A stretch of DNA of 64,000 nt from Mobula hypostoma (Eukaryota), in contig NC_086097.1 in NCBI RefSeq assembly GCF_963921235.1, positions 14,322,001 through 14,386,000 on the forward strand, written 5' to 3'. Made by a program: the position numbers and the translations under genes. Every line of letters begins with the position of its first letter. The stretch's first letter is position 1. The notes beneath the pieces were generated by a model, which saw only the letters and a list, made by a program, of their open reading frames with translations, had not been told where the DNA came from and searched no databases. This document shows, in pieces, positions 1-64,000 of the stretch.

Positions 1-219
1 TTGGACTACTATTGAAAACAATATTCCATAACAATTGATTTTGTGTGTTTTTCTATAAGATGATAATTAAAAATGTAAACAATGAAAATATTACTTCAAA
101 GGCTGCAGACATTTTCCCTGGAGAAAGTTTTTACTAGGTTTTTTTTATTGCTTCACTTAATGGGGAATACTGCACATTACTGTTGATCAATAATTGTAAA
201 TATAACTATTTCTTTCCAG

Positions 220-283
220 GACAAGATGGACAACACTCAAAGTTCAGCAAAACTCATCACACATGGTTCATACAGAATGCTGG
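220..283 (+). other. Candidate spliced exon (64 bp) of an unidentified gene
   Basis: Good acceptor tatttctttccAG at 218-219 in non-repetitive sequence; donor G/GTCTGT at 284; open in all three frames; peptide not recognised. Confidence 0.25.
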
Positions 284-321
284 GTCTGTAAACCTCTTTG
301 GCAGAGCAGGATAAAGTGAAT

Positions 322-551
322 CTCACAACACGCTGGAGGAAATCAGCAGGTCGGGCAGCATCTGTGGAAACAATCAGTCGACGTTTCGGGCCGGAACTCT
401 TCGTCAGGGTTCCTGACATGTGTCCTGACGAAGGGTTCCAGCCCAAAGCGTCGACTGATTGTTTCCACGGATGCTGCCAAACCTGCTGAGTTCCTCCAGC
501 GTGTTGTGAGTGTTGCTTTGATCCCAGCATCTGCAGATAATTTTTGTGTTT
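322..551. mobile_element. Palindromic non-autonomous Penelope-derived element with hammerhead motifs on both arms
   Basis: Inverted arms ~322-408 and ~424-510; CTGACGA...GAAACGTC core on the minus arm; 14-bp TSD aggataaagtgaat at 308-321 and 552-565. Confidence 0.8.
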
Positions 552-684
552 AGGATAAAGTGAATACTTGAGCAACAACACGACGTCAATTGACTCACAC
601 ACACAAGCATTTAGGTGCACAGCTATTGCATTTTTTATCTTATTAAGATACTGCATGAAGTAGGTACTTCTGGCCTGCTTAGCA

Positions 685-890
685 ATCACTGATTTTAACC
701 CTAGTCTAATCTCTGGACAATTTACAATGACCAATTAAGCTAGATTGGACTCTGGGAGGGAACCGGAGAACCCGGAGGAAACCCATGTGGTCACGGGGAG
801 ACGTCCAAACTCCCCACAGGCAGCTGTGGGAATCGAACCCGTGTCGCTGGTCCTGTAAAGCATTGTGCTAACCACTACACTACCATATGG
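685..890 (-). mobile_element. tRNA-derived V-SINE-like element
   Basis: Minus strand has tRNA-like head (gtagtgtggttagc...ggttcgattccc) and V-domain text tgggtttcctccgggttctccggttccctccc. Confidence 0.7.
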
Positions 891-1342
891 TATCTGCAAA
901 CACTCAAACACACATGGAATATACACTAACATATGGGGGGCAAAGAGCTACAGACACAAGAACACGTGCACAAATGACAAACAGACACACGTGCACACAA
1001 ACGCACACTTGTACATTAATATACACAGAAAAAAAACGTGTGTGCTCACACAGAAGCATATCAGAATGTTGGTACCATTAAGTGAATATTTTAACTACAG
1101 TATGAAATCAGTTGACTAACATATACATAAGCACACACACACACATGCACGTGCATATTTTAGAATCAGAATCAGGTTTAATATAATTGGCATAACTCGT
1201 GAAATTTGTTAACTTTGCAGCAGCTGTACATTGCAATATATAATAATAGAAAAAAACTATGAATTACAGTATGTCTATTAAATAGTTAAATTAAATAAGT
1301 AGAGCTAAACAATAGAAATAAAAAAGTAGTGAGGTAGTGTTC

Positions 1343-1979
1343 TGTCCGCCAGAGAAAGCAGGATCTCCCAGTGGCCACACATTTTAATTCCACATCCCAT
1401 TCCCATTCTGACATGTCTATCCACGGCCTCCTCTACTGTAAAGATGAAGCCACACTCAGGTTGGAGGAACAACACCTTATATTCCGTCTGGGCAGCCTCC
1501 AACCTGATGGCATGAACATCGACTTCTCTAACTTCCGCTAGGCCCCACCTCCCCCTCGTACCCCATCTGTTATTTATTAATATACACACATTCTTTTTCT
1601 CTCTCTCTTTTTTCTCCCTCTGTCCCTCTCACTATACCCCTTGCCCATCCTCTGGGTTTCCCCCCCTCCCCCTTTCCTTGTCTCTCTTCCCGGACCTCCT
1701 GTCCCATGATCCTCTCGTATCCCCTTTTGCCAATCACTTGTCCAGCTCTCGGCTCTATCCCTCCCCCTCCTGTCTTCTCCTATCATTTCGGATTTCCCCC
1801 TCCCCCTCCCACTTTCAAATCTCTTACCAGCTCTTCCTTCAGTTAGTCCTGACGAAGGGTCTCGGCCCGAAACGTCGACTGTACCTCTTCCTATAGATGC
1901 TGCCTGGCCTGCTGCGTTCACCAGCAACTTTGATGTGTGTTGCTTGAATTTCCAGCATCTGCAGAATTCCTCGTGTTTG
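1343..1979 (+). mobile_element. 5'-truncated Penelope-like element (GIY-YIG C-terminus, pyrimidine-rich 3' region, hammerhead)
   Basis: Encodes ...DLPVATHFNSTSHSHSDMSIHGLLYCKDEATLRLEEQHLIFRLGSLQPDGMNIDFS; 15-bp TSD agtgaggtagtgttc at 1328-1342 and 1980-1994. Confidence 0.85.
1845..1880 (+). ncRNA. Minimal type I hammerhead ribozyme (PLE-associated)
   Basis: AGTC-CTGACGA-A-GGGT-CTCG-GCCC-GAAA-CG-TC-GACT: stem I AGTC/GACT, core CUGAnGA and GAAA, palindromic ACGT stem III, predicted cleavage after C1876. Confidence 0.75.
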
Positions 1980-2702
1980 AGTGAGGTAGTGTTCATGGGT
2001 TCAATGTCCATTCAGAAATCGGATGGCAGGTAGTTCCTGAATCACTGAGTGTGTGCTTTCAGTGTTGAGTGTGCACCCGTGATGAACGCTGAGGGACCAC
2101 ATTTCAACCAGGTGGGTTGCCGGATGGCACAGCTCACCGGGGCAGAAGGGCCTCTTCTGCGCTGCGTCTCTGAATAAATAAATCAAGTGCACAGCATTTC
2201 ACCAAATGCTCCATCCACTCCACCACACTCGTTACTCTCTGTTTAACCTTGTGACCTGGCCACAGTTCCCCACCACTCGATTGTCCCTGCAGAGTGAGCT
2301 GAACGGCATCTTTGGACAGGAAGGAAGCTTCAAGGGAGCCAAAAGAAGAACAGCGGAGATTGCAGGCGGAATGACATTGCCGTTCAGGAATCTGTGCTGC
2401 AACTTGAGTCCACAGTCTGGGCTAAACAGTACCACATGAACAAATGAGCTTTCAGATCTGGAACAGGCTGAGGGGCCCACCAAGGCTGTTTCATCTCTTT
2501 GAATTTCATCCCAATTAATCCCAATCACTCCTTCTCTTTCCCCGCAGTTCTGAAGTTTCACACCTTCCACTTAGCTGTTAAATCAGTCACTTTTCAACAG
2601 TTACATCTGAAGTGACCTTACATTCCAGATCAGAACTCACTCACAACAAAGAATTTCTGCTCACCACCCACCGACCCTTTGGACCATTTCTGTCAATTTA
2701 TT

Positions 2703-3255
2703 CTCAGTGGACATTTTATTAGGTACCTCCTGTGCCTAATAAAATGGCTACTGAGTGTATGGTCATGGCCTCTGCTGTTGTAGCCCATCCACTCCAAGGT
2801 TTAACACGTTGTGTATTTAGAGATGCTCTTCTGAATGCCACTGTTGTAACACGTGGTGATTTGAGTTACTGTCGCCTTCCTGTCAGCTTGAATCTGTCTG
2901 GCCATTCTCCTCTGACCTCTCTCATTAACAAGGCAGTTTTGCCCACAAAACTGCTGCACACTGGATGTTTTTTTTTTGCACCATTCTCTGGAGACTGTTG
3001 TGCATGAAAATCCCAGGAGGTCAGCAGCTTCTGAGATACTCAAACCACCCCATCTGGCACCAACAATTATTCCATGGTCAAAGTCGTTTAGATCACATTT
3101 GTTTCTGATTCTGATGTTTGGTCTGGACAACAACTGAATGTCTTGAATATGTGTGTATGCTTTTATGCATAGAGTGCTGCCACATGATTGGTTGATTAGA
3201 TATTTGCATTAACGAGCAGGTGTACAGATGTACCTAATAAAGTGGCCATTGAGTG
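2703..3255 (-). mobile_element. Non-autonomous Tc1-like DNA transposon with transposase N-terminal remnant
   Basis: TIRs ctcagtggacattttattaggtac / gtacctaataaagtggccattgag; ORF 2801-3133 (CDLNDFDHGIIVGARWGGLSISEAADLLGFS...ERGQRRMAR) resembles Tc1 paired-HTH domain. Confidence 0.85.
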
Positions 3256-3659
3256 TGAATCCTCCTGCCATCTTTATTTACTCTAGCAATGTTCTTTATA
3301 ATTTTGCACACCTGTGCTACACATCCTTTTAACCTTCACTGTAGAGACGTACACACAGTGGGTGGTCCGTAGATGGAATGAGCTGCTGGAAGAAGTGTAG
3401 AGGTGGGCACAACTGAGATATAGGTAGGACATTTGCACAGGTACTTGGATAGACAGACTCAGAGGGATATAGCCCAAACAAAGGCAAATAGAACAAGATT
3501 AGTTACTGTAGATAACGTGGTTGGAACAGACACGTTGGGCCAAAGTGCTTGTTTTCATACTGTTTAGCTTTGCCTGTCCGTGATTCTTGCTACCTTGGAA
3601 AAGCAGCCAGCAAAATCAAAGACCCATCCCACTCTGGAGGTTCTCTGTTCTAACATTCT

Positions 3660-4260
3660 CTGACGTAGATTGGGAGACCGCTTTGCCAAGCACCTATGCT
3701 CCGTCAGCCAGAGAATGTGGGATCTTCCAGTGGCTACACATTTTAATTCCACCTCCCATTCTCATTCCAACATGTCAGTCCGTGGCCTCCCCTACTGCTG
3801 CAATAAGGCCACGCCCAAGTTGGAGGAGCAACACCTTATAATCCGCTTGGGTAGTCCCAACCTGAAGGCATGAACATTGATTTCTCGAACTTCTGGTAAT
3901 GCCCCCCTCCTTTCCTTCCCCTCTCTCCCCTTATCTCCTTACCTGCCCATCACCTCCCTCTGGAGATTCTCCCCCTTCCCTTTCTTCCAAGGCCTTCTGT
4001 CCTCTCCTATCAGATTCCCCCTTCTCCAGCCCTTTATCTCTTTCACTAATAGACTTCCTAGCTCTTAACTTCACCCCTCCCACCCCCGGACTTCACCTAT
4101 CACCTACTGCCTTGTATTTCTTCCTCATCTTCTTATCCTGATGTCTCATCTTTTTTCTCCAGTCCTGATAACAGGTCTTGGCCCAAAACATCGACTGTTT
4201 ACTCTTTACCATCGATGCTGCCTGGCCTGCTGGGTTTGTCCAGCATTTTGCATGTGTTGC
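3660..4260 (+). mobile_element. Degraded Penelope-like 3' fragment
   Basis: GDRFAKHLCSV...DLPVATHFNSTSHSH...LEEQHLIIRLG; decayed hammerhead near 4160-4195. Confidence 0.8.
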
Positions 4261-4552
4261 CTTCTCTGTTCTTCCCTCTCCCATTGGGCAGAGGATACAA
4301 AAGTCTGAAAGCACGTACCATCAGGCTCAAGGACAGCTACTTATTAGTAAGACTGCTGAACAAACCTCTTGTACAACAAGATGGACTCTTGACCTCACAA
4401 TCTTCCCAATCAAGGCCCTTGCTCTTTATTGTCTAGCTGCATGGTACTTTCTTTGCAACTGTAACACTAAATTCTCTGTTCCGTTATTGCATTTCCTTTG
4501 TATTAAGTGATATACATGGATGACCTGCAAGCTTTTCATTGTATCTCAGTAC

Positions 4553-4928
4553 GTTCCTTCATTCGTTATGTGCTGTGACATATGACGTGGGCGATCATGG
4601 TCTTTCCATTGTTCTTGCCAAATTTTTCTACTGAAGTGGTTTGTCATTGGGTCTTCTGGGCAGTGTTTTTACAGGGCAGGTGACCCCAGCCATTATCAAT
4701 ATTCTTCAGAGATTGTCTGCCTGGCGTCAAGTGATTGCATAACTAGGACTTGTGCTATGCACCAGCGGCTCGTGCGACCCTCCACCACCTGCTCCCATGG
4801 CTTCACGTGACTATGATCAGGGGGCTAAGCAGGTGTTACACCTTACGCAAGGGTGACCTGCAGGCTAGCAGAGAGAAGGAGTGCCTTACATCTCCTTTGG
4901 TAGAGATGTATCTCCACGTCTCCACCCG
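4553..4928 (-). mobile_element. RTE-related bipartite SINE-like element (family copy 1), nested in a Rex1 3' fragment (~4265-4970)
   Basis: Homologous to 11765-12130 and 20535-20890; imperfect 12-bp TSD gtatctcagtac (4541-4552) / gtattccagtac (4929-4940). Confidence 0.7.
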
Positions 4929-6854
4929 GTATTCCAGTACATGTGACAAAAATAAGCCAATTCCAATTCTGAGTCTATGATAGGGTTACCTTTTTTTAAT
5001 TTCCCAGACCTCAGAGGGTGAACCAGGAAGTGAGAATGACATAAAAAAAAAGCTTCTTCTCAACAGGACTGAACATTTTTTTTCTCAACTACAGTATAAA
5101 TTTCAGTGATTCTCAAAATGTCATTTTCCTCCAGTCCCTGCATACAACTGAAACCCCATTAAATTAGAAGGGTGGATATTCATCCCTGAGACTTAACCAC
5201 CAAGCCTTGAGCTAACACTCCACTGCAACACAAGAAGAGGCTACCTTTAAGATGGATCATTAAACCACAACCCCATTTGATCATCTAGGTGAATGTTAAA
5301 CTATAACCCTTAGCCACAGCTCATATTTCAAAGAAAAGCCTCTCTCATCCTATCCCATCCTTCCCTATCAGATTTCTTTATCTTCAGCCCTCAACCTATT
5401 CCACCTATCACCTCCCAGTTTCTGACATCATCTCCCTCTCCCTAACCCACCCACCTTCCACCCCCTCACCTGGTCTTACCTCACCTGCCAGCTTATATTT
5501 TGTCCTTAACCCCCCACCCCAACACAACCACCGCCTTATTCTGGCTTCTGCCCCATCCTTTCCAGTCCTAATGAAGAGTCTCAGTCCAGAGCATCGACTG
5601 TTCATTTTCCTCCAGAGATGCTGCCTGACCTGCTGAATTTATTTCGAGTCACAGCGTGGGACAGGCCCCTCTGGCACAAAGAGCTGCACAGCATGACAAC
5701 CCCCATGGTTCATGAGGAGAATGTACAAGCTCCATACAGACAATGCAGGAATTGAACTCCAAACTCCGGACCGTCCCGAGTTATAATACCATCGCACCTA
5801 CCACTACACTACCATTGCACCCTAACCCACGCCTCCAGCCGGAAGCCAGACTGCTGGTGTTCCTCCAGCATTTTGTGCGTGTTGCCGAAAAAAGGAGGCC
5901 TCCCTCTGTATTTATTCCAGTGTAAGGCCAGAAATAAAATGCCACAGTTTGCAAATTTAGGACTTCCCTGTCCGACAGTCCAAGGAAGCATTCTCAGCTG
6001 CACTGTCTCAGAACAATGTGAGTTATAGTTTCCATCTTTCTCAAAATAGCTTCCAGATATGAAACTATTCAATTTCCAAATTCTGGGAGAGAATTAAGTG
6101 ACAAGAAATTATTTTTAAAAAGCACATGCAAAAGAACACAATGACCATGCTTGATTCAGCAAAAAAAAAATGGATTTGAAAGTCAAAACTTGAGAGAAGC
6201 CAAAACTAACACAATATTTGGGCTTGTCTTTCTGGCAATGTAATCATATTGCTGTTGGTTATGTCACTATTGCCTCTTAGTTAAGTTAATCATCTTGATA
6301 TTTTGGACCAGGACAGCACAATAATAATGTTTGAACTGCCAGCATTTCAATAGAAACAATAGGTTTAAGATTGCATCTGAAGTCAGGTATTTATACTGTA
6401 AAACTTGGCCCCTTGCATGAATTCCTAGAGGGACAGAAATCAAAACTGTAAAGGTTATATTGAAACTGTATGTATTTATGGTTAAGCAAGACTGTGAACA
6501 GCCCTAGTTTCTGTATTAAAAGGATATAGTTGTACTGCAGAAGGTTCTGAAAAGATTTACAATGACAAGACCAGAACAAGAGCTCGGCAAGAAAAATGAA
6601 TAGGATGTGACTATTTTTTAATAGAGTCATAAAGTACTACAGCATGAAAACAAACCCTTCATCTCACTTAGGCCATGCAACCTGGTCTTTGCCCACTCCA
6701 ATCTACAACGTTTGTACTTATTACTGCTCCAGTCAGAGGTTCAAACCTGCTTGAAAAGGGCATCAAACATACAAGTGCCCATCAAAAGAAAGATGAGCTC
6801 CCTCATCGACTATCACCTGCCTGAACTCACATATTACGCTGAAATGGAAAAAGA

Positions 6855-7380
6855 CATTGGTAAGGCCTAATTTGGAGTACTGAGTGCAGTTTTGGTCACC
6901 TACTTAAAGGAAAGATGTAAATATGGTTCAACGAGTACAGAGAAAATTTACAAGGATGTTGCTGGGTCTGGAGGACCTGAGTTATAAAAAAAAGAATGAA
7001 TAGGTTGGGACTTTATTCCTTGCAACACAGAAGATTGAGAGGAAATTTAATTACAAAATTATGAGGGGCATAGATAGGGTGAGGCTGGCTGGGACTACAA
7101 CCAGAGGTCATGGGTTAAGGGTGAAAGGTGGAAAAGTTTAAGGGGAACATGAGAGGAAACTTCTTCACTCAGAGGGCTGTGAGATTGTGGATGAACTGCC
7201 AGCACAAGCGGTGCATATGAGCTCAATTTCAACGTTTAAAAGAAGTTTGGATAGTTACATGGATGGTTGGGGTATGGAGACCTGGTGCAGGTCAGCAGGA
7301 GTAGGCAGTTTAAATGATTCAGCATGGACTAGATGGGCCAAAGGGCCTGCTTCTGTGCTGTACTTTTCTATGACTCTATG
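6855..7380 (+). mobile_element. CR1 LINE 3' fragment
   Basis: LVRPNLEY.VQFWSP remnant; CR1 3'UTR with ctatgact tail. Confidence 0.85.
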
Positions 7381-7384
7381 ATTC

Positions 7385-8220
7385 TACATCATGAAGTGTT
7401 TGAGAGGCCGGTCACGGCTCGAGTTAGCTCCTGCCTGAGCAAAGATCTAGACATGCTGCACCAAAATAATAGGTCTACAGCAGACACAATCTCACTTTTT
7501 CTCCACTCAGCCAAGGACCTCCTTGACAAGAGCAATACCTTCATCAAACTGCTGATTATTAATGACAACTCAGTGTTCAACACCTTCATCCCCTCAGTAC
7601 TAGTCAACAAGCTCCAAATCCTAGGCCTCTGTACCTCCCTCAGCAACTGGATCTTTGACTACCTAACTGGGAGATGACAGTCCATGTGGATCAGAAGTAA
7701 CATCTCCTCCTTGCTGACAATCAACACAGGCGCACCTCGAGGATGCATGCTCAGCCTACTGCTCTACTCTCTCTAGACCAGGGGATCCCAACCTTCTTTA
7801 GGCCATGGACCCTTACCATTAACCGAGGGGTCCATGGACTCCTGGTTGGGAACCACTTCTCTAAACTAATAACTGCCTGGCTAAGCATAGCTCAAACGCC
7901 ATCTATGAACTTGCCAAGGATACCTCTGTTGTTGGCAGAATCGCAGATGGTGATGGAGAGGCTTACTGGAGTGAGATAGATTGGCTGGTTGACTAGTGTT
8001 ACAAAAACAACCTTGCACTCATCCGTGAATTGATTGTGACCAAGGAATTGATTGTGAACTTCAGAAAGAGGAAGTTGAGCGAACACACACCAATGTGGTC
8101 AGTAGTAGAAAGGGTGAGTAGCTTTCAAGTTCCTGAGCCTCAACATCTCAGAGGATCTTTCCTGGGCCCAACACATTGATGTGATAATGTAGAAGGCATG
8201 GCAGCATCTGTACTTCATTA
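7385..8220 (+). mobile_element. Degraded Rex1/Babar RT fragment
   Basis: NRSTADTIS...SVFNTFIPSVLVNKLQILGLCTSLSNWIFDYLTGR, homologous to ORF 62682-63557. Confidence 0.8.
7779..7858. mobile_element. 80-bp hAT (Charlie-like) MITE
   Basis: TIRs caggggatcccaacc / ggttgggaaccactt; 8-bp TSD ctctagac (7771-7778) / ctctaaac (7859-7866). Confidence 0.75.
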
Positions 8221-8364
8221 ACGAGTGAAGTTCCTGATGCAGGGTTTTGACCAAAAATGTCAAATAGTTCCTTTCTTCTAAAAGATGCTAGCTGACTTGT
8301 TGAGTTCATCCCACAGGTTATTTGTTGCTCCAGATTCCAACATCTCCAGTCCCTTCTGTCCAAA

Positions 8365-8790
8365 TCAGAATCACAATCAAGCTTAATATCACTGGCATAT
8401 GTTGTTGACTTTGTGGCAGCAGTACAATGCATTACATAATAATGGAATATATATTTTAAATAAATAAATATATATATATATATAAAATAGTTCAATTAAC
8501 TAAGTAGTGCAAAAATAGTAAAAGAGTAGTGAGGTAGTGTTCTTGGGTTCAATGTCCATTCAGAAAATGGATGGCAGAGTGTTTCTTAATCATTGAGTGT
8601 GTGCCTTCAGTCTCCTGTACCTCATTCCTGATGGTAGCAATGAGAACAAGGCATAACCTGGGTGATGGAGGTCCTTAATGATGGATGCCGTCTTTTTGAG
8701 ACTTCATTCCTTGAAGATGTCCTGGATACTACAGAGGCTAGAGCCCATGACGGAGCTGACTAAGTTTCCAACTCTCTGCAGCTTTTCTGC
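8365..8790 (-). mobile_element. Rex1/Babar LINE 3' end
   Basis: Homologous to 62405-62870. Confidence 0.75.
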
Positions 8791-9924
8791 CAACAGTAGA
8801 TAGCTTAAAGTTAATAGTCACAACTTTAAATTTATGGAGAATGATACAAGGAGGATGTGAGGAAAAGTGTTTCATTCAGAGAATAGTGATGATCTAGGTT
8901 GACTAGTACTGTTTGTGAACCCGTGATTGGCTTCTACGCCACCTGATGACCTACCAATAAGAGAACATCATACTCAGTTTGAGTGATCACACTTCTGATA
9001 CTAAAATAGTCAGTTCCTTCAAAAGGAAAGTAGATAGACACTAGAAAGGAAATAAACTGCAGGGATATGTGGAATGAGCAGGGTGTTGAACTGATGGGCA
9101 TTTTCTTCCAGGGACCAGTGGAGACTCATTGGGCTAAAGGCCAGCTTTCTCTGGAATAGTGATTTTACGACACTAGCAATATTCTATCTCTTGAAGATTT
9201 TAACTAATAATTGCGTACCCCTTACTTTGATTAATGCAGGGTGCACAAATACAAATCACTTTTTTGTGAGCACCACTTCGTTGAAGGCTGGTAGGAATAT
9301 AGAATGATTTGATCTAAAAATATTTAATGTGTTAATTTCAGTATGTCTTTTAATGTGCTTTGTCATGCAATTAACAAGAATAAATGGTGGAAGAATAATG
9401 TTCGACTTGAAAAATAATCCAATTTTCCCTTTTTTTCAATTGCTGTAGATGGTCAGCCTCACAAATTAAGATACTTTGCCATTTTCTCATATTATTATGA
9501 AGTGTAATAAGAAAAATCTTCTAAAATCAGAGAACATTCTCAAATCATTTTTGTCACCACTTAGTTGCCCAGCTTTAAAAAAGGGCAAATGGAGATATAT
9601 TATCAAGAACATTTTCTTTCAAAAGGGACAGAAGATGATATTTTGCTAATTAAATGCCCTTTGTCCTGATAGTCTAGCTCTTGAACAACACCAAATGCTT
9701 ATCCTTACTAAGCCAGAATGTTCCTGCTGTGCGCATCTTCCAATATGATGAAGAGGTCTGCTATCTAATATAATCTTACTAGTTCCCTCACCTAGAGTTT
9801 CTTAGAAAAATCTGCTCAGAATAGATCAACTACAAAATGGAAACACATACTTGGTATCTTCTCTTTAGCAACATGTGAAAATTCAAACGAACTATCTTGG
9901 TTAACTAGTATTTTGGACAGAGAC

Positions 9925-10392
9925 TCAGAAATGTGAGTTCAAATCCTACCATGAATATAAATTTAAGAGATTAAGTAAATCTGGAATGAAAAAGCCTGAG
10001 TTATATAGAGTCACACAACAAAAAAAACAGGCTCTACAGCCGAACCTGTCCATTGTAACTGTGTGGCTGAGCAAGCAAGTCCCACCTGCCTTCATTTGGC
10101 CCATAGCCCACTGAACCTCTCCTATCCCAACCCCATGGATGTGATACTCTGCTATTAATGATAAGAATAAAATTACTGGATTGTTGGATTGTTTGTTTTT
10201 AAAAAAATATTTCATTAGAACCCTCCAGGGAAAGAAATCTGCTGTTGTTATCCTTGGCTGGCTGGCCTACATATGACTCCTGAGTCACCAATGTGATTCA
10301 TTTACCTGTAATGGTAAACCCTCAAATCAAAGGGTAATTAAGGATAAAATGTTGGCTGCTTCCGTAATGTCCACATCCTGTCAATGAATAAA
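9925..10392 (+). mobile_element. Old degraded SINE-like element with small internal CR1-tail insertion
   Basis: B-box-like gagttcaaatcc; body gggaaagaaatctgc...ggcctacatatgactcc; tail cacatcctgtcaatgaataaa, related to ~24170-24265. Confidence 0.45.
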
Positions 10393-10714
10393 TGCATTAA
10401 AAGTAATGCAGGGGTGCTCTATACCAAAAGACTAGAGAAAGAATAGAACTTGCTACCATGGGCTATGGCTGAAGGAAATAGTCAGCCACATTTAACAGGG
10501 AAACTGGACACACATATATAAATGTGAAGTGAATAGAAGGTAATGATGATAGACTTTGAGAGGGAAATTGGGAAGCCATTTGAGTGAAGCTAGTGTGGAG
10601 AAAAAGGGCTAAGTGGCCTGTTTCTATGCATTAACGCCTTCTAGGTCTCCTTCATGACTCTTGGTAGAATTGTCTACTCTGCATCAGAATTGTAGGTTTA
10701 AGTCTAAACCTAGA

Positions 10715-11240
10715 GACTTTATTTATTTTAGAGATACAGAGCAGAACACGCCCTTCTGGCCCACCGAGTCATGCCGCCCAGCTATTCACCAGTTAATCTT
10801 AACCTAATCACAGGACAATTTATAATGACCAATTAACTTTTTAACTGGTATGGTCTTTGGACTGTGGGAGGAAACAGGAGCACCTGGTTGAAAGCCATGT
10901 GCACACATGAAGGAACATACAAAAGCCAAAGTTGTGTATCTAATATGAGTAATATGGTAAATACATTGCTTGATTAAGCATTCTAATCGGTTTAAATAAT
11001 TCATTACGGGTTATAGGTCAAAGTGCATAAACAGCATACGTCATCATGCCACTACGTTATATGTGCATGCCTGACATAAATTTTAAAAATGAAACTAAGA
11101 CACATATCTCATGATTCCTTGTTTTTTCTTTCAATTATTTTTATGTTTTGGAGTTAAAAAACATAATAGCCAGATTTGAACTCTGAACTCCAACGGCCTT
11201 GACATTGCTCTAACCACTATGTTACCATGGTGCCATGGCA
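10715..11240 (-). mobile_element. V-SINE-like element interrupted by an ~240-bp AT-rich insert (10930-11168, possible solo LTR)
   Basis: V-domain on minus strand at ~10855-10900 and tRNA-like head at ~11170-11240; insert has gttgtgt...acataat inverted ends. Confidence 0.55.
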
Positions 11241-11764
11241 TGTGAGAACAAAATCTAGACGGTTACTCCTCCTGCCTGTCCTGTGGGTGTAAGCCACTGT
11301 TAGTGCTGATGGACCAGGCATTAAACCAAGGTTTCCTTTTCCCTCCTACATTAAAATATATATATATATATATATCATGGTATTATCTTAAGGAAGGAAA
11401 AGTGAACTTCAGACCCAGATTTTAATTCTTTAACCAATGTCATTAAGCCAAAGTTTGGACAGAGAATTCAGAAAACTCAGAGCAGCATAGGCAGCATTTA
11501 TGGAATGAGAAACAGCTAACGTTTCAGATCTGAAATATTAGTGCTGTTCCTCTTTGCACTGATGCAGTTTAACCCATATGTAAACCCAGCATTTAGCTTG
11601 CTTATTGGTGACTAGTTATATGTATACAAAACCAACATACCAATAAAGCATAAAGACACAGTCTTTGGCCCACGTATCAATGCCAATCATCGTCCCTATC
11701 TACACCAATCCCCCTTACCTGCATTGATTCCATCTCCCCTCTACGTTTCACTCAATTAAATGCC

Positions 11765-12130
11765 TGTCCGGGTGCCTCTTGTGGCTATTTGGTGTTTCTG
11801 GCTGGGTGGCAGGGAGGAGATACCTCTCTATCAATGGAGGTGTAAGGCACTCCTTTCCACCATTTTGCCTGCAGGCCACCCTTGGGCAAGGTGCTTAGCC
11901 CTTCCCCCTTCCCCCCCCCACAGATTGGGGTCATGTGAAGCCATGGGAGCAGGTGGTGGATGGTCATATGAGCAGCTGTTGCATATCACAGGTCCTGGTT
12001 TTGCGACCGCTGATGCCAAGCAGACAATCTCTGTAGAGGATTGATAATGACTGGGGTCACCCATATTGTAAAGACACTGCCCAGAAGAAGGCAATGGCAA
12101 ACCACTTCTGAAAATAAAATTGCCAAGAAC
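11765..12130 (+). mobile_element. RTE-related bipartite SINE-like element (family copy 2)
   Basis: Contains gaaggcaatggcaaaccact (BovB/RTE-type motif); matches 20535-20890. Confidence 0.7.
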
Positions 12131-12134
12131 TGTA

Positions 12135-12800
12135 ATGTATGGATCTATTTCTTTCAGAGCAATGGACCCCTCCTTAGCATTACGTATCGATCCGCTCTCT
12201 GTACCTGCGCATTGTGTTTGCTCATTCTCACTGTGATATGAATACTCCAGTTAAAGCCATCACCCACGTGCGTGCTTTTATTTAATTGATACGTAGCTGT
12301 GCACAGACGCAACAAATTTGCTACAAGTATGAACCCGAATATTACAAACTGCATCAACAGTTACGTGATGAGACAGCCAGAGTTAAACAGCACGAGAAAG
12401 CCGAAGGATGCATGAGTAATAGTGAAAGACGCGCTGAATTTAAAGTGAAAAGAACGTGGTGATGGCTTCAGTTGGGAAAGTTGCCGAATTTGATAGCACT
12501 AATGAAGACTGGGAGTCATATATCGAGAGGATTGAACTGTATTGTAATGCAAACAACGTGGAGGAGCAAAAGAAAGACCTACACTTCTTAGCTTAGTGGG
12601 CCCAAGAACATATCGTCTCTTACTCAACTTAGTAACCCCTGCAAAGCCAGCAAGCAAAACATTCAATGAAATTGTTACAATTTTACAAAATCACTTGAGC
12701 CCTAAACCATTGGTAAAAGCTGAGCGTTTTAGATACGTATTAGAAAAGGAATTCAAAAGATGAAAGCCTTTCTGAATACATTGCAGAACTGCACACGTCA
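12135..12800 (+). mobile_element. Gypsy/Ty3 LTR retrotransposon 5' remnant (LTR part plus frameshifted gag N-terminus)
   Basis: From ATG 12462: MASVGKVAEFDSTNEDWESYIERIELYCNANNV, then shifted LLSLVGPRTYRLLLNLVTPAKPASKTFNEIVTILQNHLSPKPLVKAERF. Confidence 0.8.
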
Positions 12801-13099
12801 GGAACATATGCAACATGAACCTCAAAGTCCCCCAAAATGAGTCCACAGCCTTGCCAATCTATGCTGCCAACATGGATCCCAAGACTCCTACAGATAAGCA
12901 AGAGGGAGACAGGCATGATGTCCCAACTCTGGTACTTAGTGCTCCAACGGATGAAGGTGAGAAAGCCACCTTCTTCACCACTCTGCCTACCAGTGTTGCT
13001 ACTTTGAGGAAACAGTGTACTTGTACCTCAAGTACTTTTTGCAGTTAAGTACTCCCTGGTGTCCTGCCATGCACTGTGTATATTCTGCCCTCATTTGAG

Positions 13100-13393
13100 G
13101 AGTGGCACAGTAGCATAAGTGGTTAGCACAATGCTCCAGGCAACCGGAGTTCACTTCCGGCCACTTCCTTTAAGAAAGTTGTACGTTCTCCCTGTGACTG
13201 CTGGGTTTCCTCCGGATGATCTGGTTTCCTCCACAGTTCAAAGTCATACCAGTTAGTAGATTGACAAGTTATTGTAAATTGCCCTGCGATTAGGCTAGGG
13301 TTTAACTGGAGGATTGCTGGGCGGCACAGCTCGAAGGGTTGAAATGACCTGTTCCACGCTATATCTCAATAAATAAATAAATAAATAAATAAA
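13100..13393 (+). mobile_element. V-SINE-like element with (TAAA)n tail
   Basis: tRNA-like A/B boxes, V-domain gggtttcctccggatgatctggtttcctcc, taaa repeats. Confidence 0.75.
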
Positions 13394-13932
13394 CTCCCTA
13401 AATGCGTCGCTTTGTAATTGTCTAAGTTAAGTTCCATCTACCTTACCAGCTTTCCCAATTGATATCATCATCTTCGCTGTCCACCACACCATCAATCTTG
13501 ATGTCATCTGGGAACTTACAAATCATGCCACGGACATTTTGTTCCTTCATGGACAATCAACAGAAGATCCAGCACCAATCCCCATGGCACACTACTGGTC
13601 ACATTAAGAGTGGTGTTGGATGGGATGAGGGGTTGGTGTTAAGACACAGTGCAGATGTTATGATGAGGTTCGATTGGTGGGGGAGGGAGGACGGGGGATA
13701 GAACATGACACCAAATTGACAATTGGTTTACTACAGGGCTAATTAACTCCTGATCATTGGTCCACTTAATCCATCCAGGAATGTTCATTCTCTGATTATG
13801 TCTCCCGCTTATAATTCAGGGTTTCCCTCAGTTTAATTAGATGGGGTTGTTCATTCAACCCTCGAGCCAGGAGAATGTCTGACATTAGAGCTTCTCACAG
13901 ACACCTCCACCCATCAATCAGACAACACAGGT

Positions 13933-14793
13933 CATACACCTAAGTGCTACACCTGCCCATAAACCTAAGTGCTACACCTTCCCATAAACCTGTGTTACAC
14001 CTGCCCATACACCTAAGTGCTACACTTGCCCATACACCTAAGTGCTACACCGGCCCATAAACTTAAGTGCTACACCTGCCCATAAACCTAAGTGCTACAC
14101 CTGCCCATAAACCTGTGTTACACCTGCCCATACACCTAAGTGCTACACCTGCCCATAAACCTAAGTGCTACACCTGCCCATAAACCTAAGTGCTACACCT
14201 GCCCATAGACCTGTGTTACACCTGCCCATACACCTAAGTGCTACACCTGCCTATACACCTGTGCTACACCTGCCCATAAACCTAAGTGCTACACCTTCCC
14301 ATAAACCTAAGTGTTACACCTGCCCATACACCTAAGTGCTACATTTGCCCATAAATCTAAGTGTTACACCTGCCCATACACCTAAGTGCTACACCTGCCC
14401 ATACACCTGTTACACCTGCCCATACACCTAAGTGCTACACCTGCCCATACACCTGTTACACCTGCCCATACACCTAAGTGTTACACCTGCCCATACACCT
14501 AAGTGCTACACTTGCCCATACACCTAAGTGTTACACCTGCCCATACACCTAAGTGCTACACCTGCCCATAAATCTAAGTGTTACACCTGCCCATACACCT
14601 AAGTGCTACACCTGCCCATACACCTGTGTTACACCTGCCCATACACCTAAGTGCTACACCTGCCCATAAATCTAAGTGTTACACCTGCCCATACACATAA
14701 GTGCTACACCTGCCCATACACCTAAGTGTTACACCTGCCCATACACATAAGTGCTACACCTGCCCATACACCTAAGTGCTACACCTGCCCATA
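13933..14793 (+). repeat. Minisatellite, ~35 units of 25 bp (cacctaagtgctacacctgcccata) with 23- and 21-bp variants
   Basis: Direct tandem array; last unit continues into PLE coding sequence. Confidence 0.95.
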
Positions 14794-15335
14794 CTCCTCC
14801 TCCCTCATCTCCATTCGGGGCCCCAGGCAGTCCTTCCAGGTGAGGCAACACTTCACTTTTGAATCTGCTGGGGTCGTCTATTGTGTCCGGTGCTCCAATG
14901 TACCCTCCCCTACAATGGAGAGACCCGTCATAATCCGGGGAATGGCTTTGTCCGCTCCATCCGCCAAAAATGAAACTTCCCGGTGGCCAAACATTTTAAT
15001 TCCCATTCCCATTCCTGTCCCAACATGTCGGTCCATTGTGCCAGGATGAAGCCACCCACAGGGTGGAGGAGCAACACCTCATATTCCAACTGGGAAGCCT
15101 TCAACCCGATGGCATGAATATTGATTTCTCCTTCCAGTAAAGAAATTTCCCCTTCCTTCACAGTCCTGAAGAAGTGTCTCAGCCCAAAACATTGACTGTT
15201 TATTCAGGTAAGTACATATTCGGCGCAGCATTGTGGGCTAAAGGGCCTGTATTGTGTTGTAGGTTTTCTATGTTTCTATGTTCTATCTCCATGGATGCTG
15301 CCTGACCTGCTGAGTCCCTCCAGCAGTTTGTAGGT
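14770..15335 (+). mobile_element. Degraded 5'-truncated Penelope-like element
   Basis: KCYTCPYSSSLISIRGPRQSFQVRQHFTFESAGVVYCVRCS (CxxC + GIY-YIG start); decayed hammerhead at ~15162-15197. Confidence 0.85.
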
Positions 15336-15637
15336 GTACACCAGCTCTACCTCCCAACTTTGTCCCTTCCCCACATCACCACTCCTGTTGTATATGAAAA
15401 GAGATGAGCAAACATCATTAAATGGCAATGTCTTCTCACATAAAAAGCCCCTAGCTTAGATGGCCAGTAAACTTAACTATTGTTTCATTTACAAGTATAT
15501 GGAAAAGAAATTTTAATTGCAGGGTTTCATTTGAAGGTTTTGTGGTATGGTAATACTTTCTCCCCTTTTAACTAATATGATTAAGCAACATCTTAATATT
15601 ATGTGCCGTTTCGGACACCTACCAACAGGAAACATGT

Positions 15638-16862
15638 AAATTTGAGGAAATTACCAGTAGGCTAGGCAAGGGAGATGCAGTGGATGTTGTATATTTGGAT
15701 TTTCAGAACGCCTTTGACAAGGTGCCACATGAGTCTACTTAACAAGAGCCCATGGAATTACGGGAAAGTTACATATGTGGATAGAGCGTTGGCTGATTGG
15801 CAGGAAACAGAGAGTGGGAATAAAGGGATCCTATTCTGGTTGGCTGCCGGTTACCAGTGGTGTTCCACAGGGGTCCGTGTTGGGGCCGCTTCTTTTTACA
15901 TTGTACATCAACGATTTGGATTATCGAATAGATGGCTTTGTGGCTAAGTTTGCTGACGATATGAAGATATGTGGAGGGGCTGGTTGTGCTGAGGAAACCG
16001 AGAGTCTGCAGAGAGACTTAGATAGGTTGGAAGAATGGGCAGAGAAGTGGCAAATGAAGTACAATATTGGAAAGTGTATGGTTATGCACTTTGGCAGAAA
16101 AAGTAAATGGGCAGACTTTTATTTAAATGGGGAAAGAATTCAAAGTTTGGAGATGCAACAGGACTTGGGAGTCCTCGTACAGGATACCCTTAAAGTTAAC
16201 CTCCAGGTTAAGTCAGTAGTGAAGAAGGCAAATGCAATGTTGGCATTCATTTCTAGAGGAATAGAGTATAGGAGCAGGGATGTGATGTTGAGGCTCTATA
16301 AGGCACTGGTGAGACCTCACTTGGAGTACTGTGGGCAGTTTTGGTCTCTTTATTTAAGAAAGGATGTGCTGACGTTGGAGAAGGTACAGAGAAGATTCAC
16401 TAGAATGATTCCGGGAATGAGAGGGTTAACATATGAGGAAAGTTTGTCCGCTCTTGGACTGTATTCCTTGGAGTTTAGAAGAATGAGGGGAGACCTCATA
16501 GAAACATTTCGAATGTTGAAAGGCATGGACAGAGTGGAGCAAAGTTGTTTCCCATGATTGGGGAGTCTAGTACGAGAGGGCATGACTTAAGGATTGAAGA
16601 GCACTCATTCAGAACAGAAATGCGAAGGAATTTTTTTAGTCAGAGGGTGGTGAATCTATGGAATTTGTTGCCACGGACAGCAGTGGAGCCCAAGTAATTG
16701 GGTGTATTTAAGGCAGAGATTGATAGGTATCTGAGTAGCCAGGGCATCAAAGGTTATGGTGAGAAGGCGGGGGACAATGGATCAGCTCATGATAAAATGG
16801 TGGAGCAGACTCGATGGGCCGAATGGCTGACTTCCGCTCCTTTGTCTTATGGTCTTATGGTC
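15638..16862 (+). mobile_element. CR1 LINE, 5'-truncated (RT C-terminal half)
   Basis: ORF 15775-16557 with GVPQGSVLGP and KFADD; tatggtct tail. Confidence 0.95.
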
Positions 16863-16864
16863 TA

Positions 16865-17365
16865 AATAAGGCTAAAAGAGTACAGGGAAATTTTACAAGA
16901 ATGTTGCGGGGACTGGAGGGCCTGAGTTATATGGAAAGACTGAACAGGTTAGGACTTTATTCCTCGGAATGTCGAAGATTAAGAGGAGATTTTATAAAAG
17001 TAAACAAAATTATAAGTGGTGTAGATAGAGTAACTGCAACAGGCTTTTTCCACTGGGTTGAGAAGGACTACAACCAGGGGTTATGGGTTAAGGGTGAAAG
17101 GTGAAAAGTTTAGGGCAAACCTAGGGGGAAACTTCTTCTTGCAGAAGGTTGTGAGGGTGTGAATCGAGCTCCCAGTACAAGTGGTGCATGCAAACCGATT
17201 TCGAAGTTTAAGAGAAGTTTGGATAGTTACGTGGATGGCAGGGATATAGAGGGCTATGGTCCCGGTGCAGGTCGAAGGGAGTAGGCAGTTTAAATGGCTC
17301 AGCATGGACTAGATGGGCTGAAGGGCCTGTTTCTGTGCTGTGCTTTTCTATGACTTTATGACTCT
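16865..17365 (+). mobile_element. CR1 LINE 3' fragment
   Basis: Same family as 6855-7380. Confidence 0.85.
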
Positions 17366-18756
17366 ATCAGTTCTGCTTTATTTCCCATTGCCAGCTTAGT
17401 ACACAGTATAAGCCCTTCCCTCCAGTCTCCACTCTACAAACAGGTTACCTGGTTGGAAATGCAGTGGTCATTGTGGTTTTTATTTGCTCCATTGTGTATA
17501 CTCTCAATTGAACCAAACCTCTTGGTGCCTCGTGGAGCACCTCTACATGTTATCTCCGCACCTGTTATCTTCAGTTCCAGCAAGACTCTAATCTGTGAAG
17601 TTTCTTGAATCCTGTCTCAGTTTGCCTGTCCTCCACTCATGGAGATATCAGAAATCATTAGTAATTTAACCTACTTTCTACAGGAAACACTTACAAAATC
17701 AACCATCATCCTTGCTTCCTTTCTGGAACTTGGCCACCTCAGAATGCTTTTGCTACATTAGTCAGCAGTTAGTCACAGAAAACAATCCTTCGAGAAGTGA
17801 CTGCATGCATACGGCACTGTGACACTTTCCTTCCTTCAGACAAACGTAAGGGGTATTAGAGATGAAAGAGATTAGCTTTATTTGTCAAGTGTACATCGTG
17901 ACATCAAAGTATACAGGGAAATGCATTGTCTGTGTCTGCGACCGACGTGTTCTGGGGTTGTGCTGGGTGAGGACAGCCACTCGTGTCATAATGCTTCCAG
18001 TGCCAACAAAGCATTGCCCACAACTCACTAACCATACCCAGTACATCTTTAGTACCTGGAGGAAGCCCATGCGGTCACCGTGAGAGCACACGAACTCCTC
18101 ACAGAGAATGGTGGGAATTGAACCCTGATCTCCCAATCAGTGATGCTGTAAGGTGACACTCTAACCATTACCTACCCTGCCACTTCCAATCACCCTTCAC
18201 TCCTGCTTTGGATCCTGAAGAAAGCGGCCACTCGTCTATAGTGTCAGACAGCAAGGCAGAGCTAATGGAGACTGACAAAATAGGTAGCTTGTACACACCC
18301 CGGTCCAATCAGTCCTGATAAAGGATCTCGGCTCAAAACGTCGACTGTTTATTCACTTCCACAGATGCTGCCTGACCTACTCAGTTCCTCCAGCATTTTT
18401 GTGTGTGTCGCTCTGGATTTTCAAAAATTTGCAGGCCTTCTCATGTTTATGATTTGCTCATGCAATCTTTCATCTGTTAGTCATAAACACAAGGAAGTCT
18501 GCAGATGCTGGAAATTTCAAAACAACGCACACAAAATGCTGGAGGAACTCAGAAACGAATAGTCAATGTTTCAGGCCCAGACCCTTCTTCGGGACTCAGA
18601 AGGAAGGGGGAAGATGCCAGAATAAAAAGGTGGGGCGAGTGGAAGAACAATAGCTAGAAGATGATAGGGGAAGCCAGGTGGGTGGGGAAGGTAAAGGGCT
18701 GCAGAAGAAGGAACTTGTTAGCAATTGCTGCACTTCACTAACATTTAGTCTTTTGC

Positions 18757-18930
18757 TTTCTCTCTCTCTCACTCTTTCTCTCTCTCTTTCTCTCACACTC
18801 TTTTTCTTCCTGTCTTCTCTCTCTCTTTCCCCCTTTCTCTCTTTCTTTATCTATCCCTCTCTCTCTCTCTCCCCCTTTCTCTCTCCATCTATCTCCCTAT
18901 CTTTCCTTCTCTCTTTCTTTTTCCCTCTCT
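18757..18930. repeat. CT-rich low-complexity/microsatellite tract
   Basis: Imperfect (CT)n. Confidence 0.9.
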
Positions 18931-20534
18931 AGTGAACTGATTAGGCACAGCTTCTTCATAAATAGCACAAAAGGCATGCTTAATGAAGTCATTGCTATGA
19001 GCCCTTCCATTGCTTCAAGGTGAACAGTAAAAATGCCCTAATGACTGCATTATGGGACAGAGGCCATTGTGTTTTCTGAGCAACTTCTTTATGCAAGATT
19101 TGCCAGATTAATATCTTGCCCAGTGTCTGAACAAAGCAGATCACATGGGATCCCCAAAATCACGCCTGTGAAGCTCCACATTATTCTGAAAGGTTATGCA
19201 ATTGATGCAGACAACACTGTTTGCAAACGACCCTCCCAATACTGACATAGATTATGATCATCACTGAATATATTTCATCAGGAGAATGTAAAAAACAAGC
19301 CTGACAATGCAGCTGATAGTATTGTAGCAATCATGACCTCTTACAGCTTTTTAAATAAGAACAACCGAAAGGTCACCTTATCTCCCTGCCATATTTCTGG
19401 CGACAATAGCATTTCTTAAGTCTTACAATGAAAGATGATTTCGTCTCAGATCAAATATTGTATGGACACTTAGCAACCCCCAAGGGCCTGAGAGTGCAGG
19501 ACACTTTTTTTTCTTATCACCTGGCAATCATGAAGGCTTATTTGTACGCTATCTATAATCTTCATGAGCTCATCTCTACACTGCCAGCTCCTCCCCTCTC
19601 CTCCAAACAACCTCTCTCTCATGCATCAAGGTCCTTTCCAGCAAAAAGGAAGAGTGTAAAGCTGACTGTCATTAGTCTGATTCACGTTCAAGTGCAGTCA
19701 GCTGTTCATCTGCATGAAGAGTGGTGTTGGGTGAGAGGAGGGGTCAATGCCTGGATAGGGTACAGAGGTTATGATGAGGTTAGATTTGAGTGGGGGGGGG
19801 GTAGTGTTGGAGGATGGATAAAAAATGACTGGGATACAGTCACATTAAAATGTAAAGAGCTTTATTCTTGAGCAGTATTATCTACAGCAGCAGAGGGCCA
19901 TGTCACTGGCCGTAGTATGAGGTAGGAACAAAAGTGAGAGCATGTCTTTGTCTGAGGCTTTTCCTGGTTGCTTTTACTGCGAGCCCTGCGGACAAGTGGA
20001 TAGTGTTTCAGAGGCAGTGCTGGCCCATGTGAAAGCAGGGGATTAGTATATTTAAAAAAAAAACAAGTTTGGCAGCTACCTGAGTAGATTTGTCTCCAAC
20101 CTGTTGTGAAATCAGCTCAAGGTCCACTTAAAGGGGCAATACTTTTCCAGGGATATAACAGTGCTGACAGGGAGTTGACATTACAGGATTGCCAGAGAAC
20201 TGTCAGCCTAAAGCAGCTGTCACTGTAAAAAAGTTAACCTGACTCCACTTCAATTGGCAATTTTATTATTTTATGCTCTACCTTTTAATTATAAGCAGTT
20301 TGCTTGAAGAAATAAGGAAAGACTTGAACTAATGTCCCAAAATCATTTGCAGCCAATGATATACTTCTGAATTGCAAATCCTTGACTATTCTTATGGAGA
20401 ATTATACAGGATTTACACATAGGAACTGGTAATTATCCCAACAAATTGTGTTTATACTCCACATGCATTACCCCCATTTCGTCAGAATAACCTTCCATTC
20501 CATCCTCTGCTGTGTGTTACAATGTGTTAACTTA

Positions 20535-20890
20535 GGGAGGCGAGGTGGAGATATGTCTCTACCAAAGGAGGTGTAAGGCACTCCTTCCCTCCACTAGCCT
20601 GCAGGTCACCCTTGGGCAAGGTGTAGTACCTGCTTAGCCCCCTGATCAGGGTCATGTTAAACCATGGAGGCAGCTGGTGGATGGTCGTATGAGCAGCCGG
20701 TACATCTCACAAGCCCTGGTTATGCCACCACTGGCGCCAGACAGACAATCTTTGAAGAATATTGATAACGGCTGGGGTCACCCGTCTTGTAAAGACACTG
20801 CCCAGAAGATGGCAATGGCAAGAACAACCATGGTCATGGAAAGTCCATGATCATCTGTGTCATAGGACATGGTGCATAATGCTGATGATA
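20535..20890 (+). mobile_element. RTE-related bipartite SINE-like element (family copy 3)
   Basis: Matches copies at 4553 and 11765; 3' end resembles RTE ORF C-terminus with short repeat tail. Confidence 0.7.
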
Positions 20891-21044
20891 AACCTTAGGA
20901 ACAGCCTCTTCCCCTTTGTCATCAAATGAATGGTCCATAAACCCATGAATGTTACTTCACTATTCCTATTCCTCTGTCACACTATTTGTTTATTTCTATT
21001 ATAATTTATAGTAATTTTTATGTATTGGTTCCTTAAAGGTTGTT

Positions 21045-21580
21045 ATAACCATGGGCAGTAACGGGACAAGCTCCCATTACCTATTAAATGCTCTCAATGG
21101 CATGGGCCTCAAATAGCCTCTGAAACCAAGTCCATTTCCTGGCCTTAAGCCCAGTGGAACTATTTCTACTGGTAGGAGAAGAGGCCAAGGTGGGTTACTG
21201 GTGCCTTTAAACCAGTCGCTTCGGGTAAGTGGGACTCATCACCCATGGTTGGCATCTCATCTAGGAGAAGGAAAACTCTGATCTCAAATTTCTGCTGCCT
21301 TGTGGCTAAACCCACTGACTGAAGAAGACCCTGAGGGAAAATTCTGGAGCTGTAGTCCCTAGGACAGTCCTACGTTGAGTTTAACGTTGACTGCCAACTC
21401 CTGTGATGTCACTGGTGCCAAACTTAATCGCTTTCTGCTGTTTGCTTGAATTCATCAGCTACGTGGAGAGGGAGAGCTTTCTACATGAACAAAAGCACAC
21501 TCTCCATATTGTACTGCCCTGGCTTGCATATCTGAACAACTAGGACACAATATCCATCGTCGAACCTGAGCGATGGAGGC
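21045..21580 (+). mobile_element. Degraded RTE-clade 5'UTR-like fragment
   Basis: Motif tctaggagaaggaaaactctga recalled from RTE-clade 5'UTRs; sits within a Rex1 tail. Confidence 0.5.
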
Positions 21581-23304
21581 CTACTATGCATTGCACTGTA
21601 CTACAGCCACAGAACAACAAATTACACAATGTATAATATGTCAATGAAGCTGAGAAACCTGATTCTGATTCGGTACTAATCACCTTCACTCTGTGGGATA
21701 AATTCTATATGCTCACCACTCTCTGATTAAGCAACTTTGCCTACCATTTGCTATGACACATCCCCACAGCTGCTTAATGGGCAGGGCAATGGAAAATGAA
21801 CATCGGGACAGATACAGTCAAAAGATCTCACGGGCAAGCAATTGACAAATGGACCAAAAAGCCTCTCTCTCTGCTGAAAGCAGAAGAAGCATATTGTAAG
21901 CCTATCCAATGATCTAACCAGGTAGATGATGAGAGAGATCCTAGTTGGGAGCAATCTCTCTAAAGTTTACTAGACCCTGAGCAAACCACTTCAGAAACTG
22001 TCTCCCCCAGCTTTAATTCCATTAAAATCTTCAACAAAAAATGGTATCTGACTGTCCTGGGTTTTGACCAGGTCTTTGACAGCTGATCGAAGCTTTTCTA
22101 TCATCTACAGTTTCAAATTCCAATTCCGATTAAGATTCATTTATTTATCGCAAGCACATGGAAACATACAGTGAAATGCATCGTTCGTGTTAAGGACCGA
22201 CGCGAATTAAGGATGTGCTGGGGGCAGCCTGCAAGTGTCACCACACGTTCTGGCACCAACATTGTATGCCTGCAATGTTCAGCAAAACAACAACAACACA
22301 ACAAGCCTCGTTCTTTCCTCCCACCCACACACGCACAGACAGCCCTCCAACACTAGGACAGGCCATCTGCAGACTTCTGCCTTCAGTGGACTCGGACTCA
22401 CAGAGGTTGGGCCTTTGACTCCCCCACCCCAACAGACTCGCAGGCATAAGGCACAAGTCAGCAGTGCGATGGAATTCCGTCTACCTCCATGGATGAGTGA
22501 AACTCCAACAAACACAGGAAGCTCAACATCATCTCTCTGAACCCATTCTCCTGTCTTCTCCCTGTGACCCTTGACACCCTTACTAATCAAGAGCCTATCA
22601 ACCTCCGCTTTAAATATACCCCAATGGCTTGGCCTCCATACTGTCTGTGGCAATGAATTCCACAGATTTATCAGCCTCCAGCTAAAGAAATTCCTCTTCA
22701 TCTCTTGAATTGCTTTAATTCATCTCCTGTCTGGACAAGGTCACCAACACGGAAGTCCAGGATTCTAATCCGCCAACACACATTCTGTGCTAATCCAATG
22801 ATGTTGGTGGGGTATCGGCCATGTTCATTGGATGGATGCAAAGAACTAACCACAGGGCCACCATCAGCCAAAGGTCCTCACCTCCACCGTAAGGCTGGAT
22901 GTGAAGCTGCTGGGCATCAACACGGCCAATTCAGAGACAGCTGCCAACAGATGAGATCTCTGAAGCATCACTGACAAGGAACACATCAGGAAAAGTTGGG
23001 GGAAGGAGAGAACAGGGGACACAAACCTTGGAGTTTCTCAGCTCACTGCCGTCATCTGCAGCCACAGACACCTCACATCAGACTCAAACCAAGCAACGTT
23101 CAATTGGGAATTGATTCCTAAGGCTCAAGCTATCCTACTACCTGTCAAAGGGCTGGGCTTCTCTGAGAGCACTTCCCAAACCAAAAACAGTATCACCAAT
23201 GAGGCAAGGATGAGGGTAATCAGAGCAATGAAAATTCCCCTTCTAATCACGCACCATCCTAACTTAGGGATATGTTACCATTCCTCCATCATACAGTTAT
23301 AGAG

Positions 23305-23990
23305 CACTACAACATAGAAACAGGCCCTTTGGCCCATCTAGTCCAAGTCAGTCTGGAGTCTGTCTGGTCCCATCTACATGCACCTGGACCATAACCCTCC
23401 ATACCTTCTTTATGCATGTCATAGTCACAGTCATAGTCATAGTCATACTTTATTGATCCCGGGGGAAACTGGTTTTCGTTACAGTTGCACCATAAATAAT
23501 AAATAGTAATAGAACCATTATGCCAGTAAATTATGAAATAAGTCCAGGACCAGCCTATCGGCACAGGGTGTCTGACCCTCCAAGGGAGGAGTTGTAAAGT
23601 TTGATGGCCACAGGCAGGAATGACTTCCTATGACGCTCTGTGTTGCATCTCAGTGGAATGAGTCTCCGGCTGAATGTACTCCTGTGCCCACCCAGTACAT
23701 TATGTAGTGGATGGGAGACATTGATCAAGGTGGCATGCAACTTAGACAGCATCCTCTTTTCAGACACCACCGTGAAAAAGTTCTTCTAAGTGTTACAGTC
23801 AAATCCGCATTTACCACTTCTCTGGAATCTCATTCCACACTCTCACCACCCTTGGAGTAAAGGAGCACCTTGAAATATTATCCTTTAATATTTCACCTTT
23901 CACTTTAACCCCATGTCCTCCAGTTGTAGTCTCGCCCAACCTGAGGGGAGAAGGCCTGCTTGCATTCATCCTACCTATACACCTCATATT
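23305..23990 (-). mobile_element. CR1 3' fragment with nested Rex1-like 3' end (23420-23775)
   Basis: Nested ORF 23555-23770 SHPLH...RCNTERHRKSFLPVAIKLYNS with (tcatag)n tail; CR1 TTGGHG.KVKG...RVVRVWNE. Confidence 0.8.
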
Positions 23991-26900
23991 CATGGCCAGC
24001 TCTAAATCCTGGACCACAATGAATTCCATCATTTTGCTGACTTGTAAATGCCATTCCTCTTACTCTGAAACCCACAAGCTATAGTCTTTAAGAATCCTGG
24101 GTTTTGCCCAGTTGATGAAAATCTTTCTGCCATTTGGAAGACACAAGCCAGCAGAATAGTGAAATCGTCTCCACTTGCCCAGATGACTACAGCTCCAATT
24201 GCATTCTCTGGGGTAATCAATAAATGCTGTTACTGCCAGAAATGCCCACATACTAAAAAATGAGTTAAAAATATCTTGAGGAAAAGGATTCAGGTTTGCT
24301 TATCACATCTGGATTATGAAAGATCCAAAGAGACCCTTTGAATGGCAAGAGCCTACCAAGGTGCTTCTCTCCTTTCTTGCAACTAAAGTCAACTGTTCAA
24401 AGTTCAAAGTAAATTTTATTGTTAAAGTGCATATCTGTCATCATATACAACTTTGACATTCATTTTCTTGTGCGCATACTCAATTAATGTCTAGAATAAC
24501 CATAACAGAACCAATAAAAGGCCGTCCAACTAGAGTGTTCAACCAGAGTGGATAAGACCAACAAACTGGGCAAATAAAAAAGAAGAAATAATAATAGTAA
24601 ATTAATGAGCAATAAATATTGAGAACATAAGATGAAGAGTCCTTGAAAGTGAGTCCGTGGGTTAAGGGAACAGTTCAGTGATGGGGTGATTGAAGTTGAG
24701 TGAAGTTATCCCCTCTCATTCAAGAGCCTGATGTTTGGGGGGTAATAACTGTTCCTGAACCTGGTGATGCGAGTCCTGAAGCTCCTGTACCTTCTTCCTG
24801 ATGGCAGCCATGAGAAGAGAGCACGTCCTGGGTATTAGGGGGTCCCTGATGTTGGATGCTGAATGGAACTGTATTTGAGAATGAATACAGAGCGATCAGT
24901 GTTGCTGTGGTACATTGAGAACATGCAACCAGTGGCGTCCCTCTACTCCCCAGAATAGCTTAGCAGTATCTCTCAAGCTGTAAAAGGTCAATGCTCACAA
25001 CCCCAATGTGCCCACGTATCCAGGGGCTGTCCCTTGCCTTGCCACGAGACGGTATCTTGGTCAGCAACTGCCACCTTGCTGAAAAATGTTCAATAAACAG
25101 CATGATTAAACTTTAATATGAAAAATTGATTACAGGACCTTGTTTAATGCTGCACTCTGTGGTGAATGTGTGTGATGTACGGGTTTATCATTCAGCAATA
25201 ACATCAACTTGAAGGGTGATTTCCAGCCCTGGGGTGCTGATTACTAGCCTGAGTAAAGAGTATTTCTGCCATAACGCCTATTGTTGACATTTTTACTGCT
25301 CTGCAAGCACTATTTTATAGTTTACAGCACACTAACGGCAGTGTTTTTGAAGCTGACAGGTTTTCCACTGTTGGTCTCATACCCAGTTGCGCTCTGTGTG
25401 GGAACCATAGAAACTCTTAATTTTGCCAGATGTCTGGTCTCCTGCCACACAGGGTGTAAAGTGTTAGGGTTTGTCTGACATGCTTCAAAATCGTCTCAAG
25501 GAGAATGAATTTATCACAGAAACAGGGGCACCCTGACTGCATCTTACATCCCTCTGTTTCGCCTTGCTGTTAAGTTCCAGGCACAATCTTACCAAAAAGG
25601 GGGAGAGTGTGTGTGTTCCAAGGCGTCGCCAGTGTGGTCCTGGGAATGTACAATAGCAGCCTACGTGGCCTCCCCTCAAGGCCTGGAGAGAAAGCCCTCC
25701 TTCTGCATTTCTTCCCTGCAACGCGTTTGGGCTTGTATTCAGTGACTCGCTGATTTCCTCCAGCATCGTGCATGTAACTCTAGATTCCAGCATCTGCAGT
25801 CCCTCGTGCCTCTCTCATGTTTTCAGTTCTCTCCTTGGCCAAACCAGCTATATGTTTGTGGCCTCCTCCAGGTCAACAACCCTTCGAGACCTCTATGCCT
25901 CCCCAGTCCTGCCCCCTAGTTGAATTCAGAAATTCAATTACTCCATTGTTGGCAGCTGTACCTTTAGTTGCCTGAGTCCTAGTTTCCAGAATTCCCTCCC
26001 TTAACCCCTCTCCCTCTCCTTCTTCTTTTAAGACACCCCACATCGCCAGTTTAGTTTTAGTTCAAGCACAGGATATGGATGTCACTGGCATCCTTACATA
26101 CACCTGTCTAAGACATTGGTGCACCAGTGTCTTGAACTGCAGCAATTCCAGTGAAGAATGTACTCCACAGAGTCACTGAGAAGGGAGTTACAAGGTTTTG
26201 TACGCAAGAACACGGAGAGGTTTCAACAGCATGACTATGTGTAATGTGTAAGACTCCCAAACACTGACCTTCCAGTGTCAGGAGTTGAGGCTTGGGAGAT
26301 ATTGCCAAAGATATTGCCATTGGGGTGGCATGGTAGCATAGCAAATTGCACAACACTATTGCAACTCACTGCATCGGAGTTCAGAGTTCAATTCCAGCAT
26401 CCTCTATAAGGAGTTTGTATGTTCTCCATTCGCCCACATAAGTTTCTCAGGGTGTTCCAATTTCCTCTCACATTCCAAAGGTGTACTGGATAGTAGGTTA
26501 ATGAGTCATTATTGATGCTAAGATACATCTTAGGATGCACTGGGACACATCAGAGATGTAACCTTGAGTCATTGGGTGTTTCAGGTCTTTCAACATCAGA
26601 CAATCTCACCCAGATGACCTAGCCATGTTAATCAGGCCCTGGCTTGTGTCCTAGCAGCACTAGACCATTGGCTCATACCTCATGATCCATTGGCAGCTTG
26701 AAGCTCGCTCAGCGGCTTCTGTAATGGTCCTGATGGCTCTTTTCTTTGCAGCCCCCATCGTGTCAAGGAGAGAGTAGGTTCTGCAGAGCGAGCAGGCAGC
26801 AAAACCTGCAAAACCCACCTCTATAGACTCACATTTTGCCCTCCTCTCCTGTCCCTGTAAGTTGTCCTGTGATTAGGTTAAGAGTAAATAGGTGAGTTGC

Positions 26901-27017
26901 TGGATGGTGTGGCTCGTTGGACCAGACAAGTCTATTTCTCGCTATATCGCTAAATAAATAAATAAGAAAGCTTGGTGAATTGCCACAACATACAGCAAGT
27001 AGTATGTAGACGTGCTT

Positions 27018-27720
27018 ATAGAAACATAGAACAACCTACAGCACAATACAGGCCCTTCAGCCCACAATGCTGTGCCAAACATGTACTTAATTTAGAAATT
27101 ACCTTGGGTTACCCATAGCCCTCTATTTTTCTAAGCTCCATGTACCTATCCAGGAGTCTCTTAAAAGATTCTATTGTATCCGCTTCCACCACTTCTCATT
27201 CTCTATTGCTTCAAGGAGAAAAAGCCAAGTTCATTCAATCTATTCTCATAAGGCATGCTCTCCAATCCAGGTAGCATCCTTGAAAATCTCCTCAGCTCTC
27301 TCTCTATATCTCCCCTACATCTTTCCTGTAGTGAGCTGACCAGAAATGAACACAGTACTCCAAGTGGGGTCTAACTAAGGTCTTATATAGCTGTAGCATT
27401 ACCTTGTGGCTTCTGAACTCAGTCCTACAGTTGATGAAGACCAACACACCATATGCCTTGTTAACAACATTGTCAATCTGTGCAGCAGCTTTGAGCATCC
27501 TACGGATCTCTCTGATCCTCCACACTGCCAAGAGTCTTACCATTAATATCATATTCGGTCTTCAAATTCGACCTGCCAAAATGAACCACTTCACATTTAT
27601 CTGGGTTGAACTCCATCTGCCACTTCTCAGCCCAGTTCTGCATTCCATTGATGTCCCACTGTAACCTCGGATAACCCTCCAGACTATCCACAACACCCCC
27701 AACTTCTGTGTCATCAGCTC
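27018..27720 (-). mobile_element. CR1 LINE 3' fragment (internally deleted)
   Basis: ADDTEVGGVVDS...WAEKWQMEFNPDKC; LVRPHLEYCVHFWS. Confidence 0.9.
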
Positions 27721-29224
27721 CAATCACTTCCACTATTATCACCGAGTGTGCCCTTTTGCTAACAGAACAGATCTCCCAGAGGTGGGTCCACTTCTTAGAG
27801 CGAGTATTGATCTATGTGCATCTTTGATGTGTGGTGGGGAGAGGGCATGAATGATTAACTTTAGGGATGGTGATGAGGAAGCTGGGCCCCAATCAAGGGA
27901 ATAGATATGTCCTGGATAGTATCAAGTTTCTTCATTGTTATTGGTGCTGGACGTGTCCAGAACAGAATAAAACTTTATTATTATTGATCAAGACAATGAG
28001 ATTGCACTTCTACTCCAGTCCATGCAAAGCAGATAATGTTTTTAAAATCCAATACTTACATGCAACAAGTGACTTTGACTATCCATCCATCACACTCAAA
28101 GACTGTTGGTAAGCCAGGGCGTAGCATTATTCAGCTGCACAACCGCCTTTGGGAATACGCTGTTTTTCAGCCTTACTCTCTTGCCTAAGATATTTCTGTA
28201 TCTCCTACGAGATGGCAGAAGACTAAACAGACAGGCATCTGGATTCAACTCCATTACGTGCATAGAAGATAGAACATAGAAGAGTAAAGCACAGTTCAGG
28301 CCCTTTGGCCAGTGATGTTGTGCCAGCCTTCTAAACTACTCTAACATCAATCTAGCCATTTTCTTCCACTCCATTTTTCTTTCATCCATGTGCCTCTCTA
28401 AAATTTTCTTAAATATCCCTAATGTATTTATGCTCCTGGATTGTATCTTGTAGAGAGTGGGAAGGATGAGACTCAAGCTACAGGATATAAACCCCTGAGC
28501 TGCTCTTGTACCCAGAGGGCTGGTCCAGTGAAATTGGGAATACGTTGGCGGTCCAATCAAACATGGACACCAATATTTTTTGCTAATGTAACTTAATAAA
28601 TCTTCTTGTAGCTTTGGTAACAAGCATGGCTGATCACTCTTCCTTGAAGCACCTTGATACACTTATTCTGTATTAAAGATGCCAGATAAATGCAAACAGT
28701 TGTTTTACAATCAGCGTTTTGGGCATGCGGGGTTTTGTATTAAATAGACTTTCTGTTCTAATGTGTTCTTCCTTGTAAAAATTGTGCTAAAATATTTCAA
28801 CCTTATTTTTTTCCCTGTGACTGCTGTTTCTCTGATGTTAAGTGCCAATGATGCTGCTGCAGGTGAATTTTACATTGTATCTGGGCATGCACAAACTTGA
28901 GCAGATGACAATGACCTCAACATTGACTTTGACATTGACTTTGGTGGAGAGAAACTAAACTTAACATCCATTCCATTTAATTCCAGTGCAGTTCTACCCT
29001 GTGACAGGTGACAATCTGAACTGATTCATTCATCCGATGGGTGACCACCAGCCCATGGTTGAGAATTTACTCCAATGTTATGTTGATAGGCCTTAAGCAA
29101 AAACTGGATGTACTTGACTTTGAAAGCAGCCTGAGAATATTATGGACTGCTGCTGTAAAGGGTTTATGAAGTGCTTTTCAAAAGCTGTGTGCAATGAAAA
29201 CCAACAGAGAAAGAACATGTGAGG

Positions 29225-29460
29225 ATTTTTGAAGAAGAGAGTTAACCTCTGGTGTCCTGGCCAAGACTTAAGTGTCAAACAACATCTGGGCATTATCACA
29301 CTGCTCTTTGTGGCAGCTTATTGTGTGGCAAATAGTCTGCTGTGCTTCCTGCCTTGCAAACCTAAACAGTGCTTCGAAAGTACTTCGCCACCTGTAAGGT
29401 GCTTCCAGACATCCTGTGGTCATAAAACAAAGGTATAACGGATGTAAGCTATTTCTTTCT
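29225..29460 (+). mobile_element. Ancient DeuSINE-like remnant
   Basis: gaagaagag...ggtgtcctggccaa...attatcacactgctctttgtgg...ttcgaaagtacttc...ctgtaaggtgctt resembles recalled Deu-domain plus L2-type tail. Confidence 0.5.
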
Positions 29461-30864
29461 AAGTTGGCTAGCCTGGGGCTTGCACCTCACATAAACTGCT
29501 TGAACTACAACAGAGTTATGTCAGAATGTGCAGCTATTGGATTATACCTGATGTGCTGATGTAACTTGTGCTGAGGTTCCATGTTAGCCTTTAGTCCATA
29601 TTATACAAATTCCTCTTCACTCATTGCACACTTAATCCTCCTCTTTGTCTGTTACAAATGTGAGGAACAATACCACAAGTTGGTTATCTTGGCGAGTTGG
29701 TCATAATACCCAACTCAAGACGCCCTACCATACAGAATATCTTCAAAAGGTGGTGCTCACGAAGGAAGCATCCATCATTAATGACCCTCACCAACTGGGA
29801 CATGCCCTCTTCCCATTATTACCATCAGCATGGTTGTACAGGAGCCTGACAACCACTCTCAAAATTTTAGGAACAGCTTCTTCCTCTCTGCCAATAGATT
29901 TCTGTAAGGTCTTTGAAGCCATTAACACTACCTCACTATTGGCGTTTTGCACTATTTATATATTTTATTGTAACTTAGAGTAACTTTTTATGTCTTGTAC
30001 TGTATAGCTGCCGCAAAATAAATTTCACCACACACACATGCACACACAGTGCTGGAGGAACTCAGCAATCCAGCATCTATGGATAATGAACAGTCAACAT
30101 TTTGGGCTGAGATCCTTCATTTTTAAGTATTGTATTTCAATATTTCCAGCATCTGCAGAATCTTTTGCGTTTAAAATTTCATGACATACAGTCTCTACGG
30201 CCCTCACATTGTGCGTGTACAAAGCTCGGCAGGGAGTTAAACACCTTCTCAATAATCTCCCGAGCCGGAAGCTTTCTTCAGGGTTTTTGATGAGAAAAAC
30301 TTCTGAAAAAGATATTGTTGTTTCAAGGGTAAGGAACAAATGGATGAAGATGGATAACTTTCAATGTGACATCAACTTTTATACACAATACCTCAACCGA
30401 TCAAGGCACGAATACCATGTGCCTTCTTTAGCACCTCATCCACTTATATTCTCACTATAGACTTACTGCCTGAGGTCCTTCAGTACATCAATGCTCCTTG
30501 GTGTTTACTGTATGCTTTTCTCTTTCAAAGCTAGCCAGCACCATCATGGGCACAAGCCTCCCCAATCTCGAGGACATCTTTAAAAGGCAATGCCTCAAAA
30601 TGGCAGCATCCATCATTAAGGACCCCCATCACCCAGGACATGCCCTGTTCTCATTGTTACCATCAAGGAGGAGGTATAGGAGCATGAAGACGTACACTCA
30701 ATGTTTCAGCAGCAGCTTCTTCCACTTTGCCATCAGATTTCTGAATGGACAATGAACCCATGTACACTACTTCACTGTTTTTTCCTTCTAATGCTCTTTT
30801 CCCACTACTTGTTTAAATTTATAAACATATATACTATATAAATTAAATATACAAAAGTAAACTG

Positions 30865-31620
30865 TAAGGAGATGCTGGCAGGGATGACAGTAGAGCAGCA
30901 ATGGCATGAGTTTCTGGGAAAAAAATGGGGAAGGTGCAGGATAGATGTATTCCAAAAATGAAGAAGTGTTCCAATGGCAAAATAGTACAACTGTGGCTGA
31001 CAAGGGAAGTCAAAGCTAATGTAAAAGCAAAAGAGAGGGCATACAACAAAGCAAAAATTAGCAGGAAAATAGAGGATAGGAAAGTTTTTTAAAACCTACA
31101 GAGAGCATCTTAAAGAATCACTAGGGGAGAGGAGATGAAATACGAAAGCAAGCAAGCAAACAATATCAAGGTGAGTAGAAAAAGCTTTTTCAAGTACATA
31201 AAAAATAAAAGGGAGATGAGAGTGGATATAGTACCGCTAGAAAATGAAGCAGGGGGAATAATAACAAAGGACAAGGAGATCGCAGATTAAATAAATGAGT
31301 ATTTTTCATCAGTCTTCACTGTGGAAGACATTAGCAGTGTGTCAGATGTTGAAGGGTGAGAAGGAAGAGAAGTGATTGCAGTTGCTATTACAAGGGGGAA
31401 AGAGTTCAAAGAGCTGAAAGACCTAAGGGTAAATAAGTCACCCAGATGAACGGGGCTCTGAAAGGGGTAGCGAAAGAGATTGTGGAGGCTTTAGCAAGAT
31501 CTTTTAAGAATCGTTGGACTCAGGCACGGTTCATTAGAACTAAAAAAATTGCAAATGTCACTCCACACTTCAAGAAATGAGGAAGGCAACAAAAAGGAAA
31601 TTATAAACCAGTTAACCTGA
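30865..31620 (+). mobile_element. Degraded internal CR1 ORF2 fragment
   Basis: Remnants NEYFSSVFTVED, ANVTPHFKK, NYKPVNL. Confidence 0.8.
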
Positions 31621-32867
31621 TTCTACTAATTCATGATCCTGCACACCTACTCTTCAGACCACTTACACTTTCACTCCAGCCTTTAATATTTTTCAAGTAA
31701 CAAGTTCTTGTAGAACACTACTGGTCACAGACCTCCGGTCAGTGGAATCCTCCTCCACCACCACTCCCTGACTTGTAAAACAAGGACAATTTTATATCCC
31801 ATTGATGAAATCTGTTTGGATGGCATATCTTAATCTTCCAGTCTGCCATGAGGAGCTTTGCAGAATGCTTCACTGAAGTCCACATAAACAACATCTGCCT
31901 CTCTACCCTCATTAATCATCTTCATCACCTACTAAAAAAATATCAAATTTACAAAAATGAGAAAATCTGCAGATGCTGGACATCCAAAGTAACAAACACA
32001 AAATGCTGGAAGAATTCCGCAGGCCAGGTAGCATCTAGGAAAAGAGTAACCCGTCAATATTTTGGGCCAACACCCTTCATCAGGACTGATTTACGAGACA
32101 GGACACCCCCACCCCCCACCTCATGCAAACCCATTGCTGATTTTCCCTAATATGTCCATGTTTCTCCAGATGCCAGTATGTACTGTCCCAAAGATTTTTT
32201 TCCTCTCTAGTAAGTTCCCTATACTTATTGGCCTATAATTTCCTAAATTATCACTGTTGCCTTCTTAAACAAAGGAACAACACTGGTTATTCTCCAGTCA
32301 TCACTATTCTCCACGGCTAAAAAGCATATAAAGATCTCAGCCAAGACCACAACAATCTCTTCTGTAGTGCCCCTCAGTATCCTGTGATAAATCCTAGGAT
32401 CTATCTCAGGACTAATCCACCTTAATGCTTTTCAAGTTACCCAACTCCTCCTTAACATTGACAAGACATCTTTTAACTTTCTTTTCCTCAGACAGACAAT
32501 GGCTGTGATAGCACGCTAAGGGAGGTGGTAAGTTTTATCACAAAAGTCTGCTTTCACTGAAGAATAGCTCCAAAGTCATGAGAAGTGTTCCACATATCAT
32601 GGGCTCTTATTTAGGACCTTATTGTCAGAGAGAGGTGTTCTGCAAAAATGGCTTCAGATTGGGAAATGACCTTTGTTTCATGAATATGTACAGCCCATTC
32701 TGTTGGCACCACTGAGACTCACTTTCAAGGACTCCTCATCTCATATTCTCGATATTTATTGCTCTCTTTGGGGTGCTTTGCTGTTGCTTGGTGGGTGCTG
32801 GGTGCTGACTCTTTTTGCTGAAATGGGCAGGAGGAGGGGGAAGGTTGATGTGTTGATGCTTGCTTAT

Positions 32868-33170
32868 AGAAACATAGAAAATAAGTGCAGGAGTAGGCCA
32901 TTCGGCCCTTCGAGCCTGCACCACCATTCAGTATGATCATGGCTGATCATCCAACTCAGAACCCTGTACCTGCCTTCTCTCCATACCCCCTGATCCCTTT
33001 AGCCACAAGGGCCATATCTAACTCCCTCTTAAATATAGCCAATGAACTGGCCTCAACTGTTTCCTGTGGCAGAGAATTCCACAGATTCACCACTCTCTGT
33101 GTGAAGATTTTCCTCATCTCGGTCCTAAAAGGCTTCCCCTCTATCCTCAAACTGTGACCCCTCGTTCTGT
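32868..33170 (-). mobile_element. CR1 3' end
   Basis: FTQRVVNLWNSLPQETVEASSLAIFKRELD; (tagaaaca) tail; same family as 59515-59838. Confidence 0.9.
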
Positions 33171-33329
33171 GGGGAGGTGGGGAAGGGGCTTTGGAGTTCT
33201 AACATTTTTCTGTGGCTCTTTCTTTTGGAGTTCTTCTGCTTTTCATGGATGTCTGCAAAGACAAGTATTTCAGGTTGTATGTTGTATACATTCTCTGATA
33301 ATAAGCAGAACTATTTGAAATAACTTACT

Positions 33330-33643
33330 ATTCATGATGCCACTGGCATTCAGGGCAGCAATGAAAGTCCTCCATCTCTGTCAATATAGAAGGATTCTTC
33401 ATTGCTGTTTCCACAACAATTATTTTTTGACCAGTCAGAGTTGTTAGCCCTGAGTTGAACCCCCAAACCTGGAGGACTGGTAGACCACTCTTGGTTTAGC
33501 CTCTACTCTTTGACCTGTCTGGCTTGGGTGACCCTACCAAGGACCAAAGCATATAGCACTGACTCCAGCCAACATAGCTCCCCAGGTCATTAAAGCACGC
33601 AAGCCTCTAAACTGTTCGACAAGTTTGTTGTCCTCTTGGAGGA
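33330..33643 (-). mobile_element. RTE (Expander/Rex3-like) bipartite non-autonomous element
   Basis: Minus strand: RTE 5'UTR-like gaggcttgcgtg...agctatgttgg...ggtagggtcaccc joined to ORF-end remnant WRTFIAALNASG. Confidence 0.65.
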
Positions 33644-35009
33644 CTTCTTGCTTATATATTTATTATTATTAGTTAGTTTTTTTTTCTTTTTACCTTTTGC
33701 TCATTGGTTGATTGTTTGCCTTCAGTTTTTCATTGATTCTATTGTGTTACTTTGAATGCCCTCAAAAAATAAATCTCAGAGTAGTACATTTGTATATGGT
33801 GAGATATATGTACTTTGAACTTTGAATTTTGAACTTTTGACAAAGACTTGGAACTTGGCCTCCAAATAAGTGCGTGTGCAAACATCTTGTTCAGTACCAA
33901 GGGCAATGTAGGTGGAGCCATTTTCCATTTCTTCTGTAGATGAGCTCAACTGTAGCAGTGAGATGTAATGCTGCAGAAAGTAGGTTGAAGGGAAGTGCTT
34001 CTGTTATGTCAGCTTGCGTCATGCAACATCTCTGGAGTCTAGGACCAGAGGGCACAGCCTCAGGATAGAAGGAGAGCCTTGAGAGATGGAGAGGAATTTT
34101 TTTAGACAGAGGGGAGTGAATCTCTGGAATTCATTGCCACTGGTGGCTGTGGAGATCAAGACATTGAGTATATTTAAAATAGAGATTGATAAGTTCTTGA
34201 TTAATCAGGGTGTCAATAGTTAGGCAAGAGAAGAGGGTTGAGAGGGATGATATCAGCCATGATTGAATGGTAGAGCAGTCCCATTGTGCAGATGGCCTAA
34301 TTCTGTTCCTGTTTTATGGTCTTATGGTCTTAATGGACTTGAGGTTTTGTGCTCCAATTGTAATTATGGATTATCAGCCATTGCTCAGTTAGTAGCAATA
34401 AACTGGAGAATAAAATGACCTAACAGACAACTGGTTTCCATCATAGAGTAGTTAGTTCATTGTAAATATTATCCTGTTCCAAGGAAGTTTTAATTCCAAT
34501 ACTTCAGACTAATGAGTTTTCAGGAAGTTCCAACACTCTTTTGCACTGTTGAAAATGCTCTGCTTTCAATTACTCATTTTATGTGGAAGCCATTTTCAGT
34601 AAATATTTCACCAGTGATTGTAAATCTAACCAACTCAGAATTGGAATCAGATTTAATATCATTGGCATATGTCATGAAATTTGTTGTTTTGCAACACCCG
34701 TACATTGCAATACATAATAATAAAAGTTATGAATTACAATATGTATATGTAAAAAAATAAAATTAAATTAAAGAAGTAGTGGGAAAAGAGGGAAAAACAT
34801 GCTGAAGAAGTGTTCATGGGTTCATCAACTATTCAGAGATCTGATGATGAAGAGGAAGAAGCTTTTCCTGAAATGTTGAGTGTGTGTCATCAGGTTCCTT
34901 GTTCCTCCTCCTTGAAAGTAGTAATGAGAAGAAAGCATATCTTGGGTGATGGGGATCCTTAATAATGGATGATGCTTATTTGAGGCTTCACTCCTTGAAG
35001 ATGTCCTGG

Positions 35010-35688
35010 GTTAGATTAGATTAGATTATGAGGACACGCAGTCCTCTTTTATTGTCATTTAGTAATGCATGCATTACGAAATGATACAATATTCCTCCAG
35101 AATGATATCACAGAAACACAAGACAAACCAAGACTAAAAAAACCTGACAAAACCACATAATTATAACATATAGTTAATAAAGTGCAAAGCAATACCGTAA
35201 TTTGATAAAGAACAGACCAGGGGCACGATAAAAAAAAGTCTCAAAGTCTCTTGAAAGTCCCATCATCTCACACAGATGGTAGAAGGAAGAGAAACCCTTT
35301 TCCTGCCATGAACCTCCAGCGCCGCAAACTTGCCGATGCAGTACCCTGGAAGCACCCGACCACAGCTGACTCTTGAACTTCGAGCCTCCGACCAGCCCTC
35401 CGACGCCAAGAACCGAGCACCATCTCTGCCGAGCGCTTCGACCCCGGTCCCGGCAACAGGCAATAGGCAAAGCTGAAGATTTGGGGCCTTCCCCTCTGGA
35501 GATTCTCAATCGCACAGTAGCGGCGGCAGCGAAACAGGCACTTCAGAAGTTTCTCCAGATGTTCCTCCGTGCTTCTCACATCTGTCTCCATCAAATCAGG
35601 ATTGTGCACGGTACCTACTTAACAAATACGATATCATTTCGGAGCGGCTGCGCACGCTGAGTCTCACCAACATCTTCTCCTCCCCTCC
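35010..35688 (-). mobile_element. Non-coding SINE-like insertion with (TCTAA)n tail
   Basis: Interrupts Rex1 at gatgtcctgg/atgctgg; CpG-rich body; aataaa then tctaa repeats on minus strand. Confidence 0.65.
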
Positions 35689-36077
35689 ATATGCTGGAGA
35701 AGCTAGTGCCCATGATGGAGCTGGCTGAGTTTTCAACTTTCTGCAGCTTTTTCTGATCCTGTGCAGTGGCCCCTCCATCCCAGGTGGTGATGCAACCAGC
35801 TAGGAAGCTCACCATGGTACCTGTGTAGAAATTTGTGAGTGCCTTTGGTGACATTCCAATTCTCCCCAAACTCCTAAGGAGATTTAGGTGCTGTTATGCC
35901 TTCTTCGTAACTGTCTCAATATGTTGGGCCTAAGATAGGTTTTCAAAGATGTTAACACCCAGGAATATGAAACTGCTCACCCTTTCCACTTCTGGTCCCT
36001 CAATGAGGACACGTGTGTGTACCCTCGACTTCCCCTACCTGATGTCCACAATCAATTCCTTGCTCTTACTATTGATG

Positions 36078-36635
36078 TAGGTTTGGTCGCCGGCCGCCCG
36101 ACCATAGTTTTCAGTCAGGCGCTGGACGCTCGGAGAGATTCGGCAGGGGCCATGGTCGAGTGGTCGGTGACTTGGGCTGGCTGCCCCACCGGACTTAGTC
36201 TGGTGAGGAGGGTGTGAGGACACCCAGCAAGACTGAAAAAAAACAAGACCTGACAAAGGACGGATGAACTCCTTGTGAGCCAACGGCCATCTTCCGTGGA
36301 AGAGATTAAAGCCTCACCACGTATCTACGAATTGTATGCTATGCACCTAGTTAGAAGAGACATGATGAACTTGGGCGCTGCACCGTGTGCCTGGACCTGC
36401 CCAAGGCCTCCGCCTAAGGAAGGGTCGAGCTCGAAGAAGCAGCCGCGGCTGGAGGCCGACACGGCCTCGGGCTCAAGTTCGGCGGGGGCGGGGGCGGCGG
36501 CGGGCAGTGCCAAGGCGGCCAGCGAGAACAAACCAGAGGAGAGGCTGTACTTGGTGCTGTCGCAAGATCGAAGAAGAAGGAGGTGCATAGCCGCCAACCC
36601 CGGACTCGGGATGGCGCCCACTGACTGACTGACTG
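36078..36635 (+). mobile_element. RTE-derived non-autonomous element with captured host-gene fragment and (CTGA)n tail
   Basis: 10-bp TSD actattgatg (36068-36077) / actaatgatg (36636-36645); 3' end DMMNL..QDRRRRRCIAANPG resembles RTE C-terminus. Confidence 0.75.
36377..36560 (+). pseudogene. ZFTRAF1: Circularly permuted fragment of ZFTRAF1/CYHR1-like N-terminal coding sequence
   Basis: 36379-36411 encodes [11 protein letters not shown]; ~36433-36559 encodes KKQPRL...[12 protein letters not shown]; recalled vertebrate ZFTRAF1 reads KK...[25 protein letters not shown]. Confidence 0.8.
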
Positions 36636-37684
36636 ACTAATGATGAGTGCAAGGTTGTCGTTGCAACTGCACTCAACCAGCTGATCTATCTCGCTTCTGT
36701 ACACCTCCTCGACACCATTGAAATTCTGCCAACAATAGTTGTGTCATCTCCAAATTTAAAGATGCCGTGTGAGCTGTGTCTAGCCACACAATTGTTAGTG
36801 TAGAGAGAGTGGAGTAGTGGGTCACGCATAATTGAGGAGCACCAGTGTTGACTGTCAGTGAGCAGAAGATGATATCTGCACTGATTGTGGTCTCCTGTTG
36901 AGGAAAACAAGGATCTAGTTGCAGAAAGAGGTACAGAGGCCCAGGTTTTGGAGCTGCTGATTAGAACTGAGGATACGATTGCGTTGAACGCTGAGCTGCA
37001 GTCAATAAGCTGCACCCTGATGTAGATATTGTTATTGTCCAGATAGTCCAAGGCTGGGTAGAGAGCCAGTGTGGTTGCATCCACTGTAGACTCTTTGTGG
37101 TGATTGGCAAATTGCAGTGTATCCAGGTTTTTGTTTAGGTAGGAGTTGATTCCAGCCATGGCCAACCTCTCAAAGCATTATATCACAGTAGATGTGAGTG
37201 CCACTGGGTGATAGTCATTGAGACAGCTCACTCTGATCTTCTTGGGCACTGATATGATTGCCGCCCTTTTGAAGCAGGTGGGAAACTCTGACCACAACAG
37301 TGAGAGATTGAAAACATGCCCACCACTTGGTTGGCACAGGTTTCCAGAGCCTACGCTACCTACCAGAGCCTACTCAGAATAAGATGGAAGGTCCACTCAG
37401 ATTAAGATAGAAGAATGAAAAGTCGCACAGCCATTCTGACAGACTGTCACCTTCAGACCATCTTTGATCAGACACAGGAATAGGACACAAAACCGGGTCC
37501 TACTTCACCTTGTATAGTATCATATTACAACACCGTTTGGAGGCCTATCATTTGAACTCACGCACCAGAGACATTCAAATGGGCTTTCTTCCTTTCTACA
37601 TTGATGAAAATAATCTTATCTTTTAAAACTGTGCCCTAAAACATTTTAGTTTCATGAGGTAAATATTAATAGCAATAATAATGG

Positions 37685-38135
37685 TAGATTATTTATAGAG
37701 CATTTTCCATAAAAATGCTGTAGCTCAAAGTGCTTTACAATAGGAAAAAGTATAAATATAAAAATAAAAGAAAAAATGATGTTAGTTAAGAACAAATCAA
37801 ATTTATGCTCTTTAATGATGTCTCCTAAGGAGAGTATATATAAAGAGAGGAGAAGACCAGGACAGCTTCCCTGAGCAATATCGAAAGGTACATCATATCT
37901 GTTAGAAAAATGGTCTCCAAGACAGACAAAAAAAATTCTCTCTCAGATGTATGAGAGAAATCAATTAAGGGCACTATCAATGAGGCCAACCCAGTTCTCA
38001 AGGCAATCTAGAAGAATGTTGGGGTCAACTGTATTGAAGGCAGCACTTAGATCTAGGAGAATTAAAAATAAGACCCTGTTGTCATCAGTGCTGAGCATAA
38101 GGTTGTTAACTTTGGATCTTAAATGGTGATAAACT
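37685..38135 (-). mobile_element. L2 LINE remnant (RT fragment joined to 3' tail)
   Basis: LILLDLSAAFNTVDPNILLDCLENWVGL; tail ttgtaaagcactttgagct...gctctataaat. Confidence 0.75.
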
Positions 38136-38151
38136 TGGAGACCATAAGGCC

Positions 38152-41135
38152 ATAGAACATAGAACATAGAATAGTACAGCACAGTACAGGCCCTTCAGCC
38201 CACAATATTGTGCCGACACTCAAACCCTGCCTCCCATATAAGCCCCCACCTTAGATTCCTCCATATACCTGTCTAGTAGTCTCTTAAACTTCACTAGTGT
38301 ATCTGCCTCCACCACTGACTCAGGCAGTGCATTCCACGCACCAACCACTCTCTGAGTAAAAAACCTTCCTCTAATATCCCCCTTGAACTTCCCACCCCTT
38401 ACCTTAAACCCATGTCCTCTTGTATTGAGCAGTGGTGCCCTGGGGAAGAGGCGCTGGCTATCCACTCTATCTATTCCTCTTATTATATTGTACACCTCTA
38501 TCATGTCTCCTCTCATCCTCCTTCTCTCCAAAGAGTAAAGCCCTAGCTCCCTTAATCTCTGATCATAATGCATACTTTCTAAACCAGGCAGCATCCTGGT
38601 AAATCTCCTCTGTACCCTTTCCAATGCTTCCACATCCTTCCTATAGTGAGGTGACCAGAACTGGACACAATACTCCAAGTGTGGCCTAACCAGAGTTTTA
38701 TAGAGCTGCATCATTACATCGTGACTCTTAAACTCTATCCCTCGACTTATGAAAGCTAACACCCCATAAGCTTTCTTAACTACCATATCCACCTGTGAGG
38801 CAACTTTCAGGGATCTTCTGTGGACATGTACCCCGAGATCCTTCTGCTCCTCCACATTACCAAGTATCCTGCCATTTACTTTGTACTCTGCCTTGGAGTT
38901 TGTTCTTCCAAAGTGTACCACCTCACACTTCTCCGGGTTGAACTTCATCTGCCACTTCTCAGCCCACTTCTGCATCCTATCAATGTCTCTCTGCAATCTT
39001 TGACAATCCTCTACACTATCTACAACACCACCAACCTTTGTGTCGTCTGCAAACTTGCCAACCTACCCTTCTACCCCCACATCCAGGTCGTTAATAAAAA
39101 TCACGAAAAGTAGAGGTCCCAGAACAGATCCTTGTAGGACACCACTAATCACAATCCTCCAATCTGAATGTACTCCCTCCACCACCACCCTCTGCCTTCT
39201 GCAGGCAAGCCAATTCTGAATCCACCTGGCCAAACTTCCCTGGATCCCATGCCTTCTAACTTTCTGAATAAGCCTACCGTGTGGAACCTTATCAAATGCC
39301 TTACTAAAATCCATATAGATCACATCCACTGCACTAACCTCATCTATATGCCTGGTCACCTCCTCAAAGAACTCTATCAGGCTTGTTAGACACGATCTGC
39401 CCTTCACAAAGCCATGCTGACTGTCCCTGATCAGACCATGATTCTCTAAATGCCTATAGATCCTATCTCTAAGAATCTTTTCCAACAGCTTTCCCACCAC
39501 AGACGTAAGGCTCACTGGTCTATAATTACCCGGACTACCCCACTACCTTTTTTGAACAAGGGAACAACATTTGCCTCCCTCCAATCCTCCGGTACCATTC
39601 CCGTGGACAACGAGGACATAAAGATCCTAGCCAGAGGCTCAGCAATCTCTTCCCTCGCCTCGTGGAGCAGCCTGGGGAATATTCCGTCAGGCCCCGGGGA
39701 CTTATCTGTCCTAATGTATTTTAACAACTCCAACACCTCCTCTCCCTTAATATCAGCATGCTCCAGAACATCAACCTCATTCATATTGTCCTCACCATCA
39801 TCAAGTTCCCTCTCATTGGTGAATACCGAAGAGAAGTATTCATTGAGGACCTTGCTCACTTCCACAGCCTCTAGGCACATCTTCCCACCTTTATCTCTAA
39901 TTGGTCCTACCTTCACTCCTGTCATCCTTTTTTTCTTCACATAATTGAAGAATGCCTTGGGGTTTTCCTTTACCCTACTCGCCAAGGCCTTCTCATGCCC
40001 CCTTCTTGCTCTTCTCAGCCCCTTCTTAAGCTCCTTTCTTGCTTCCCTATATTCCTCAATAGACCCAGCTGATCCTTGCTTCCTAAACCTCATGTATGCT
40101 GCCTTCTTCCTCCTGACTAGATTTTCCACCTCACTTGTCACCCATGGTTCCTTCACCCTACCATTCTTTATCTTCCTCACCGGAACAAACTTATCCCTTA
40201 CATCCCGCAAGAGATCTCTAAACATCGACCACATGTCCACAGTACATTTCCCTGCAAAAACATCATCCCAATTCACACCCGCAAGTTCTAGCCTTATAGC
40301 CTCATAATTTGCCTTTCCCCAATTAAAAATTTTCCTGTCCTCTTTGATTCTATCCTTTTCCATGATAATTATAAAGGCCAGGGAGCGGTGGTCACTATCC
40401 CCCAGATGCTCACCCACTGAGAGATCTGTGACCTGACCCGGTTCATTACCTAGTACTAGATCTAGTATGGCATTCCCCCTGGTCGGCCTGTCCACATACT
40501 GTGACAGGAATCCATCCTGGACACACTTAACAAATTCTGCCCCATCTAAACCCTTGGAACTAATCAGGTGCCAATCAATATTAGGGAAGTTAAAGTCACC
40601 CATGATAACAACCCTGTTATTTTTGCACCTTTCCAAAATCTGCCTCCCAATCTGTTCCTCTGTATCTCTGCTGCTACCAGGGGGCCTATAGAATACCCCC
40701 AGTAGAGTAACTGCTCCCTTCCTGTTCCTGACTTGCACCCATATTGACTCAAAAGAGGATCCTGCTACATTACCCACCCTTTCTGTAGCTGTAATAGTAT
40801 CCCTGACCAGTAATGCCACCCCTCCTCCCCCTTTTCCACCCTCTCTATCCCTTTTAAAGCACTGAAATCCAGGAATATTGAGAATCCATTCCTGCCCTGG
40901 TGCCAGCCAAGTCTCTGTAATGGCCACTACATCATAATTCCATGTATGTATCCAAGCTCTCAGTTCATCACCTTTGTTCCTGATGCTTCTTGCATTGAGG
41001 TACACACATTTCAGCCCTTCTACCTTACTGTCTTTACACCCTTTATTCTGCTTCTCTTTCCTCAAAGCCTCTCTGTATGTTAGATCTGGCTTTACTCCAT
41101 GCACTTCTTTCACTGCTCTATCGCTCTGGGTCCCA
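38152..41135 (-). mobile_element. Young CR1 LINE with almost complete ORF2 (APE endonuclease + RT); one frameshift and one nonsense codon
   Basis: YLNARSI, ITETW, MGDFN, SDH (APE); [20 protein letters not shown] (RT); frameshift ~39540, TAG at 39063-39065; (ttctatg)n tail. Confidence 0.97.
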
Positions 41136-41149
41136 GGGTAAAGGGTAAA

Positions 41150-41720
41150 GGAGCAGAGTAAGGCCATTTAGTGCATTGGGTCTGCCCTGCCATTTATCTA
41201 TGGCTGTCTGTTTTTTCTCAAACCTATTATCCCGCCTTCTTCCCATAACCCTTAACCATTATGAACCTATCGATCTCTGCCTAAGTTATGCCCAATGACA
41301 CGGCCTCCATAGCCCTGCTTGGTAACAAATTCCACTGATTCTCTACCCTCTGGATGAAAAAGATCCTCCTCATCTCGGTTCCAAAGGGATATCCCTCTAT
41401 TCTGAGGCTGTGCCTTTGGATCCAAGATTCTCCTATTAATCCTTGTCACATCTATTCTATCCAGGCCTTGCAGTATTCTTCAAAGAGATTCCCCCGCCCC
41501 CCACCATTCTACTGAACTTCATCGATTACAGGTCCTGAGCCATCAAAAATTCCCATATGTTAAGCCTTTCATTCCCAGGATCATTCTTGTTAACCTCCTC
41601 GGCACCTCTCCAACACCAACACACATTTCCATGGATGCGGCGCCAAGAATTGCTCACAATATTCCAAATGTGGTCTGACCAAAGCCTTATAAAGCCTCAG
41701 TAGTAAATTCTTACTTTTAT
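41150..41720 (-). mobile_element. Old CR1 3' fragment whose tail was the target of the 38152-41135 insertion
   Basis: LYKALVRPHLEY remnant ~41650-41700; 3'UTR resumes at 41150, tail remnant at 38140-38155. Confidence 0.7.
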
Positions 41721-42669
41721 ATTCAAAGATCAAAACTTCAAAGTAAGTTTATTATCAAAGTACAAATACTGCACAACCATGAGATTTGTTTTCTTGCAGG
41801 CATTCACAGTAAATCCAAGAAGCATAACAGAATCGAAGATTGTACCCAACAGGATGGACGAGTAAACAATGTGCAAAATAATACAAACTGCAAATACAAA
41901 AGAATAATTAATTAATTAAGCAAGCATTAAGTATTGAGAATATCAGACGAAGAGTCCTTAAAAGTGAGTCCATAGATTATGGAAACAATTTGGTGATGGG
42001 GCAAGTGAAGTTGAGTGAAGTTATTCTAGTCCTCTCAATATGAAGGTTATGTTTTTATGTTCATATACCTGTATCCATCTTAGATAACAGTCAAAATCAT
42101 CGCGATCAGTAACTAGATCTGGTGTTTTCTCTCTTATTACAACAGTGCACATAAATCTTCCATCTGTATGGGATGAATGTCTACCTTCTGCCAGCATCTG
42201 AACTGGAATAGTAATTGGTTTATTATTGTCACATCTACTGAGATACAGTGGAAAAATTTGCATGCATACTATTCATAGAGATAAGATCATTACACAGTGC
42301 ATTTTACAAAGTAAAACAATAACAGAATGCAGAGTAAAGTGTAACAACTAAAGAGAAAGTGCAGTGCAGGCATACAATAAGGTGTAAGATTATCAGCACT
42401 GGAAATCATAATGTTACTACCACAATTGGGTCATGAAAGTCTGGGAACCAATTCTCAGTGCAGTCAATGGTGAATCGGTGAATCTGTGCTTCTGTTCTCT
42501 TAAAAACTAATTCCCACCCACTCCACATGGTAAAAGCAACAGAATGAACAATCCCTTTTATTCCTGGGATCCTTTTCATGTTGGGAAACCAAATACTGCG
42601 TTGGGAAATGCTCTCAAGATAAGGGATCACCAAATACTGAAATACTGGACAGTTTCTATTCTCAGAATA

Positions 42670-45600
42670 CCATTCTGGCCCTGTGGCTCGGAAGGGTAGG
42701 GAAAGGAAGAAGGCAGCAGTAATAGGGGACCCTGTAGTTAGGGGGTCAGACAGACGATTCGGTGGACGCAGGAAAGAAACACAGATGGTAGTTTGCCTCC
42801 CAAGTGCCAGGGTCTGAGATGTTTCTGATCGCGTCCACAATATCCTGAAATGGGAAGGTGAACAGCCAGAAGTTGTGGTACATATTGGTACCAATGATAT
42901 AGGTAGGAAAAGGGAGGAGGTCCTGATAACAGACTACAGGGAGTTAGGAAGGAAGCTGAGAAGCAGGACCTCAAGGGTAGTAATCGCAGGACTACTGCCT
43001 GTGCCACACAACAGTGAGTATAGGAATAGAGTGAGGTGGAGGATAAATGTGTGGCTGAGGGATTGGAGCAGGGGGCAGGGATTCAGATTTCTGGATCATT
43101 GGGACCACTTTTGGGGCAGGTGTGACCCGTAGAAAAAGGACCGGTTGCACTTGAATCCAAGGGGGACCAATATCCTGAGAAGGAGGTTTGCTAAGGCTGT
43201 TGGGGAGAGTTTAAACTAGAATTGCTGGGGGTTGGGAACCAAAATGAAGAGATGGAGGAAGGAGCAGTGGCTCACAAATAGAGAAAGCTTGGAGACAGTG
43301 CGAGAGGGAAGATAGGCAGGTGATAGAAAAGGGATGCGCTCAGACCGATGGTTTGAGATGTGTCTATTTTAATGCAAGGAGTATTATGGACAAAGTGGAT
43401 GAGCCAAGAGCGTGGATCAGTACTTGGAGCTATGATGTTGTGGCCAATACAGAAACTTGGATGGCTAAGAGGCAGGAATGGTTACTTAGAGTGCCAGGCT
43501 TTAGATGTTTCAGAAAGGACAGGGAGGGAGGTAAAAGAGGTGGGGATGTGGCACTGCTGATCAGAGATAGTGGCACGGCTGCAGAAGAGGAGGAAGTCAT
43601 GGAGGGTTTGTCCACTGAGTCTCTGCGGGTGGAAGTTAGAAAGAGGAAGGGGTCAATAACTCTACTGCGTGTTTTTTATAGACAACCCAATAGTAACAGG
43701 GACATCGAGGAGCAGAAAGGGAGACAGATTCTGGAAAGAAGTAATAATAACAGGGTTGTCGTGGTGGGAGATTTTAATTTACCAAATATTGATTGGCATC
43801 TCCCAAAAGTGAGAGGTTTAGATGGGGTGGAGTTTGTTAGGTGTGTTCAGGAAGATTTCCTGACACAATATGTAGATAAGCCTACAAGAGGAGAGGTTGT
43901 GCTTGATAGACAATAGGTGCAGGAGTAGACCATTCGGCCCTTCAAGCCAGCACCGCCATTCACTGTGATCATGGCTGATCATCTACAATCAGTACCCCGT
44001 TCCTGTCCTCTTCCCATATCCCTTGACTCCACTATCTTTAAGAGCTCTATCTAACTCTTTCTTGAAAGCATCCAGAGAATTGGCCTCCACTGCCTCCTGA
44101 GGCAGAGCATTCCACAGATCCACGACTGTCTGGGTGAAAAAGTTTTTCCTCAACTCCATTCTAAATGGCCTACCCCTTATTCTTAAATTGTGGCCTCTGG
44201 TTCTGGACTCCCCCAACATTGGGAACATGTTTCTTGCCTCTAGCGTGTCCAATCCCTTAATAATCTTATATGTTTCAATCAGATCCCCTCTCATCCTTCT
44301 AAATTCCAGTGTATACAATCCCAGTTGCTCCAATCTTTCAACATATGACAGTCCCGCCATCCCGGGAATTAATCTCGTGAACCTACACTGCACTCCCTTA
44401 ATAGCAAGAAAGCCCTTCCTCAAATTTGGAGACCAAAACTGCACACAATACTCCAGGTGTGGTCTCACCAGGGCCCTGTACAACTGCAGAAGGACCACTT
44501 TGCTCCTATACTCAACTCCCCTTGTTACGAAGGCCAACATGCCATTAGCTTTCTTCACTGCCTGCTGTACCTGCATGCTTACTTTCAATGACTGATGAAC
44601 AAGGACACCTAGGTCTTGTTGTACTTTCCCTTTTCCTAACTTGACACCATTCCGATAGTAATCTGCCTTCCTGTTCTTACCACCAAAGTGGATAAACTCA
44701 CAGTTAACCACATTAAACTGCATCTGCCCACTCACCCAGCCTGTCCAAGTCACCTTCTATTCTCATAACATCCTCCTCACATTTCACACTGCCACGCAGC
44801 TTTGTGTCATCTGTAAATTTGCTTATGTTACTTTTAATCCCATCATTTAAGTCATTAATGTATATTGTAAATAGCTGCGTTCCCAGCACCGAGCCTTGCG
44901 GTACCCCACTAGTTACTGCCTTCCATTCTGAAAGGAACCCGTTAATCCCTACTCGTTGTTTCCTGCCTGCCAACCAATTTTCTATTCATGTCAGTACCCT
45001 ACCCCCAATACCATGTGCTCCAGTTTTGCTCACTCACTAATCTCCCATGTGGGACCTTATCAAAGGCTTTCTGAAGGTCCAGGTACACTACATCCACTGG
45101 CTCTCCCTTGTCCACTTTCATAGTTACATCCTCAAAAAAATTCCAGAAGATTAGTCAAGCATGATTTCCCCTTTGTAAATCCATGTTGACTCGGACCGAT
45201 CTGTTACTGCTATCAAAATGTGCCACTATTTCTCTAGCATCTTCCCCACCACTGATGTCAGGCTAACTGGTCTATAATTCCCTGTTTTCTCTCTCCCTCC
45301 TTTCTTAAAAAGTGGGATAATATTAGCTACCCTCCAATCCACAGGAACTGATTCTGAATCTATAGAACATTGGAAAATGATTACCAATGCATCCACAATT
45401 CCTAGAGCCACCTCCTTAAGTACCCTGGGATGCAGAACATCAGGCCCTGGGGATTTATCAGCATTCAGTCCCATCAATCTACCCAACACCATTTTCTGCC
45501 TAATGTGAATTTCCTTCAGTTCCCCTGTTACCCTAGGTCCTCTGGCCACTATTACATCTGGGAGATTGTTTGTGTCTTCGCTAGTGAAGACAGATCCAAA

Positions 45601-48600
45601 GTACCTGTTCAACTCGTCTACCATTTCTTTGTTCCCCATAATAAATACACCCGTTTTTTTCTTCAAGGGCCCAACTTTGGTCTTAACTAATTTTTTCCTC
45701 TTCACATACCTAAAGAAGCTTTTACTATCCTACTTTATATTCTTGGCTAGCTTACCTTCGTACCTCATCTTTTCTCCCCGTATTGCCTTTTTAGTTATCT
45801 TCTGCTGCTCTTTAAAATTTTCCCAATCCTCTGGCTTCCCGCTCATCTTTACTATGTTATACTTCTTCTCTTTTATTTTTATACTGTCCTTGACTTCTCT
45901 TATCAGCCACAGTTGCCCCTTACTCCCCTTAGAATCTTTTTTCCTCTTTGGAATGAAATGATCCTGCACCTTCTGTATTATTCCTAGAAATACCTGCCAT
46001 TGTTGTTCCACTGTCATCCCTGCTAGGGTATCTTTCCAGTCGACTTTGGTCAGCTCCTCCCTCATGGGTCCATAGTCGTCTTTGTTCAACTGTAATACTG
46101 ACACTTCCGACTTTCCCTTCTCCCTGTCAAATTGTAGATTAAAACTTATCATATTATGGTCACTACCTCCTAATGGCTCCTTTACCTCGAGTTCCCTTAT
46201 CAAATCCGGTTCATTGCACAACACTAGATCCAGAATTGCCTTCTCCTTTGTAGGCTCTAGTACAAGCTGCTCTAAGAATTCATCTTGGAGGCACTCCAAA
46301 AACTCCCTTTCTTGGGCTCCAGTACCAACCTGATTTTCCCAGTCTACCTGCATGTTGAAATCCCCCGTAACAACCGTAGCATTACCTTTGCGACATGCCA
46401 ATTTTACCTCTTGTTTCAGCTTGCACCCTATATCCAGACTACTGTTTGGGAGCCTGTAGATAACTCCCATTAGGGTCTTTTTGTCCTTACAGTTTCTCAG
46501 TTTATCCATACTGACTCTACATCTCCTGATTCTATGTCCCCCCTCGCAAGGGACTGAATTTCATTCCTCACCAACAGAGCCACCCCACCCCCTCTGCCCA
46601 CCTGTCTGTCCTTTCAATAGGATGTATACCCTCAAATATTCATTTCCCAACCCTGGTCCTCTTACAGCCATGTCTCTGTTATTCCTACAACAGCATACTT
46701 GCCAATTTCCAACTGAGATCAATTTCCAATTGATTTGGTATTGGGAAATGAACCTGGTCAGATGTCAGGTCTCTCAGTGGGAGAGCAGATAGTGTTCACA
46801 ATTCTATCTGCTTTACCATAGCATTGGAGAGGGATAGGAACAGACAAGTTAGGAAAGCGTTTAATTGGAGTAAGAGGAAATACGAAGCTATCAAGCAGGA
46901 ACTTGGAAGCATAAATTTGGAACAGATGTTATCAGGGAAATGTACAGCAGAAATTGAGCAAATGATCAGGGAATATTTGCATGACGTTCTGCATAGGTAC
47001 ATTCCAATGAGATAGGGAAAGTTTGGTAGGGTACCGGAACCGTGGTGTACAAAGGCTGTTGAAAATCCAGTCAAGAAGAGAAGAAAAGAAAAGCTTACGA
47101 AAGATTCAAAACACTAGGCAATGATAGTGATCTAGAAAATTATAAGGCTAGCAGGAAGGAACTTAAGAATGAAATTAGGAGAGCCAGAAGGAGCCATGAG
47201 AAGGCCTTGGCGAGCAAGATTAAGGAAAACCCCAAGGTATACTACAAGTATGTGAAGAGCAAGAGGATAAGACATGAGAGAATAGAACCAATCGAGTGTG
47301 ACAGTGGAAAAATGTGTATGGAACTGGAGGAGATAGCAGAGATATTTAATGAATACTTTGCTTCAGTATTCACAACGGAAAAGCATCTTGGCAATTGTAG
47401 GGATGACTTACAATGGATTGAGAAGCTTGAGCATACAGACATTAAGAAAGACGATCTACTGGAGCTTTTGTAAAGTATCAAGTTGGATAAGTCTCCAGAA
47501 CCAGATGAGATGTACCCCAAGTTACTGTGGGAGGCGAAGGAGGAGATTGCTGAGCCTCTGGCAATGATATTTGCATCATCAATGGGCATGGGAGAGGTTC
47601 CGGAGGATTGGAGGATTGCAGATTTTGTTTCCTTATTCAAGAAAGGGAGCAGAGATAGCCCAGGAAATTATAGACCATTGAGTCTTACTTCACTGGTTGG
47701 TAAATTGATGGAAAAGATTTCTGAGAGGCAGAATTTATGAACATTTGGAGAGGCGTAATATGATTAAGAATAGTCAGCATGACTTTGTCAAAGGCAGGTC
47801 ATGCCTTACGAGCCTGATTGAATTTTTTGAGGATGTGACTAAACACATTGATGAAGGTAGAGCAGTAGGTGTAGTGTATATAGATTTCAGCAAGGCATTT
47901 GATAAGGTACCCCATGCAAGGCTTATTGAGAAAGTAAGGAGGCATGGGATCCAAGGGGACCTTGCTTTGTGGATCCAGAATTTTCTTGCTCAGAGAAGTC
48001 AAAGGGTGGTTGTAGATGGGTCATATTTTGCATGGAGGTCAGTGACCAGTGGTGTGTCTCAGAGATCTGTTCTGGGACCCCTTCTCTTTGTGATTTTTAT
48101 AAATGACCTGGATGAGGAAGTGGGGGAATAGGTTAGTAAATTTGCTGATGACACACAGGTTGGGGGTGTTGTGGATAGTGTGCAGGGCTGTCAGAGGTTA
48201 CAGTGAGACATCGACAGAATGCAAAACTGGGCTGAGAAGTGACAGATGGAGTTCAACCCAGGTAAGTGTGAGGTGGTTCATTTTGGTAGGTCAAATATAA
48301 TGGCAGAATATAGTATTAATGGTAAGACTCTTGGCAGTGGAGGATCAGAGGGATCTTGGGGCCCAAGTCCACAGGACACTCAAAGCTGCTGTGCAGGTTG
48401 ACTCTGTGGTTAAGAAGGCATATGGTGCATTGGCCATCATCAACCGTGGGATTGAGTTTAAGAACCGAAAGGTAATGTTGCAGCTATATAGGCCCCTGGT
48501 CAGACACCACTTAGAGTACTGTGCTCAGTTCTGGTCACCTCACCACAGGAAGGATGTGGAAAATATAGAAAGGGTGCAGAGGAGATTTACAAGGATGTTG

Positions 48601-49035
48601 CCTGGACTGGGGAGCATGCATTATGAGAATAGCTTGAGTGAACTCAGCCTTTTCTCCTTGGAGCGACAGAGGACGAGAGGTGACTTGATAGAGGTGTATA
48701 AGATGATGGGAGGCATTGATTGTGTGGATAGTCAGAGGCTTTTTCCCAGGGCTGAAATGGCTAACACAAGAGGACACAGTTTTAAGGTGCTCGTAGTAGG
48801 TACAGAGGAGGTGTCAGGGGTAAGTTTTTTACGCAGAGAGTGGTGAGTGCGTGGAATGGGCTGCTGGCAAAGATGGTGGAAGCGGAAACGATCGGGTCTT
48901 TTAAGAGTCTCCTGGATAGGTACATGGAGCTCAGAAGAATAGAGGGCTATGGGTAACCCTAGGTAATTCCTAAAGTAAGTACATGTTCAGAACAACATTG
49001 TGGGCCGAAGGGCCTATATTATGCTGTAGGTTTTC
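42670..49035 (+). mobile_element. Long CR1 LINE (ORF1 SGNH esterase domain + full degraded ORF2), split by a nested antisense CR1
   Basis: VIGD.VVRG, VHIGTNDIG, LHLNPRGTNIL at 42720-43180; APE 43350-43907; resumes at 46735 (LVLGNEPGQ) through RT and 3'UTR. Confidence 0.95.
43908..46729 (-). mobile_element. Nested 5'-truncated CR1 LINE of a different family
   Basis: ORFs 45730-46509, 45226-45705, 44713-44973, 43989-44753 (APE to RT C-terminus); ttgat duplicated at 43903-43907 and 46730-46734. Confidence 0.95.
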
Positions 49036-49112
49036 TATGTTTCTACGTTTTCTATGCAACTATCTTTTCCAGAGGAGTGTGCAAGCACAGGCACGGAGCA
49101 GTGCATCATGTA

Positions 49113-49179
49113 CAGTACTGTGTGAAAGTCTTAGGCACATGTACATAGCAAGGCTACTTAAGACTTTTGCACAGTACTG
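49113..49179. mobile_element. 67-bp Tc1-type MITE
   Basis: TA-cagtactgtgtgaaagtcttagg ... cttaagacttttgcacagtactg-TA. Confidence 0.8.
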
Positions 49180-50084
49180 TACTTATCAATGTGGAGCAGA
49201 GAGCGAGTTGGTAAATCATGCAGGAGCAAAGGATGTTGGGAATGGAGAGGGTGAAATTGAGCTTGGATACAACACTAACACTGGCAGCTCAGTTCTCCCC
49301 TCTCCTCGCTCCCCTCTATGGACTATGATACTTCCTCAGTAAGCCAGCCAGCATAATTGAAGACCCCATCCACCCCAAGGATTCTCTTTTCTCTCCTCCT
49401 TTCCATCAGGCAGAAGATACAAAACCCTGAAAGCACGTACCACCTGGCTGATGGACAGTTTCTGTACCGCTGTTAACAGACTCTTGAAGGGACCTCTTTT
49501 ATGATAAGATGGACTCTTGGCCCCACAATCTACCTCATCATGACCTTGTGCTTATCCTTTTCCTGCAATGCACTTTTTCAATAGCTTTTATGGCTGATTC
49601 TGCATTGTTATTTGTTTATTTATTTCAAGATACAGCAAAGAACAAGCCCTACCGTCCGGCAACATACTGATTAGGCCAAGATTAAGATTGCTGGTCGGCC
49701 TAGCTCGAAGGGCCCAAAGGGCCTATTCTGCGCAGTATCTCAATAAGTAAATAAATCTTTTAAAACAAATGTATACCAAGCAGCTAAAGAAGAAGTCTCA
49801 ATGACCCAGAAATGCAGCAGGGCTTTTCGGGGATTTTTGATATTTTAAGCAGTTACCAGTGTTTCAGGTCTGCAAAAAGAAAAGTAAAATAAAAATTGCT
49901 TGTGTTTTATTTATATGCAGTTCTGAAGCATGTACAAAGTTAACAAACACCGATAATTGCTTCAGGGACTCTAGTTTGTCCTGAGGTAATTAAGTCGAAG
50001 TGGCTCCCACCAACCAAGGAATTTGCTTAGTTAGTGCGCTTTCATAACTAGAAAGGTTTGATGCAACCAGGCCAAGAACTTGAA

Positions 50085-50895
50085 ATGCTGATAAATGTGA
50101 GGTGCTACATTTTGGTAGGACTAATCAAAATAGGACATACATGGTAAATGGTAGGGCATTGAAGAATGCAGTAGAAGAGAGGGATCTAGGAATAACGGTG
50201 CATCGTTCCCTGAAGGTGGAATCTCATGTGGATAGGATGGTGAAGAAAGCTTTTCGTATGCTGGCCTTTATAAATCAGACAATTGAGTACAGGAGTTGGG
50301 ATGTAATGTTGAAATCGTACAAGGCATTGGTAAGGCCAAATTTGGAGTATTGTATACAGTTTTGGTCACCGAATTATAGGAAAGATGTCAACAAAATAGA
50401 GAGAGTACAGAAAAGATTTACCAGAATGTTACCTGGGTTTCATCACCTGAGTTACAGAGAAAGGTTGAACAAGTTGGGTCTTTATTCTTTGGAATGTAGA
50501 AGGATGAGGGGGGATTTGATAGAGGTATTTAAAATTATGAGGGGGATGGATAGAGTTGACGTGGATAGACTTTTTCCATTGAGAGTGGGGGAGATTCAAA
50601 CAAGAGGACATGTATTGAGAGTTAAAGGGCAAAAGCTTAGGGGTAACATGAGGGGAAACTTCTTTACTCAGAGAGTGGTAGCTGTGTGGAACGAGCTTCC
50701 AGCAGAAGTGGTTGAGGCAGGTTTGATGTTGTCGTTTAAAGTTAAATTGGATAGCTATATGGACAGGAAAGGAATGGAGGGTTATGGGCTGAGTGCAGGT
50801 CAGTAGGACTAGGTGAGAGTAAGAGTTCGGCACAGACTAGAAGGGCCAAGATGGCCTGTTTCCGTGCTGTAATTGTTATATGGTTATATGGTTAT
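50085..50895 (+). mobile_element. CR1 LINE 3' fragment with intact ORF2 C-terminus
   Basis: ORF 50102-50806; (tatatggt)n tail. Confidence 0.95.
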
Positions 50896-52565
50896 CTGGT
50901 TAGCCAAGTGTTTTTAAATTATCTGTGTTTTGAATCTGCAGCTGCAGTGGATCCTGGGATCTTCCTTTTTTGTGTGCTTTCCCGCTTTATGTTTCGCTGG
51001 TTCTGTGCGGGACCTACTCGTTGACACATTGCTTGAAGGGTGGAGCAAGAGCTGTTAGGTGATAAGTGGATCCAAATGAGGCAGTTGATAGTCAAATGAG
51101 GGAAGGAGAAGAGCGGAAATGATGTCCAAAGCTGGGTTGGAGCTAGGAAAAGGCTCTTGTAGAGCATAAATTCAGTCAGAGTGAGTAAGCTTTATCTGTG
51201 CTGAAATCCCTACATAATTTGTTGTCATCTGAGGAGGTGCATGTACCACTGCATCATCCCTACTACAGTATATAAAAAAGAAAAAGAAAAGAAAGATGTA
51301 GTGTCAGAAAAAGAGAAAATGTTAAAGACCATCAGGCATAGGAGGAGAATTAAGCCATTTGTCCCATCGAGTCTGCTCCACCATTTGATGATGTCTGATT
51401 TATTTTTCCACTCAGCCCTTCCTCATAACATTTGATGTCTTTATTAATCAAGAACCCATCAGCCTGTGCTTCAAAAATATCTAAAAGTGAGAATGAAAGA
51501 GGTAAAAGAGGGAACAAGAAAAGGCAAAGAATGGAGGGATATGGACCTCATGAAGGGAAAACGGATTATTTTATGTAGACATTTAATTACTAGTTTATTT
51601 GGCTCAGCACAATATTGTGGACTGAAGGACCTATACCTGTGCTATACTGTTCTATATTCTAAAGAGAGAGAAAACAAAAAGAGATAAAGAAAGAAAAGAG
51701 AAAGGAAAGAGAGAAATAATTATAAGAAGATACAGGGGGAAAGAAGGAGAAGAAATAAATGAATAAATTGACAATAAACAAACGGGCTGGCTTGTCTATC
51801 AATCTGTTCCTGGTCATATGAAAAACTCTCACACTTTGTGCCACAATGTTACTTCAGCAGAGGAATACAGTTCAACCATCTATCCTTCATGCCCTTAAAG
51901 TCACCTGTCAGCTCCCAGTGTAGGATTCAATTTACTCTGAGTTTATTCACTGAACTTTTCTACCCACTCTCCACCCTTCACTTTCACCAAGGAAGACAGA
52001 GTAGCAGCATACCTACAATGGTAGCCATTTCCACAGAAAGGATCTAATCCACTGTAAAAGAATTGTTCCTTCAATGTCAAAGTTGGCAAGATATTCTGTC
52101 AAAGTGTCCATCTGGGAGCTGACTAACCTCAGATGGCAAATCTGAAAAAACTTCAAGCACAGGGATTCAAAGCAGAAACCAGAAAAAATGGACCATTGGC
52201 CACAGCTGAAATCGTCGGTCTCAATGTTGAACATAGATGTCCTTCATAAAACTGAAACGCTAAAACCCTTCTGTCTGATTTTCAAGGTGGTGATTGGTGC
52301 CTCCTCAGCAATAATTCCTACAGCTCGAGCAGGTGGTGGACAGCCATTGGGGACTTTCTGGGGAAGTGTGGTGGTGCAGCAGTTTGTGCGGCCGTCTCAT
52401 CTTGGATCTGAACCAGTTATGTGAATCAGAACTCTGCCTGGTTTCCACCAGCCTCTCTGTGGCTTCTTGGGGAGGAACAAAGAAAACACTGGCTAATGAA
52501 ATGACATTGAGTGGAGAAGAACAGTGGTAGAGAAATGTCCTACAGAAGCCATGACGTTATAAGTT

Positions 52566-52800
52566 TAAACGCAAACAACAGGAATTCTGCAGATGCTGGA
52601 AATTCAAGCAACATACATCAAAGTTGCTGGTGAACGCAGCAGGCCAGGCAGCATCTATAGGAAGAGGCGCAGTCGACGTTTCAGGCCGAGACCCTTCGTC
52701 AGGACTAACTTAGAAGGGTCTCGGCCTGAAACGTCGACTGCGCCTCTTCCTATAGATGCTGCCTGGCCTGCTGCGTTCACCAGCAACTTTGATGTATGTT
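52566..52800 (-). mobile_element. Young fold-back Penelope-derived hammerhead element
   Basis: Perfect 88-bp inverted arms 52610-52697 / 52713-52800; 12-bp TSD acgttataagtt at 52554-52565 and 52801-52812. Confidence 0.9.
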
Positions 52801-53624
52801 ACGTTATAAGTTCTCTACATTTATCCTTGCAATAATGACTCATTAACCTAGAAGTTACTTTGGCTAACTTCCATGGATTATTTCATGGTCAAAAGGGATA
52901 AAACATCTGAAGTTGAAACTTCAAAATAAAAACAGGAAGTACCACCATCTCCAAGTTTCTCGCCAAGTCACAACTGTGAGGAACACCCACACAATCTGGA
53001 GGTGCTCAGCAGGTCAGGCAGCATTTATGATGATGGTGAGGTAGCATCCCGATGAAGGGTCTCAGCCTTATGCATCAACTTTTCATTCAGAAATGGTCTG
53101 ACCTGCTGAGTTCTTCAGCGTTTTGTGTGTGTTGCTCAGGGTTTCCAGCATCTACGTAATCTCTGGTGTCTCCAGAGTCACACACATCATGGAAATCAGC
53201 CTCCCCTCCATGGACTATGTCTATAGAGCTCGTCACCTCAGTAAAGCAGCCGGCATAATCAAAGACCACCCCACCCCCCCCACCCGTCCTTCCCAGACAT
53301 TCTCTTCTCCGCTCTCCCATTGGGCAGAAGATACAAAAGCCTGACTATATGTACCACCATGTTCAAGGACAGCTTCTACCCTGCTGTAATAAATCTATTA
53401 AATTGTTCCTTAGCATGATAAAATGAATGCTTGACCTCACAATCTACCTTCTTATGACCTTGCACTTTGCTGTTTACCTGCATTGCACTTTCTCCATAGC
53501 TCGTGCATTTTATTCTGCATTGTTATTCTTTTATCTTGTTCTACCTCCATGTAGTGATTTGATCTGCATGGGCAGTATCTAAGACAAGCTTTTTACCATA
53601 TCTCTGTATATGTGACGATAATAA

Positions 53625-55730
53625 ATCAAAAGAAGCTGCAGAAGGTTGTAAATCTAGTCGGCTCCATCTTGGGTACTAGCCTACAAAGTACCCAGGACAT
53701 CTTCGGGAGCGGTGTCTCAGAAAGGCAGCGTCCGTTATTAAGGACCTCCAGCACCCAGGGCATGCCCTTTTCTCACTGTTACCATCTGGTAGGAGGTACA
53801 GAAGCCTGAAAGCACACACTCAGCGATTCAGGAACAGCTTCTTCCCCTCTGCCATCCGATTCCTAAATGGACATTGAATCTTTGGACACTACTTCACTTC
53901 TTTTTTAATATACAGTATTTCTGTTTTTGCACGTTTTTTTTACCTATTCAATATACGTAATTGATTCACTTGTTTAATCATTATTATTTTTATTTTATTT
54001 ATTTATTTTTCTCTGTTAGATTATGTATTGCATTGAACTGCTGCTGCTAAGTTAACAAATTTCACGTCATATGTTCTGGAGCATGCTGATATTAAGGGAG
54101 AGGAGGTGTTGGAGTTGTTAAAATACATTAGGACAGTTAAGTCCCCGGGGCCTGACGGAATATTCCCCAGGCTGCTCCACGAGGCGAGAGAAGAAATTGC
54201 TGAGCCTCTGGCTAGGATCTTTATGTCCTTGTTGTCCATAGGAATGGTACTGGAGGATTGGAGGGAGGCGAATGTTGTTCCCTTGTTCAAAAAAGGTAGT
54301 AGGGATAGTCCGGGTAATTATAGACCAGTGAGCCTTACGTCTGTGGTGGGAAAGCTGTTGGAAAAGATTCTTAGAGATAGGATCTATAGGCATTTAGAGA
54401 ATCATGGTCTGATCAGAGACAGTCAGCATGGTTTTGTGAAGGGCAGATCGTGTCTAACAAGCCTGATAGAGTTCTTTGAGGAGGTGACCAGACATATAGA
54501 TGAGGGTAGTGCAGTGGATGTGATCTATATGGATTTTAGTAAGGAATTTGACAAGGTTCCACACGGTAGGCTTATTCAGAAAGTTAGAAGGCATGGGATC
54601 CAGGGAAGTTTGGCCAGGTGGATTCAGAATTGGCTTGCCTGCAGAAGGCAGAGGGTGGTGGTGGAGGGAGTACATTCAGATTGGAGGATTGTGACTATTG
54701 GTGTCCCACAAGGATCTGTTCTGGGACCTCTACTTTTCGTGATTTTTATTAACGACCTGGATGTTGGGGTAGCAGGGTGGATTGGCAAGTTTGCAGATGA
54801 CACAAAGGTTGGTGGTGTTGTAGATAGTGTAGAGGATTGTCAAAGATTGCAGAGAGATGTTGATAGGATGCAGAAGTGGGCTGAGAAGTGGCAGATGGAG
54901 TTCAACCCGGAGAAGTGTGAGGTGGTACACTTTGGAAGGACAAACTCCAAGGCAGAGTACAAAGTAAATGGCAGGATACTTGGTAGTGTGGAGGAGCAGA
55001 ATGATCTAGGGGTACATGTCCACAGATCCCTGAAAGTTGCCTCACAGGTGGATAGGGTAGTTAAGAAAGCTTATGGGGTGTTAGCTTTCATAAGTCGAGG
55101 GATAGAGTTTAAGAGTCTCGATGTAATGACGCAGCTCTATAAAACTCTGGTTAGGCCTCACTTGGAGTATTGTGTCCAGTTCTGGTCACCTCACTATAGG
55201 AAGGATGTGGAAGCATTGGAAAGGGTACAGAGGAGATTTACCAGGACGCTGCCTGGTTTAGAAAGTATGCATTAAGATCAGAGATTAAGGGAGCTAGGGC
55301 TTTACTCTTTGGAGAGAAGGAGGATGAGAGGAGACATGATAGAGGTGTACAAGATAATAAGAGGAATAGATAGAGTGGATAGCCAGTGCCTCTTCCCCAG
55401 GGCACCACTGCTCAATACAAGAGGACATGGGTTTAAGGTAAGGGGTGGGAAGTTCAAGGGGGATATTAGAGGAAGGTTTTTTACTCAGAGAGTGGTTGGT
55501 GCGTGGAATGCACTGCCTGAGTCAGTGGTGGATGCAGGTACACTCGTGAAGTTTAAGAGACTACTAGACAGGTATATGGAGGAATCTAAGGTGGGGCTTA
55601 TATGGGAGGCAGGGTTTGAGGGTCGGCACAACATTGTGGGCCGAAGGGCCTGTACTGTGCTGTACTATTCTATGTTCTATGTTCTATCTACATGCCGGTG
55701 ATAATAAATCTGATTCTGATTCTGATTCTG
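53625..55730 (+). mobile_element. Rex1/Babar 3' fragment split in its tail by a CR1
   Basis: [15 protein letters not shown]; 3'UTR stops ~54070 and resumes ~55690 with (tctgat)n. Confidence 0.85.
54070..55687 (+). mobile_element. Young 5'-truncated CR1 (complete RT domain, one nonsense codon)
   Basis: ORF 54106-55275 and 55309-55701; near-identical to 38152-39770. Confidence 0.97.
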
Positions 55731-55954
55731 AAATAAATGAATTACCCCATTTCCTACTCCTATGCAGTATTACAAGGGTAGCTGCTCCTACTAGATGCCT
55801 AGTCCCCCCCATGGGTGGATGTGCAACCTCTCCTGTTGCTGCCCTAATTCAGTAAATACCAACAGGTTATCTGGTCAAATGGAAGTGGACTGCCGAGTAT
55901 CCTGAAGCTTGTGGGTCTGTTAAGATAGGTGCTAAGCAGCAACTCATTTGCTTG

Positions 55955-56745
55955 CATCTTCAGAACAGCTCTATTTCTATCTCTGATATCTCTTTTTATC
56001 CTTTTCAAGGTTCTTTTGAAGACCCTGACCTGGAGTTACACTTTGACTTCGGTTGTTTGCGGGAATGGGACCCGCTCTCAGGGCCTCACGACCGGCCGCT
56101 TTTTGATATCCCAAGGACGCAGCCCGGATGACAAGCACGCCTTCAGGGTTCCGGAATTTCGTGGCTCTGGGGGCGTGCTGATTTTAGGCCGGTGCCCCTG
56201 ACTGAAGCAGCGTGGGAGAACTCGGAACATCGGAAGCAATGGGTTAGCTGCCAGGGGTTATGTGCCCGGAGAGCTACGCCTTCCTGGTGCCCACTCTCCG
56301 GGTGCAGAGCTCGGAAAAAGCAACGCAACAGACTTTTAACATCATAAATCAATGAGTTGTTTGTTATGTCTCTCCTCTTGCTGTGAAACGGGGACACTTT
56401 TTCCCGTATTAGGGAAAGAGAGAGCCTGTGGTATGTCGAATTATCAGGTGAACAAGTAGTTTTTGGGGTACTGCCACTCTGTGTTTTTCTTGATGCTTTG
56501 CTGCACGCGTGAGTGCACAGTGGGGGGTGCTGATAATTTTTTGCTGGTGGGGGTGGGGGAGTGTTGCCTTGCTGCTGCTTGTGTGTGGGAGGGGGAGTTG
56601 GGGGGAGGTGGTTTTGGGGTTCTAACATTTTAACTGTCATTCATTCTTTGGGATTCGCCTCTGTTTTCATGGATGTCTGCGAAGAAAATAAATTTCAGGA
56701 TGTATATTGTATACATTTCTCTGACATTAAATGCAGCTATTGAAA
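55955..56745 (+). mobile_element. Non-coding interspersed element with LINE-type tail
   Basis: 3' part (tctaacattt...catggatgtctgc...tgtatacatt..ctga) recurs at ~33195-33310; CpG-rich body. Confidence 0.55.
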
Positions 56746-59164
56746 CCTATTGGACACTGGTGAGGTGGTGGTAGAGGTAGATACACTAAGGACATTGAAG
56801 AGACTCTGAGACAGGTACATGGATGAAAGAAAATAGAGGGCTGTGTGGGAGGGAAGGGTGAGACTGATCTTAGAGTAGGTTAAAAGGTCAGTACAACATT
56901 GTGGGCCCAAGTCCATCAGACATAGGAGCAGAATTAGACCATTCAGCTCCACTATTGTATCACGACTGAATGATTATCCCTCTTGACCCCATTCTCCTGC
57001 CTCCTCACTGTAACGTTTGATGCCCTAACTAATCAATGAACCTTTCAACCTCCACTATAAATATACTCCACGACTTGGCCTCCACAGCCATCCATGGCAA
57101 TGACTTCCACAGATTCACTACCCTCACTGGCTAAAGAAATTGCTCCTCAGCTCTGTTGTAAATGGAAGGGCCTGCACGGTGCAGTAATGTTGTATTTTCT
57201 ATGTTTCACTTACACTCTATAAGCACCAGCTGGGGGAATGTACCAGCAGGTCTCTTGTGGAACTGCTTGTGGTAAGTAATGCCAATCTTATAATATTACA
57301 ATGTGCTAGCAGTTTGACTGAAATTTCGACAAGACGTCCCTGATGGGGGACTGCGGATACCATTCTACAGATATGCTACCATTGGTAAGCTGCTTCTTAG
57401 GGCCACAAAGCTTTCTGACACAAGCAACTTGTTCAAATAAATAATTTACCGATGGAATTTGGTGAGTGCTGCCAATAGGAAGAGGCATAATTTAAATGTG
57501 ATTGGAGGAAAGTATATGGGGGATGGCAGAGATAAGTTTCTTTACACAAAGAATGGTAGGTACATGGTATGCCCTGCCAACGATGGTGGCAGTGGCTACT
57601 TGAGGGTGATTTAAGCGACTCATTGAAAAATGGAGGACAATGTGGGAATGAAGGGTTAGATTGATCTTGAAATAGGTTAAGGGTTGGCACAACATTGTGG
57701 GCTGAAGGGCTGGTACTGTGCTGTAAATTCCAGCAGAGAGCCAATGCTATAGACTGAGCATTCTAATGCATGCCATTGGCCGTAGTGATCTCTGGAAGAC
57801 CTTGAGGTCATGGAAGGTGATCCTTTCATAACATGTGCCACTATCATAGGAGCCTTGCAGCAGATTATATCTTGTTGTGCTTTCTTTTTGCATCTGAGTC
57901 ACTCTGAACCGTTACATCTTTTTTCTCACCAGTAAATAGGTCATCATCACTGGCAGCAGTTTGGGAACTAGATAAGGATCCAATCAAGAAGAATAAGTAA
58001 TTTATGCATTCAAGAATGTTGCTGTCATTCCAACCCCAGCAAGCTGCGCCCTCCCCAACCATTGCCCCCTCCCAGTGTTACCCTATAACACCCCTGTCCT
58101 GGCAGTGGGTTTCAGGAAACCAGTTAACCTGATCTGCTAGTTCCGACCGAGATATCCGAACCAAACTGTCAAAGCTAAATTGCTGCTTTTAACTGTTTGA
58201 TTGGACATCAAAATCTAAACTGTTCAAGCAGATGACTGGATTTTCACACAGCTTGTGCCAGGTTAATTTGTTGCACAGTATGGTACTTCCACACAAGCCA
58301 CCTGGACCCCTTCCTACCATGCCTATGCAAGCATCTTGGATCCTTGCTCTCGTTTTAATTATTCCTCCCGGTGCCAGGGCTGAGGACTGGAGCCAGGGAG
58401 CATTAGAAGCAGTGAGCTCGCTCCAGTCACAGCAGGCTGCTGCTCCCATGTATCCCTGGCAGATCTGCCATTAACTGGTGTGTTTTGGCCAGCGTGCAGG
58501 CTTGGCATTAGTGCGGCTGGGGTGCTGTGCCTCTCTGCGCAAGCAAAGTACTTCCTCGGCAATCTCGAACCCACCAGCTCCCAGTGACTTTTCTCCCCCC
58601 TCCCCTGCCCCGCTGATCAATGACCCCAATGCTCATTACAATCTCCTGGGCTTGAAAATGGTGTCGTCCACTTGGGACCTCCCTAACCCTCCGCAGTGAT
58701 TGCAGGCAAACATTCCACTCTACTCTGCAGCACAGTTCAAATGTCTGGCTTATCGGAAATTATGTGCCATTTCCAACTCAAGACTGGCCTGGCTGATAAT
58801 TGCCCCTTACCCCTAAGATTGCACCTCGAAAGCACACGGAATAACGATGTGCTTTTTAACAATGCTTATAAAATTTTGGCTAGTCTGTCTTTGGAGCATT
58901 GTGTAAAATTACAGCTCCCCCGTTTAACAGAGTATGTGGAAGCTTCAGGAAAGCCACAGAAGAAGTTTACAAGTAGCACACACAAAATGCTGGAGGAACC
59001 TATCAGTTCAGTCAGCATCTATGAACAGGAATAAGGAATCAACATTTCAGGTCTCAGCCCAGAATAACAACTCTTTATTCCTTTCCATTGCTGCTGCCTG
59101 CGCTGAGTGCCTCCAACATTTTCTATGTGTTCCTCTGGATTCCCAGCTTCTCTTGTGTTTATGA

Positions 59165-59945
59165 AAAAGCTTACATGGATGCTACTTGGAGTAAAGGGTA
59201 TGAGCTATAAGGAGAGGTTGTACAATCTTGGGCTGTTTCCTTCGGAGGCTGAGGAGAGACCAGAGGGAAGGTAGACTGTCAGAATTGATTTTCCAGAGTG
59301 AGAGTGTCAAATACTAGAGGGCATGCATTTAATATGTGAGGGGAAAATTCAAAGGAGATGTCTAGGGCAAGTTTTTTTTACACAGGTTTTTTTTAACAAA
59401 TGTCTGGTACAGGCTGCTGGGGGTAGTGGTGGAGACAATTGGAACAGTGGTGTTAAAGAGGCTGTTAGATAGACGAGAATGTACAGGGTATAGAGGGATA
59501 TCAATCATGAAGATAGTTCCCGATGTTGTGGAAGTCCAGAACGAGGGGTCACAGTTTAAGGATAAAGGGGAAGCCTTTTAGTACCAAGATGAGGAAAAAC
59601 TTCTTCACACAGGGAGTGGTGAATCTGTGGAATTCTCTGCCACAGGAAACAGTTGAGGCCAGTTCATTGGCTATATTTGAGAGGGAGTTAGATATGGCCC
59701 TTGTGGCTAAAGGGATCGGGGATATGGAGAGAAGACGGGGTTCTGAGTTGGATGATCAGCCATGATCATACTGAATGGCGGTGCAGGCTCTAAGGGCCGA
59801 ATGGCCTACTCCTGCACCTATTTTCTATGTTTCTATGTACAGGCAGGAAAGATTCAGTTTAATTCAGTGTTGTACACAGCACAGACATTGTGGGCAGAAG
59901 GGCCTGTTCCTGTGCTGAAGTTCTCTATGTTCTCTGTTCTAAATG
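59165..59945 (+). mobile_element. Old CR1 3' fragment with nested younger CR1 3' end (~59515-59838)
   Basis: ORF 59523-59765 SRTRGHSLRIKGKPF...NLWNSLPQ. Confidence 0.85.
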
Positions 59946-60739
59946 ACCATAGTTCTATTGGCTGAACACAGAGCGTAGAACAGTACAGCATAAGAACGGG
60001 ACCTTCAGTCCACAACGTTGGACCAAACGAAATAAATTAGTAGTCAAATGGCCAACTAACTTAGTAATCAATCCTCGGGGGACTTTTGCAGCTTACCAAC
60101 AAAAACTCCTGACTGGATCACAAAGCTTCATAGCACCAAAGTAAACTATTTGTCCTACTATATCAAAGCAGGCTCCGCAGTGCGATTCTTCTGCCTAAGC
60201 AATGTCCATATCCCTCTATTCTCCTCACATTCATGTGCCTCTCTTAACATCTCTTAAAAGTCCCTGATGTATCAGCCTCTACCACCACCCCAGACAGTGA
60301 CTTCCAGCCACCCACCACCCTCTGTGTAAAAAAAACTTGCTCACACATCGCCTTTGAAATTGCCCCCTCTCGCCTTAAATGCCCTCTGGTATTAGAATTG
60401 GAAATAGGGAATGTCATTCACAGAACATGAAGACTAACTAGAATAGAAAAGGAGTGGAGAGAATGCAAAGTGAATCTTACTGCAGCGCCAGCTTTGGTAT
60501 GGGAGGACAAAGAGTTTACTTTGGTGCTGTGAAGTGTTGTGATCCAGTTGGGGGTTTTTGTGAATAAGCTGCAGAATTCCCCCATGGATTGAAGTGGTGC
60601 TGGGAAAGGTGGGAAGCTTGAGTGCTGAGGAGGATAAGAGAACAGTCAGAGAAGAGGTTGGGACTAAAATGACTGCCCGACAGGGATCCATCAGAAACTA
60701 AAGATGCTGCCACAGGAGATGGTGGATTCTGCAGCCAAC

Positions 60740-61727
60740 ACACCATTCACTGCAACTTTCACCAAAGGTGAAACTTATCTTTGCCTCCTCCCCCTCTCCA
60801 CTTTCTGCAGGTATCTCTCCCTCCATGATTCCTTTGTCCATTCATCCCTTCCCACTAATCTCCCTCCCTGCAGCTAAAGTGCTACACCTGCCCATTCACC
60901 TCTTCCTTCACCTCAATTCAGGGCCCCAGACAATCTTTTCAGGTGAGGCAGCACCTCACCTGCAAATCTACTGGGCTCATCTATTGCATCCGGTGTTCCT
61001 CTACACTGGGGAGACCCATTGTATATTGGGGGAGGGGGCAGTGCTTTGTCAAGCACCTCTGGAGTATCTGCCAAAATCCGAACTTCCAGGTGGCTAAGCA
61101 TTTTAATTCCCATTCCCGTTCCCCTTCTGACACGTCAATCCATGGTCTCTCTTGTGCTATGATGAAGCCTCCCTCAGAGTCGAGGAGCAACACCTTATAT
61201 TCTGTCTGGATAGCTTCCAACCTGAAGGCATGAATATTGATTCCTCCTTCCAGTTAAAAAAATCCTCCCCTTCCCGTCTTCTTCTATTCCCCCTCTTGCC
61301 CCTTACATCTTCTCATCTGCCTATCACCTTGTCCTGGGTCCCTTCCTCTTTTCCTTTCTCCTATGGTCCACTCTCCTCTCCTATCAGATTCCTTCCTCTC
61401 CAGCCCTTTACCTTTCTCACCTGCACAGCCTCACCTATAACTTTCTAGCCATTCTCCTTCTCCTTCCCTCACTTTTTTACTCTGACATCTCCAGCCCTTT
61501 TCCTTTCCTACCCACCTGGCTTCACCTATCACATTCTAGCTATCCTCTTTCCCATCTCTCCACCTTTTAATTATTGTACCTTTCCTTTTCCTTCCCCGTC
61601 CTGAAGAAGGGTCTTGGCCCAAAACATCAACTGATTATTCCTTTCTATAGATGCTGCCTGATCCGCTGAGTTCCCTCAGCATTTTATGTGTGTTACTTTA
61701 GATTTCCAGTACCTGCAGATTTTCTTG
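60740..61727 (+). mobile_element. Degraded Penelope-like 3' fragment
   Basis: KCYTCPFTS, VRQHLTCKSTGLIYCIRCS, EEQHLIFCL; decayed hammerhead at ~61598-61633. Confidence 0.85.
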
Positions 61728-62404
61728 AGGTAGTGGAACCAGATGCCATCACTTGTTTGGGAGGCATTCGGACAAACAGTTAGATAGACATAGAGGGATA
61801 CCGTTCTAATGTGGGCAACTCAGATTAGTGAGCTGGGCAAAGAGTTTGGCGTGGACGTGATGCCATGATGAGCCATGCATGTGACTCCAGGACTCTCCAC
61901 AGATGTGACAGGGTGAAAGGCCTGTTTCTGTGCTGTGTGACTCCAGGACTTCCGGATGAATGTACTCCGATAATAAATTTTACTTTGAACTTCGAACTTT
62001 GACTCTCTGAATAGCCTTGTTCTGTGTGGAGATGATTCCGTGATTCTGAATACTCTCAACTCGTATCCCGAGCTGGAAACTGGAGAGGGAGCAAGGGTAG
62101 AGGTGGTGCCCTGTGCCCTGTATGTGGTCGGGCAGAGTCCAGAAGATGTGAAAGAGATTGAGCAGATTGAGTAAGTTACCAACCCCTTCAGGAATGGCCG
62201 GAGCTGGGCTGGAAATTCTAATTTTAGAGACTGGGTGGGATGATATGTGAAAGGCAGGAGGAAGCAGAGTGGGTGACCTAGTCAAATTTGAGTGAGGTGT
62301 TCATGCCTTATAGCATCAGACATCTGTATTCAGTCCTCAGGGAGTATACATAAGGATCCTGCACTTTATTCCAGTGACAATGTGGGTTTCCTCTCCATAC
62401 TCTA

Positions 62405-64000
62405 GCTCAGAATTAGAAACAGGTTTATTATCACCGGCATGTAATGTGAAATTTGTTAACTTAGCAGCAGCAGTTCAATGCAATACATAAACTAGCAGAG
62501 AAAAAATAATGATAATAATAAATAAAATAAAAAATAATAAATGAACAAGTAAATCAATTACATATTTTGAATAGATTTTTTTAAAATGTGCAAAAACAGT
62601 AGTGTCTAAAGATTCAATGTCCATTTAGGAATCAGATGGCAGAGGGGAAGAAGCTGTTCCTGAATTGCTGAGTGTGTGCCTTCAGGCTTCTGAACCTCCT
62701 ACTTGATAGTAACAGTGAGAAAAGGGCATGCCCTGGGTGCTGGAGGTCCTTAATAATAGACGCAGCCTTTCTGAGACACCGCTCCCTAAAGATGTCCTGT
62801 GTACTTTGTAGGCTAGTACCAAGATGGAGCTGACTAGATTTACAACCTTCTGCAGCTTCTTTCGGTCCTGTGCAGTAGCCCCTCCATACCAGACAGTGAT
62901 GCAGCCTGTCAGAATGCTCTCCATGGTACATCTATTGAAGTTTTTGAGAGTATTTGTTGATGTGCCAAATCTCTTCAAACTCCTAAGCTGTCTTGCCTTC
63001 TTTATAACTACATCGATCTGTTGGGACCAGGTTAGATCCTCAGAGATCCTGATACTCAGGAACTTGAAGCTGCTCACTCTCTCCACTTCTGATCCCTCTA
63101 TGAGGATTGGTGTGTGTTCCTTCGTCTTACCCTTCCTGAAATCCACAATCAGCTCTTTTGTCTTACTGACGTTGAGTGCCAGGTTGTTGCTGTGGTACCA
63201 CTCCACTAGTTGGCATATCTCACTCCTATACGCCCTCTCGTCACCACCTGAGATTCTACCAACAAAGGTTGTATCGTCAGCAAATTTATAGAAGGTGTTT
63301 GAGCTGTACCTAGCCACACAGTCATGTGTATACAGAGAGTAGAACAGTGGGCTAAGCACACACCCCTGAGGTGTGCCAGAGTTGATCGTCAGCAAGGAGG
63401 ATATGTTATCACCAATTCGCCCAGATTGTGGTCTTCCAGTTAGGAAGTCGCGGATCCAATTGCAGAGGGAGCTACAGAGGCCCAGGTTCTGCAACTTCTC
63501 AGTCAGAATTGTGGGAATGATGGTATTAAATGCTGAGCTATAGTTGATGAACAGCATCCTGGTCTAGATGTTTGTGTTGTCCAGGTGATCTAAAGCCGTG
63601 TGGAGAGCCATTGAGATTGCGTCTGCCATTAATCTATTGTGGTAATAGGCAAATTGCAGTGGGTCCAGATCCTTGCTGAGGCAGGAGATTAGTCTGGTCG
63701 TATCCAACCTCTCAAAGCATTTCATCACTGTCAATGTGAGCAATACTGGGCGATAGTCATTTAGTCAGCCCACATTATTCTTCTTAGGCACTGGTATAAT
63801 TGTTGCCTTTTTAAAGCAAGTGGGAACTTCCGCCCGTAGGAGTGAGAGGTTGAAAATGTCCTTGAATACTCCTGTCAGTTAGGTGGCACAGGTTTTTAGA
63901 GCCTTACCAGGTACTCCATCGGGAACTTCCGCCTTGCGAGGCTTCACTCTCTTTAAAGATAGTCTAACATAAGCTTCTGAGACAGACATCACAGGATCAT
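62405..64000 (-). mobile_element. Rex1/Babar-clade LINE RT region and 3'UTR, continuing past window end
   Basis: ORF 62682-63557: [44 protein letters not shown]. Confidence 0.95.

Follow-up and report, generated by a model that had tools for sequence, protein, structure and literature searches.

The window, a stretch of 64 000 nucleotides from Mobula hypostoma, contains at 36080-36639 one copy of a non-autonomous retroposon of about 560 bases, assembled from both ends of an RTE-like LINE. Between the two ends lies a block (184 bases in this copy, 36377-36560) consisting of two adjoining pieces of exon 1 of ZFTRAF1 (CYHR1) in swapped order. Comparison with the native gene confirmed that the block corresponds to 178 contiguous bases of this exon in exact cyclic permutation, and the block is a fixed module of an interspersed family with at least 742 members. 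The window site is itself one ordinary repeat insertion; the interest lies in the family. The best overall explanation is a two-part LINE derivative with one permuted 178-base lap at its deletion joint, of which the window holds a retroposed copy; we hold this account with rather better than even confidence. The features of the window copy are collected in Table 1.

Table 1. Features of the retroposon copy and of its insertion site (window coordinates).
Feature	Position	Strand	Basis and remarks
Probable target-site duplication TGATG, left copy	36073..36077	+	Paralogous empty site; longer reading ATTGATG versus AATGATG
G+C-rich 5' leader	36080..36150	+	Window copy without the first few bases of the family (..TTCC)
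LINE 5' part, from 5' untranslated region to fourth codon (ATG AAC YTG GGC)	36151..36376	+	Alignment to upstream stretches of long LINE copies
Open frame of 95 residues, from LINE start region through block to last LINE codons	36341..36628	+	Open reading frame of the window copy
ZFTRAF1 piece A, later part of the source stretch	36377..36416	+	Native L041 1530->1491; ends 4 bases before the exon-1 splice donor
ZFTRAF1 piece B, earlier part of the source stretch	36417..36560	+	Native L041 1668->1531; carries a private 6-base insertion
Last 68 bases of the LINE reading frame, stop included (..SQDRRRRRCIAANPGLGMAPTD, stop)	36561..36628	+	15 of 15 LINE loci; LINE consensus
(ACTG)n tail closing both LINE and element	36620..36639	+	Sequence; LINE consensus
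Probable target-site duplication TGATG, right copy	36641..36645	+	Paralogous empty site

The block has a G+C content of 69.6%, compared with 43.8% for the window. It had been described in the initial annotation, made from the letters of the window, as a 184-bp unit read in two frames, and both frames were recovered: the frame at 36379-36411 encodes 11 residues followed by A and a stop, and the second, from 36413, encodes 50 residues. The 50-residue frame was compared with longer proteins and gave 523 candidates, none at E <= 0.01. The length of 184 bases holds for the window copy and not for the source stretch or the family, in which it is 178 bases, because the window copy carries a private insertion of 6 bases in a GGC-rich run of the block. 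The residues LYLVL and NKPEE, on which that annotation had also drawn, were likewise found to be private substitutions of the window copy; they are absent from the family consensus, which differs at these positions.

The native gene was sought with a pattern that excluded the left flank of the repeat before the block start. Three places were found (none with the reversed-pattern control), of which one is the gene (L041, on another contig) and the other two are variant repeat copies. A genome search with the Pfam zf-TRAF model was discarded as a route to ZFTRAF1, since none of its 12 matches was ZFTRAF1 by eye. The native exon opens with an ATG at L041 1813 and encodes 109 residues, the last of which is a Q, followed by gtacag; the end of the exon was placed here because the alignment to a skate protein stops exactly at that Q. 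Its product matched 76 proteins at E <= 0.001, and those bearing a name are called zinc finger TRAF-type-containing protein 1 or cysteine and histidine-rich protein 1. Cartilaginous fishes supply the top five matches, with identities of 63-78%, and the assignment to ZFTRAF1/CYHR1 made in the initial annotation is borne out by them. Of the words sampled from the native exon region (L041:1400-1900), 79-96% occur in public runs under two different organism labels.

In BLAST alignments against L041, window positions 36417-36560 matched 1668->1531 (89.6% identity) and positions 36377-36416 matched 1530->1491 (97.5%). The last base of the block thus directly precedes its first base in the native gene, and no base has been gained or lost at the opening point. 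The 30-copy consensus of the block (178 bases), when rotated, is identical to native exon 1 at 174 of 178 positions in an ungapped alignment. The proposed circular permutation without gain or loss of a base therefore stands: the two pieces abut in L041 in the opposite order, and the rotated sequence is colinear with the host gene as a contiguous 178-base match in exon 1. Neither the swapped order nor a tandem duplication was found at the native locus, where a single colinear copy was seen over 1.5 kb in both directions, with one alignment per piece. The source stretch (L041 1668->1491) starts inside exon 1 (..gctgg/aggaaggg, with the slash at the boundary) and ends 4 bases short of the exon-1 donor (..gtcta/ccag/gt). 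In a comparison of the whole element with 3 kb around the native gene, the block was the sole match.

A search of the 3.48-Gb assembly with the block returned 907 first-look candidates. The 40 of these that were scored showed identities of 88-100% over at least 172 of the 184 bases. All 29 other loci that were fetched align with the window past the block on both sides (window positions of approximately 36080-36638). A 26-base string across the internal joint of the block was found at 742 places with at most two mismatches, and its reversed control at none in the 3.5-Gb genome. The block is accordingly not single-copy, a correction to the initial annotation. The 30 copies examined diverge from their consensus by a median of 5.2% (3.7% for the window copy), a median that may be too low as these are the copies most similar to the window copy. 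Two loci about 105 kb apart on one contig (L042 and L043) have the same private changes (GCGCT before the block and GTGAGCC within it), which suggests a segmental duplication that carried an element copy along.

The LINE was found by searching with the right flank of the block while forbidding the block end, which gave 190 further places. All of the matches listed (100 of 190) have AAGAG or a one-letter variant before the right flank. In 15 of 15 LINE loci fetched, homology to the element opens at exactly 36561 and runs to 36629-36639, with identities of 86-96%; the last LINE bases in the element are the 77 at 36561-36637. The LINE consensus frame terminates with ..RKRAQDRRRWRCIAANPGFGTAPTD or ..EGKRERGRQRTTWYDNVRQWTGLSYAEARKRAQDRRRWRCIAANPGFGTAPTD and a stop, inside the (ACTG)n tail. 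A 366-residue frame of one LINE copy matched RVT_1 (E = 1.3e-28). The 5' end of the LINE, reached by walking up long copies, lies about 3.3 kb from the tail. Element positions 72-285 (window 36151-36364) align at 81-88% identity to five of five stretches upstream of long LINE copies, one of which aligns only over element positions 172-285. The homology continues to ..GATGAACCTGGGC (the fourth codon), beyond which the LINE continues with CCCTTGCGAG, whereas in the element the block begins, with GCTGCACC. The ZFTRAF1 block thus fills the joint of an internal LINE deletion exactly, replacing an interior of about 3 kb, and is in the sense orientation of the LINE. We call the LINE RTE-like on the basis of the RVT_1 match, the two-part derivative, the repeat tail and a C-terminal motif which we take to be of RTE type.

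Two other kinds of element were encountered alongside this LINE. One is a second high-copy retroposon family of about 490 bases (L023:1023-1420 and L065-L073), with 1963 first-look candidates, 40 of which were scored and are 94-100% identical. Over about 175 bases it matches (81-83%) the 5' end of this LINE or of a relative of it, but its body is another one and it has a (GA)n end. The other lies upstream of a truncated LINE copy (L074:341-1249), where frames of 150 and 152 residues belong to a different reverse-transcriptase-bearing element.

Within the 5' leader, the start of the LINE part recurs in inverted form: positions 36080-36105 match 36151-36176 on the opposite strand at 23 of 26 bases, and the two form a hairpin. 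Seven of the eight full-length copies compared open with ..TTCC/TTCT GGTTTGG or AGTTTGG, and seven of the 29 other copies start at 36080-36081. An A-run at 36238-36246 was considered as a seam between two captured RNAs and was rejected, as the LINE 5' end has the same run. A tRNA scan of 35900-36800 found none, and an Rfam scan of the same interval gave only two weak matches below the gathering threshold, mir-2766 (E = 0.029) and sR32 (E = 0.1). We take both to be chance matches; that to mir-2766 is probably explained by the hairpin at the 5' end of the element (36080-36176).

The 95-residue frame is the longest in the element, which has no enzyme of its own. From the LINE start region (MNLG) it crosses piece A out of the native frame, reads piece B in that frame and continues into the last 25 codons of the LINE and their stop. 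The consensus of this mini-ORF is 85 residues long; 15 of the 30 copies keep it intact, against a fraction of 0.33-0.58 expected from substitutions alone. No signal of selection on the 85-residue consensus frame was detected among the 30 copies, and the ZFTRAF1 piece in the element is without demonstrated function.

The window copy arrived by ordinary retroposition of the whole element, through target-primed reverse transcription, into an older repeat. The halves of this repeat, at 35691-36070 and 36644-36764, are 75-76% identical to a paralogous copy (L013) in which the site is empty and the sequence runs uninterrupted from ..CTTACT to ..TGAATGCAGGG. In other full-length copies of the element, target duplications of 8-10 bases were readable in five of eight. 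Elsewhere in the window, about 49 bases at 34886-34935 match a tandem array with a 49-base unit (L024:35-867) at 84-85% identity.

Since the block, its joint and its flanks are common to hundreds of copies, the capture happened once and elsewhere, in the founder of the family. A search for the left flank without the block start gave five places, all of which are internal deletions or family variants, and no block-less progenitor was found. The two LINE parts joined directly at the same right-hand point were not found among the matches listed (100 of 190), which contain only the LINE itself. The simplest history is that one event made the founder, placing the block exactly between the two LINE parts in LINE sense.

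In the family, the circle joint reads ..GCCTCCGCCTA/AGGAAGGG.., which is blunt and has one substitution relative to the native exon. Microhomology, which the initial annotation had suggested looking for at this joint, is absent (0 bases) when the joint is read in the simplest way; an overlap of 3 bases (AGG) can be read only if 2 further bases were lost. None was found at either of the two joints between LINE and block. If the true donor were back-spliced to an AG inside the exon, the predicted joint would be ..GTCTACCAG/GAAGGG.., from which the family differs by a 2-base loss and the same substitution. No back-splice junction was found at the circle joint, since 4 bases separate the end of piece A from the donor and the start of piece B is internal to exon 1. 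First exons normally have no acceptor for back-splicing. Because the joint is not at splice sites, the block is not a canonical circRNA-derived pseudogene.

It is probable, in our judgement, that the block represents one full lap of a closed 178-base circle that was captured once, when the founder was formed. An exact lap points to a closed circle, and both one turn of reverse transcription and a DNA filler made by a single cut would give the same product. The small-circle origin proposed at the outset can thus be kept in part: a closed circular intermediate is the simplest account of the exact permutation, and only the integration of a circle at the window site has to be abandoned. As to the nature of the circle, we tentatively prefer an RNA template entered by a template jump, a choice to which we give somewhat less than an even chance. 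The LINE reverse transcriptase would have copied 77 bases of its own RNA, then jumped onto a putative small circular RNA from ZFTRAF1 exon 1 and made one turn, halted on meeting the duplex that it had just made, and returned by a second jump to the 5' part of the LINE RNA. The resulting chimera would have kept the 3' tail recognized by the LINE enzyme and so have been multiplied. That the enzyme stopped after one lap is something we infer. This route is preferred because the block connects the ends of the LINE RNA in the manner of ordinary two-part derivatives, has the sense orientation and is intron-free, none of which is decisive. Against it stand the position of the joint away from splice sites and the lack of microhomology marking the jumps. 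The fully specified version, in which an RTE-clade enzyme copied exactly one lap of a non-canonically made ZFTRAF1 circular RNA and the chimera became the master of more than 700 copies, is a doubtful one.

The closest competitor to the RNA template is a circle of DNA, in which a 178-base microDNA from the first exon would have been opened by one break and end-joined as filler into a LINE copy that was losing its interior, the product then serving as master. MicroDNAs are small circles that typically originate from G+C-rich 5' exons, and the size and the G+C-rich 5' exon origin of the block (69.6% G+C) fit this description. A joint away from splice sites also favours a DNA circle, blunt joints without microhomology are compatible with classical end joining, and a 2026 preprint, in its available part, recognizes eccDNA-mediated germline insertions by a cyclic AB->BA order (10.64898/2026.09.03.749254). 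A DNA circle, however, needs a 3-kb deletion and the filler to coincide in the same LINE copy, leaving just those ends that two-part RTE derivatives usually keep, as far as the accessible portion of the source describes them (Kojima, 2018; PMC5786205); the sense orientation would be a 1-in-2 coincidence, and none of the three joints has lost a base. The insertions in the available part of the preprint, moreover, show terminal microhomology in 28% of cases and are intrachromosomal in 80 of 82, neither of which can be shown for the ZFTRAF1 block (10.64898/2026.09.03.749254). On this evidence a DNA circle seems unlikely, and we retain the RNA template.

An origin without any circle would require three or four jumps among linear RNAs, namely the LINE 3' end, two points of the ZFTRAF1 mRNA and the LINE 5' part. 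Template jumping is an established property of non-LTR reverse transcriptases. Non-colinear retrocopies are possible on open-ended structured RNAs with their ends close together (Dong et al., 2016; PMC4897178). A return to the ZFTRAF1 RNA would, however, have to break off at precisely the base that follows the first entry point, which has a chance of about 1 in 178 unless enforced, and the predicted fold of the native stretch keeps its ends apart and unpaired and is no stabler than shuffles (z = 0.09); we consider a series of linear jumps to be distinctly improbable. An assembly artefact, or a copy of a tandemly duplicated native exon, is very improbable indeed: hundreds of diverged copies have the same structure (median 5.2% from consensus in the 30 examined), these concordant copies are what supports the assembly here, and the native locus has one colinear copy within 1.5 kb either side. 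Hardly any weight at all is left for the mechanism put forward in the initial annotation, a small circle opened and integrated at 36377-36560 in the window itself. The exact permutation is all that speaks for it, and the identical block, joint and flanks at 742 places, the family tail, the target duplication and the empty-site paralogue all speak against it.

Several known systems share single aspects of the family. Two-part non-autonomous RTE elements, as described in the portion of the source available, retain nothing of the parent LINE but its 5' and 3' ends (Kojima, 2018; PMC5786205). The window family resembles the elements described there in combining a LINE 5' part with the last tens of bases, in having no reverse transcriptase of its own, in its high copy number and in its target duplications (PMC5786205). 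Unlike those elements, it has its deletion joint filled with 178 permuted bases of a host exon, and it has an extra 5' leader that includes an inverted copy of the LINE 5' part; both differences refer to what is described in that portion (PMC5786205). The family may be filed as a two-part RTE derivative (clade RTE-like) with a permuted host exon piece at the deletion joint.

CircRNA-derived pseudogenes are stand-alone retrocopies whose hallmark is a back-splice junction between exons (Dong et al., 2016; PMC4897178). The family shares with them the non-colinear parental order and an entry into the germline for which reverse transcription is favoured, whereas its joint is internal to a single exon, falling 4 bases short of the donor, and its block is a module of a multiplied retroposon (PMC4897178). 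The eccDNA-mediated germline insertions of AB->BA order in the available text of the preprint are single events in mammals, mostly on the source chromosome, with 28% terminal microhomology (10.64898/2026.09.03.749254). The cyclic shift of a contiguous source interval is common to those insertions and the block; the block differs from them, as they are presented there, in standing at a LINE deletion joint, in having no microhomology (which is frequent and not obligatory among them) and in occurring only as a family module (10.64898/2026.09.03.749254). A circle acting at the level of the founder is, in our view, plausible.

The SVA_F1 elements (MAST2 exon 1) and chimpanzee pt_SVA_D6 (STK40 exon 1) carry, according to the accessible part of the source, colinear host exons at their 5' ends, spliced at the exon 3' end, in 84-94 copies (Damert, 2018; PMC6139936). 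As in these subfamilies, a G+C-rich host first exon has become fixed in an expanding non-autonomous retroposon; in contrast to them, as far as they are described in that part, the ZFTRAF1 piece is internal and permuted, has no splice-site boundary and is present in at least 742 copies (PMC6139936). Capture by splicing of the SVA_F1 type was not found for the ZFTRAF1 piece, which is permuted and ends 4 bases short of the donor.

For annotation, the family calls for caution: this genome contains more than 700 ZFTRAF1-like fragments that are modules of a repeat and not separately arisen pseudogenes. With its exact one-lap copy of an exon piece set into the deletion joint of a LINE, the family documents cleanly the way in which such elements come together in nature, and it is among the few traces that a very small circular template has left in a germline. 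It can serve to test whether RTE enzymes copy circles, and to ask whether mobile elements take up sequence from small circles, of RNA or DNA, that arise from G+C-rich first exons. If the RNA-template reading is true, the family would be evidence, from the germline of a non-mammal, that circular RNA serves LINE enzymes as a template and that they halt after a single turn.

Follow-up and report, generated by a model that had tools for sequence, protein, structure and literature searches.

A palindromic 235-nt insertion in the ray Mobula hypostoma is most likely the product of a single Penelope-like element integration event

An inverted copy combined with a tail is described as typical of Penelope-like elements (PLEs) (Craig 2021, PMC8557442; Arkhipova 2013, PMC3846280), and both Craig 2021 (PMC8557442) and a curation guide (PMC8969392) list the inverted copy and a tail of 30-40 bp as usual. 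For the formation of the inverted repeats of PLEs, self-priming was proposed in 2013, and two start sites of reverse transcription were shown in vitro in 2024. In the latter study, a PLE protein was found to cut and extend both strands of its target, to prefer AT-rich DNA and to begin synthesis at two internal positions, which delimit the tail, on an RNA template that stayed uncleaved (Frangieh 2024, PMC11167929). For minimal PLE hammerheads, Cervera and De la Pena (2014, PMC4209133) found no cleavage of a monomer and a low level of cleavage for dimers, and they noted pairs of such motifs 100-700 bp apart on opposite strands. Here we describe an insert of 235 nt from a 64-kb window, by which we mean the whole stretch of Mobula hypostoma DNA that was analysed (64,000 nucleotides). 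The insert is the shortest form of the known PLE insertion pattern and a young, tidy example of it; the type of structure has already been described and a single copy is of little weight, but such a copy is useful as material.

Insertions of the Pen2a_Av type, with inverted pLTR and tail, share with the insert a head-to-head inverted, 5'-truncated copy, a tail at one end, a single short target-site duplication (TSD) around the unit and a palindrome at the junction (PMC3846280, PMC8557442). Unlike them, the insert holds no ORF or direct repeat and consists of just two pieces of the terminal repeat, and its tail of 44 nt slightly exceeds the 30-40 bp described for PLEs (PMC8557442). The Poseidon element of Anolis carolinensis, as studied in vitro, resembles the insert in its two tail-bounding end points, its AT-rich target and a template uncut by the hammerhead; it probably belongs to a different clade, judging by the Neptune-type linker of the ray protein P0002, and inverted arms are not discussed in the covered parts of the Poseidon paper (PMC11167929). 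Metazoan non-LTR retrozymes are, like the insert, small, non-coding, PLE-derived and equipped with a type I hammerhead. However, they form head-to-tail units with a hammerhead each and give rise to circular RNAs (PMC7761336; bioRxiv 10.64898/2026.07.22.740005), and where a retrozyme has at least two head-to-tail units with complete hammerheads, the insert is arranged head to head with one complete motif.

The insert extends from 52566 to 52800 and is flanked by an exact 12-bp TSD, ACGTTATAAGTT, at 52554-52565 and 52801-52812 (A+T 75%). This 12-mer occurs just twice in the 64-kb window, and the chance of such a match is about 1e-7 per fixed position; the TSD is short and encloses the whole unit, and those of two other copies measure 14 and 15 bp. 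From left to right, the insert is composed of a one-sided tail of 44 nt, with which the full arm terminates at its 3' side (52566-52609, minus strand), the mirrored part of the full arm (52610-52697, minus strand, 88 nt, the PLE terminal repeat corresponding to positions 1854-1941 of a sibling copy described below), a spacer of 15 nt and an inverted arm of 88 nt (52713-52800, plus strand), which begins within the core of the hammerhead and runs to the inner of two family end points (sibling 1941). In the tail, 38 nt match sibling 1942-1979 and the last 6 nt resemble the loose-end consensus of the family behind 1979. The spacer comprises 13 element-derived bases (52698-52710, minus strand), which equal sibling 1841-1853 and hold upstream bases, the 5' strand of stem I and CUGAC, followed by the two extra bases TA (52711-52712, no strand assigned), which are not in the sibling. 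The earlier note on this DNA, made from the letters alone, had described a 235-bp insertion with a 12-bp TSD and two identical 88-bp inverted arms around a 15-nt spacer; coordinates and repeat were re-derived and are correct, and the arms are complementary at 88 of 88 positions (100%). Its description as a perfect fold-back does not hold, because the 44 nt at the left end, which it leaves unmentioned, have no mirror in the other arm, and terminal inverted repeats reaching both ends of the insert were accordingly not found. This unmirrored tail is the diagnostic feature of the insert.

The sibling is a 5'-truncated PLE at 1343-1979 on the plus strand (637 bp), comprising the C-terminus of the endonuclease, the UTR, the hammerhead and the tail, with a 15-bp TSD at 1328-1342 and 1980-1994; the sibling lies within another repeat (1328-1994). 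Read on the minus strand, 52710-52572 of the insert is identical to sibling 1841-1979 at 133 of 139 positions. The end of the sibling ORF yields a peptide of 65 aa with matches in 11 of 17 candidate proteins, the best being the Mobula hypostoma protein P0002 at 95% identity, and both figures sustain the PLE origin proposed in the earlier note. P0002 carries a YIDD motif and a cysteine linker of the form C-X4-C-X2-C. Its match to the Pfam GIY-YIG model (E 4.6e-4, 20.9 bits) lies under the cut-off of 22.6, such matches being found in three of four proteins and sub-threshold in each; the 65-aa peptide by itself gave no Pfam match. Judged by sequence, insert and sibling represent a Penelope-like element of a ray, for which the linker of P0002 suggests the Neptune type. 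The features of an insertion by an endonuclease-bearing PLE are present together, namely PLE sequence, an inverted 5'-truncated copy, a one-sided tail and a short TSD. A number of ray gene models that carry host names (P0004, P0006, P0008, P0010 and P0011) also contain the PLE endonuclease end, which suggests exonisation or annotation errors.

Both arms had been said to share the same differences from the sibling, and we could locate four of these (sibling 1868, 1882, 1883 and 1937), all inside the mirrored part. C>T at 1868 is a frequent variant of the family, with 49% of summed contig depth in X1, 46% in X5, 17% in X15 and 59% in X13, so that shared differences do not prove either arm to have served as template for its partner; the differences at 1882, 1883 and 1937 are absent from the 40 family entries listed of 230. 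These figures come from the contigs of four of the 23 runs listed, which were aligned to sibling 1340-2060 and not to the locus of the insert. Between 17,293 and 236,347 contigs per run matched, a count of contigs and not of copies, which indicates that the PLE family is very abundant. Summed contig depth at sibling 1840-1864 is about twofold in X1 and X5 and higher in X15 and X13, again not a copy number; older subfamilies match the sibling only at 1840-1864, and the rise in depth there was left out of the argument. Contig joints running from 1943 or 1945 straight to 1980 suggest tail-less copies beside the same kind of target.

A profile built from seven window copies and ending at position 141 gave 23 matches in the 64-kb window and one in the reversed-window control. 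Among the 23 are five head-to-head pairs, at 322-551, 30033-30173, 52566-52800, about 52973-53172 and 58972-59162, which have five different junctions (first model positions of the arms 7/3, 12/74, 14/2, 54/5 and 24/18). In every pair the shorter arm ends at model position 98-108 and its partner at 121-140. When all 23 matches are taken together, eight ends fall at 98-108, twelve at 121-140 and three elsewhere, counts that lean on the model, since it was built on seven window copies and stops at 141; in contigs of other runs, the same two end points are marked by joints at sibling positions 1943 and 1945 and by many loose ends at 1979. The main arms of the four other pairs are 70-84% similar to the insert and belong to older subfamilies. 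The pair at 322-551 (plus strand), from another, older subfamily, has an exact 14-bp TSD (308-321 and 552-565), a tail of about 41 nt and a junction of its own, at which a 6-bp snap-back-like hairpin with a 3-nt loop is followed by a few filler bases, with the CUGA core in both arms. In the old pair at 30033-30173, the direct arm is nearly all tail and the arms barely overlap, a layout compatible with two-sided priming on a single RNA or with a later deletion; 30020-30186 includes a candidate 13-bp TSD with two mismatches. A candidate TSD of the same length, also with two mismatches, is found at 58959-59175 around the old pair at 58972-59162, whose junction apparently lies at the self-complementary stem II of the hammerhead. 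The pair at 52973-53172, 160 bases to the right of the insert, is decayed, and a 10-bp TSD candidate with two mismatches was rejected as within chance.

Copies in other arrangements were also seen. At 18308-18598, two terminal repeats stand tail to tail with 36 bases between them, and an opposite-strand contig joint 1945/1978, at the two end points, occurs in six contigs of X1, six of X5 and one of X13. Solo copies at 18308 and 32090 start within a few bases of the 5' edge of the hammerhead, beside sequence unlike the UTR of the element; this edge is possibly a preferred stop of reverse transcription. Contig joints 1871/1831 and 1873/1834, near the hammerhead and given without orientation, were excluded from the junction counts.

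The two arms of the insert meet close to the hammerhead. The full arm ends at sibling 1841, where 8 nt still separate it from the CUGA core on the upstream side, which corrects the earlier placement of the fold-back point in the hammerhead; the inverted arm begins at sibling 1854. Positions 1841 and 1854 bracket an inverted match of CCTTC and GAAGG, and this register is the sole one of 2,923 tested with an inverted match of at least 5 nt. The extra TA is not among the 11 family indels listed. We observed post hoc that the last six spacer bases (52707-52712, the two extra ones among them) are complementary to the six bases that close the left TSD (52560-52565), which is possibly a templated fill-in. 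A turn at the ribozyme cleavage site was considered and ruled out, none of the five window junctions lying there. The predicted cut sites are after 52675 on the minus strand and after 52735 on the plus strand, and neither arm ends at them; both arms reach upstream of the cut site, which implies that the RNA template was uncleaved.

The hammerhead of the insert, a minimal type I motif on the minus strand (52669-52707), reads from 52707 to 52669 as a 5-bp stem I, CUGACGA, one unpaired A, a 4-bp stem II closed by G-U, and GAAACGUC. The CUGANGA and GAAA cores, stems I and II, a palindromic stem III and an NUH site are all present on this strand; the plus arm, whose first bases are the GA of CUGACGA, has no CUGAC, which agrees with the earlier report of a full minus-strand hammerhead and a plus arm without the core. 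Its classification as a minimal hammerhead is also apt: the motif shares with the metazoan PLE hammerheads a short stem I, an unpaired base before stem II and a palindromic, loopless stem III, and departs from them in the closing pair of stem II, which is a conserved G-C there, and in having the full core on one strand only, buried in a perfect duplex (PMC4209133). In an Rfam search of the insert, no hammerhead model matched at E values of up to 1. Matches to miRNA-precursor models were set aside, as they lay under the gathering scores and any long hairpin attracts such models.

The whole insert is predicted to fold into a near-perfect hairpin of -197.8 kcal/mol, compared with -144.4 kcal/mol when the hammerhead is forced, a cost of about 53 kcal/mol; the full arm by itself folds at -36.6 kcal/mol, or at -32.0 kcal/mol with the hammerhead imposed, a penalty of 4.6. 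On a minus-strand transcript the antisense arm would be made before the hammerhead arm. Together, the large penalty and this order of synthesis lead us to predict that the hammerhead is sequestered in the hairpin and inactive in this context, and we propose that the ribozyme motif is a passenger. The potential for a cruciform or double-stranded RNA that had been pointed out before would follow from the insert sequence itself.

We conclude that the insert is most likely the dead-on-arrival product of a single PLE integration event. Five pairs with five junctions, and arms that end at two family end points, argue for formation at insertion and against a replicating family, and we hold it very probable that the insert was formed in this way, by priming from both sides or by self-priming. 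As to the route, we lean towards priming by both nicked strands, with the cDNAs joined by microhomology. The GIY-YIG endonuclease of the PLE would introduce staggered nicks 12 bp apart into an AT-rich target, and each nicked 3' end would prime reverse transcription on the terminal-repeat part of an uncleaved PLE RNA. The first priming, at the outer start site, would include the tail and copy 145 nt; the second, at the inner site 44 nt upstream, would copy 88 nt. Both cDNAs would stop close to the 5' side of the hammerhead and be joined head to head at the CCTTC/GAAGG match, with the two extra bases, and fill-in of the staggered nicks would give the TSD. In L1 twin priming, both target nicks likewise prime cDNA, which gives a 5' inversion within one TSD and microhomology at the junction. 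There, the two arms span different parts of one RNA, whereas both arms of the insert contain the same stretch, so that either two RNAs or both terminal repeats of a single RNA would be required.

Anatomy, family, end points and junction register are taken from our own analysis, and the cutting of both strands and the two start sites from the paper on another PLE; we infer that both primings fell within one event, as well as the mode of end joining. Two-sided priming explains how the arms are oriented, why the tail is present on one side and why the arm ends are fixed, as well as the barely overlapping arms at 30033-30173, for which copying of one arm from the other is insufficient without a later deletion. 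This pair is old, however, and such a deletion could have occurred there, which weakens the support that it gives. The sample of five pairs is small, and four of them come from older subfamilies. A published statement of this route for the inverted arms of PLEs was not found in our literature search, which covered mostly open-access papers; one may exist elsewhere.

The alternative that we take most seriously, though we think it rather unlikely, is self-priming, in which the cDNA from the outer start would pass the hammerhead, fold its 3' end at the 5-nt inverted match and copy itself, and the product would then be resolved, by the endonuclease or by repair, 44 nt before the end is reached. 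Self-priming was inferred from palindromic head-to-head junctions, and the tail has been ascribed to resolution by the endonuclease (Arkhipova 2013, PMC3846280; Craig 2021, PMC8557442). The identity of the arms and the position of the junction on the sole 5-nt inverted match, a natural mini-hairpin, fit self-priming equally well, and the snap-back-like hairpin at the 322-551 junction speaks for it and against two-sided priming. Moreover, two extra bases are unexpected from a clean microhomology join, and the source RNA may have been without the CCTTC of the sibling, given that C>T at 1837 makes up 38% of depth in X1, which again counts against such a join. On the other hand, self-priming requires a further mechanism that halts copying at the inner point, which is also an end of solo copies and a reported start of reverse transcription in vitro (PMC11167929); the two extra bases precede the pairing bases, and the 30033 pair has arms with hardly any overlap. 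The earlier suggestion of a snapshot of self-primed second-strand synthesis is sound in so far as it sees a product of PLE integration, and leaves the stop of the inverted arm at the inner point unexplained on its own.

Very unlikely, in our view, is a non-autonomous fold-back unit whose own transcripts are re-inserted in trans by PLE proteins, with the same junction at many loci. A minus-strand transcript of the insert would end 3' in a complete terminal repeat and tail, and terminal repeats were enough for mobilisation in trans in a rotifer (PMC3846280). It is just as doubtful that the hairpin is a replicating non-coding parasite of the PLE, whose read-through RNA would offer terminal repeat and tail to the PLE protein and whose antisense arm would block cutting of the template by the hammerhead, the same junction thereby spreading to many loci. 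None of the four other window pairs has the junction of the insert, which is also absent from the best 15 of 450 contig joints and the best 12 of 354 joints with letters between, X1 being counted in part; the contig comparison is a weak argument. The single intact hammerhead, held in the 88-bp duplex at the folding cost given above, and the missing head-to-tail repeat that retrozymes have argue against such a unit as well, and one sequestered motif would not support excision or circularisation of the retrozyme type. The mobile, protein-free hairpin or ribozyme unit offered in the earlier note is not supported by these observations, and the check that the note had named, shared versus scattered breakpoints, argues against a replicating family as far as the pairs of the 64-kb window go: all five junctions differ. 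Since short inverted matches close to the hammerhead attract junctions, some shared breakpoints would be expected even without a replicating family. No published fold-back family of sharks or rays was found in the literature search, and exact-pattern scans of metagenome contigs, viral contigs and prokaryote genomes gave no match.

It is likewise very unlikely that the symmetry arose after insertion or is a fold-back artefact of assembly or reads: long perfect palindromes are prone to conversion and cruciform repair and to such artefacts, and the two extra bases may be a repair scar at the loop, but a fold-back read does not give a perfect TSD past the right arm or a one-sided tail, four further window pairs have the same architecture with diverged arms, and a young insertion accounts for identical arms without conversion.

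Young, minimal, TSD-bounded pairs in a copy-rich ray genome make arm origins, overlap and junction microhomology countable, and such counts would discriminate between two-sided priming and fold-back. Inserts of this kind, if transcribed, would be a source of perfect 88-bp double-stranded RNA. In the remainder of the window, Pfam searches of four other ORFs revealed no host gene. Two further inverted-repeat elements were seen, one at 60068-60592 with 121-nt arms 283 apart, the other at 2696-3260 with 34-nt arms that lie 497 apart and flank a short ORF resembling a piece of a Tc1 transposase. Many LINE-like reading frames of endonuclease and reverse-transcriptase appearance are also present, among them those at 38220-41167 and 54037-55701, which are presumably of the CR1 type.
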